Source: Lama guanicoe
Lineage: Eukaryota
Assembly: GCA_013239625.1 (NCBI GenBank)
Contig: MU053881.1
Coordinates: 1,240,001 to 1,304,000, forward strand
DNA length: 64,000 nucleotides
Direction of reading: 5' to 3'
A model generated the notes under the pieces. That model was not told the origin of the DNA. It saw nothing but the letters and a program-made list of their open reading frames with translations, and did not search any database. Below, piece by piece: positions 1 through 64,000 of this stretch; position 1 is the first letter of the stretch, and each line of letters opens with the position of its first letter. Position numbers and translations under genes: made by a program.

Positions 1-393
1 TCAAGTCATCAGCGGCTGCCGCCAACCCCCAGTGAAGACAAGCCTGCAGCCCGGCCTCTGCAGCCACTCACAGTGGTGCCGAGGGGACTCAGAATAATAA
101 AGGCCCTAGATAGCTAGGTGCTTGTCAAAGGAATGAATTCAGTGAGCCCAAAAGTTTGCTTCCTCCCATACATAGAAAAGCACTACATTCTTTAACTTGA
201 GATGCCTGGTTCTCTTTAGATAACAAGCAATCTTTTATTGTTCCAACTACCTGGTCTTTGATGTAGAGCTCCTATATATCCTAGCTCCTCGCCTACCTCT
301 TTGGAGCAGTCCCTCAGAGCAATCTGAGAGGCTGTCATCCCGGCTCGAGTCCTCCCGCTCGACGTTAAGGCTGCGCATTTATTTCAGCCGACA
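1..393 (+). mobile_element. 3' part of an ERV-type solo LTR, cut by the window edge
   Basis: TATA-like run at about 274-280, LTR-like R/U5 composition and terminal ...TTTCAGCCGACA at 393. Family not verified. Confidence 0.55.
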
Positions 394-988
394 CTACCAA
401 ATTCATCGGAATTTCCCCACTCAAATGAATGCTGTCTCCTTCAAAGTGGAGTCCACATCCTTATTCTAAAGGAGCTGGCACTGCTCAAAGGTTTTTTAGC
501 AACATGTTGAAATTACAAACATATTGTTTGAATGATTTCATTGATACCTAATATTGGAGTAAAAAGCCAAATGTCATTAAAATTAAAAAAAAAAAAGAGC
601 CCAGGAAATCCCACCCTCCAAAGAAAGTGTTCCAGTTTCTCTCTTCTCTCAACCCATGTAGGCTCTGCCTGACCACGTCAGAGCCTTAATTTTACCTGCA
701 AAAGTGGAAAGGCTGCAGGTCTCCATTTGAGACCAATCTGGGTTTCATTTCCAGTTGTGTCACTTGTGTGACCTCTAGAAAGCTCCATAGCTCAGACGCC
801 TACCAGGATGAGCCCAATGTGGAGGGTGGAGATTGGGGAAGAAAGGAGCAAGTGGGTCAAGTTCCTGCGTGAGACTGGATGGGAAAAAGCTCCCCATCAG
901 GGGGAGGAAGTATGCCCACGCTCCTACCACGACCCTCAAGTCAGCTAAGGCAATTCTGAGGAGAACCCACAGCAACCCCCGTACTCAC

Positions 989-1021
989 CTGGACCACAGG
1001 TGACAGGCGCCTGACTGCCAT
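989..1021 (-). CDS. ZNF454: First coding exon of KRAB zinc-finger gene ZNF454 (MAVRRLSPVVQ); the rest of the gene lies left of the window
   Basis: ATG at 1021, 11 codons, then CAG|GTGAGT donor at 989/988. Acceptor TTTTGACCCAG at 1110 gives exon 989-1109. Resembles the remembered human ZNF454 N-terminus (MAVSHLPTMVQ) and fits the order ZNF354B-ZFP2-ZNF454. Confidence 0.75.
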
Positions 1022-1999
1022 CCCTTCTTCTCTGATGAGGCCTTTTAAGGACAAGCAGAGCAGAACTCCTCAGGCTGGAAGCTTCTACACGCCTTTTACG
1101 AGGAGAGGCCTGGGTCAAAAGACATCACACAGCAGTCCAGAGTGGGGCTTTGAGCATGGCACTCTGGGGGTCCTCCAGCACCCCAAGCAGTCAGTTCTTA
1201 GTCCCTATTTGCTCCCACTCCTCTCTCCTCCTTCTGCGGGTATTTCTGCGGGCCGCCGCTACAAGGGGAATATAGCTCACCAGGCTGCTACTCCCACCAC
1301 CCTCCACCAATTTCCCCCCAGCAATCTGGGTCAAATTCTCCATATCTTCCCTTTTGTATCTTAAAATGCTCGACTTCTCCTTGAAGAAAGCCTGCCCCAG
1401 CCCCTTCTCACACTTTCTACACACCCTCTGGCCTTCTGCCCTTGTTATGCTGAGAGACCTAAGAAAGGTGTGTCTCCTACCTGGACACCTGCCTGAACCT
1501 AGGAGGGGAGTGAAGGAAATGGGCAAGGAGGGTCGTCTTTTCTCCTCAAAAAGGAAGCTAAGAAGTCTGGGGCTTCATTGTTGAGATGCTTCTCTGGCAG
1601 AGCCTTTTTCTGGCCTCAGGTCTCTCCCTCACTGGGGCCCTGTTTGGGTGACCTGGAGTCAAAAGTGGGCGAGAAGCAGTGTCTTTGCCGGGGTGAGGGG
1701 TAGGGGTGCAGGACGCAATGGATCTTAATCGCACACCCCTCCTCGTGCCCCCTGCCGCTCTGCCCCGTCCCCTGGGGAGCTGCTGCCCGGGCCTCAGCGA
1801 GTTCCGAATACAAGGCTCAGAACCACACGGGGAGCATCTACTCCAGAGCGTAAATGGGCTTCCCGGACTCTGTTCCAAGATAACGCCAGAGGCCCTGACC
1901 GCATCCTCCTCCACATGCACCCGCGGATTTGGACCCCTAACCCAAGTGCCCACATCTGGCCTTTTTGTCCTGGGAGTCAAACCTTAGCCATACATCCAG

Positions 2000-2990
2000 A
2001 GAAGTTTGGGGCATCAGATGAGCGTCCTCCAGAACGGACCACGACCCAGACCTACTCGGTTTGCATCCACCCTCCCCACCAGGCTCGACCACCCCAAGGC
2101 CAATCCTGCTCTCCCGATGTGGCCCTGGCCACCGCGCCTGGTCACCACTGGGACGCACTTCGAGGAGCTTCTGCCGGCGGCGAGAGATCGCCAGCGCCAC
2201 ATCGCCGGCAGAGCACAATGAGCTGGAGTCCGCAGCCCGGGGCGGGACTGCGCTTGCGCGTTGCCCAGGGAACCGCGGAGCGGAGCTGCGGCGCTTCTCC
2301 TTCCCGGACTCCACTTCCCAGAGGGCGAATCCGCGGCGGGCGCCTGCGCCAGCGGCGGGCGGAGAAAGTGATATCGCGCGCCTGCGCCCCCGCCCAGGCC
2401 CGGGGGTTTCCACGCTGAAACTACATTTCCCAGAGGCCTCGTCGGGGGCGTCACGGTTCCTTTGGCAACTGACCCCCAGCGTGCTAACCCGCAGGTGCGG
2501 ATTTGGTTGCGTTCCGGTCAAACCAGGGAAGATGAGGGACCGGCGAAGAGTTGGGGACGGGATAGGGGAGGCCAGTCCGGGCGAGCGGCGCCTGGTCCGG
2601 TGAGGAGAGTGGGTCCCGGGCAGCACCCCCCCCCCCAGTACGGTGTAGGAGGCGACAAGCCGAAAAGGCGCGCTCCTGATGGGGGGCTGGGCCCGGGGGA
2701 CGCAAAAGCCGCCAAGCGTGGCCTGCGGCGGGGCCGGGGCGTGCTGGGCAGGGGGCCGGCAGACGGGGAAGGAGGCTGCCGCGGCGCTGGAGGCCGGGCC
2801 CGGGGCGGTGGCCGGGGACCGAGGGCACGGCGCGCGGGAGCCTCCCACGACGGGGGATAGGCTGGGTCCTCCACGGCGTATCCGGAGGACGGTGTGGGAC
2901 GCCAAGGAGGCTGTGCGGTACACCTGGGGCGGGGGGTTGGGAAGGTGGGATTTATTTTTGTGGACAGTGTTTTGCGGGGGCGGGCAAGGA
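2000..2990. promoter_or_regulatory. CpG-island promoter of ZNF454 with ZNF143/SBS motifs
   Basis: Very high GC and CpG content. ACTACATTTCCCAGAGGCC at 2420-2438 and degenerate ACTCCACTTCCCAGAGGGC at 2308-2326. Confidence 0.8.
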
Positions 2991-3214
2991 CGAAATACAG
3001 AAAGACCCGACTGTAGGTATTAAGTTGCCTTTGAATATATATTTTCACGGAGCTCAGAAAGGAAAGATGAGAAGACTTTAACTTTGTGGCCAAACAAAAC
3101 CCGAAACCCCCCAAGGACGGGACCTGAGATTTATCAGTGAGGAAACTGTTGGCCACCTCTGAGTGAGCAGTGTCAGTGACACTAGGCATTCTGTTTCGGG
3201 TTTTATTGAAGATT

Positions 3215-3800
3215 TCGTTCTATAGACACTGTTGGAGCACTTACCTGTCAAGTACTGTTCTAGAGGCAGGGGAAATGGCAGTGAAAGCCCGCACTCAGGC
3301 AGGCTGCACTTTACTGGGAATGGCAGTCAGCAAAACAGATACACAATATTTATTAGCTGGTGATGACACGGTGAGGCTGTATTAAAGTTTAGAGTGTGAC
3401 GGGGGTGAGGAGGTGGGGATTATCTTAAGCAGTGTTTTTAGAAGTTTCCTCTGAGGAGGTTAACATTTGAGCAGAGACTTGCATGCAGTGAGGGAGGAAA
3501 CCGTGTGCCCATCTGGGGAGAGAAGAGAAACGCTGACCAGAGATGGAAGCGTGTTTGGTGAGTTTGTGGCTTAGCGAGGCCAGTTTGACAGGAGAGGGCA
3601 CAGTGAAGGAGGGAGAGTGGGAGGGGAGGTTGGAAGGGTAACCAGAGGCCTTGAAGGCCACTGTAGAAAGTGTGGATTTATTCTGTGTGTAATGGGGAAC
3701 CATTAAAGGGGTTTGAGCAGGAGAGTGGCGTGGCTGAACACATTTAGACACAATCACTGGTCAGCTGTGGGAGAACGGGCTGCGTGGGGCCAGAGGGAGG
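3215..3800 (-). mobile_element. L2 LINE 3' fragment
   Basis: Purine-rich L2-like motifs (GGTTAACATTTGAGCAGAGAC, GGGGAACCATTAAAGGGGTTTGAGCAGGAGAGTG). Confidence 0.6.
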
Positions 3801-4679
3801 GCAGGCAACCCAGGCCGGAGAGACAGGCGCCCACAATCGTACGACCTTCCTACAGGGCCTTTGCTTTGAGAACTCCGTGATTCTAAGATAGTTAAGGGCT
3901 CTGGATGCCATGCTGAGAAGTTTGGATTATTATTCTGTTTTCGGGTATAGGAGAATGATGATAATAAAATATTTATTGAGTACTAAATGTGTCGGGCACT
4001 TTTATAAGCACTTTACATTAGTGTTGGCTGTAACCCAGAGCTCAGCAGTTTGCACTATTAATAAGTAAACTGAGACAGTGATATACTAAGTGCTCTCCCC
4101 AAGGTCTCATGACTGGAGAGAAGGCGCGGAGGTTGTTACCTGCTGCCCAGGACGGCTGAGAACTGACAGACAAGGGCCCCAAAGCTTCTAAAAATGAAAA
4201 AGTAGTGAAACCTTCATTTATTGGACCCATTGCTGCTGCTGCTCCCTCTAAGGGTTCATACTTTACCAATTTTGGGTTGTTGCATCCATCTTAGGCTTCA
4301 GTACACTTTCTTCTTCTTCTCCCCCTTGTCGTCTGCCTCTCTTTTGAGACTTTAATTTTGCTGCCGTCTTTATCATTTTTCATCTATTTCCTACCCACCT
4401 CTCTGCCTCCTTTTCATCCATTTCTCTATCTTGAGATCAGGTGGGGAACAAGAAAAAGAATTATGTGAAGGGAAAGGAGGAAACTGGGTGTAAGGGAGAG
4501 GCATTATTAAAAACCTAAGTTCCTGAGGATATAATTAACTCAGTGTTTCATTCCCCCTTAGTCTTTGCCTCCATAGAGGTCCCGTAGCACAGACTGAACT
4601 ACCCAAGGTCCAAACAGCCAGACTCCATAGGGAGCCTCCTCCATTGCTACCCACAGATATCTTCTGTACCCATCATTTC

Positions 4680-4814
4680 CTCTTTTTAAAAAAATTTTCT
4701 TGGAGGGGAGGTAATTAGGTTTATTTATTTTTAGAAGAGGTACTGGGGATTTAACCCAGGACCTCGTGCATGCTAAGCACGTGCTCTAGTGCTTGAGCTA
4801 CACCCTCCCCACTT
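4680..4814 (-). mobile_element. tRNA-derived SINE (camelid Vic-1-like) with 15-bp target-site duplication
   Basis: Minus strand reads GGGGAGGGTGTAGCTCAAGCACTAGAGCACGTGCTTAGCATGCACGAGGTCCTGGGTTAAATCCCCAGTACC followed by AAATAAATAAACCTAATTACCTCCCC. TSD TGTACCCATCATTTC at 4665-4679 and 4815-4829. Confidence 0.85.
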
Positions 4815-5029
4815 TGTACCCATCATTTCTTGATTCCTACCTCTCCTGGTGGAAAGTTTCCTTCGTCCTGTTGAAAAAGATCCCTGTAGCCGCCACCTGT
4901 GCCCCAAACCCATTTCCCTACTTTGAGCTGCACGTCCCCTCCTTTCTGCACCTTCAGATGCTCCATGTTTATGCAGTGATAAACATGCTCAGTTCTTCTA
5001 CCTCATACACTCTTGACAGACTGTTCGTT

Positions 5030-5460
5030 GGCTACAACACCTTTCTCCACCCACCCTTTCTTTGCCCACCTCCATTACAGAGGCTGGAAGAGCTAAATAC
5101 TTATTTTTTTCAGCCTCCTTTGCACCTAGCCTCCATGCAACACAGCTGTGGTCAGTGAGCTGTAAGCAGAGGTCGGCTGAGGGGCTTCTGTGAAAACCTT
5201 GCCTGGTAAAAGGCACAGGTGTTCCTTCCTGCCTTGAATGCAGCTAACTTACCTGAAGCTATGGGAGCCATCATGTGACATCACAGAAAAGTCCTGAAAC
5301 TCAGGGCACTGAATAATTTTGTCTTTGAACCAGTGCCAACCACCTCCATATTTGTTATGAGAGAAAAATAAATCCCTGGTTGCTTGTAAGGCACTGTTAT
5401 CTGGGCTTTCTCTTATTTGTAGCCGATATATACACCCTCTGTATATGTATTCTGATACAG
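5030..5460 (+). mobile_element. MaLR (MLT1-like) solo LTR
   Basis: 3' end AAATAAATCCC...GGCACTGTTATCTGGG...TTCTGATACA is typical of MLT1. Boundaries approximate. Confidence 0.5.
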
Positions 5461-7132
5461 ACACCCCCTCTCAACCACAGTCTCCCCCCGGTTATCTTCC
5501 TAAATCTCGCCTTTCTCAGGCAAGCTGCGAAGTCCTTTTCAACCTCTAACTCACTCTTCAAGCCACTAAAATTTACAGGTTACCCATACCCAAAACCAAA
5601 GGCCATTTTCTATTTTTATCTTCCTGTAGTCCTCTGCAGCACTGGAAAATACTAACTGTCCCTGTCCCTATGCTAAAATTCTTCTACTTCTGTGCTGCCA
5701 CCTTCTCCTGATTTTTGTTTTTCATTCTTCTTTTGCTTATCGTTTCCCCTCAGCTTCTACTGATTCCACTTTGCCCACTGACTGCGGTCAGTGACAGCAC
5801 TCCCAGAGAACCCTGGGTCACTGGCCTTCAACTTACTCTGCTGCCCGGACATCCGCTTGGGTGCCCACAACTCACAGGATGCCCCCCAGACCGGACTCGT
5901 CACTGCCCCGCAGAACTGGTCAACTTTTCCTGTTCTTATTTATAGCACCCCATCCACCCAGATGAGTTCAGGCGCCCGTGTTTAATTGGTTGCTGTGTTA
6001 CCTGCCTTATTACTTCTGGAATTCTTCCCTCTTCCATCCCACTGCCAATTTCTTAGTCTTTGGAAAACAAAAGACTACCTTATTCATTTTGATTTCTAGA
6101 CATTCCTAGAATTAGTCATATTTAGCACTTACTAAATGTGCACAAAATAAATAAATTGCCTGAACTACTCTCCTAACTACAGGCCTCTTCAGCCTCTCCC
6201 TGTGATTACTCTGAGCATGCTGTGAGCTGCAGAGGTTTTGTTCACGTGTCGAATTTTCATCTCTGTTAGCGTTTGGCCTTTTCCCCTTGTCACTTCAGTC
6301 GTCAGAATATGAGACAAAGATGTGTGTTTGAATCCTATGGACTCAAAGGCTGTATTTGTTACAGTGTTTTCTAAATAGCTTATTTGACAATAGTTTAACG
6401 ACTGCTGAGAACTTAAAACGGCATGCTGCTGCTCTGAGACCTGTACAAGTATTCTGCCACCTGGGAGCACCGAGCCAGTGCTCCAGGGGAGAGAGTAACA
6501 ACGCGGGGGCGGGGGGGTAAGGGGCGTTGGCAGAGGTAGGGAATTTTGACTCAGAACATCCAGGGAAACCTGACTGTGGAACAGGAGCATCTGGGTGACA
6601 CACCTGACATGGTAAAAGATCGAGGATTTCCCAGCATTCATTGTATTTATAGGTTTGTAGCATTTTAGAGCTGATAGGGATCTCGGAGCCTTCTGAAAAA
6701 AAAAGTCTCTCATTTACCAAATAAGGACACTGGGACTTGGTGAAAGCAGGTGACTTGTCCAAGTCAGCGGCAGACCAGGACGACATGTCAGGCCTCCAGG
6801 CTGCCCAGTTAAGCATTCCCATTCTTCTCTCCAGTGTGAAGTCCCTACTGCCCAGAGAAGAATCTGCAGCATGACACGGCAGAATGCACCTTCCGCATGA
6901 ATGGCCCTCGTTTACAGCATCAGCTGTCTGAACCTTACTTTCACTTCTCAATCAAGGTTTCTCCACTTTTATACGGCTTCTCTGCGGTGGCCTGTCCTCT
7001 CCGATATGGTATGTTGTACTTCACCTAAGAGGTTCCAACGATCGTTACATTCACTAGGTTTCTCCATCACGTGACCTAATGGGGTTATCACTGGAGAGTT
7101 AACCACAGTGAAGGGTCCCAGGAAAGCTCTCC

Positions 7133-8713
<1,581 letters not shown>

Positions 8714-10659
8714 TCAAAGATGTCCCTACAAGGGAAGAGAGCTAGCTGTAAGGGGGGGGAAGTAGAAGCAGGGCAGGCAGAGGGCAGCGTGAGCTGTGCA
8801 GGAGGGACGGGCACCGAAGTCACCGACCACTGGACAAGGCTACATAATGAAGATGGAACAGGGGAGACAGACAGACAAGCCGGGACCGGGAGAGGCAGAC
8901 CAGGAAGCCCTGTCACGCTCCTCGGGCATCCCTGCCAGCAGTGCCTTCCCTCCTGCAGCACCGTCCGCAATTCTGACAGTAAGTCTTCACAGAGCATCAC
9001 AGTGTAACCCAAGGAAAAGACTGTCTACCCTGGAGTGAGGCAAACTTGGGTTTAAACACTGGCTAACACTTACCATCTTAAGTCATAACTTGTTTCTCTG
9101 GGTCTGAGTTTTCACAGATATAAAATGAGGATAAAATAATCTGATAAGGATTAAGTAAAATGTACATAAACTATCCTGCAGGAACACAGTTGTCTGGAAC
9201 ATCAAATACCAGGATATACTTGAAGGGAGGACGACACAACCTAAAAGCCCCCCACCTTGGCCCCCCAACTTTAAGGAGTACATAATTTTCTCACTTCCTT
9301 CAGGTGAGAGAGCCCTAAAGGGCCCCACCCTTTCCTTAAAGACAGGACCTGGTGGCAGGGGCAGGGCAGGCAGGGGGAATCTGCTGGAGATGGGGCTGAA
9401 AGAAAGACCTGGCAGCCACTCAGACTCTTATTTTCTCAGATCCCATTTCACATCCCAGACGAAACAGCCCAGAGACAATGAGAGGCAGAGGGCAGGAAGC
9501 TACAAATGGAGAGTCAGCTGGTCAGCTTGATCAGGATTACCAGACCAGAGATCCACACTGAACCAACAGACCAAAGGCCTGTGGGCAGGAGGCTTTACTG
9601 CGAAGCAAAAGGTATGTGTTAACTGGACCTCCTCCTTCCAGCCTGACCTGCTTACGAAAAGGAAGAGAAAAAGTGGAAACCCGAGTAGGCGCCACCTCTA
9701 CAGCACATACACGGCCAGGTGACCTCAGAGAGGACCTGTCTGGTCCAGCGTGAAACACCAGCAGGCACACCGGGACCGGGGCTGCCTCCTGCCCCGCCTC
9801 ACTACGTCACAGCCAGCTGTGCAACGGAGGTTCTCTGAGAACATCCTGAGTGGGGCATCTGTTCACACTGCTAGACGAAGTCCAGACAGGCAGAACTATT
9901 CAAACATTAATGATGCACAGAAGATACCCAAGTTGGGAACTAGGTAGAGGTTCAAGAAACGTTTAAGATAATAAAATCGGGAGAACGAGGGGGAAAAAGC
10001 ATAAAAACCAAACAGGAGAATAAATGCTTCCGATCATCAAAAGACATAAAAAAGAAAGTTAACAAAAAATAAACGAAAGGTACATACCAGGAGAAGATAT
10101 TTGTAACACATGACCTGAAAAGAGCTCTAGAACGTGGACTTGGGAAACAATGTCTGTGGAACACCATGCCCGCTAGAAAATGGGCCAAAGACTTGAACAG
10201 GCACTTAAGGGAAGGAACCCTGAACAGCGAGTAAACATAAGCAAAGATGCCAACCCAGCAGTAACCAGGAGAAGGCTGATTACAGCCCCCGGGAGATACT
10301 ATCACCACATGCACCGGAGTAACAATTCAAAAACTCAGGCTGACAGCTTCAGATTTTAGAAAGACACACCGTCATGGAACCTGCACGCACTGTTCGTAGG
10401 AGTGTAATTTGATTCAAGTATTTGAAAAACAGTTCAGCACAACCTAGTGATGTAAACAGGCACACAGACTGTGATCCAGCGAGTCCTCTAGCAGGTACAT
10501 ACACAAGGTAACTGGCCAAGGTCCACCGTGATTCGTAATTTTTAAAGGAGCATTGTGTACAATAGCAAAAAAATTGGAAACAACCCAAATGTCCAGCAAC
10601 AAGAGAGGGGATAATTAAACTGTCAAATGTTTATGGAACAGAATACTTGAAAACAGTGA

Positions 10660-10930
10660 ATGTTACAGATTTCATGTCTGGGTCTCCCCCAAATTTGTAT
10701 GTTGCAGCCTAAGCCCTAAAGAGACAATATTAAGAGCTGGAGTCTTCGGTCATTAAGTCATGAGGGTAAAGCCCCTTGTGATGGGATCAGCGCCCTTGTA
10801 AGAAGCGGCACACACCAGAGAGCTTGCTGTCTGCTGTGAAACAGGAGGGCCCTCACCCGAAACCCAACCGTGCTCGCACCCCGGCCTCAGACTTCCAGCC
10901 TCCAGGTAACTGGGCCTGCTCCGTGCAAGG
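10660..10930 (+). mobile_element. MLT1-like MaLR LTR fragment
   Basis: CCCCCAAATTTGTATGTTG...CCTCAGACTTCCAGCCTCCAG hallmark motifs. Confidence 0.6.
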
Positions 10931-11073
10931 AGGAACACACTTTTTGGAAACAACTACATTTATTATAGCCTTTTACATTAACTTTCCTACTAATGGAAGC
11001 AAAGATGTGTGCCTATATTAAACATTAATTAAGAGGCTTATGTTAGCATGAAGGTACAGAGTTTATGAATTCT

Positions 11074-11132
11074 GTGTGTGTGTGTGTGTGTGTGTACACA
11101 CACATATATTTACACACACACACACACATATA
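11074..11132. repeat. (TG)n/(CA)n compound microsatellite
   Basis: Directly visible. Confidence 0.9.
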
Positions 11133-13069
11133 CTCAGAGGCAGCGACCCAGTACATCTCTGAGAGGGATACAAAAATCATGTATAAAACATGAACAGGTT
11201 TCCATGTTCACAGGTAGTTCAAGGTAGCTTCCTGGACAGCTTAACATGTCATAGAACCCTAACGGCACCTTATTTTTCAGACATAATCTTTGATAATAGA
11301 TTTCTAATCCTTTACCCACGTTCTTACCTTTGTTTCCTTCATAACTGAAACCTTAACTGATTTAAGTCCAATGACCGCTGATCAAAGGATAAAAATTCAC
11401 TGCTTTCCACATTCCATAACTTCCTTTTCCATGTCAGCAAGTTAACTAGATAAAACTGCCTCTAGGAACAACACTTTTATCTTTACATTTGCGACACAGC
11501 TTTTATAAGACACGAGCAAAATTTAACAAAGCATTCAACAACTGTACACACGGACACTTCAGTACAGGAAAAGAAAACCATCATCTAAAAAAGAAAATTA
11601 GGCCAGGAGGCACAAGTTCTATTTTTTCAGAGCAAGGCAAGGAAAGAAAGTTATGATTTTTTTTTACAATTGGCATTAAGCTCGAAGACCCAAGAAAACA
11701 AAGAGCCTGGTTCAAACTCCGGCCTGCCCTTTGACTTCTCTGGGCCTGCTCCCTCCACCGCCGAGGGGCTGGGAGTACCCACCCTGGGGGAGTGTGCTGC
11801 TGGGTCGATCAGATGACGCCGGGGCGGGAGCTGAGCACGGCGCTCAGCTGCCGCTTTCTCATCTTGGGTTTGGACCGCACAGTGAGACCAACGGGTGGCT
11901 TAATCTGGCAATAACGGCGGAGAAAACCAGGAAAGAACAAGACCTGGCGTTTGCACACCATCACGTTTTCTGGGCTCCGTTCTCTGCCTCCTCGTTTCTG
12001 TGTTGAGTTTCTCCTCTCTCAAGGATGTCCCTCTGCTCTTGCAAATGCATTCAAGGCTTTTCCTTGGTCAAAAGCACACAGGAGGCACTTGAGCTCTGAC
12101 TTCTTTCAGTTCCTGCCCTTCTTTTTCCTTCAAAGTAAACCTTGTTGAAAGGACAGTCTGTACCTAGAAGACTTTGCTTGTTTCCTTCCTCACGCTCCCA
12201 CCCACCGCACGTTTCCCGCAGACCACAGCGGTCTTCCCCGGGTCCCAGGCCACCTCCTCAACGCTCAGACCAGCGACACTTCTCATTTCTTACTTGGCAT
12301 GCCACCCTCTTCTCTGTTTTTCTCTCTTCCCTTGACCCAGCTCTCCTCCATAAACTCTCTCCTCCCTCTCTGACCACTCCTTTTATTCACTGAGATACAT
12401 GTCACAAATATGATTATAACTCTCAAAGCTATAGTTTTACCTGATTACTAAACATTCTACTTAATGCCATCTAATAGTCACTCAACAAACATAGTAAACA
12501 CCTACTCTGGCAGACAGTGTGCTAGGCAGGGGATACATAAAGAGAAGTAAACTCAGTCGTGACAATTCCATGAGCCTACATATTAGTGGCGAGACGAATA
12601 TTCAAAGAGACAGGAAAAATACGGTATGAAATGCAGCATGTAAGTGAAGAATCTTTAGGATTCAGGCCAACAGAGAAGTTGGAACATGGGTAAAAATGTG
12701 GGAGAGGAAACACAGCATGAACAATACCTTTGTTTGCCTCTGCTGCTTCCATAAAACCCACCAACATGACAGCGGCATAATGAAAAAGTCATAAACAAAT
12801 CCACTAAAATAATCTGGGGAGGAAAGAGGGAAAGGCTGCATGCACATGCCAAAAGAGAACAAAAACAAACCCAAAAACCCCAACCAAAAAAATAATTTAT
12901 ATATCCTCCTACAGTCAAGAGAAGTTAATGCATGCATTTAAAAAGATTGCTATTTAAAAAGGAGGAGCACTCTGAGGTTAGAAGGAGCACAGAAATAGAA
13001 AACACGAGAGTAGAAATAAGTTTTCTCACAGAAGGGCTGGAAGGCAAAATTTAAGCAAACCTTGGCATC

Positions 13070-13440
13070 CCGCACCCTTCCCTTCACACAATGCCATGCG
13101 ATTTACTGCAGGGTCTTTGCACCTGCTGTTCCCGGTACCCAGAATGTTCTCCCACGTGGCCCATCACTCTTGAGTATCTGTTCAGTATCCCTTTAAGAAG
13201 AGGCCTTCCCTGGACACCCCTGTAGAGCAGCACTCTGCTAACTGATTGACTTTCCTTACGATGCTCTGTTTTCCACACAGCACCCGACTACCACATTCAT
13301 TCCCCACCTTCTCCCTCCCTGCCTTCTTTCTTTATTAATTTATTGTCTCCCTGCTAGACTGTAAGCTCCACGTGGAAACTACCTGTTTTGCTGCTGCTCT
13401 GTCCACAGTGTTAGGAACAGGGCCTAGTGCTCCAAAAATA
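13070..13440 (+). mobile_element. L2 LINE 3' fragment
   Basis: CAGGGTCTTTGCACCTGCTGTTCCC...GAGGCCTTCCCTG...CTAGACTGTAAGCTCC motifs. Confidence 0.65.
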
Positions 13441-14029
13441 TCTGGTGGTTATTTATATAAGAATACAAATAGCGATAGTAATCGAATCCACAGAAATCTG
13501 TAATAAAGTTATATCAAAGCTACCTTAAGTGATCATTTTATACTTAAAAAATTAGCATTCAAAATATAAGATGATATCCAAAAGTCGTGCAATATGCAGT
13601 AGAGCCAGGAAGACGTGTACATCCTTCGACCCGCTGGCTCTTCTAGAATCCTGCTCTTTAGAAAGCTTGCTGGAAACAAGCCGTGGTGTTCCTAAGATGA
13701 TTTTTATTCCTATCAATATTTTTTATAAAGATTTCTTTTATTACTTTTTACTTAGGTAGCTGTACACTATCCAGAGATCAAACAGTATTGGCCTCTCTCT
13801 TCAATTTAAACAATGTATAAAAAGAAGTGGTGATCAACACTTCCGTGTCTAGTAGTAAAGATAAAGGTGTTCCATGTGGAGAAAAGTCAGGGATAACGTC
13901 TAAAAGAGAAATTCCAGTTGTGAGGGGGGTTAGAAGGCTGATAACAAAGAGCAAGAAGCATTCAGTGCTTAGAGGAGCGTGGGACTGAATAGGAAGCAGA
14001 TGCAGATTAAACACTGAGGGACAAGAACA

Positions 14030-14165
14030 GGCGGGTGTAGCTCAGTGGTAGAGCGTGTGCTTAGCATGCACAAGGTCCTGGGTTCAATCCTCAGTACCTC
14101 CATTAAAAAATAAACAAATAAATAAAAATATAATTATCTCCCCATACCCAAAATAAATAAATTAA
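14030..14165 (+). mobile_element. tRNA-derived SINE (Vic-1-like)
   Basis: A box TAGCTCAGTGG, B box GGTTCAATCC, then A-rich tail and TAATTATCTCCCC. Confidence 0.85.
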
Positions 14166-14703
14166 GAAAAAATGCTACAAATGTAGCTGTTTCTGAGGCA
14201 ATGGAAATGTTTGTGCCAGTTATAAAATTCTGGTTTCTGAAGTGAAAAAAAAGTGAATGAAGGGCTTCAAATGGCAAAGTTTCCTCTTTTATGGGTGAGC
14301 TGTATTCCATTACATATACATGCTGCATCTTCTTTATCCATTCATCTGCTTACGTGCACTTACAATGCTCCATATCTTGGCAATTACAAATAATGTTGCT
14401 ATTAATAGCAGGGTGTATGTATCTGTTTGAGTGAATTCTTATTTTGTGGTTGGCTTTATTCCTTTGATAACTCTGTAAGTTTAAAAAGCTAAAGCTCTAA
14501 ACGTTCTTAAGAACAATGAACAGTACATATATATAAATTTTAAAAAATGCGTGCACCTCGGGAGGGTGAGCGACACCAGCAATGCGGAGGCATCTGAGAA
14601 AACACACAGCAAGTGGTGCAGGTCTTAAGAGACCAAGGGAGCCCTGACGTGGTTCTCCCCATGGTGCCGCTCCCGGGGCGAGTGCTGGCAGCCTGATCCT
14701 TGC

Positions 14704-14793
14704 CCGGGGAGAGGCACCCTGGGCGTTCTTTTGTCCTCAGGCTTAGTTCTTGCTCCAGCTGAGAAGTCACATTTGGTTTGGAAAGATGGTGCC
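14704..14793 (-). pseudogene. Fossil KRAB-B exon of ZFP2
   Basis: Acceptor TTCTGAGCAG. The 90 nt read (G)HHLSKPNVTSQLEQELSLRTKERPGCLSP, similar to KRAB-B SKPDVISQLEQ. Donor is GC (G|GCAAGG). Confidence 0.8.
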
Positions 14794-15078
14794 CTGCTCA
14801 GAAGGAGAGACACTAAATGTGGGTTCTGAAATGAGTTTGAGCACCACTCCCAGCCCATGTCTCATCGCTTCCCCTCAGGGCTTCTGAGGTTCCCATTTTC
14901 CCTTTTCTACAGAAAACGCTTTTCGCCTTGAAAGAGAGAACACCAAGCAGCCCGCCCTGAGGCGACGCCTGTAGCATCAGGATGCCAAGCCCAGTTCATG
15001 ACGTTCACAGGCTGCACAAGACGACAAAGGCGGGAAGGTGGCAGCAGGCAGGCCTGAGTTACAAGGAGACGTCCTTCC

Positions 15079-15190
15079 CCAGTGAAGCCAGGTCCCGGGA
15101 GCTCTCAGCATCGCTCCCCTGAGCAGCGTCTAGCTGGATCCACCCCTCCCGGATGAAATCCACAGCCTCATCCTCGAACATCCCCGACTC
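15079..15190 (-). pseudogene. Fossil KRAB-A exon of ZFP2
   Basis: Acceptor GCTTCAG. Reads ESGMFEDEAVDFIREGWIQLDAAQGSDAESSRDLASLG, similar to [24 protein letters not shown]...NLxSLG. 112 nt long, donor GT mutated to GG (G|GGAAGG). Confidence 0.85.
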
Positions 15191-16154
15191 CTGAAGCTAT
15201 AAATTCCCGCTCAGTGAAGGGTTACGCCAATGACACCCTCCGAAGGGAGTGGAAAAAGCAAGCAGCATTAGAAGGGACAGGACAGAGAGATGTATGTGAG
15301 GAAAACGTGTCATCCTCCCAAGGAAACCAAACACCTGCAAGAAAAACGGACATTACCATGAAATAACCAGAGGTAAATACAGAAAGTGCTTTGGCATTTA
15401 GGGACGGAAGAGGAGGTCCAGGGGGCTGTGGGGGAAGCTACCCAAGGCTGCTCTAGGTTAGCACCAAGGAAGAGATGGCGTTCGGATCGCCTCCTATTCA
15501 CCCACGGATGACGGACAGAGGGGTCCCCAACCCTAAAGAGCACAAGATGGCCAAACACGTGACACCCAGCACTGGACAGATGAGACTGCGAGCAGTTTAT
15601 CAGTCACATATCCTCACCCGCATGGCGTGGAGGGCCCTCGGGGGTTGCACTTGGGAGCAGAGAACTAGCAGGGGCCGTGGGAGGCAGGCTCTGTACTGAC
15701 GAGGGGGTGAGGGGACCCTTGGTAACCATGGGAAGATGGGATCAGCTTGTTTGAACAACTCTGTGGGCTGGAAGGGAGATGAAACCCACTAGGCTGAGGA
15801 CTGGGAGGGGTGTACCTGGCTGGGCTGATAGGGGAGCTGGCCAGGCAGGTGGGGGGAGCCCTTCCCACCGGGTGGGGGTGTGTCTGGCGAGAGCAGGGGA
15901 CCTCACAGCTAGGTCTCTGGAGTGACGTGAGGCCCCAAGTTGTAGACGCAGCACATGGAATTCTAGGCTTTACTATAACTGGGCAGGAATCCAGTTAGTG
16001 GGGGGAGCATGTGCGAGCGGGATAAATCCAAAAAGTGGCTGGCCTACGAGACGACCAAGAAAACACCCATCTTGACTTGAAAATGGCATTTCCAATTTAT
16101 AAGCCCATTTCAGCCTTGTTTTCTAGCCCTCAGACTAGGAAATAAAACTAAGCA

Positions 16155-16645
16155 TTCATCTCTGGGTAATGAGCGTGATGGTTGACTTGACTGGGCCAAG
16201 GCATGCCCGAGTAGCTGGTAAAGCATGACCTATTTCTGAGCGTTTCTGCAAGGATGTTCCCACCTGCATTGGGAGACAGAGTCCACAAGAGGTGGGAGGG
16301 CTTTGCCCAGTGGGCTGAGGGCCCGGACAGAACAAAGAGGCTGAGGGAAAGGCAAGTCCGCTCTCCCTGCCTGAGCTGAGACAGCCGTCATCTGCTGCCC
16401 TTGGTCATCCGTGCCCCTAGTTCACGAGGCTTCTGACTCAGGACCTGCACCATCGGTCCCCGGACTCGGCCCCCGGGTCTGGAGCGGGATGGCAGCACAG
16501 TTTCCTGGGCTATCCGGAGTGCACACGGCAGATCGTGGGACTCTCTGTCATCCACAGTCGTGCACCCCCACTCCCCACGTAATCTCTCTGTACATCTACG
16601 TATATCCCATTGGTTCTGTTTCTCGGGAGAACCCTAATGCATACA
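16155..16645 (+). mobile_element. MLT2-like (ERVL) solo LTR
   Basis: GACTTGACTGGGCCAAGG near the start; ends ATTGGTTCTGTTTCTCGGGAGAACCCTAATGCATACA. Confidence 0.7.
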
Positions 16646-17134
16646 AGGAGGGAACACGAACTGAGTGGTGGTTACCATAAATGATAATTCTGGGACTCAG
16701 TTTTGTACCTGTAGGGAATTCACATACCTCAGTTCATAGCATTCAAATGACAACCAGCTAGACTCATAGCATTAAAGCCATCATTCTATAGATGTGGGAT
16801 CTGAGGCCCAAAAAGGTTAAAGAACCTCTCCAAGATCATACAGCTTGAACCCAAGGCCACCCAACTCCTCCTGTGTGAGGGGAAGCCCAAGGAGAGAGAC
16901 CCTTGCCGCCCTCAGCAGGTGAGAGAGGGAGAGAAAGACAGGCGGGGAGATGGAGGAGACTCAGGACCAAAGGTCCGGGGAAGGAGGGCTTCAAGGACGA
17001 GAGTGGTCCGTGCTCTCAGAAGCCGGGTGGGTCAAACAGAATGATGAGTGGAAAGAATCTGCTGGTTCCAAAATGAGCTTTCAGCTGAGAGGTGAAGGCA
17101 GAAGTCAGCTTACAGTGGATAAAAGAATAAAAGA

Positions 17135-17260
17135 GAGGGAGGCTATAGCTCAGTGGTAGAGCGCATGCTTAGCATGCACGAGGTCCTGGGTTCAATTCCC
17201 AGTGCTTCCATCAAAAAAATAAGTAAGTAAGCCTAATTACCTCCCCTACCCAAGGGGAAA
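17135..17260 (+). mobile_element. tRNA-derived SINE (Vic-1-like)
   Basis: GGCTATAGCTCAGTGGTAGAGCGCATGCTTAGCATGCACGAGGTCCTGGGTTCAATTCCCAG followed by CCTAATTACCTCCCC. AAGAATAA flanks both sides (possible TSD). Confidence 0.88.
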
Positions 17261-20200
17261 ACAAGAATAACAGGAAAATAAGGAACCAGAAGCGGTCAGA
17301 TGGTTACCTCAAACTTCTTGTGAAGATGAGAGGTATGACTGTAAGGAAAGAAGGAGTAAGTTGTGGAAATGGACAAGGTCTTTATTTAAGGACACAGAGC
17401 GCTGTAATGTGCGAATAGGCAAACGGGAGGAAATCAGTGGAGAAGGAAGGACTAAAGAGACTAGAGACAGAGCAAAACCAATTTCCAAGCAATTTGTGTG
17501 TTTTACATCCTGCTGGCTGTGGACCCCAGAAAAAGTGTCAGCCCTGAGGCACAGAGTTTACTATCTTCCTACCTCATTATTTTCTCCTAATATTTTAAAA
17601 TCAATGTATCAAAAAAATAAAAAATGTTTAAAATCACTGACAAATACTATCAAGAAAAGTGAAAGTAGCTACTAGTAAGATATAAATACATGGGAGACTT
17701 TCCATTTTATGAAAGGAAAAAAGGAAATAAGAAAAATTATCAATGCAACAAATTTAAGGAAAAGAAACAAGAACGCATAGTAACCATAAGTCATTAAGTA
17801 AGCAGCAAAAGGCTTGATACACGTATAGCAACAAATATAAATGGGTTGACTTTATCTATTAAAAAACAAAACCTGTAAGGTTGGTTTAAAATCCAATTAA
17901 ATGGCACATATGAAACACCTAAAATACAAACCAAAAAGTGAAAGAAAAAAAAAAAGGCGGGGGGTGGCGAGGGGTAGTAGAGCTGAGACACGCAGTCAAG
18001 TGCAAACAAGCAGAAAAAGAAGCTGAGAGGGGAACAGATCTCAGTAAGGTGAGGCAGGATGTACGCGGAAACAAATCATAAGCTGCTTCTTTGCAAAAAG
18101 GATGACAGATCAGAAATATGACATTCTCCTTCCAAAAATCAATCTACTTTCAATAAATTCGTAGCAAAGCAATTGCCTTGTTGGCTAAACATACGGGGCA
18201 AAATTAAAAGCCCCAATGCAGACTCCTCTGGGCTAATTTCCTGGTCCCCCCACCTCCCCTGACTCTCATCCCCTCAGGTGCAGGGCCCCCCGCCAGCACA
18301 GGCCTTGTCTCGGCTGTGGAACTGTGGGGCCCTGTCCACACAAGTACAGGATGGCATTTTTTTTGTCATTTAAAAAAAAAAACGTTTTTAACACCTTTAT
18401 TGTGGTATAAAGGCTGAAATGAAACTTAACTGCACCGCTCGTAGAGCATGTTTGTTGTTAATCCCCTAAGACATTATTTTCTCCCTTTCTCCTTTGCACT
18501 TACTCCGGGTTTTTCTCCCCAGCACTGCACGGAGCACAGGATAACAGCACGGTGTCTGAAATAAGCAGCTTCCTGGGTTTCTCTCGCTCATGCAGAGGTT
18601 TTCCTAAACCTAAGACACAGGCTTTTTTGATGTTTTTATTCCTTAAAAAGGTCAAGTATCAAATGGAATAAACAGGGATATCTTAATGATAAAAGCATGA
18701 TTAATAATAATAATAAAAGTATGATTAATTAATATTAATAATAATAATAAATAAAATTAGTAATTAATAATGATGAAGTTTCAGGCGCCACGGCAACAAA
18801 ATATCTTCAAAGAGCATTCTTAAATAATTTTTTTTACAAAATCATAATTGTGATTAAACATATTCCAGTCACTACAGCAACAAAAAATATGAAACACCTC
18901 AGAATACACTTAACAGGAATATGCAAGGTCCTCATGATCAAAGTTAACAGAAGCCATAATGAAAGATCTGAATAGAACAAAGGGTGATTTTTTCCACTCA
19001 ACAGGAAGAATAAACATTGTGAAGATGGTGGTCCTCTTCAAGGTGATACAGATTTAATGGAAACCAGATCAAAATTGCTTATTTTTTAACTGTTTCTGTT
19101 AGAACTTGTTATTGTTAATACAATTTGACCACAAGGATAAATGTATAAGAACAGTAATCAAAATTTTGAAAAGAAAAATAAAGGGGAATTTTCTTTACAA
19201 AATAAAATAAATTCTAAAACAAATAAAACAGTGTGGAACTACAGAAGAAAAAGAGCAACAGAACAGAACCCAGAAAAACTGACTCATACGTTTATGTGTG
19301 CATGTGAATATATAATATGAAAACACATACATTTATGTATTATATATAAATATTATTTATATATAGATTAAGTATATTTTAAAGGTAGCCTCTCAGATCT
19401 ATGGAAAAATAACTAGATTATGCAATAGATTCTTTCAACAGTTTATCACAGTTCGAATGCCTCAGAGGTGCCACTCTGGCTCTGCCTAGCTAAAACAGAC
19501 CCCCAGTCACACTCCCCCAGGTCACCCTGCTGTGTGGCCATCACGGCACTGAACAGTGTCCTCAGGAACACTGCTTCTTCACTGCTGCCCCCTCCTTCTA
19601 GAAGAGAAGATCGAGGAGAAAGGGGCTTAGCCTGTCTCATTCACTGCTATCTTCCCAGCATCCAGAACACAGCTTGGCAGGGCATTTGGCACAGTAGGCA
19701 GCTGCTGAATTCCTGTTCAATGAATGGATGGATGATGAGTTGCCTCACCACACTGTGTTAAATAAAGTAAGATTCTGACCTCACGTTATATTCAAGAAAG
19801 TCCAGATAGCTCAAGGATTCAAATTTAAAACGATAAAGCTAATAGAAAATGTAGAAAAGTACTTTTATAATCTAAAGGACCAGAAAGCCTTTTAGAGCAA
19901 TGATTCCAAAGCCAAGCCAAGGAAAAGGAAAGGTAACTGCACGAAACTTCAAAATTTATTTGCCGCAGAAGATTATAAACAGATTGAAAGGAAAAATTAC
20001 AAGAAACAAGAATGGCAATTTATGGCAAAGGATTAATATCCACTTTATACAAAAGGCTTCTTTTATATACAAACAACCCAACATAAAGATGGGCAAAAGA
20101 TGTTAACAAGGTATCTTAAAAGGACAGAAGAATGTACATCCATAGTTATTTTTGAGGATTTGAGACCTGAAATTATATCTTACAGCCTTAAAAAAAATTT

Positions 20201-21219
20201 TACAAATATATGCCTAATATTTATATTCAGAAAAAAAGATAAAATTTAAAGGCAAATACAAGTCATACTCAGGCAATTAATAGTCACATCAGTGTCCAAT
20301 GTCGGAGAGATAAAAACATGAGGAAAAATGAAAAAAGGACTTGAGCTCTAATGCTGCCCTGATGCGTCTCAGACCAATCACTGCGCTCTTCGAAAGCGTC
20401 AGGTCATCGAAGACAAAGACCCAGGAAGTGTCTCAGGTGAAGGGAGACTAAGGAGACGGGACAGCTAAATGCCAGTTGTGCCAGTTTGTTTTTTTATGCT
20501 GTACACCAGAAGTTAATACAACACTGTAACTCAACTATACTTCAATAAAAAAATTAAAAAGAAAAAAATTAAATTAAATAAAGGAAAAAAAAAAAAAACC
20601 CTGCGGAAGTCTTACCAAGGCCAAGCATGTGGCAAACACTCAGTTAATGCTGTTACCTCTGTCATCACCAGGAGGAACTGATGCTTCAGAGAAGTCAAGT
20701 CACTTGCCCCAGGCAGCACAGCTATTATAAAATGGTAGACTTACACTTGGGACACTCTTGACTCCGCTACAGCAAATCCTCTCCAGGTGTCCCTGCCCAA
20801 TCGTGCTGCTTCTGGTCGCCACACTAATTTCTATTTTCAGGTCTTGAACACTGACAATCCGGGTACTTAACCATATTTGTTCTTATTATCATATTCATGT
20901 GCAATCATGGAGCCTGTTCCTTCTAAAGATGCGACCTTTTATATGTCCCCTGAGAGTCCATGAACCCTAGAAGCAGCAGGACTGTCTCTCACATGATTTC
21001 TGTTCCTTTCCTGACCCTTGAACAGCACCAACAGCTCAGGAGGCCAGGGTATCCAGCTGAAGTGACAGCTGAGAACAGAGCTGAGGGGTACTGAGGGGAG
21101 CTGTGTTGTAAATATCCAACATTTGGACATCGCAATAGCTCTGTCTTCTGCGGTGAGACCCACCGACAGTCTAGGAGCAAGGAGCAAGGGAGAGGTTTGA
21201 GCGAGAAACATGAGCTCAC

Positions 21220-21316
21220 CTGTGCTCTCAGTGGTGACGGCCCAGCAGCCATTGCCTTCTCCTTCCTTCCCGTGGGGTCCTTCCTTGGGGACCGGCAGGA
21301 GCCAGAGGAGTCAGAG
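21220..21316 (-). other. ZFP2: ZFP2 upstream exon with the ancestral KRAB-leader start (MAAGPSPLRAQ, ATG at 21252)
   Basis: Acceptor TTTTCCTTCCCTCAG, donor CAG|GTGAGC. The 33-nt phase-0 leader has the same geometry as the ZNF454 leader. Confidence 0.7.
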
Positions 21317-22629
21317 CTGAGGGAAGGAAAAGACATGAGAAACAAGCCTTCTGCAACAACAAAAATACAGTGCCTACAGACAAGCCAAGTAACAAGTGTA
21401 TGGACACCGGGAATTGACACGTTGTAACTGCCTATACTTCAATTTTTTTAAAAAATAATAAAAATAAATTGAAATCTCTAAATAAAAGTCAAATAGTTAA
21501 AAATAATTTCACTTTATAATAAATAAACCTATAAATAACAATAAATCTTAAAAAAAAGAAGTGTATGGTATCTACATAAAGAAAACTATCATTTTTATTT
21601 ATTAAGCTTATTTGGATATATAAAGCTAAACAGAAACATCCCATATTCCTGGAGAGAATGGCACAACGCGCTAAGCTGTCACTTCTTTGAAATTAACTTA
21701 TAAACTGAACATATACCGAGGCAAGTTATAACTAAATAATAATCTTGTGAAGTTAGTTATGGAAAAGATGATTTTTAAAAAAAGTTAATTGTGTTAATGT
21801 AACAACAGCTAGGAGGTTTCTGAAAGGAAATAGTGATGAGTGAGACTCTGCCCACCAGACATTATAAAGCTATGATCATCAGAACAGAGTGTTACTGAAC
21901 AAGCAAAATCACTCATTCACCGGATGTACTGCTGACCACCTACTGCGTACCAGGCGTCATTCTTAGGGGAAGGGATGAATATAGCTGTAAACAAAACAGA
22001 TCAAGTCTCTCTGCCCTTATGGATGTTACAGTCTGACAGGGAAAAGGGTCAGTGGAACAAATTAAAATCCTACCAACACAAAGAGTTCAGAAAAAAATTT
22101 ATATGTAAGAACTCAGGTTATGAAAAAAGTGACATCACATCAGTGAAGGAAGGATGTGAAATTAACACTTAGACTTGGTGTCGGTCAGTCAGGCACCCTT
22201 AGCTGCAACGTTTATAAACTACTATTTTCTAGAGAGACTAGGACAGGAGGTATCAAAAGCCTTACAGTATGACCTAGAAATGTCACTTGAGAAGATTTAT
22301 AGAATGAGACAAGAATACAAAGATATATGCAGCCAGATGGCCTATATTGTTTATAATACAGGGGGGAGGGGAAAAAAAGCAACCCTAAGAGCACAACGCC
22401 TAAAGAGAAGATTAAATACGGCACAGACATACTTTTCCTCACATTCATTAGCCGTTCTTGAAAATTGCTATTAGTAGATACTTCCAAATATTAAGTTAAA
22501 ATAAGTTTATACTGCATATTGATTAAGTTGTACTTACGCAGATAAAAATATTTATTTAAAAAATCACGGAGCTTAAGATTCGTGCACTTTAAATCCCTTA
22601 CCAAATGTATTTCGTAATTTTTTTTTTCT

Positions 22630-22811
22630 GGTGCACCGTTCCTGGAGGTACTGCAAAGCAGGTGGATGCGTGGAGTGGACGTAGCAAGGTGCTATCCCAA
22701 CTCGTGCTCCAAAAATCCATTTAATATATTGTCCTCGGGTAGAGGCCATATCGGATATTAAACTGATAGGAAAAGATACACTTGATCTTAGCCAAAAGGC
22801 CGAGAAGTGAT
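22630..22811 (-). pseudogene. Near full-length U2 snRNA retrocopy
   Basis: ATCACTTCTCGGCCTTTTGGCTAAGATCAAGTG...AATGGATTTTTGGAGC...CCAGGAACGGTGCACC, then an A10 tail (22618-22627). 3-nt deletion in the branch-site pairing region. Confidence 0.92.
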
Positions 22812-23069
22812 CATAACTCATTTTTAAAAGTAAATGGAGAAAAGGATACTAGTACCCATATGTTTGTTTAGAAACAAAACATTTCTATTCTTATACAGAT
22901 ACATGCCGCCATGCAGATTTTGATAAGTTTTCAAACGATCTTTTTTCCTTTTTGCTCCTCTGAATCTTCTAGCTGCCCTACAATGAACTTTGTCTTCCTT
23001 TCTTCCTTTTATTTATTTATTAAGAGAAAAGAACTGATTTTAAAAAAAGAAAGAAAATGATTCACTCAA

Positions 23070-23880
23070 GTAGAGCCCCGCACAGGGTTGGCCTGCCCTT
23101 TCTTACGGAGGTGAGTCGAGGAGCGCCCCGCCCCCGCCCCTCGGAGTTAGGAAACCACGGCGGGCGAGTCCCCGAGAGGCGGCTCACACAAAGGGCAGGT
23201 GCTGGAGCCTGGAGCCCCAGCGCCCCGGTGCAGCATCCCCGACACTTCCGAGGTGGGTCCCAGGGCAAGTCCGCGGCGGGGAGGAGCCCGGAGTCCTAGC
23301 GACTCCCCGAGCTTGCGGCCCCTCGGACCCGGAGCCGCGGCGCCAGGGCCCCGCCCGCGCTGCCCCCGGGACAGCCCCTCCACTCCGGGTGGTCCCTCCC
23401 GGCCTGGCTTTGCGGTGAGAGGCGGCGCACCTGGAGCCAGGGGCCCGGCGCCGCGCAGGGCCGGAGAGGTCGCGCCCCGGCCCACCCTGAGGAGCCTCGC
23501 CCTCGGTGCCGGGCTCCTCCTGGCAGGACCTCCGGCTTCAGCCCGACTGGCGCTTCCCGTTGCGGCCCCGCACTCACCATCTCCCAGCGGGAGCAGGAGC
23601 CGCCGCCGGGGAACCGATGCGGCCCCGCCCGGCGCTTCCACCCCGGGCGCCGGACTACATTTCCCACAAAGCCGCAGGGGCGCGGCGCGGGCGTCGGAGT
23701 ACGCAGTTGCAGGCGTCAGAGTGCGCAGGCGCGGGCCCGCGGCAGGCCAGCTGCGGGCCGGGGGTTCCAGTGGACCGGAGGTGCTGGCTCCTGGGACGAC
23801 TGCATCGTTTCGGTCAGGTCGTGGCTTGCCACGCGATGAGCGAGCTGCTCGGCGACCTTACCCCGGCTGCGTTAAGGTAG
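23070..23880. promoter_or_regulatory. CpG-island promoter and exon 1 of ZFP2 with a ZNF143 motif
   Basis: CpG-dense. Minus-strand donor ATG|GTGAGT at 23578/23577. GACTACATTTCCCACAAAGCC at 23653-23673. Confidence 0.85.
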
Positions 23881-24289
23881 CCCCTCTCTGGAGTCTGTCG
23901 GTTTCTCACTCATGGGTAGGGGAGAAGGGGCAGACAGCCGTGGCGAAGGCTCACCTTACTGCTCTGAGATAAATGGAGCCCTGGGGCGTCGCTTACAGAG
24001 TTGTTAGTAGAGTGAGCAGATGTGGTTAACGTTCCCGGTACACAGCGGGCACTCCATGAATGGTGGTTACTGGGCTTCCTTTCTAGCTCAGTGTCAGGTG
24101 CTGCCCTGTTTGCTCCAAAAGCATCACTGTGTAGAATGCCAAATCTCCAATTACATGTGTGGCCAGCTGGATCTGCCACCGGGATCTGGAGAGGGACATG
24201 ACATTTGGGGCAGATCAGTATAGTAGCTTTGATTGTAATACTTGGTTTTCTAAAAATAACTGCTAGTTTCCTCTGCCTCTTTCTGTTGG

Positions 24290-25402
24290 TGCAGCAAAGA
24301 CCCAACCCTTGACCAAACTTTAGGAAGGTTCCTTTGAGCTCTCGTTCCTACTAGGCCTCCTCCTTGGGCCGTCTTTGGCTTGTGGAACCCAGTTTCAGCA
24401 AGAATCCTACTGTTGCAGGAAAAAGGGGTACAAGAGCATGGCTGTGTCCCAGTTCTTGGGTGAGTTCCTGGGATGTACCCCATCAAGTGAGGCTCCTTGG
24501 CTTCAGCACGAAAGAATTCAAGACTGAGCCATTGTAAATTGAAAGCAGGTTTATTCAGGGAGATTAAAAACTCCGTAGACAGACAGAGTGTGGGCAGTCT
24601 GAGAAGGCAGAGCAGCAGCTCCAGGAGATGGGATTGTCCTGGAAAGTGAAAGCTCCTTAGGAGATACACGTCCCATTGACACGATGTGGGCATCTCAAAA
24701 GGTGAGAGGCCCCAGCGGGTGGGGTGATTAGTTTTTATGGGCTCCATAATTTCATATGCTAACGGGTGGGAGGATTATTCTTTTCTGGGGAAGGGACAGG
24801 GATTTCTCAAAATTGGGCCACTACCCATTTTTTGGCCTGTTATGTTCAGCCTTGGAACTGTCAGGGCACCTGTGGGTGTGTAATTTAGCATGCTGATACA
24901 TTCCAATGAGCATATAAGGCTCAAGGTCCACTGGAACTCAGCTCCTCTGTCATCTTGAGCCTGGTTGGGTCTAACCAGTTTGTGTCATATCCTCAATTGC
25001 TGTGTCTTTCTTTTGATGGTTGTGCCCTGCCTGCTTCCCTCCTGTCTCACTGCTAGGTCAGTTTAGGTAGATTCCCCTCCATTCTTGATATCTGATCAAA
25101 TTTCTCATCCTCTACTCTTGATATCTAAGTTCTTGGCCTGCCTTTAGCAAGAATCTTCTTAAGCCAGTTTAGCAAGAGTCCTCCAGGCTTGCTGTCTTCT
25201 ATTTATAATTTTCCACCCACTCATTCCCCCGCCCCCGCCGGCCCCAACCCTTACTCTGCTTGTTGGCGTTGTAAATCCCCAGCTGACTTTGCTCAATTGG
25301 GAGTTGAGTTCAGTTTTATTGAAGCCTCTCTCCTTTATTGCAGTGGTACTAAATAAAATGTCTTTACTGCTTTTAATTAGTGTCCAACTCTGTTTCTCTT
25401 TG
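24290..25402 (+). mobile_element. MER31-like ERV1 LTR split by a nested LTR
   Basis: CCTTGACCAAACTTTAG and repeated AGTTT(C/T)AGCAAGA(A/G)TCCT motifs; AATAAA at 25352. Confidence 0.65.
24411..25049 (-). mobile_element. Solo LTR inserted into the MER31-like LTR
   Basis: TG...CA termini, 4-bp TSD CTAC/CTGC and a minus-strand AATAAA at about 24550. Confidence 0.7.
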
Positions 25403-25759
25403 AGAGCTGTCTGAACTATTTCAAAATATTGAAAAACATGAAAATCTTCATAATTCATTTAGTCAAGTGAAGGTAATCCAGATAGCACCAGACAAACAAA
25501 GTAAAAATCTACCACTGTGCTAAGATAAATACCCTGAATCAAACAGTTGCTTCAGGACTACAAGGTTATTCTTACATTAGAAACTGCATGAACATATTCA
25601 TCATGGTTGTTCTGGTAGGGAAATAGCCCTTGATAAAACTCATAACATAGAGTGTGCAATTTCCCAAAAAGCAGGCAGAGAGTATGGAATAGGGAGAAGG
25701 AGAAAGACAAAGAAACCAACCTCCTGCCCCCCCACCCCCTGCAACAAACCCACAAACAT

Positions 25760-26470
25760 AAAAATTCAGATAAATAAAAAATACATTAAAAGGTGTTAGC
25801 AATATATCCAAATCTATTAGTAATTACTCCATAAGCACATGGACTGAACTTCCCAATTGAAAGAAAAATACTCTCATTCTACATTTTTATAAATCTAGCT
25901 ATATACTAAAACATAAGGATACATAAACCTTGAAACTGGAAAGTTGGAAAAAGGTATACTTGGCAAATATTAACCATAGAAAGTTAATGTAGCTGCAGAC
26001 AGACACACACAGCATTAAGGCAAGAAATATTGCTAGAGGTAAAGAAGGTAATTACATAACAGTAAAAGAGTTAATTCACCAAGAACAGAAAATATTCATG
26101 AACTCTTACGTATTTAATAATGGAGCTTCAAAATGTATAAAGCAAAAATTGACAGAACACAAAGAGAACTGACAAATCCACTGTCACAGAGAGTTATTTT
26201 TAAACTATCTTTCTCAGTAATTGATAGAAAAGCTCACCAAAAAAACTCATTAAAGATGCAGAATATAGGAAGAGCAAAATTAACAAGTTTGATTTAATGG
26301 GCAAAATATTGCATCCCCAAATTAATAAAAAAAACATTTTCAATCATACTGTTACAAAAAATGACCTCATGCTAGCTATTAAAGAAGTCTCAACACATTT
26401 CAAAGAATTGGCATCATAAGTACCACATTCTTTGACAACAGTCCAGTTAGACATTTTTAAAAGACTAGAA
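25760..26470 (+). mobile_element. Old L1 ORF2 endonuclease-region fragment
   Basis: A-rich decayed sequence with L1 endonuclease-like motifs (AAGCAAAAATTGACAGAAC, CACATTCTTTGAC). Confidence 0.6.
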
Positions 26471-26518
26471 ATCTTTTTTAAAGGCAAAGGGAGTATTTAG
26501 TGTTTCGGCTGGCCACAC

Positions 26519-26968
26519 TGACAGAGCCTCTCCTTGACCAAACTAATCAGGCTCCTCTGAGTTGTTTTTCAACTAGGCCTCAACTGTTGGATTTCCATTT
26601 TTGTTTCTACATTGTCCAGTTTTAGCAAGAATCCTGCTAAATCAGTTTACCCAGAATCCCCCCATTCTCCAAGCCTTATCACCCTTGACATCTGGTAACT
26701 CCTCCTCCGCCTTGCCTCGGGTGATGTCTGCTTTCACCCGGAGTTCTGTGAGTTGGTCCCTCCACACCTTAGTGGTTTCTCTTAGTAATTTTCCATTCTC
26801 TGACCCCACCTAGCTCCTTGGCTATACATTCCTACTTGCTCATGCTATATTCAGAATTAAGCCCAATCTCCGTTCCCCACTGCAGTGGTCCCTATACCCA
26901 TCATGATGCCCCCCCAATAAACTCTGCCTCACTTTTCTTGAACAAATGTCACGAACAATTTTTTAACA
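26519..26968 (+). mobile_element. MER31-like ERV1 solo LTR
   Basis: Starts TGACAGAGCCTCTCCTTGACCAAAC, has AATAAA at about 26916 and ends TTTAACA. Confidence 0.7.
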
Positions 26969-27629
26969 CATAGGATAATACTTTTTTCTTTAACAGTACA
27001 TCAAATTTTGTTCCTTTCCAAAAATCCAGTGAAACCAAAATAAAGGGATTATTTGAAAAGTTAATTTACAAGTTCAGGAGAGGACAGGTAAGGACACACC
27101 AACAACATCTTGGACCTGAAAAGTAGACGGATGTTATTTTCTTGACAAAACTGAAAAATGCCAAATCCCCGAACAGCAGTAAGAAAAGCTGAAAGCCAGT
27201 CTGACTTTATACATCAGAAATCTCAAAAGCGCAGGAGCGGTAATACCAGAAACTTCTGGAACTGGGACTGAAGGTGGAGGGTGGGGCTTAAACAAAAAGT
27301 ATAAATGGGACAAGGAGGAAACTTTTTAAGGCAGATTCCTTTCCCAAACATTATGAACAATTCCCCGTCCCCCACCACAGCAGCCATCCAGATGGTCTCT
27401 GGAGGGTGCACTGGGAAGAGCGAAGTAACACAGAGGCCAGCCACGTGGCAAGAGGCTGAAGCTTTATAGAAAGCTAGTCAGTGAGGCATTCTCAGGAAGT
27501 TAGAGAAGTCTTGGGGAGCATCTGAGGAAGCTGATGGATAGGTTTTAGAACTGTTTTCCTTTGTTTAATTTTGCATTTTATAAACTTAAGAAATATTGAA
27601 GTATAGTGTACATGCTTGAAAACTCTCAA

Positions 27630-28132
27630 TAAAGTGGGAGGAAAGGCAGCAGGGCACAACCATAGAAGGAGCGACACAGCCATTGAGGATAGGACAAACC
27701 GGTTAGGACCAAGATGGCAGAAGTCTGGACTCATGGCACACCCCCAGGCACCATGACTGCTCCTAGGCTGACAACAGAAGGTCAAAAAGTAGGGGGAGGG
27801 GGGTGTTTCCTGGAAATCTTCACCCCTTCCCCAAAGTAGTTGGAATAATCCCCCTACTCATTAGCGTGTGAAATTACAAGCCCGTAAAACCCAACAGCTC
27901 CCGCGCCTCGTGGCCGCTCTGTCTCTCTTGCCCCCTGAGATGGCCCCCGCTCCGTCCATAGAGTGTGCATCTGCTTTTGCTTTACACTAAACACCCCCAC
28001 ACCTCCTGGTCGCTCCCTCTCGCCGTTCAGAGACGGCCCACACTCCGCCTGTGGAGTGTGCGTCTCCTGAGCCGTCTTCCCTTCTGAGAGAGACAGGCCC
28101 CACTCTGTCTGTGGAGGATGTATCTCTCTACA
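27630..28132 (+). mobile_element. ERV-type LTR with three internal repeats of about 35 bp
   Basis: CCAAGATGGCAG (YY1-like) motif. GAGA(T/C)GGCCC...GAGTGTG..TCT-like units at about 27937, 28030 and 28090. Confidence 0.55.
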
Positions 28133-28199
28133 CTGAAAAGGAAGGAAAAGAAATTCAAGTGCAAGAGAAGCTTTCTGATCACAACATTCTAACAGCCAG

Positions 28200-29330
28200 T
28201 TTTCTTTTTCTCTAGACTTTCTGCCCAGGCCTCAGGACCTGCACCAGCCCTGGTTCCCCTCCCAGGCCCACAGGGCAGCTCTGGGGGCGGGGGCCTGTGG
28301 CTCCACGTACCTGGAACTCTGACTTTGCCCATGCAGTCCTGGTGAGCAGAGGGTGACCAGGGCCCTTCTGAGCACAGATCGCTTTCTTGAAACAAAGGGA
28401 GAGCCCTTCCAGGCCACAAAATACTTAGTCAAAGTCCTTGTGTTCTGTCAGCTTTCAGACTTTGTCATTCATGAGTGAACTTGAACAACACCCGGACACA
28501 CAGACGCCTCCTGGCAAGCCCGTGAGAAGAGGGACTGGACGCTACTTCTCCCAGCGATGCTGGCTCCCGACCTCCTCGTTAAGGTTTTATCCTCTCTCAC
28601 TGACAGACAGAAAGGCATAGTGGGCCTTGTCAGTGTGGAGGAGGGCCTCTGAAAACCGCTCAAGTGTCGCAGTAAGCCATGCCAAGGTGCACCCACCTTT
28701 CTCTGTCCCTTCCTGGCCAGTCCTTGGAGAGACCAGGAAATCCAGAATTTCCTACAAGAACGCGGAATCCTTTGGAAATTTCATCTTGAGTCAAGGAAGA
28801 AGAATCACATACTGGCAAAGACAATTTTCCAGGGTCTCCAGCCAAGGGCCATAAAGAACTGGAAACAATGTCCCCAGATGCTGACAAGTTTGTGAGACCG
28901 GAATATTCATGAGGCCAACAAGTGAACACTGGCCCGTCCTTATGGAGAAGTCCTGCAGCAACCCTGGGCCAGAGCTGGGAGGAACACGTCCCCACAGGTA
29001 TGTCCCTTCTATATTCCGCTTCATGGTCCTTAAGTCACCAACAGGGGCTAGCCCAGCCCATCACACTGTGCCCTGAGCCGGGTAGAAAATTATGAGACCA
29101 GCCTTTGTCCATGGTCCTGTCCTCACAAGACTGGAAGGACATCACACTCTGAGCTTGTCCTTGCCTCTCTCTCCTAGTTACTCCTCAATACCTGGGACCC
29201 AAAGCAATGGTGCTGCGGGAGTCTGCTGAGGGCCTTGTTCAGGGTGGTCGTGGCCCCTGAGGAAGGCAGGCTCAGAGGCAGTGATCCCGGGAGTAGGTCT
29301 GGGCCACCTAACCCAGTCCTGGAGGTGCCC
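28200..29330 (+). pseudogene. Probable decayed TRIM (RING/B-box/coiled-coil/PRY) gene
   Basis: Collinear relics: GEPFQ..CQLSDFV (post-RING), RYFSQ (28540) and VSVEE (28629) (B-box), ETRKSRIS (28729) and EK..QQP..EL (coiled coil), donor CAG|GTATGT at 28997, acceptor at 29177, then TWDPK..SAEG (PRY-like). Many frameshifts. Confidence 0.5.
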
Positions 29331-29867
29331 GTCCCAGTCAGCTCTTCCCTGTGCAGAAGACCAACTCCCACTTCCCAGGACCAGCTCCGTGGCTGGCCCA
29401 TCCACATTCCTGAGGGTCAGAGTTCTGGATTTCCCCTCTCAAAAGTGAACTATATTAAGACATCAGAGTGCTGTTATGGGTTCTGTGAACCTCGAGTCCT
29501 GCCTGGTCATCTCTACAGGTCTTCTGTTGGCCGACCTCAGGTTCAGCGGCAGTGGTGGACCCCATCTGATTCTGAACAAGATCATGGTCTTAAAGACAGG
29601 ACTTAAATTCATTTAAACCTAGATCCCAATTCTGTTTGAGAGACAAGGGTTGCACGCATTGAATTATAATATCAGAAGCTTAACACTTAGAATTATCCAG
29701 GGAAATAATCTCTGCACCTGGAGTTTTTTTGGATGGAGACTTTTAATTATAAATTACATCTCCTTAATATATAGAACTATTCAGATTGCATTTCAAGGTA
29801 TTGGTCTATTTAATCGAAAATTATCAGATTTAAATATGTAGAAATATTCATTATTTTGTATTCTTTT

Positions 29868-30345
29868 ATGAGATGGTCAGTTGGGTGTGACTGTGGAAAG
29901 GACACAGAATAGGCTCAGAAAAGAACAAACAAGGTTTATCATAGTCACAGGTCCCAGGGACAGGAGACATGGCGTTCCACACAGGGCCACATGGAAAAGA
30001 CACCAGGGTGGCCAGGAGGCAGAAGACAGGAAGGGGAAGGTTTAGGCCAGAGCCTTCCTTCAGTTTTGCAGGGCAGGCAAGGGAGGCAGGGTGAACAGCT
30101 TAGGACTGGCTAGATTGAGTGATTTCACCGGCATTGGGCTATGGGGGTGGTCCCTGGTTCCCTTGTATCTGGCTAGCTCTGGGATGATTAAGTCAGAGAA
30201 ATATTGCCTTCTGGTGTACACAGGCCAGACAGAGGTCTGAATTAGTTTGCATATCAAAAGCATTCTCCCAGCTGCTTCACTTGCCATCTCTAAGACCTGA
30301 CTTAGCCATAGGAAGGGCAGTCTGTCTGCAGCCAGAAAGGTTTTA
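29868..30345 (-). mobile_element. LTR-like element, family uncertain
   Basis: LTR-like composition with a TTTGCATAT motif; abrupt borders against L1 sequence. Confidence 0.45.
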
Positions 30346-30384
30346 TTTTTGTATGTTCGTTTGTTTTGTTTAAGATATCAAAAT

Positions 30385-30545
30385 ATCATAATATACAGCT
30401 TTTGTTTGTCTGCAAAAGTCTTACTTTCTCCTTTATTTCTGAAGTACAGTCTTGCTGGATGTAATACTTGGGTTGGCAGATGTTTTCCTTTTAACGCTTT
30501 GAATATATCATGCCCCTCCCTCCTGGCCTGCAAGTTTTCTGCTGT
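30385..30545 (-). mobile_element. L1 ORF1 C-terminal fragment
   Basis: Translates AENLQARREGHDIFKALKGK..PARLYFRNKGESKTFADKQKL. Confidence 0.85.
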
Positions 30546-30879
30546 GAAAAAATGACAAAACCCCAACAAAAGCCTACTTTCTTTAGCAAAAGGACCAGGA
30601 AAGGGGTACCCGCGCAAGACGGAAAACTTAGATAATACCCACTCTACTCTAGCCAAACAACAGGGAAAAACTGACCCCATCACTTCTGTATTCACCCTCC
30701 CTCTGAGCTTTTCACTCTCGTGGCGCTCTTGTCCTTGCCCTCCCCTTTCTCTCTCTAGGCGTTACGATTCCATCCATCCTTCAGATTTGGATGATAAACA
30801 ATTCTGCTCTGAGCCCTTAGAACACAATCTTGGTCACTTCGTCAGGTTTCTATTTATTAAGGAAGAAACCTGATCTTCT

Positions 30880-31470
30880 AAGCATATACACATAAATGAT
30901 GAGGTATCATGAACAAGCAGAATTTATTTCAGGAATGCAACACTGGTTAGCATAAACATTCCGTCAATATAATTCTCTTTTAAAAGTATGAAGAGAAAAA
31001 CAATATGATTATCTCATTAAATACAGAAAACGAGTGTGACAAAATACTACTCTCATTTATGATAAAAACTCACAGCACATTGGGAATACAAGGGAATGTC
31101 TTTATTCTGGTAACAAATATCCACAAGTTAAAGCCAATGTCACATTAAGTGGTGAAAAATGAATATTATCATTTGTAGTCAACATTGTACTGGCATGTGC
31201 TATATAGTACTATCATGTAAGAAAAAAAATTTAATGTATTAAGTTAAAATTTTAATTTTAACGTATTACAACTAGAAAAGAAAAACTAAAATGGCTATTA
31301 TTTATAGATGATCATTGTGTTTGCAGAAAGTACCAAAGACTAACAAACTGTTAGAAAAAGTCAATTTAGCAAGGTTACTGGATATAAGATCAATATATAA
31401 AAATCAATTGTATTTCTATGTACTAGTAACAAATAACGGAAAAAATGAAGCTTAAAAAACACCGTTTACA
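30880..31470 (+). mobile_element. Old L1 ORF2 reverse-transcriptase fragment
   Basis: GGAATGCAA...TTTAGCAAGGTTACTGGATATAAGATCAATATATAAAAATCAATTG, an RT-region motif. Confidence 0.7.
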
Positions 31471-32099
31471 ACAGTACAGTGAGCACGTCACGTCCTCTTA
31501 CGCCCCCTTGCTAGTGAGTGCACAGCCCCGTGTCAATGCCTGCCCGTCTGCCTCCACACGTCGGTTGTACTTCTGCATTTCCTTCCAGTCTCTTTTCAGG
31601 TTTATCACTCTCTTAAAATAGGTATTTTTTAAACTTTAATTTACCAGCAAATTTTTTTCTTAAAAAGACAAAAAGTAACGCAGATACCAAACGTATAGAG
31701 TTGATAACAGTGGAGCTTTCTTCTTGAAAAAGTATTGAGTGAACTCAGAGCCATGGCTTCCTACAGAAATCTCCAAAGCAGTCTGAAACTCATTAATTTA
31801 ACATTTTTAAGTACCCAAAGATCCAAACATTTTAAAAAATGAAATCTTTCTCCTGTTTTACAGAAAATACGGTCAGCAGATAGAAATTCCTTCACCTCTA
31901 AATCAAATAGAAACTTACCTGCTTTCTTACCTTTCTGTAGGCTTTGCCCTTCAGCCCAAGGTAGGGTTAGTTTCTCTCTATGGTCTAATTCTTTCGTATC
32001 GCAGAAAGTATGTTCTACCCAATGATCTCTTCTTTAATTCATGCTCATACATTATTGCCTCATTTATTAACACAGAAATGCTCCCTAACTCATCTTCTC

Positions 32100-33400
32100 C
32101 CCTCTACAAACAACCCTTTTCTTCCCTTCACTTAAACTTCTTGAAACAGTCTCAAACAGCCTGAGAGTTCTCATCTTCCATCTAACTTAGAATAATCTGT
32201 TCTTCTGTTCACCCCAATTCACAGAAATTGCTCTTGCCAAGGTCTCCAATGTTCTAGCCACCAATTCCGATGTCCTCTCCCTGGTACGTGGTTTGTGGCA
32301 CCTGACACCACTGAGGTTCTGTTCTCCTTTGGCCTCAGAGACACCACTCTCTTCTTTTCCTTCACCAACTCCTTATCTATTTATTAATGTTTGATCCTTG
32401 CTTCTCATTATAACCTATACACTCTGCTGGCCAAGCTCATGTACCATGGTTTTGACTACCAACTATATATTCTAATTACGCTGAATTCTAGTCTTCTGGC
32501 TCCTATTTTCCTTTTAAATCTGTATGTATGACCAATTCAACACATATAAAGTCAGACTTGTTCGCCTCCTGTACTGCCTGCTTAGTGCATGGCACTACCA
32601 TCCATCCAGGTAACCAGGCAGAAATCTGCGAGTCAACCTACCTTTCTTCTCAACTTACCTCTCTCAATTATTTGACTGCAAAAAATATGTCCTGTTTTAC
32701 CACATATTCTTCACTCCACTGTTCCTGCTTGAGTTTAGAGCCTTACTTATTGTTCAAGTTACTGTAACAGCCCATATGTGTAGGCTTCAGTCTGTTCAGC
32801 CGTCTTCAACCTCCTTACTTCACTCTCTGCACCTTCTTGCCAGAACAATTTCCCTTACATAAAGTCTTTCATTGGCTCTATAAATCTCAGAATCAAATTC
32901 AAGTTATTTAGGATGACAAGATCTGGCCTCTGCCTTCTTCGCAAGTTTCAACATGTCTTCTCATCACTTAACAGGTGTTCTATAAACGTGTCATGCTGCC
33001 GCCCACCTTTCCCTTGGCATATGCGCTCCCTCTTTTTGAAGTATTCATCTCACTCTCTGGAGAATTCCTGTTGCCCTTCCAAAACAGGGCTCAGGCATCA
33101 CTGTCTCGGGGACCCTGTCACTGGTCTTTTCAGGCAACCCTGGTTAGTGTCCATTCCTTCTTTCTGCGCCCTGCAAAGATCTCTACAGCATTTGTGTTCT
33201 GTCACGTAGTATCACTGTAACATCTGTTTCTGTGAAAACTACTTTAACACATTATGATAGTTTGCTTACCTCATTCGTCATTCCCTCCTGCCCCATCCTT
33301 TCGCCCCTCAGTTCACTATTCCTTTCTCTTGCACGATTTCCAGTGCCGGCAGCAATACCTGGCTTAGACCTGGTGTTAAACAAACATTTACTGAGCAAAC
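32100..33400 (+). mobile_element. L2 LINE fragment
   Basis: Pyrimidine-rich, with L2 motifs GCTCTTGCCAAGGTCTCCAATG and GGCACTACCATCCATCCAG. Confidence 0.55.
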
Positions 33401-34343
33401 CAGTTTTTAAAAGATTTTGAATTTTCCCCCTTCTTTTATTTTCCTTTGCAGCCTGAGATTTTTAAAAACTAGAAAACCTTACGTGGGGAAAACATGCTTA
33501 TATTTCATGAAACTGATTCCTTTTTAAGACTTTGGCACAGGTGATAGGTTCTTAAGATTTCTCCTGTAGCACGCTAAAAAAACATTCACAGCCTTGACTT
33601 GGAAGTGACTACCTAATTAAACTCCTAATCAAACTGTATTTCTTCTAGTTAACATGCTGTTCAGAACATAGCAAGTATAGTTATATAATAAATATAATTT
33701 CAATGCAACAAAGAAAAATAATTCTGAAAACAAAATTAGAAATTGTGTAAAAAATTTGGGAGATGGTTAAATGTAGTTTGGAAGTAACTAGAAAAATAAA
33801 AGAGGAAGAGAACAGTTTTCTGGGGGGTTTGGGGCTCTTTTTTTTTTTTAATGAAAACCATGCATGAAGTTTGCAAATAGTTTAGGAAAAGGCAAGTTCC
33901 AGGCACTGAGGTAGCCTGCAGTTTGTTCTTATCTACTATTTGGTCCTTTGCTCTACAAGTGCACATACTTTAAGACTCTGCTTATTGCTATTAACGTGTT
34001 AGTGGTGATAAATATGCCACTGGCTTATACAGCTGGTATCTTTCTAATCAAAAATCCAGCACCCCTGTGTCCAGATTCTTCTCATGCTTACAGGTATCAC
34101 ATATAGCGTATAATGCCATATAAAGAGAGATAAAAATCTTACCTTTTATCTTACAGATGACCAAAATAAATACTTGGAATTATGATTTATTTGTCTTAGG
34201 ATATTTTAAAAAGTGACTGACAGGTTTGAAACTTTTTCATGTATTTATTACATATTATCCTTAGAATTTAGTATCTGATGAGAATTAAAACAGAATTTTT
34301 CTTATTTTCATTACATTTGTTAAATCATTCTCAAGTATGTATA

Positions 34344-34658
34344 CAGTTGTCCCTTAGCATCTGTGAAGGACTGATTCCAGGACCCCACCCCCCACAGATA
34401 CCAAAATCTGATGACCAAGTTCCGTATATAAAATGGTGTAGAATTTGCATATGACATAAAATCCTCCCGTATACTTTAAATCATCTTTAAGTTACTTATA
34501 ATACCTCATACAACATAAATGCTATGTAAACAGTTGCTGGTGTGTGGAAAATTCAAGTTTTGCTTTTTGGAACTTTCTGGAATTTTTTCCCAAGTATTTT
34601 TGGTTCATGGTTATTTGAATCAGTGGGTGGGGAACCCACTGATACGGAGGGGTGACTG
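34344..34658. mobile_element. MER2-like TcMar-Tigger non-autonomous DNA transposon in the ZNF354B 3' UTR
   Basis: Imperfect terminal inverted repeats CAGTTGTCCCT...AGGGGTGACTG flanked by TA duplications (34342-43 and 34659-60). Confidence 0.8.
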
Positions 34659-34686
34659 TACACTAATGAGCTTTGGTTTAAGGAAT

Positions 34687-36251
34687 TCACACACGCAAAT
34701 CTACTTCCAAGGAGTCCTCTTCAATGTGAATTTTATAATGATTAGTAAGGGATGACCTCTGGCTGAAGAGTTTCCCACATGCATTACACTCATAAGGTTT
34801 CTCTCCAGTATGAATTCTTTGATGTGCAATAAGTGATGAGCTTTGTCTGAAAGTTTTCCCACATGATTTACATTCAAACGGTTTCTCTCCCGTATGAATC
34901 CTCTGATGTTGAATAAGAGCTGCACTTTGGCCGAAAGATATCCCACACTCCAAACATCGGTACGGCTTCTCTCCCGTGTGAATTCTCTGATGATTACTGA
35001 GGGATGAGTTACACCGGAACGTTTTCCCACACTCGTTACACTTGTAGGGCCTTTCTCCAGTGTGCATCCTCTGATGCTGGATGAGGGCTGAACTCTGTCT
35101 GAAGGCTTTCCCACACACTTTACATTTGCATGGCTTCTCTCCAGTGTGAATTCGTTCATGAATAATAAGCGTCGAGTGGGAACTTAAGGCTTTACCACAT
35201 TCATTACAATTATACAGTTTCTCCCCAGTATGAATTATTCGGTGTCTATTAAGCCGTGAAATGGAAGTGAAGCCTTTTCCACATTCATTACATCTGTAGG
35301 GCTTCTCTCCAGTGTGAATTCTTTCATGCTGAATGAGAGATGCACTCTGACTGAAGGCTCGCCCACATTCACTGCATTTAAAAGGTTTCTCTCCAGTGTG
35401 AATTCTCTGATGGTAACGAAGGGATGAGCTGGACTTAAAGGTATTGCCACACTCGTTACACAAATAGGACTTCTTCCTGGAATGAATTCTCTGACATCCA
35501 GGAAGGGATGTACCACAACTGGACGCCTTCCTGCCTGGGTTGTATCTGTGGGGATTTTCTCGAGCATGGATTTTCTGATGTACAAAAAGGCCTGACCTTC
35601 GGCTGAAGGATTTACCGCATTCTTTACATCTATAGGATTTCTCCACAGTATGGGTTCTTAGGTGTTTACAAAGGGATGCACTGTGGCTGAAGGCTTTCCC
35701 ACATTCTTTACATATATAGGGTTTCTCTCCAGTATGAGTTCTTTGATGTTGAATAAGAGCTGAACTTTGGCTGAAGGCTTTCAAACATTCTTTACATTTA
35801 AATAATTTCTCTCCAGTATGGTTTTTCTGATGTTTACGAAGGGATGAATTGTGAATGAAGGCTTTTTCACATATATTACATTTATAGCGTTTCTCTGCTG
35901 TCTTGAGTTTTGGTTGGTTAAGTAAATTTGAATTCTGCTTGAAGCTATTTCTTTGTATTTCATATTTTGAGAGTGTTTTTTCTCTAGCAATCCTCTGTTG
36001 CTTAACAAACACTGATTTCAGGCTGAAATTTTGGCCAAAGTCATTATTTTTATGGCTTCTTGTATGGGTGATTGAAATCACTTGTAAAATTTCATTTCTG
36101 TTCTGTTTCTTTACTCTGTCTTCATATATGCAGGGTTTTTCTGATAAGAAGTTCCAGGGTTCATCCCTTTTGAGTCTTTTCCTTATTAGCCCCCCAAACG
36201 ATGAGTCTTGAGTTTGAGTTGACTTTGTGGTTTTAGGACTGCTCTTACATT
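34687..36251 (-). CDS. ZNF354B: ZNF354B final exon: spacer, 13 C2H2 fingers and one degenerate finger
   Basis: Acceptor TTGCTTCAG at 36252, phase 1. [25 protein letters not shown] and the C-terminal [12 protein letters not shown] fit remembered ZNF354B better than ZNF354A. Confidence 0.92.
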
Positions 36252-36829
36252 CTGAAGCAAACAAACAAACAAACAAACAACAATAGAAAAGAATTGCCAA
36301 TGATGACTAAATGTGTCGAAGAAATAAATACTAATGAAATCGAAATAAGGGCTTGCTTTCTGGCTAAAAGAAACTAGCAAGAGGAAAAAAATAGGGAAGT
36401 AACACTGTATAAACAATAATGGATGAGAGCTAAAGTACTCTGGTGAATAAAATAAAGGATGCTCATTTAAAGAAGGTCATAGTGTATGAGTGACCAAAGA
36501 ATGGAGAGAAGGTGTTAGAGGAATTGGGAAATGCAGTCTAATACCCAAAGCCTATGACAGGCTCATAAATTATCTCCATGACACTATTCTCCTTTGTGTA
36601 ATTATTTCTAATCTTGAATGTCTTCCCTACTTTTCCTACATGCCAAATTTCTCTGCAGCCATCAGACTCAATTCCAGGGTCAGCTCCTCTGTGCACTCTT
36701 ACCTAACTCTGAGCTCCAATAATCTAGTCCCCTTAGAATACCACTTACCACAATATATTATTATAATGTATGTACCTAAGGGGAAAAATTATAAGTATAT
36801 CTAGAAACAGTGAGAAAGCCTTAAAAAAA

Positions 36830-37350
36830 TTCAGCACCGTTGATAACAAAAACATTCAAGAAAACATGAATTGAGGGATACTTCCTCAACAAGATAAAAT
36901 ACATATACTTTAGTCCTAAAGCCAGTGTCTTATTTAATGAAGAAACTCTAAAGACATTTCCACTATGATCAAGAACAAGGCAAGGATGTCCATTACTTTT
37001 GCCTCTATTCAACACTGTACTAGGTGTATTAACCAATACAATTACACAAGCACAATCAATTAGAGGCATAAAGATGAGTAAAGAGGAAATAAAAACACTT
37101 CTATTTGCAGATGGTATAATACTATAGCTAGAAAAACCTAAAAGAATCAATGATGAAACATGATCAGTAACATAAGAGAATATAAAATTAACACACTTTA
37201 TGTAAATCAATAACCTTCATTTACACAAAGATTTAGGAAAATAAATCCACAAGAAATATGAAAAGATTATCTGGGGAAAAATTTACAACAGTCTTGAATG
37301 TTGTTCAAGTATACCTGAACTAATGGAAAAACCTTATTCTTGGATAAATC
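36830..37350 (+). mobile_element. Old L1 ORF2 reverse-transcriptase fragment
   Basis: GAACAAGGCAAGGATGTCC (RQGCP) and TTTGCAGATG (FAD) relics. Confidence 0.75.
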
Positions 37351-37407
37351 AACTCAATATTATAAAAATACAAAGATATTTAACAGAGAGAGAGGGAGAT
37401 TTTTAAT

Positions 37408-37585
37408 CCTGCGGGATTTCTCAACCTCAGCTGCCATTTTGGGCTAGATAATTCTTTGCTGTGCAGGGCTGCCCTGTGCATTAGCCCCTACCCTTTCCAC
37501 CACTCCTACCCTCCCTCAAGTTGCAAAAATCAAAAATGTTTCAAGGCATTAATAAATGACAAAATCACTCCCAGTAGAGAACCAA
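37408..37585. mobile_element. MER20-like hAT DNA transposon
   Basis: TTCTCAACCTCAGC...GATAATTCTTTGCTGTG...GAGAACCA. Confidence 0.6.
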
Positions 37586-37789
37586 TGGTGATGAGATGAG
37601 ACAAAAATGACAGTAAGCTGATAAGTGTTGAAATTGGGTGATGGATACACAAGAGTTCATTATACTATTTTCTCTGCTTTTATGTATGTTTAAACTTTTC
37701 CATAAAAAAACAAAATTTAAATTCTACCTTCTGTAATTTCTTGCAACAGGAGTGAATAGGTTAATCTTTTTCATCTTACAGACCATGTC

Positions 37790-40700
37790 TAATTGGGGGG
37801 AAATCAGAAATTAGTTACAGAGGAATGAAAATGGAAAACACAACTTTCCAAAACATATGGGGTGTAGTGAAAACAGTGCTAGGAAGAAAATCTGAAGATG
37901 TAATAAACAACAGAACTTTACAACTTAAGTAACTAGAAAAAGAACAAGCCAAACCCAAAGCTAGCAGAAGGAAAAAAATAATAAAGATAATAGCCAAAAT
38001 AATAGAGAATAGAAAAACAATAAAGAAAATCAACAAAACCAAAATCAGTTCTTTGAAAAGATCTACAAAACTGATAAAACTTTAGTGAGACTGACAATAA
38101 CAAAAGAAAGAAGACACAAATTACTAAAATCAGAAATGAGAGTGGTGACATTACTATGGATTCCAAAGAAATGAAAAAGATTATAAGGAAAAACTATGGA
38201 CAATCATATGACAAAAAAATTAGATAGCTAGACAATATGAGCAAATTCTTAGAAAAACAAAATTTGCCCAAAATGAATTACAAAGAAATAGAAAATTTTA
38301 ATAGACACATTATTAGTAAGGCAACTGAATCAGTAATCAAAATCTCCCAACAACAATAAAAAAGAAGTTCTGAACCAGATGGTTTTATTGTTGAATTCTG
38401 CCAAACATTAAAGAGGAAGTAGTTCCAAGACTTCTTAAACTCTTCCAAGAAACTAAAGAGAAGGCAATACTTCCCTACTTAGTCTATGAGGCCAACATTG
38501 CCCTGATAATAAAGCCAGATAAAATCTCTCCAAGAAAAGAAAACTGAAGACCAATATTCCTTATGAATATTGATTTAAAAATCCTCAATAAAGTACTAGC
38601 AAATGAAATTCAGCATATTGAAATGATTATACACCATGACCAAATGAGAAAAATGGTTCAACATATGAAAACCAATTAAAGCAACACATCACATTAACAG
38701 AATGAAGATATAAAATCACATGATCAGCTCAACTGATGCAGAAAAAGCATGTGACAAAATTTAACACCTTCTCAAGATTAAAAAAAAAAACTCAATTAAC
38801 TAAGCCTAGAAGGAAACTCTCCTAACACAATACTCGCCTTAAAAAACCCATAGCTAACATCATACCTGATGGTAAAAGACTGAAATGTTTCCCTCTGAAC
38901 TCAGGAACAAGACAAGCATGCCCACTTTTATCACTTTGATTCAACATAGTATTGGAATTTCTAGCCAGAGCCATCAGACAAGAAAAATAATTAAAAGGTA
39001 TCTAAATTGGAAAACAAGAAGTAAAATGATCTTGGTCACAGATGACGTTAATCTTCTATGTAGAAAATCCTAAAGATTCCACAAAAACCTGTTAGAATTA
39101 ATAAACAAATTCAGCAAAGTAACAGGATACAAAAATCAACACACAAAATCAGTTGTGCTTTCTTTCCTACTCTAACAATGAACAATCCAAACCAGAAACA
39201 GGGAAAAGGATTTCATTTACGACAGCATCAAAAAGAATAAAATGTTTAGGAATTAACTCAAAGAAGAGGTAAAAGATTTGTACACTGAAAACTACAAACA
39301 TTGCAAAAAGTAAAGAAGACCTAGGTAAATGGAAAGACATCAGGTATTTGTGGATTGTAACATTTAATGCTATTAAGATGGCAATACTGCAGTGATCTAG
39401 AGATTAAATGCAATCCCTATCAAAATTTCAAAGCCTTTTTTTTTTCAGAAATAGAAAAACACGCCCTAAAACTCAAGGGACTCTGAAAAGACAAAATAGT
39501 CTTGAAAAAGAACAAAGCTGGAGTACTCACACTTTCTGATTTCAAAACTTACTAGAAAGTTATAGTAAATGAAGCATTGTAGTATTGGCATAAAGATGGA
39601 CATATAAGGCCAACAGAATAGACTAGGAAGTCTGAAAATAAACCTTCACTTATATGGGCAAATGATTTTTGACAAGGGTGCCAAAACGATTCAGTTGGGG
39701 AAAGACAGCTTTTTCATAAAATGGTGCTGGGGAGACGATACGCACAGGCAAAAAATAAAGCTGGCCCTTTACCTAACACTGTGCACAGAAACTACCTCCA
39801 GCGAAGCCGCGTCTTACGTGTAAGACCTAAAACTTTAAAATTCTTAAAAAAAAAAAAAAAACCAGGGCAAAAACTTCATGACTTTGGATTTAGCAATGGT
39901 TTCTGGGATGGGACACTGAAAGCACAGGCAACAAAGGAAAAAATAGACAAATAATTGTACTTCATCAAAATTAAAAGCTTTTGCACATGAAAGGAAACTA
40001 TCAGCAGAATAAAATGACAACCTACAGACTGTAAGAAAGTATTTGCTAATTATGTATCTGATAAAGAGTTAGTATCCAGAAATATAGAGAACTATGACAA
40101 CTCAACAATAAGAAAACAAACAATCCAATTAAAAAATGGGCAAACGTCTTGAGTAGACATTTCTCTACAGAAGATATACCAATGGCCAATAAACACATGA
40201 AAAGATGTTCAGTGTATCACTGATCAGTCAGCAACCACAAACCCAAACCACGGCATGCCACTTCGCTTCCATTAATGTGGCTATTTTGTACATATACGTG
40301 TGTGTCATACACACATACACAGAAAATAACAAATGTTGACAAGAATGTAGAGAAACTGGAACCGAAGTAAAATAATGTGGCCACAGTGGAACAGTATGGC
40401 GGTCCTTCAGAAGGTTAAGTGGAGATTTAAACTAAAACGTGATTCAGCAATTCCATTCCTACAGATACACCCAAAAGAACTGAAAGCAAGAGACATTTGT
40501 ACACCCATGTTCACAGCAGCATTATTCACAACAACAAAAAGGTGGGAACAACCTTAATGTCAGGTGACAGATGAATGGATAAACAAAAAGTGGCATATAC
40601 ACATAACGGAGTGTCATTCACCTTTACAAAGAAATGAAAGGCTGACAAATGCTACAACATGGATGAATCTTGAGGACGCTATGCTGAGTGAAGTAAGCCA

Positions 40701-41000
40701 GACACGAAATGACAAGTGTTATATGAACACAAGTACAAGTGTTCTACGAGGTTCCTAAAATAGTCAAATACAGAGAGACAAAAAGTAGAACACTTACTGC
40801 CAGGAGCTGGGGGAGAGGTGAATGGGGAATTATTTTTAATGGGTACAGAGTTTCAGTAAGGGATTCTGAAACATTTCTACAGATGGCTAGTGGTAATGGT
40901 TGTACAACATTGTGAATGTGCTTAATGCCACCAAAGTGTGTATTTATAAATGGTTAAAATGGTAAATTTTATATTATTTGTATTTTACCACAATAAAAAA
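37790..41000 (+). mobile_element. Decayed 5'-truncated L1 (ORF2 to 3' UTR, L1M-type), antisense in the ZNF354B intron
   Basis: Collinear ORF2 relics (DAEKA.DKI, CTPMFTAALFT, TTWMNLE) and an L1MB-like 3' UTR ending AATAAAAAA at about 40992. Confidence 0.88.
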
Positions 41001-41009
41001 ATTAGGGGA

Positions 41010-41670
41010 CAATAAAATGTTTTGTCAAGAAAGTGGATAAACTGTAATCTACATGCATAGCTGATGGGAATGTAAAACAGTACAACTGCTCTGGCAAACC
41101 GTTCAGTAGTTGCTTAAAAAGTTGAACCACCTCACCACGTGACCCAGCAATTCCATCCTAAGTATATACCCAAGAGAAATGAAACATATGCCAACATAAA
41201 AACTTTTATACAAATGCTCATAGCAGTAGTATTCATAATAGCCAAAAATGGAAACTCAAATAGCCATGCATGGATGAATGGATAAACAAAATGTGATTAT
41301 ATCCATATCATAAAAAGGAATGAGGTACTGATACATGTTACAACAAGGCTGAATCTTGAAAATATGCTAAGTAAAAGAAGCCAGATAGAAAGAGCTACAC
41401 ACTGTATGATTCCATGCACATGGAATGTCCAGAATAGTCAAATTCATAGAGACAGAAAGTAGATTAGCAGTATCCAGGGGTTAGGAGGAGGCAGGAATGT
41501 GGAGGGATGCTAACTGATATTGGATTCCTTTCCAAGGTGACGAAAATACTCTAAAATTAGGGGTAATGGTTGAAGATCCCTGTGAACATACTTAAAATCA
41601 CTGAACTGTTCACTTTAGAAGCATGAATTTTATACTATGTGAATTATACCTCAATATAGTTGTTTAAAAA
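41010..41670 (+). mobile_element. Second L1M-type 3' end
   Basis: GACCCAGCAATTCC...GGATGAATGGATAAACAAAATG...GAATTATACCTCAAT. Confidence 0.75.
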
Positions 41671-42624
41671 AGAGACAGAAAAAGCAACAATTCCCAGATG
41701 GCAGTCCCATAAGATCCAATCCCTCCCTGCCCCAGATAAATGACTCTGTGATTAGCAATGGCTGACTGAAAAAAAAAGAGTCTAGAGAGACAGAGGAGGA
41801 ATTCTACCAAAGAGCCTAAAGATGAGCTGAAGTGACCACCAGAGAGATTAATCCCATTTTGAACTGAAAAATATGAAAAAAATAACCAAGATGATCAGAA
41901 CAGGAGTACGGGAAAAACAGAGAGCTTAATTTAAATTCCCAGTTTACACCACTAGAAAAACTAAGTAAATGGAAGAAAAGCTATAGAAGAAAATAAGAAT
42001 TAAAAATGGGAATCAATAATGAAAAGAATTGATATCTCTATCCAAATAAATATGAAAACCTATATGAAGCAGATAATTTCTTAGAGAAATACAGGTTACC
42101 AAAACTGACTCCAATAGAATTAGAAAGTTGGAACAGACCACTTTTCATTGAAAATTTAAATTTATTTAAATTTAAATTATATTAATTTTAATTTTTTATT
42201 AAATTAATTTAAAGTTATTAAAGAGCAAGACTGTAATAAAAAAGGCACTGGAAAATTCTATCAAACTTTGAAGGACCAGAGAGTCCTAGTGCCATATAAA
42301 TTACTCCAGTGCATTGAAAATAAAGGAAAAGTCCCTAATTCCTTAATAAAGGAAATATATTGCAACTTAAACCAGATAATGACAACACAAAGAAAGAAAA
42401 CTACATGCTAGTATCAGTTATAAATATCAATGCAAACATTCTAAGAAAATTATTTTCAGCAAACAGTTCCAACATGTTATTCTAGGGATGCAAGGATGGT
42501 TCACTATTAGGAAATTCATTAACATCATATAGTTTCCTCTTCTACCCACTGGGTTAAGACCAGAAATCATCTCCCACTCACCTGTGAATCCTCATTATGG
42601 CACTCAAATTACATATACAACATT

Positions 42625-42960
42625 TTTTTAAATTTTATTATTTTTATTGAATGAAAGATTCTTTAAATTCTATAGTGCTTTATAATTTTTACCATTTTCA
42701 AAACTTTCACGCACATGATTTCATATAATCCCATAATAAACTCCATTTTTCCCCACCCATATATTGTCTCTCCCCCCTCCCTCTTCCTAGTGGTAACCAC
42801 TAGTTTGTTCCTTTATGTCTGTGAGTCTCTTTCGTTTTTGTTTTATTCACTAGTTTGTTGTATGTTTTAGATTCTACATATAAGCGAACCACAGAGTATT
42901 TGTTTTTCTCTGAGTTATTTCACTTATCATAATGCCCTCCAAGTCCATCCATGTTGCTGC
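42625..42960 (-). mobile_element. L1 3'-end fragment
   Basis: TCCATCCATGTTGCTGC and GGTAACCACTAGTTTG 3' UTR motifs with a T-rich tail. Confidence 0.7.
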
Positions 42961-45350
42961 ACTCAGAGTTTTCCCTTCAGGGACATGTTCTCAACCCTGA
43001 GGAGGACTCGACACACCACGAGGTGGCCTTGGGGTATCTGGAAACATCTGGACTCCAGTCATAATTTCCATTCTGTTTAATCCAACCAGCACTTCACTCA
43101 GGAAGGGGGACTCCGCGTCCACCAGAGGCTCCCAAGGCGAACGGGACGGGAACAGTCCCTCCTTCCCTCCCTCTGATCATTCACGCCAGACTCGGCCCAC
43201 ACCTGCCGGTGGCCCTGACGCCCATCCTAACCCTCCTCTGGTTCCCTGCTGCCTGTGTTCTCTGTTTACTTTGTGACAGTTTCCAGTAGTTCCCACAAAA
43301 TTAGAACATTTCTCCCAAATGACAGTTACAAGATTGACAAGTGTGGTTCCCACCTCAAAAAATCTCAACTCGAGTGGGAAGGAAGCTCTCCCCTAAAGTG
43401 TGGGGGCTTTAGGGATCGACACAGCCTGTCCCACAGCCCCTCTGCTGGGCCCCCATGGGGAGGGGCCAACACTGACCCGTCTGGACCCGACCACAGCCTC
43501 AGACAAGACCTCCCACGTCTGCCAACTGGCTCCACGTGGGCTGCAGGCTGATCCGTGCGGAAGATGAGCCTGGGCCTGTGGCCAGGCTACCTCAACTCTC
43601 AGAGGCCGTGCCTGGCTCCCAGGCAGACCAGGTCCTGTGACAGGGCTCCAGGCTCAGCGTGATCTGGTCCTTGTTCCTCCCTCCTCGCTCCATCTGCACC
43701 TGCTGCCTGCCTCTCTCTGGACTCACACACGCCCTTTCCTGAGTCTGAACGCTTCTCCACATCCTGAGAGTGGTCCTTGCTGGCGGAAGCCTTTGCTGAC
43801 ACCGGCCCTCCTCTTCCACGTTCTCACCGCACCTGCAGCTCTCCCGCAGGGTCCCCACCAGACCCTGTCACTCCACACCCCTGGGTGCACCGAGCTCATG
43901 AACACCTGTCTGCCCCTCGACTGAGCTCCGCCAGGGCAGGACCTGCGTCCTTCTGCCCAAGGCTGCACCGCCAGTGCCCAGCACGGAACTCACTCACCGT
44001 CTACTACGGGACTGGAAAGCGGGGGGCGAGGGTTGGAACCTGGGTCCCCCAGAGCCTAGGCCTCCCCGATTCCACAGCTCTCAGCCCCCAACTTCCACAG
44101 CAGCCACCTCTGCCGTTTCTCTCCCCTGGTGACTTCTTCTCAGGCTCAGCCACAGATTCCTCCTTCTTAACCCACCTCATAAACGGGGAGGTCTCCTGGG
44201 ACTCTGTCCTCACCTGCTCAGCTCAAGGCTCCAAGCGCCACCTTTGCCCGCCAGCTCCCTGACCACCCTGTTGAGTCCCAACCCCGTTTACCTCCCACAA
44301 CTGTCCCCCGGCGACCTCTACCCGTATTTCACTCACATCTCAAATGAAACCCATCCCACACCAAATTCACCCTGCACCCTTAACAAAGGGGCCCCTCTCT
44401 TCCCTCCTGACCCCCTGCACGTGCCTTCCTCCAGGCCCTAGTAGCGCAGCGATCTCCACAAGGGTCCCACCCCCAGTTTCTCCTCACTTCAGTTCTAAGA
44501 TCCAACATTTCCCAAGTGACCATTCTTGTTAAACACAAATCACATAATAAGGACTCCAGGAACATACTCTCCGAAAAATTACAAACATTACCTGTAAATG
44601 AAGTCCCCTTTCATCACACCCATTTTCAGCCCCGCTCCAAATGTAACTAGTTACCAGCTCAGAGGTGTCCCCTGACCTCCTCTGGGCACTGGCCATACTA
44701 CACGTACAGACACCCACGTAAGTTTCTTCACACATCAACAGCGACACGTCTTACTGACGCTCCATGACTTGCTTTAGTCCTTCACGTGCCCTGTTGCTCT
44801 GTCCACATCACTGCTCTTGCTCTCTGACTGCGGGGCTGTGGGCCAGCGCAGGGGCCCATCTCAGCTTCTAGCTCTGCCTTTACTGAAGGACACTTAAAGT
44901 GTTTCGACTCAGACCACTTTTTCTAAAATCTCAAGGATACAGGGTTCTCCTATTCAAAATCCTTGACTTACTCTCTCTTGTCAGTGGGCAGTTCACATCT
45001 CAGAAATGTACCAAAGCACCTGTCTGTCTAGTCTCATTTCCTTCCTCATCTCTTTTCCCACAGAAGCTGGGCTGGAGTCAGAATGGATTCTCTGCGAATC
45101 CTCAAATACACTGTTTGCTGAATGAATACATGAAAGTGGAGCCCTCCTCTGAAACAACAGGAAAGAGAAGAAAAAAGCTCCTGAGAGATTCGCCTGTGCA
45201 GTGATTACCAGAGCAGAAGAGGAAGCTTAGCCTCCCTTCTCCAGCGCTTCCGGGGACCGCGAACCTGGAGAAACCTTCCCGAGCAGCATCCCCAAGCCGC
45301 ACCCCCACTCACCCCCAGACGGCCGCCTGCAGACGTCCCCACCCACTCAC

Positions 45351-45446
45351 CTAGAGAGGCGCCTCCGGGACTGTCTCTCCCCACCTTCCAGGGGTCCTCT
45401 CCCTGCTGCAACAGGGAGATCACTTTGGGTTTGGAGAACGGGAGCC
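45351..45446 (-). CDS. ZNF354B: ZNF354B KRAB-B exon
   Basis: 96 nt with AG acceptor and GTGAGT donor; reads [31 protein letters not shown]. Confidence 0.92.
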
Positions 45447-45841
45447 CTGCTCATAGACAAAAAAGAGGAAACAAACAATAAAAAAATGAAAACAACAAAA
45501 AAAAACCTTGGTTTTGACACAAAGAGGTATCAGAGATCTGAGGGGAAACTCAGAGGACAATACAAGGAGCTTCTGTGGGTGTTCAGGCTGCGTCCCCACG
45601 ACTGAGGGGGTGTGTTAGGGAAACGGCGAGGGGCTCGTAGGACACACCCGGGTACTGAGTAGTTGTGTGTCGGGGAAATAGGATAAACACGCAGCCTTGA
45701 AACCATTAGCTTTCCACAGAAAGGGAAATGTTAGATGTACAGACAAAAGTGATATTTGTAACAGGTACGTATGGAAAGGATTATGTACCAGGCAGTTCGT
45801 TTAAAATGAGAAAACACTATGTGATTCCATCTGAAAAATGG

Positions 45842-46032
45842 TAGCAGTCAGCAAACTACGGGTCATAGGCCAAATCTAGGCCACTCTCTGTTTATACATG
45901 GCCCTTGAGGAAAGAATGGTTGAAAAAAAAGGAAAGAAAGGAATGGAGTATGTCACAGAGACCATATGTGGCCCACAAAGCCTAAATTATTTACTCCCTG
46001 GCCCTTTACAGAAAGAGTTTGCTGCTTCCTGG
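45842..46032. mobile_element. MER58-like hAT DNA transposon
   Basis: CAGCAAACTACGG...GGCCCTTTACAGAAAGAGTTTGCTG. Confidence 0.65.
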
Positions 46033-46275
46033 GAAAGAGAACTGGGAAACGCAAGCGGTGGGTCAGAGAAGAGGGTGGAGGCACGCTCTGTAGAAATGAG
46101 TGAACAACACATCACAGAACAGTCACAGTGCGAAATGTTTCCTGAACTATGAGGGAACGTCTAACGTGCAGCTCTGTAGATTTTCCCGACCACGGGGCGA
46201 TTCCATGTCTATCGGGGTGAAAAGGTTTTAAATTTATTTATGGACTCCGAATTGTAAGTGCTAAGGCAAAACTCA

Positions 46276-46602
<327 letters not shown>

Positions 46603-47109
46603 CTAGGTTCTGAAGGTTCCGGGTCATTTGTTTAGTGAACAACTGACCAGTGACAAACATACCCCGAGTCGCATGAAGTATGAAGTGGTCTTGTGTTAAC
46701 CAGTACAAGAGATGTATGGCGGTATTAAGGCCACTAGTGGGAGTGTTAACTAGAATAATCTTCCTGATGGCAATTTGATAACAGACATTAAGAGCTTTAA
46801 TTTTTTTTAATTGAAGTACAATTACAATGTGTCAATTTCTGGTGTACAGCACAATGTCCCATTCATGCATATACATATATATATATATTCATTTCCATAT
46901 TTTATAAGCTTTAAAATGTGCCTATTCTTTAACTCTCCAATTACTGTATTTGTTTCATAATGAACAGTGCACAAAAATGCACACAAAAGGACTTTATCAT
47001 GGCATTAGTAACAGCAAAAAAGGTAGAAACAACCTGAATAATCACTGATGGAGGCTAGGTTAAATAACTTAAAGCACTGTCTGTGTCTTCCTTGAAGTCT
47101 GCGGATGGT

Positions 47110-47390
47110 AATGATGGAAATGAAAAGCGCTATCATGTATCGGCTTTCTTCAGGCCAAGTACTATTCTTAGAGCTTTGCATTAATTTTTTGTGTAAATCT
47201 TTATTTTCTCTTCACAACAACCCTTATGAAGAAGATACTCATATTGTCCCCATTTTATACAAGAGAAAACAAAGTCACAGAGAGGATAAAAATTTGTCTG
47301 AAGTCACATAGCTGGTCAGTGGTAGTGCTGGGATTCCACTCCAGGTTGATGTCTGAGGCTCCATTCTGAACCACTCTGCAAAACTGCCTC
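47110..47390 (-). mobile_element. MIR SINE
   Basis: TCTTCACAACAACCCTTATGAAG...CCCATTTTATAC...GTCACATAGCTGGTCAGTGG core. Confidence 0.7.
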
Positions 47391-48236
47391 TCAAAACCTA
47401 CCAAATGTTAATAAATGAATGAAATATTCCATACAATGTACTTAAAACCATACTTAGCTGATATTTAAGGTTCAGATGTCATCTTTCATCCCATCAATAC
47501 AAAGTACTATGCAATTATTAAAATTGACAGTATAATACCGTTGACTTAAAAAGACATTCGTAATAACGTTAAGTACAAAAAGCAGGTTACATATCAGTAT
47601 GTATAGTTTGTTCCCATTTTTGAAAAAAATTATGTATGTACATAGAAAATGATGTTGGGAGATGGGTAACAAATGGCTGACAGCGATTATCCCCTGATGG
47701 TGGGGTAAGGGTTATTTTTTTTTTGCATATATGGGAAAAAAACACTCAAATACACATACATACACACATCTGTGCATATATGTACATGTACACGCATATA
47801 TATGTGCACATTTTATTCTCTAAAGTTTTTTGCCAAGTCTTCGTGCAATATTTTGACTGTAAGAAAAAGCTTTAAATTATTGACACATGAGGAGGAATAC
47901 AAGAAATGATCTTTACTGTCAAAGAATTTATAATCTAACTAGCACAGAAGAAAAATGCACAAATTTGAACAATAAAGGAAAAACGTGTAGCTGGATAAGA
48001 CCAGCTCCTTTAGTCCTCATTTTAGAGACAAAGAACAGAAGGTTCAAGGCAGTCAAGATTCCGGGTCACATTCTTTATTAAAGGCAGAGACAGGATAACT
48101 AAAATTTTCTTTTAATGTAGCATTTGGTATAGTCTCTCCATTCTTAAACGTTGTCACTGAATTTTACACACCAGCCCACCCAGAACTGACATACGGGTAG
48201 CAGACTAGGTTAAAGAGGATATCATATAGGACTCAC

Positions 48237-48272
48237 AGCAGAGAAGACTCTGGGCAAGAGAGCAGCTCGGCT
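48237..48272 (-). other. Candidate 36-nt non-coding exon 2 of ZNF354B
   Basis: Strong acceptor TTCATTCCTTTCCAACAG and donor GCT|GTGAGT; contains no ATG. Confidence 0.45.
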
Positions 48273-48939
48273 CTGTTGGAAAGGAATGAAAAAGTCTTAG
48301 AAAAAAGCAGCCCAAATATGCAAAGGCAGGTCCTAGCCACAGCCTCAGAAGACCAACCACCACCACTTTTCGTGGGTCCAAAAGATACACACCACCACAC
48401 TGCAGAAGAGCTCTCTGGTAACACAGGGGCTGGGCCCACCCTGTGTTCTGAAAGATGCACCAGACGAACGGCTGGACGATAACTAGCATGAACTCAGAGG
48501 CCAGACATACCTGAGTTTGATTTCAGGTCACCTACTTTATTGAGCCTCAGTTTCCTCATGTGTAAAATGGGGGTAATAACTGTTGCGCTGTTACGAGAGT
48601 GAGAACAAAGGTGAAGCCCTCGGGACATTCCCCAGCAATGTCAATTATCATTCTCAGAGGAAGGTGAGTAAAGGGAAAAAATTTTTTTCAGCTTTATTTA
48701 TGGAGATCCCATTTGTACAGTGTTAAGGCAAAAGATGAGAAACAATTACAAATTTTTAAAGAAAGCTGGTTCGGAAAGAGTAACGACTTCCGTGGCAAGG
48801 AGGGGGGCTGCTGTTACAGAAACCAAAGCCCTGGGTTCCCGTCCTGGCTCTGCCACCAGGGGAAGTCGGCAACTCATGTTTCGTGCAAAACAGGCCATTA
48901 CGCCTGTCACCCAGGAGGGCAGTGGCGATGCTAAAGGGA

Positions 48940-49720
48940 GGAAATCATTTTCACGTCCGCTGCCGTCCGGGGGCAAATTCAAGGCCGGCCGGGGCCAGGC
49001 CGGGAGCGCGCCGGCAGCGGGTCGGGAGGAAGCAGAAGGGGCCGGGCCGGTGCGGGCCAAGTGCCCGACCCGCCGCGTCAGGGGCAGGGGCGCGGCCGCG
49101 GGAGCGCTGGCGGGGCCGAGGCACGGAGCCCGGGGGCCGGGTCCTCGGCCCGCCGGCGCCCACAAAGGCCCGGCTCGCGCCCCTCGGGCCTGCGCCCCGC
49201 GCTGCGTCCTCCCGAGGCCCGCTCCTCCCTCCCGCATCCCGCCGCCGCTCCGCCGCTCACCTCGCCCGGGCTCCGGGGCTTCCAGGGGCCGCAGGCGGGA
49301 GGCTCGGGAACCGCCCGGGCCGGACAGCAGCCTCGAGACGGGCCACTCCCGGGGTGAAGCCTGGGCGGACCTGAAGCCGGGACACCCCTCACGCCCGCGG
49401 CAAACGCCCGGCGACCCACGCAGGTCCGGGGGGCGGGGCAGGGACCGTCGCTAGCCCCTCTGGGAAATGTAGTCCACGCGAGGACCCACGGATTCTGGGA
49501 AGTGTAGTTCTCCGCACTCGTCTGCGAGGGGAGGCCTGGCTGAACCTGTCACGTGCCCAGACCGCATTCTGGCCTCGCCGCAGCGCATCTTCGACTGCGG
49601 GTTCCTGGGTTCCCGGTTCTTCCGGAAGGAAAGAGAGGCTCGCCGAGGGCAGCGTCGTGTAGCTCGGCATCTGCGAAAATGACAGTAAGCAAGTAGACAA
49701 TCGCCGAGAACACACCTGTT
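48940..49720. promoter_or_regulatory. CpG-island promoter and exon 1 of ZNF354B with two ZNF143 motifs
   Basis: Donor GAG|GTGAGC at 49261/49260. Minus-strand GGACTACATTTCCCAGAGGGGC (49454-49475) and GAACTACACTTCCCAGAATCC (49490-49510). Confidence 0.85.
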
Positions 49721-52029
49721 TCCCCTTCAGTCTTTCAACAGAAGTGTGTTGAGCACCTGCTGTGTGCCAAGCCCTCCCTGTTGTAAAGGATTTGAAATTC
49801 GTCAGTGAACAGAACAGAGATCATTGCTCTGGGGAACTTTTTTGGGAGGTAGGAAGAGACTATAGGCCATAAACATAATTATATAACATTTATGATTATG
49901 TATTATAACATAATTATATAACACAGGAGATAAGTATTATAGGAAAAAGCTAACGGAAAACAGGGTCGGGAGGATTGGGGGCCATTCAGAGAGAGTGAGT
50001 AGGGTGCCCCCTGGCCGGCCTCACTTAGAGGATGAAAATGCAGATTCTGAAGCAGTTGGAGGAAGGGAGGGCCATTCTAGAAACTAAGAAGGCAATTTTT
50101 TTTTTTTTTGGTGGAGAGACGCGTATCCCATTTAGAATGTTCGATAAATACAAATAAACGGTTAATGTGTTGGTGAACATCTTTAACAGCCCTTTGGAAC
50201 TCCTTATTACTCTCCGACACTCACACCAGTCCGGCGTCAACAAAACGGAGTATTGCGGATAATATTTGCAGATAGCAGTTACAGCCTATTTTGGTTTCTT
50301 CCCCACTTCGAAAATGCCTTAAATATTTGAACTTGCCAATAAAATTCTCCCTTAGTAGCGTTCTCAATGATTTAAGTGCATTCCATTGCATTTAATTAGT
50401 TTTTTTGTTAAACATATTTAAGCTTATTTTAAAGATATTTACCTAGACCCCTATTGTTAGTTATATTATTTCCAGAGTTTTTTTTCCTCCATTAATATCT
50501 TTATAGCTATATCTTAGAAGATTATTTTCTCAGTTTAAATTCCTTGAAGTTGAATTGCTGGGTCAGGGACTAGGAGAATTCTAAGTACATTGTCTAGCTG
50601 CCTTCCTGGGAGATTTTACAATTTATATTTCCATAAGCAGTTCCTGACACCCATGCCTACTTTGGGTTTTTTCTTTTTAAAATGATTAAAAAGATGCTTT
50701 TGTTTATTTGGTAGAGCAAAAATTTTATATCTTATTTGAAGTTCAATATGTCTTATATTTATTGAACCATTTAGATATTTTTCTATTAATTGCCTGTATA
50801 AGTACTTTAGCCATTTCCTAATGAAATATTCAAAATTTTGGGTTCATTTTTAAATACTATATATGCATATGTTTTTTTAAAGGGGAAAGTGCTTTGTGAT
50901 TTATCCTGACTATGAAAATAATGCACATAGTGTATGGAGTAAAAAAAATTTACACACGGTGTATGGAGTGAAGAAACGTAATAAATCCAGCAGAAACACT
51001 GATTACTTCTATTCATGTATGCTGTCGTGTGTACATTCCCACATTTGTGTGTAGGAAACAAAAATAGAACTGAATTTCTCATACTTTTAAAAATGTGAAC
51101 TATGTATGCACAAAGCCAATGAAAACATATAATCCAGTATAACATGTGATTATAAAGAGAACACCCCTGGAAGCATCCATCCAAGTTGAGCGGTCGCCCC
51201 TTACTACCAACCGCTCAGTACCTCCTTCCTGATCGCTAAGCAACTACTACCATAACTTTTGAGATAGACCTTCTTTTTCCTTTTGTTTATATTTTACCAC
51301 CCACTCATATATCCGTAAGTAATAGTTTTACCTGTTTTTAACTTGATATAACAGAATCATATGATTGTGTGTGTGTGCTTTGTTCTCCAAACATTTTGTC
51401 CAGTTTATCCTCATTATTGCACATAGCTTTACCATTTATACTCTGGTTGGAATTTGTGTTGTTTCCAAGTTTTAGCTATTAAGAACCATGGTAAAACAAA
51501 CTTAGTCACATATTATTGGTAGAATTTATGTGATGGTATGTGGGTGTTCACTGTAAGATTCTTTCAACTTTACTTTGTATTTGAAAAGTTTCATAATAAA
51601 ATGTTGGGAAAAACTCTGTATCTGGGGTTTCACCCCAAACGGAGTAGCCCCTTTCCTCCCAGGTCTTCCCTTTTACAACTAAGTACACCTGGACATAACA
51701 TAACAAACAAGCACTGGAAGGGTCTGTGGTGTGGCAGGAAGAAGGCAAACTCTGAGAATTTCAGGCTGGAGGAAGGACGCGTCGTAAATTCTGTTGTTTT
51801 CCTTATCACCTCCCACATCTCTCAGCCAGCCTGTGGTCGGAGCTTCCAAGCCAGAACCAGCAACAGACGCAGACAAAAAAAGCTGTGAGAAAAGGCTCTT
51901 CGTTGAAAAAACTGGGAAAAGGGTGACCTAAGACAGAAAACTTTTTTGGTAATACTCCCTTACTCCAACCAAACCCCAAAGGAAACCCCCACCGCCCACC
52001 CCCACCCCCACAAAGCCGAAGGAAGTAGT

Positions 52030-53085
52030 ACGTTTTTTCTCAAGCAGAAAGAAAAGGAACTGTGTCAACCATGAATTCCATATCTGGTGAAAATACAATT
52101 CAGGAGTAAAAGAGAAATAAAGACATTGTCAGGATAACTAAGACAAAGGCTAACAGAGTAGTCATTACTAGCGGGCCTCCCCTTTAAGAGTAACTGAAGG
52201 AAATATTCTAAACAAAGTAAACAATAACAGAAAAGGGCTTGGGACTGCAGAAAGAAAAAAAGAACGTCAAAATGGGTAAAAAAAGAGATAAAGTAGACGA
52301 TCCTACCTATGAGTTTCTTAAATCATAGGTGATGCTTGAAGCACAAATGATAGCAAAAATGATAGCACCATTGGTACCCAACGTATACAGAGCAAATACT
52401 TAAGACAATTATATTTCAAAAGTGGGGAAACAGATGGATCTAAGTGGAAGTAAGTGTCCTGCACTTCGCTGATTGATAATGCATGGATGTGTATTATACC
52501 TGGAGGAACCACTGAAGAAATTATACAAAGTGATATTGTCAAAAAGACTGTATCAATCAAGGTGGAAGTTTAAAATATGTTCAAGTTTGAAAAGGCCAGA
52601 GAAGAGAAACCGAAGAGCAAGAACCGTCAAACAGAAGACAAAGTTAAACAGGATCCTTTACTGCTCATTAGTCAAATGGCTCATGATAGACAAGATACCC
52701 ACCCTGTCTCGAGGTGGTTTTTTCCCCCCTCTTCATTTTCAAGTAAGAGTCATAATCGCTTTATAAAACATGCTGCTGTAACAAGCCAGTCACAGAAAGA
52801 CAATTACTGTGTGATTCTATGTGTGCAGGGAGGTACTTTGAGTCGTCAGAATCATGGAGACAGAAAGTAGAATGGTTGCCTGGGGCTAGGGGCGAGGAGC
52901 AGGGGGAACTTACTGTTTGGTGGGTACAGAGTTTTAGTTTTCCAAGATGAGGAGTTCTGGAGATGGATGGTGGTGATGGTTGCACAACAGTATGGATGTA
53001 TTTAATGCCGCTGAGCTGTGCACTTGAAAATGGTTCAGATTACCATCTTACACTAAATTGTATGTGCATTTTACCACAATAAAAT
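52030..53085 (+). mobile_element. L1M fragments (ORF1 C-terminus/inter-ORF region and an L1MB-like 3' end)
   Basis: ORF1-like REIKT relic near 52110; 3' UTR GGGTACAGAGTTTT...GGTGATGGTTGCACAAC and terminal AATAAA. Confidence 0.65.
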
Positions 53086-54049
53086 TTGGCGGGGCGGGAA
53101 ATGCTGCTGCAGACATTCTGCACATGCTGACGTACCTCTTCATGAGATTTTGTAGGGTTTGCAGAAGCCTGTGGGTACATTAAGACGTTGCCAGGGGTGC
53201 ATAGTTACTGATAGTTTTAAGGGAATGAATGTCGAGGCCACAATTTCCATTTGTGTTCCCTTCTTCTCATTCCCTTCAAATAGCCCTCTTCTCACTCATG
53301 AGAGGACTCTTAAAATACTGCAGTGCCCAAAGGTGTAAAACTCTCTGGGGTACCACACTCCAGAACTGCTGAAATGAATCTTTTCTAGGAAGACTCCTTT
53401 CCTGATTAATGGAAGACCTCAAACCTAGGGCTTCCCAGTCTTCAGTTACATTTCTGTAAATGGTGAGGTGTGGTGTTAGAAATGGGGCATACGGGCCCTT
53501 AGCAGGTCTGAAACCAGATACTTCAACAATTTGGGACTCATGGTAATTTGTTTTTTATTTTTTTAAACACCTTTATTTTGGTATGATTCCTGTACAGTAA
53601 ACTACACATATTTCAGATGGACAATTTGATGAATTTTGATAAATGTAGACACCAATGAAACCGCCACCACAATCAAGACAGCTAACATTTCCATCACTCC
53701 CAAGAGGTGCAGATTTCGAATGGGAATCATGGTAATTTTAAACAGCCCCTTCTCGTCTAGTCGACAAACACTGTCAAGTAATGTACTGCTTTTGAGAGAG
53801 AGTGTATGGTGAGAGCAAAGCAACGAGGGCTCTGGTAAACAAAATATCAGATGCTTATAATGGCACACATACCTGCACACACACGTGTGCACACCAGTTT
53901 TTTTCAAAAGCAAGCACTACTCTTCCGCAAGAGACGATGTGAAAAATCTTTCAAAATGGATGCCAGGAACCCTTAATGGGCTTACTTGCTGATGTCGCCT
54001 CTGTCTTCAGCTCTGCTCAGTATTCATCCACAGGAGGGTGCGTTGAGTA

Positions 54050-54705
54050 TCTGACCTGTGTTTTTTTCTACCACCAAGCAGTTAACTCAATTGAGACACT
54101 GTTTACCTGGAGACGGCATCAGGTCTCACAAGTTAAGGGTTCAGTCCCGTAAGACTGTCCGCCAGTCCTCAGCCCCACCCCCATTTCAGACACCAATCTC
54201 ACGCTCAGGTTGTGACCTGTGGTTCTGACCTACTGGTATAATTTGGAGGTTTCCACAGCCCCCTTCTCAAGTTTGATTAACTTGCTAGAGCTCCTCACAG
54301 AATTCAGGAAAACATTTTACTTCCAAACTAAATCACCAGTTTAGTATAAAAGGATATAATTCAGAAGTAGCTGGTGGAAGAGATGCACAGGGCAAAAGAT
54401 GGGGAAAAGATGCAGAACTTTCTTGCTCTCTCTGAGCACCACTCTCCCAGCACCTCCACCAGTTCACCAACATGGAAGCTCTCAGAAGCCCAGTCATTTT
54501 TGAGATTTTATAGAGGCTTTATCACACAGGCACGATTGAGTAAATCATTGGCCACTGGTGATTGCACTCAACCTCCAGCCCCTCTTCCCTCCCCTGAAAA
54601 TGAGGCATCGGGGGTGGGGCTACTTTCAACCCTCTAATCATATAGTTGGTTCCCCTGCAACCAGTCCCCATCCTTAGGTGTTTTCCAAAAATTATCTCTT
54701 TCATT
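54050..54705. mobile_element. MER21-like LTR
   Basis: CTGGAGACGGCATCAGGTCTCACAAGTTAAGGG...TTGATTAACTTGCTAGAG...TAAATCATTGGCCACTGGTGAT. Confidence 0.6.
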
Positions 54706-55200
54706 AGCCTCTTATTGCGTGTATAGTGGCATCTCATTGTACTTTTAGTTTGCACTGCCCTGAAGGCTGATGGTTTTGAGTCCCTTTTCATGTGTTTATG
54801 GGCCATCTGTATATGTTCTTTTGTGAAGTATCTGCTCAAGTCTCTTTCAAGTCACTATCTCACAGTTTTCAAACTGTGAAATATGATTTATTTGGGACCA
54901 GAGAATACAAGCAGGTCTGCAGGGAGTCAGGAACTGCAGCGATGTGGGATGCCCTCAACTAGAGCTGTTTTTCTTATTCTCCCAGCCATAAATTAAATTC
55001 TGTTAAACCTCTAGCTTCCATATAAACTTGAACTGTCCCTTAACCTTTTGGTCACATTAACTTAATTTAACTTCTCTTAGACTTTTTCTGGCAAATTCAG
55101 TTGTCTCAAACAATGGTTCTACAGGTAGGAAATGCCCCTGAAAGGCTTTGCTGAATTTTATCAAATTCAGATTGATAGAATTGATATCAAAACTGATATC

Positions 55201-56447
55201 TACAATGAGGTATCACCTCACACCAGTCAGAGTGGCCATCATTAAAAAGTCCACAAACGATAAATGCTGGAGAGGGTGTGGAGAAAAGGGAACCCTGCTA
55301 CACTATTAGTGGGAATGTAGTTTGGTGCAGCCGTTGTGGAAAACAGTATGGGGATTCCTCAAAAGACTAAAAATAGACTTACCATATGATCCAGCAGTCC
55401 CCCTCATGGGCATACATCAGGAGGGAACCTTAATTGAAAAAGATATGTGCACCCCAGTGTTCATAGTAGCACTATTTACAATAGCCAAGACATGGAAACA
55501 ACCTAAAAGTCCATCAACAGATGACTGGATAAAGAAGTTGTGGCATATTTATACAATGGAATACTACTCAGCCATAAAAAAGAATAAAATAATGCCATTT
55601 GCAGCAACATGGATGGACCTGGAGATTGTCATTCTAAGTGGAGTAAGCCAGAAAGAGAAAGAAAAAACTATATATCACTTATATGTGGAATCTAAATTTT
55701 AAAAAAAGGCAAACGAACTTATTTACAAAATAGAAACAGACTCATAGACATAGAAAACAAACTTATGGTTACCAAAGGGGAAAAGGCGGGGAGGGATAAA
55801 TTAGGGGTTTTACTATACATAAAGTAAACAATAAGAACCTACTTATACAGGGAACTCTATTCAATTCTGTGTAATAATATATAATGGAAAATGGAAAGGA
55901 ATCTGAAAAGAAAATAAGAGCAAAAGAAGACGTGAAATATATATATATACCAATATACAAGGGGTTATTACTCAGCCAAAAAAAAAAGAATGAAATAATG
56001 CCACTTACAGCAACATGGATGGACCTAGACAAAGACAAGTATATGATATCACTTATATGTGGAATCTAAAAAAAGTGAAACATGAACTTATTTACAAACT
56101 AGAAATAGACTCACAGACATAGAAAACAAACTATGGTTACCAAAGGGGAAAGGGTTGGGGGGAGGGATAAATTAGGAGTTTGGGATTAACATATACACAC
56201 TATGATATATAAAATATATATGTAATGTAAAACAACAAGGACCCACTGTATAGCACAGGGAACTATATTCAATATCTTGTAATAACATAAAGGAAAAGAA
56301 TCTGAAAAAGAATATATATATATATATGTGTATGTGTGTATATATATATATATATATACACACATATATATATTACTGAATCACTGTTGTACACCTGAAA
56401 CTAACACAACATTGTAAATCAACTATGCTTCAATAAAAATTTTTTAA
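55201..56447 (+). mobile_element. 5'-truncated L1 with two tandem 3' ends
   Basis: ORF2 C-terminus (VQPLWKTVW...YTMEYYSAIKKN...). 3' region repeated at about 55560-55930 and 55965-56330. TSD AAAACTGATATC (55189-55200) and AAACCTGATATC (56448-56459). Confidence 0.88.
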
Positions 56448-58189
56448 AAACCTGATATCAAACTCAGTTCAGTTATTTGATGCTGTTAAGAACTTCTATC
56501 CTGAGCAGAGACTCTCTGTTCTCATTACGTGCTGTGTTCGCCATTGTTCGGCTGAGTCCCTGAGCTGTGACACAGCCTTGTATCTTCAGATGACGGCAGC
56601 TGGAAGCACACTGCTCGCTCTTCCACCAGTGGACTTCAGGGGCCCACGCTGCATGTCATCCCCACGGTTCCCATCCTTACGTCATTACCTTTGATGTTTT
56701 CCTTATGTGAAGTTTAAGACTACTTGTCTAGTAACATAGCAGCCTGTATTCTGTAATCGGGACTGCATGTCATTATACCTATACCAATTAATAACATTAA
56801 TTGAAATCCAAACCTAATCGTGTTCTACAAGATTAAGATTATTGGCTAGGTTTAAGGCGGGCATATTTAGAAACATTTACATATGATTCGGTTCTAACGA
56901 GTCATCCACACTTAATGCTCTTCTCATTTATGTTATTGATAACATTACATTCATACTTTTCATTTCTCAGTTTAGCAGTACATCAGCTCAAGAAATACGA
57001 CTTAGTGGTGCAGCTCTCAGCAAACCATTCTGGTCTTTAATCACTTCTAATAATCCTATGGTGGCAGCACTTCACTCTTAGCCACTTTTGTTTGATACAA
57101 GAGTGATATTTTAAAGAAGACAAATTCACAGGAGTCTTCTAAGAGCACCCCTCCATTAACAAACACTGAGTAGCAACAAATTGTGGCATGTTGTCTCTTG
57201 CTACCATAGAATATATTTTGTAAAGATTTCATTGTACCCTTTACAGATTTCCTCCTGTGCTCACTAGCACCTGGGTACCTAAAGCAGTGTGTCCGTCAGC
57301 TGTGTGATTTTGTGCAAGAGGTGATTCTGTGGTTCTCTGTGTTAAAGGCTTCCAGACACCAGGTAGCAGTGACCCACACAGAAGGACAAATCAGAGGAGT
57401 AGTCTTTAAACTGAAGTGAGCTTTTTCTGTCCCAAGAGGGAAGGGTCAAAAATCATGATTAATAGACATACCCATGCAACTTAACATATGGAAAAGTTTA
57501 GATTTTATATCTTATATCCAGGAGCATATAGCTGAGATTATATGGGTGTAACTTTTGGGCCATCATTCTCCTGACAACGTGTCCAGGAGTATCTTCTGGT
57601 CCAGCAGCCAAAAATCTCACCTGGCTTCACACTGTTACAATGTTTCATTCTGTTTGGAATAGATCCAAGGAGCACAGTGTGCCAGCTGGTCTATGTCTGA
57701 CTTTTCCCTCCAGTGAAAGTGATCTTTGGGGAAGTCATACAGCTGTTCAGCAGCTGTTTGCTCTGAAGTTTCAGGTGATTGCTCAAGTACATGGAAGCAA
57801 GACTCATGATGGCTTTGAAGCCCTAGGTCCTGTGAGATCCAGTGTATCTTGTAACAGCCTATGAGCATAGCTTGGTTTCCAGGCTTCCTGCAAGGGACTT
57901 GCCCAGGCTAAATACAGTTTACCAACCAGGAGTCACTTTTATCTTAAGCAATGTTGCCTAGTGATGCAGCTGATGAATCTTTTTAGCAGGTTACCAAGGC
58001 AACCAGAACCATAAATAAGATTGCTCAGGAACACAGTTGGCATACTTTCTTGGTTGGTTACCAAGGGAACAGAGCTAGAATGCTAATCCAAGGTTTAATT
58101 GTTTCATAGAGAAAGAGGAAGGATTTTGTTAGCTCATTATCTATCATCCATCCCCTTGCTCTTCGGTTAATTTGTTTTTTTAAAAAAAA

Positions 58190-58310
58190 TTAAACTGTAT
58201 TTTGAGATAATTATTGATTCACATGCAGTTGTAAGAAACACACAGAGGTCCTGCATATACTTTACCCAGTTTTCCCAGTGTCAGCATCTTGCAAAACTGT
58301 GGTACAATAA
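58190..58310 (-). mobile_element. Old L1M 3' UTR fragment interrupting the ADAMTS-like relic
   Basis: GATTCACATGCAGTTGTAAGAAA...CTTTACCCAGTTTTCCC motif. Confidence 0.6.
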
Positions 58311-58659
58311 TGTGCTTGTTAGCTTTTTAACGCAGGAAAGAAGACAAGTTAGCGTATACCTGATCACCAGGACTTACAATGTAAAATGGGCCGTTAACAA
58401 CCAATTTATTTATTAAATAAGTAGGCGATTTTTTTATCAAAATAATTTTTTAGTATCCATGGTATTTTTATAGGCAATTTTCTACCAAATATAACAATAT
58501 CTAATACATCAAACATACGGTTAATTGACAGAGTTAACAGTATCACTTTCATCCCCTCAGCAAGTGTCTCTTTTAAGTATCTCAAACCTAACATGTTTTA
58601 AGTTGCATATTTTATCTTCCCTCCCAAAACAGTTTAACCAATATTTTTGGTTATTTTTA

Positions 58660-58838
58660 TTATTTTTTAGATCAGTGTTAGGTTCCCAGCAAAATTGAGC
58701 AGAGAATACAGAGCGCTCCCGTATACCTCCTACCCGCACCCCCCCAGCATCCCCCCATATTAACATCTGGAACCAAAATGGTACATTTGTTACAACTGAT
58801 GAAGCCACACTGACACACCGGTATTACCCGAAGTCCAG
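58660..58838 (-). mobile_element. L1MC-like 3' UTR fragment interrupting the ADAMTS-like relic
   Basis: CAGCAAAATTGAGCAGA...GGTACATTTGTTACAACTGATGAAG motif. Confidence 0.7.
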
Positions 58839-59940
58839 TTCACAACAGAATTGGTGGAATCATTTTTGGTAGGGTCCCACAAAAATTTCAGGTTCTCCTT
58901 AATTTCTCTCTTCCTTCTCAGACACCACATTGATCCATTAATACATTTTGGACTTTTCCAAACCTCACAGCACAAACCTACCTCTGTCAGAAAAGAACAA
59001 AATTAATACTTTCCGATTTGAATTGTTAGAATACCCCGTCCACATTTTTATAGCCTCTGGAATAGCCTGTTTAATCGTCACTTTAGGAAAGCTTTCTTTT
59101 TCTTAGCCTGCATCCCCAGCATTTTCCCCTAGATGCCGGCACAGGTCGTTGGTCAGTTTCCAGTGTAGGTTGAAGTTCGCTCTGAGCTTGTGCAGCCTCC
59201 AGCCAGCTTTGTCAGAGTTCGCGGTGGGCTGCTCAGGTTTCCCCTGCGTACAGGCTCAGCTTCCTTCTCAAAGGTTTCTACCTGTGATATCAGGGTCACA
59301 GGAGCGGCTGTCGGTATTTCGTGGCTGCCCTGTGAGCCAGGCCGTTTTGCAGTTCCATCCGGCCCCGTGTGTAGCCAGCAGACCATCTGCTCTTACCCCC
59401 TTGCGTGCCCTGCAGTGGAGTGTTCTTGGACGCTTTGCTGAGTGGACTGGCGGTCAGAGGGAACCCAGCAGTTTCACATACAGTGTCACACATGGTGGCC
59501 ATAGGCCCATCTGCCCTCCTTCTTCCTTTGTACCTATGCCTGGTCCCCGGGCTAGCATATTTCAAGGTGTAGTTCCCAGGTGCAGCTCCACGGTGCTTTC
59601 AAGTGGGGACAAGTGTGACTGGGACCACTCTGTGGTCCCATCCCTTTCAATAAAGTCAAAAATGTGGGGCCATCCGGGTTCACTGCCCACCCCCGACTCT
59701 TGCAGTCCCACCTGTGGTGTCATCTCTGTCAGTCTCTGTGGTGGATTAGAACAGGTCCGCTTCAATGGGAGTCTTTCTCTTGGCATAGATTTGGCCTCAT
59801 TCCAAATCTTGTTAATTTTTTTCATTAGATTTAACTCTGGCTTTTGTCCCAGAAAATGTCTAAGACAATGAATAGTTACCAAGTCATCATTTTGCTTTCT
59901 TGGATGTGTAGTTGAAATTAGTGTCATTTGTTGATACGGC

Positions 59941-60135
59941 TTTTTTTTTGCTTTAATTTTTAATTACTTTTTTATTGAAGTATAGTCAGTTTACAATGTT
60001 GTGTCAGTTTCTGGTGTACAACATAATGTTTCAGTCATATATATACATACATATATTCCTTTTTACATTCTTTTTCATTATAAATTACTATACATATTGA
60101 ATATAATTCTCTGTGCTCTACAGTATAATGTTATC
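59941..60135 (-). mobile_element. Short L1 3'-end insertion
   Basis: TTTATTGAAGTATAGTCAGTTTACAATGTTGTGTCA, the same terminus as the adjacent young L1. Confidence 0.8.
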
Positions 60136-60239
60136 TATCTAAGTTTAAATTAATGTGAGTTCATGCTGACATCTCTGATTTTAATTTAGCACTGTAGTGT
60201 TCTAGCCTTCCTTCAATTTCTGTTTATTTATAACTTCTT

Positions 60240-63201
60240 AATTTTTTTATCTTTACTAAGAAGTTTGCTATTTTTATTTTATTTTTATTTTTTAAACTTT
60301 TTTATTGAGTTATAGTCAGTTTACAATATTGTGTCAATGTTTCCAGTGTAGAGCACAATTTTTCAGTTATACATGAAGATACATATAGTCATTGTCACAT
60401 TTTTTTTCTCTGTGAGCTACCACAAGATCTTGTATATATTTCCCTGTGCTATACAGTATAATCTTATTTATCTATTCTACATATGCCTGTCAGTATCTGC
60501 AAATTTTGAACTCCCAGTCTATCCCTTCCCCCCCTCCTCCCCCTTGGCAACTGCAAGTTTGTATTCTATGTCTATGAGTCTGTTTCTGTTTTGTATTTAT
60601 GCTCTTTTTTTTTTTTGTAGATTCCATATATGAGCGATCTCATATGGTATTTTTCTTTCTCTTTCTGGCTTACTTCAGTTAGAATGACATTCTCCGGGAG
60701 CATCCATGTTGCTGCAAATGGCGTTATGTTGTCAGTTTTTATGGCTGAATAGTATTCCATTGTATAAATATACCACCTCTTCTTTATCCACTCATCTGTT
60801 GATGGACATTTAGGCTGTTTCCATGTCTTGGCTATTGTAAATAGTGCTGCTATGAACATTGGGGTGCAGGTGTCTTTTTAAATCCAGGAGCATGGGATAT
60901 CTTTCCATTTTTTAAAGTCTTATTTAATTTCCTTCATCAGAGATTTATAGTTTTCCGTGTATAAGTCTTTCACCTCCTTGGTTAGATTTATTCCTAGGTA
61001 TTTTATTACTTTGGGTACTATTTTAAAGGGGATTGTCTCTTTACTTTCTTTTTCTGTTGATTCATCATTAGTGTAAAGAAATGCAACTGATTTTTGATCG
61101 TTAATTTTGTAACCTGCTACCTTGCTGAATTCTTCAATTATTTCTAGTAGTTTTTGTGTGGACCTTTTAGGGTTTCCTATATATAGTATCATGTCATCTG
61201 CATATAGTGACACTTTTACCTCTTTTTTTCCAATTTGGATCCCTTTTATTTCTCTCTCTTGCCTGGTTGCTGTGGCTAGGACTTCCAAGACTATGTTGAA
61301 TAGGAGTGGTGATAGTGGGCAGCTTTGTCTTGTCCCAGATTTTAGTGGGAAGCTTTTGAGTTTTTCACCATTGAGTACTATGCTGGCTGTAGGTTTGTGA
61401 TATATAGCTTTTATTATGTTGAGGTATGTTCCCTCTATGCCCACTTTGGTGACAGTTTTTATCATAAATGGGTGTTGAATTTTATCAAATGCTTTTTCTG
61501 CATCTATTGAGATGATCATGTGGTTTTTGTCCTTTCTCTTGTTGATGTGGTGTATTACATTGATTGATTTGCGTATGTTGAACCACCCTTGTGTCCCTGG
61601 GATGAACCCCACTTGGTCATGATGTATAATCTTTTTTATGTGCTGTTGGATTATGTTTGCTAATACTTTGGTAAGGATTTTTGCATCTATGTTCATCAGT
61701 GATACTGGCCTATAATTCTCTTTTTGGGTGGTGTCTTTGCCTGGTTTTGGTATCAGGGTGACGGTGACTTCATAGAATGAGTTTGGGAGTATTCCCTCCT
61801 TTTCAATCTTCTGGAAGAGCTTGAGAAGGACTGGTATGAGTTCTTTGTATGTTTGGTAGAATTCCCTGGTGAAGCCGTCCAGTCCTGAACTTTTATATGT
61901 AGGGAAATTTTTTATTGCTAATTCGATTTCTTTTCCAGTGATCTGTTTGGTCAAGTGGTCAGTTTCTTCTTGATTCAATCTTGGTGGACTGTATATTTCC
62001 AGAAACTTGTCCATCTCCTCTAGGTTACCCATTTTGGTTCCATACAGATTTTCATAATATTCTCGTATGATATTCTGTATTTCTATGTTATTTGTTGTAA
62101 TTTCTCCATTTTCCTTTCTTATTTTGCTTATTTGTGCTCTCTCTTTTTTCTTCTTTGTGAGTTCGGCCAGAAGCTTGTCAATTTTATTTACTCTTTCAAA
62201 AACCAGCTTTTGGTTTGATTGATTTTTTCTATTTTTTTAAATCTCTATTTTATTTATTTCTTCTCTGATCCTTATTATTTCCTTCCTTCTGCTGACTTTT
62301 GGGGTTTTTTTTTTTTTTTTTTTTTTTTTTTCTTTTTTTGTTTTTTTTTTTTTTTTTGCTCTTCTTTTTCTAATTCTTTTAGCTGGTGGGTTAGATTGTT
62401 TATATGAGATTGTTCTTCTTTTTTGAGGAAGGCCTGTATCACTATAAACTTCCCTCTTAGCACTGCCTTTGCTGCTATCCCATAAATTTTGTGTGATTGT
62501 GTTTTCATTTTCATTTCTCTCAAGGTATTTTTTAAATTTTGACTTTGATTTCATCATTTATCCATTGATTTTTTTTTAATAGCATGTTGTTTAATCTCCA
62601 TGCTTTCCTTTATTTCTCCTTTGTTTCTCTGTAGTTGATTTCTAGTTTCATGGCATTGTGGTCAGTAAAGATGCATGAGATAATTTCTATCTTCTTAAAA
62701 TTGTTGAGATTTCTTTTGTGCCCATGTACATGATCAATCCTAGGAAACGTTCCATGTGCACTTGAAAAGAATGTATATCCTATTTTTTGGTGGTGTAATG
62801 CTCTGAAAATATCCACCAAATCTAATTTTTCTATTGTATCATTTAATTTCTCTGTTGCCTTATTTATTTTCTGTCTGGAAGATTTGTCTAGTGATGTTAG
62901 TGCGGTGTTAAAATCTCTGACAATGATTGTATTCCCATCCATTTCCCCCTTTATCTCTGTTAGTAACTGTTTTATGTACTTAGGTGCTTCTATATTGGGT
63001 GCTTATATATTAAGGAGTATGATATCCTCATCTTCTATTGCTCCTTTAATCATTATAAAATGTCCTTCTTAATCTTTCTTTATGGACTTTGTTTTAAAGT
63101 CTATTTTGTCTGAAATCAGTACTGCTACACCTGCTTTTTTGGCTTTTCCATTTGCATGGAATATCCTTTTCCATCCTTTCACTCTTAATCTATATGTATC
63201 C
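60240..63201 (-). mobile_element. Young 5'-truncated L1 (partial endonuclease, RT, 3' UTR) with an internal deletion and a 17-bp TSD
   Basis: 370-aa RT ORF at 60920-62032 with YADD; endonuclease ORF at 62610-62942; TSD TTTATTTATAACTTCTT at 60223-60239 and 63202-63218. Confidence 0.95.
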
Positions 63202-63571
63202 TTTATTTATAACTTCTTTATTTGACAGTGAGAAATCTTATTTCCATTATCTATAATTAATTTACTTATTGTTCAAGCCTAATATACATGTAAAGTAGTT
63301 TCAGAATTACTAACCTATCACCTTGTAAGAAACAAATTTACCAATTGCAGTTCAGTGATAATGTACAATTCCTTTGTCTTTAACCTTTTAATACTCAGTT
63401 AAAATACTGTTTTCCAAAGTTACTTAGGACAGCTCTTTTTCCCAGTCCTCTTCAGTGAGGTTACATCATATATTTGTAAAGCACTTAGATTCAATTGTCA
63501 GAGTCTGCATTTTGTCCTGGAATCCTTTGTCTTCCTGATTATTTTAGAAAAATACAGTTGCATGTATGAGT

Positions 63572-63960
63572 GCATTTGTTTGCCAGGGCCACCATAACAA
63601 ATATTGCAGACGAGGTGACCCAAACAAGAGAAATTTATTTTATCACAGTTCTGGAGGTTAGAAGTCCATGATCAAGGTGTCAGCAGGGTTGGTTCCTTTC
63701 TGAGGCCTCTCTCCTTGGCTTGTAAATGGCCATATTCTCCTTTTGTTTTCACATGGCCTTTCCTCTGTGCATGCACTTATCTGTGTCCTAATCCTTTCTT
63801 ATAAGGACACCAGGCATATTTTATTAGGGCCCACCTATATGTCCTCATTTTACCTTAATTACCTCTGTAAAGCCCTTATGTCCAGATACACTCACATTCT
63901 GAGGTACTGGGGTTATGACTTTCAACATACGAATTTGGAGTGTGGGTACAGTTCAGCCCA
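63572..63960 (-). mobile_element. MLT1A-like MaLR solo LTR
   Basis: CACAGTTCTGGAGGTTAGAAGTCC...ATCAAGGTGTCAGCAGGGTTGG...CACATTCTGAGGTACTGGGG. Confidence 0.8.
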
Positions 63961-64000
63961 GTCAGGCTCACTACTGGGGTTGTATATTCTGTAGGTTTTT

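What the first reader, a model, noticed from the sequence alone, without database searches (positions are those of the whole stretch)
14704..15190. ZFP2 keeps fossil KRAB-A and KRAB-B exons that are still in phase
Seen: degenerate KRAB-A (15079-15190) and KRAB-B (14704-14793) exons lie between the leader exon (21220-21316) and the finger exon, separated by a 285-nt intron. Joining leader (phase 0), A (112 nt, 15 shorter than the 127-nt ZNF354B exon), B (90 nt) and the finger exon (phase 1) gives a stop-free ORF. However, the A donor is GG instead of GT, the B donor is GC, and the DV, EEW and MLE motifs are altered. Established: ZFP2 is annotated as KRAB-less, and DV and MLE are important for TRIM28/KAP1 binding. 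Inference: this is a direct record of KRAB loss through splice-site and motif decay while 13 fingers stayed conserved.
Basis: partly seen in the sequence, partly recalled or inferred. Interest (0 to 1): 0.7.

Follow-up and report, generated by a model that had tools for sequence, protein, structure and literature searches.

The report
Dead KRAB exons, phase by chance
The zinc-finger gene ZFP2 in this camel-family genome carries two broken exons of a former gene-silencing (KRAB) domain, a leftover already catalogued in human, mouse and dog, and their unbroken reading frame is likely an accident of two separate deletions rather than a sign of function.

Summary
Observation confirmed. Exon A scores 23.7 bits on Pfam KRAB (cut-off 20.4; neighbouring intact exon 89), exon B matches a KRAB-B profile, donors are GG and GC, and leader+A+B+finger exon gives 568 stop-free codons. 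All 13 DNA-contact fingerprints equal human and dog ZFP2. But 'still in phase' misleads: the 15 missing bases are a 14-nt plus a 1-nt deletion. A related species (about 94% identical) has the 14-nt gap but keeps the single base, so its exon is frameshifted; the frame here was likely broken, then restored by chance. Six of 11 KAP1-contact residues are lost. An ortholog fragment from another mammal splices A-B-finger exon but with its own frameshift, so splice-site decay is likely a late, lineage-specific event, not the cause of KRAB loss. The remnant is in print: human ZFP2 is one of 15 KZFPs with no KRAB-plus-finger transcript, and human, mouse and dog models list its KRAB motifs. RNA junctions in this species remain untested. 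The scan's earlier notes held nothing on this gene. Ordinary, low interest.

The parts
23578..23680 (-). Putative first exon in a CpG island, ends ATG|GTGAGT; 5' end approximate
   Evidence: Sequence; CpG o/e 0.80-0.88 at 23001-24000; no RNA support obtained
21220..21316 (-). Putative leader exon with ATG and 11 codons, phase 0 donor; likely the ancestral start
   Evidence: Strong acceptor and GT donor. Homology to neighbours' leaders not shown: score 35 to the left neighbour, 29 to the right one, shuffles reach 37
15079..15190 (-). Decayed KRAB-A exon, 112 nt; 14-nt deletion between 15113 and 15112, 1-nt deletion at 15105-15107
   Evidence: Pfam 23.7 bits; gap model; 7 of 48 near-invariant bases changed against 0 of 56 in ZNF354B
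15077..15078 (-). KRAB-A donor GG in place of GT
   Evidence: GT in 29 of 29 intact KRAB-A exons scored
14794..15078 (-). 285-nt A-B intron; read-through of exon A stops 6 codons into it
14704..14793 (-). Decayed KRAB-B exon, 90 nt, GC donor at 14702-14703
   Evidence: Own-genome KRAB-B profile 18.3 bits; 54% identical to the spliced B segment of P0124
7133..8604 (-). Finger exon: linker and 13 C2H2 fingers; likely working start ATG at 8525-8527 in strong context
   Evidence: 13 C2H2 motifs; 13 of 13 fingerprints equal human ZFP2; Met also present in P0121-P0124

Best explanation
ZFP2 here carries decayed KRAB-A and KRAB-B exons upstream of an intact 13-finger exon; it likely makes a KRAB-less protein from the ATG inside the finger exon, and the exons' unbroken frame is likely a chance sum of a 14-nt and a later 1-nt deletion. 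Shown: KRAB homology, GG and GC donors, the 14+1 gaps, loss of 6 of 11 KAP1-contact residues, a frameshifted exon A in a related species. Inferred: KRAB function lapsed long before the camelid lineages split; exon A is skipped or its inclusion is destroyed by a stop in the intron; exon B may survive as 5' untranslated sequence through its GC donor; the protein binds the same DNA sites as human ZFP2 without recruiting TRIM28 through a KRAB.
For: 14+1 gap model scores 90.8 bits against 58.3 for one 15-nt gap and 78.7 for the best pair of in-frame gaps; it is the commonest pairwise solution under 3 of 4 gap settings (9, 17, 24 of 30 exons). A contig of run X13 (organism A, 34 other letters and 5 gap letters over 15036-15627) has one extra base exactly at the 1-nt gap and no 14-nt insertion: its exon is 113 nt, the Met-Leu-Glu codons are intact but out of frame, and the joined frame stops at codon 97 (window's B and finger exon used). 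Substitution density in exon A, 8 of 112, is no lower than in the upstream intron, 22 of 406 (Fisher p 0.49). 7 of 48 near-invariant KRAB bases changed against 0 of 56 in two neighbouring KRAB exons. Against the residues named in PMC9753469, V9, E17, Y29, V32, M33 and N36 are lost or out of frame; D8, I11 (Val), F13, L21, E35 remain (my mapping). P0124 joins A, B and the finger exon but reads A in a shifted frame with a 1-nt slip and has no Pfam KRAB hit. Human ZFP2 has no annotated KRAB-plus-finger transcript.
Against: A stop-free, net in-phase A+B is not the expected result of neutral decay: 3-13% in simulation with an assumed indel rate of 1/12 of substitutions; 16-44% stop-free with substitutions alone. 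The two deletions lie only 6 nt apart, as compensatory pairs in working genes do, and could be one complex event with a later re-insertion in organism A. Exon A has 5 nonsynonymous and 3 synonymous differences (pN 0.058, pS 0.118), too few to exclude weak constraint. The relative's evidence is one contig. That organism A shares GG is read from an unlisted position (30 of its 34 differences were listed). No transcript of this species was seen.
Confidence: 0.87

Rival explanations
1. Timing rival (compatible with the exons being dead here): the KRAB was not lost once early but several times, and some mammals still make KRAB-ZFP2.
For: Lesions differ by lineage: 14-nt deletion and GG donor in camelids, a 1-nt slip and non-Gln, non-Met residues in P0124. 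Mouse (ABZx12), human (AZx13) and dog (AZ) models carry KRAB motifs; that paper's automated models were required to be stop-free. A 509-aa Atlas cluster named ZFP2 (54 members) drops out when clusters with any PF01352 member are skipped, the 461-aa one stays. The decay estimate is wide: 0.16 substitutions per site, 95% range 0.06-0.35.
Against: Different lesions are also expected after one early loss. The point estimate is about five times the per-branch distance to organism A, which fits an early loss. The Atlas name is automatic and may cover paralogs; those gene models are predictions. No intact KRAB-ZFP2 protein was retrieved: 0 of 4 ortholog fragments.
Confidence: 0.25
2. The 1-nt deletion was selected as a compensatory frameshift and this lineage translates an N-terminally extended ZFP2 through non-canonical GG and GC donors.
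For: Stop-free 568-aa frame; low prior under neutral decay; deletions 6 nt apart; compensatory pairs are a described process (PMC8935012, abstract).
Against: GG donor against 29 of 29 GT; nearest GT sites at 15070 and 15062 are weak; KAP1 contacts lost; the relative is frameshifted. GG donors are almost never used (recalled).
Confidence: 0.03
3. The exons belong to a separate, lost zinc-finger gene or are chance matches.
For: B has no Pfam hit and A only just passes the cut-off.
Against: A and B profile hits far above background; single copy in the genome; no C2H2 motif in 8605-14703 or 15191-21219; P0124 physically joins both exons to the ZFP2 linker.
Confidence: 0.02

Closest known systems
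Human ZFP2 (ZNF751) in the KZFP census of de Tribolet-Hardy et al. 2023 (PMC10547255; read: passages, rows of Tables S1 and S2)
   Same: Same gene, listed as KRAB plus fingers over 20 kb, status 'no transcript' = none containing both domains; 15 genes have this status
   Different: The passages and rows seen give no lesions, splice sites or order of events; camelids not covered
ZFP2 ortholog group in Liu et al. 2014 (PMC3971581; read: passages, section 6, supplement rows; supplementary file 1 not searchable)
   Same: Human AZx13, mouse ABZx12, dog AZ; fingerprints identical to the window's 13 in human and dog
   Different: Typed there as KRAB genes; here the KRAB is shown to be decayed
ZNF252 and ZNF16 of the 8q24.3 cluster (PMC2865497; read: passages)
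   Same: Lineage-specific disruption of a KRAB domain, isolated degenerate KRAB exons
   Different: ZNF252 also loses fingers; ZFP2 keeps all 13
Pairs of compensatory frameshifts (PMC8935012; read: abstract)
   Same: Two indels that restore a frame
   Different: Described in coding exons; here the exon has a dead donor, so the pair is likely unselected

Membership tests
Functional KRAB zinc-finger repressor | KRAB-A box above the Pfam PF01352 cut-off | tested here: met
   23.7 bits against 20.4; ZNF354B 89.2
Functional KRAB zinc-finger repressor | KAP1-contact residues (ZNF93 D8, V9, I11, F13, E17, L21, Y29, V32, M33, E35, N36) | tested here: not met
   6 of 11 lost or out of frame (mapping by alignment)
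Functional KRAB zinc-finger repressor | 127-nt KRAB-A exon with GT donor | tested here: not met
   112 nt, GG; controls 27 of 29 at 127 nt and 29 of 29 GT, drawn from the 30 best-scoring loci, one dropped
Functional KRAB zinc-finger repressor | Transcript joining KRAB and fingers in frame | tested here: inconclusive
   No joint seen in 4 runs laid on 14440-16100; contigs cannot show absence
Functional KRAB zinc-finger repressor | TRIM28 binding and silencing | not testable with these tools
   Needs an assay
ZFP2 orthologs | 13-finger array with the ZFP2 fingerprint | tested here: met
   13 of 13 equal to human and dog; Atlas first hit ZFP2, 0.99
Selected compensatory frameshift pair | Two indels summing to a multiple of 3 | tested here: met
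   14 + 1
Selected compensatory frameshift pair | Lies in a translated exon | tested here: inconclusive
   Dead donor argues against; no RNA or peptide data

The most novel reading that the evidence does not exclude
After the camelid lineages split, a 1-nt deletion repaired an older frameshift in ZFP2's dead KRAB-A exon and was kept by selection, so this lineage again translates a KRAB-derived N-terminus through GG and GC donors: a resurrected exon.
Probability: 0.03. Interest if true: 0.7.

Novelty: already known. Interest (0 to 1): 0.2.

Why it matters
Modest. It is a clean worked example of how a KRAB zinc-finger gene sheds its repressor domain while its DNA-binding array stays unchanged across placental mammals, and a warning that an open frame over fossil exons can be secondary: gene predictors would join these exons and call a KRAB protein. 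If intact KRAB-ZFP2 exists in some lineage, ZFP2 would allow a same-fingers, with-and-without-KRAB comparison.

Tried and rejected
Ortholog retrieval was poor: linker search 0 of 18 candidates; whole-protein search listed 120 of 2624 hits, none above 66% identity, so none a true ortholog; exact look-ups 0 of 2; only four fragments came, of which one (P0124) has KRAB-derived sequence, one starts at the internal Met, two have other N-termini. RNA or RNA-guessed contigs of organism A (X2, X6) have no cover over exons A or B and no joint was listed: not used as evidence, since contigs and filters leave holes. The X13 contig is unspliced across both ends of exon A and may be DNA. Leader homology to neighbouring genes was not above shuffles. 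A single 15-nt deletion and in-frame gap pairs were rejected. Literature searches found no paper on ZFP2's KRAB decay; subscription papers are not in the library. PMC3126818 (passages, supplement 5) lists ZFP2 only for finger-number change. Earlier scan notes: nothing relevant. No structure or complex was predicted.

Full report
Observation. Exon A (15079-15190, minus) ends in a GG donor, exon B (14704-14793) in a GC donor, and the join of leader, A, B and finger exon is stop-free for 568 codons. Exon A passes Pfam KRAB at 23.7 bits (cut-off 20.4), against 89.2 for the neighbouring intact exon and 83.9-99.2 for the 150 scored matches of 423 candidates in the genome. Exon B has no Pfam hit but is the second locus found by a profile of 10 KRAB-B exons from this genome, 18.3 bits against 3.7 for the best unrelated tile of 6384. 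The stretch is single-copy, and a contig of run X18 matches 14516-16100 without a difference; X18 may be the assembly's own sample.

Identity. The finger exon has 13 C2H2 fingers whose 13 fingerprints equal those tabulated for human and dog ZFP2; the Atlas first hit is ZFP2. A Vicugna pacos ZNF180 linker matches the genome at 99%, which points to a South American camelid. No other finger array lies between the KRAB exons and this exon.

The phase is secondary. Against 30 intact KRAB-A exons the 15 missing bases resolve as a 14-nt and a 1-nt deletion 6 nt apart: 90.8 bits against 58.3 for a single gap and 78.7 for the best in-frame pair. The codons of the MLE motif are still visible, read out of frame. 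A contig from organism A (run X13, about 94% identical; an Old World camel would fit, a guess) has one extra base exactly at the 1-nt gap and lacks the 14 nt. Its exon is 113 nt and the joined frame stops at codon 97. No change is listed at the GG donor, though only 30 of that contig's 34 differences were listed. The simplest order is: 14-nt deletion and donor loss in the common ancestor, then a 1-nt deletion in this lineage that restored the frame. This rests on one contig, and a single complex deletion with later re-insertion is not excluded.

Decay looks neutral. Exon A differs from organism A at 8 of 112 sites, the upstream intron at 22 of 406 listed sites (p 0.49); 5 changes are nonsynonymous and 3 synonymous, pN 0.058 and pS 0.118, too few to settle constraint. 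Seven of 48 near-invariant bases are changed against 0 of 56 in two neighbouring KRAB exons; corrected distance 0.16, range 0.06-0.35, about five times the per-branch distance to organism A. With a camelid split near 16-17 million years (recalled) this allows a loss anywhere from about 30 million years ago to the base of placentals. Six of the 11 residues that Stoll et al. name as KAP1 contacts required for silencing are lost (PMC9753469, passages and section 8). Against my reading: a stop-free, net in-phase pair arises in only 3-13% of neutral simulations, so the open frame is a mild coincidence.

Other mammals. P0124, an unnamed 257-aa product of a 923-nt contig, runs from sequence like the intron upstream of A through A in a shifted frame, then B, then the ZFP2 linker. 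Read in the KRAB frame its codons allow DV and EEW but not the conserved Gln or Met, and the frame slips by one base near the exon end. So in that species both donors work while the KRAB frame is broken; splice decay is not the general route. The other three fragments show no KRAB. A 509-aa Atlas cluster named ZFP2 has at least one KRAB-bearing member, an untested lead.

Mechanism. Likely the mRNA skips exon A (read-through stops 6 codons into the intron); B, with a usable GC donor, may be kept as untranslated sequence. Either way the leader ATG opens only a short upstream frame (19 or 35 codons) and the protein would start at the strong-context ATG at 8527, a Met shared by all four ortholog fragments.

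What is known. De Tribolet-Hardy et al. 2023 list human ZFP2 as a KRAB-plus-finger locus of 20 kb with no transcript holding both domains, one of 15 such genes (PMC10547255, passages and supplement rows; bioRxiv version, passages). Liu et al. 2014 list KRAB motifs for human, mouse and dog ZFP2 (PMC3971581, passages, section 6, supplement rows). Lineage-specific KRAB disruption is described for ZNF252 (PMC2865497, passages). Searches found no account of the camelid lesions or their order; subscription papers and bioRxiv supplements were not visible.

Verdict. A real fossil of a known kind in a gene already flagged for it. The new detail, a frame broken and then restored by chance, removes the feature that made the finding look striking. 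Interest 0.2.

Noticed in passing
window 22626-22811 (-): Full-length U2 snRNA retrocopy with an A-tail in ZFP2 intron 1 (Rfam RF00004, 122 bits).
   Followed up: partly
window 44449-46800 and L032:650-3001: At least 2352 bp around the ZNF354B KRAB exons are 99.7% identical, without gaps, to an inverted copy about 58 kb away on the same contig: likely gene conversion between ZNF354A and ZNF354B, or an assembly effect.
   Followed up: partly
window 8525-8532 (-): If the leader splices straight to the finger exon, its 35-codon upstream frame stops at a TGA overlapping the first of the two ATGs (TGATGATGG); possible translational control, untested.
   Followed up: no
window 23578-23580 and 21311-21316 (-): The putative first exon ends in ATG; joined to the leader it gives a two-codon upstream frame (Met-Leu-stop).
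   Followed up: no
window 4735-4807, 14031-14102, 17139-17210: Three tRNA-like heads, probably one SINE family, about 80% alike.
   Followed up: no
window 60920-62236 (-): 438-codon stop-free stretch that reads like LINE-1 ORF2 (name recalled).
   Followed up: no
window 15036-15627, run X13 record 7: Contig of depth 13.6 against 2-4 for nearby contigs, with 18 unaligned letters at 15627; might be an alternative exon that contains exon A, or plain DNA.
   Followed up: no
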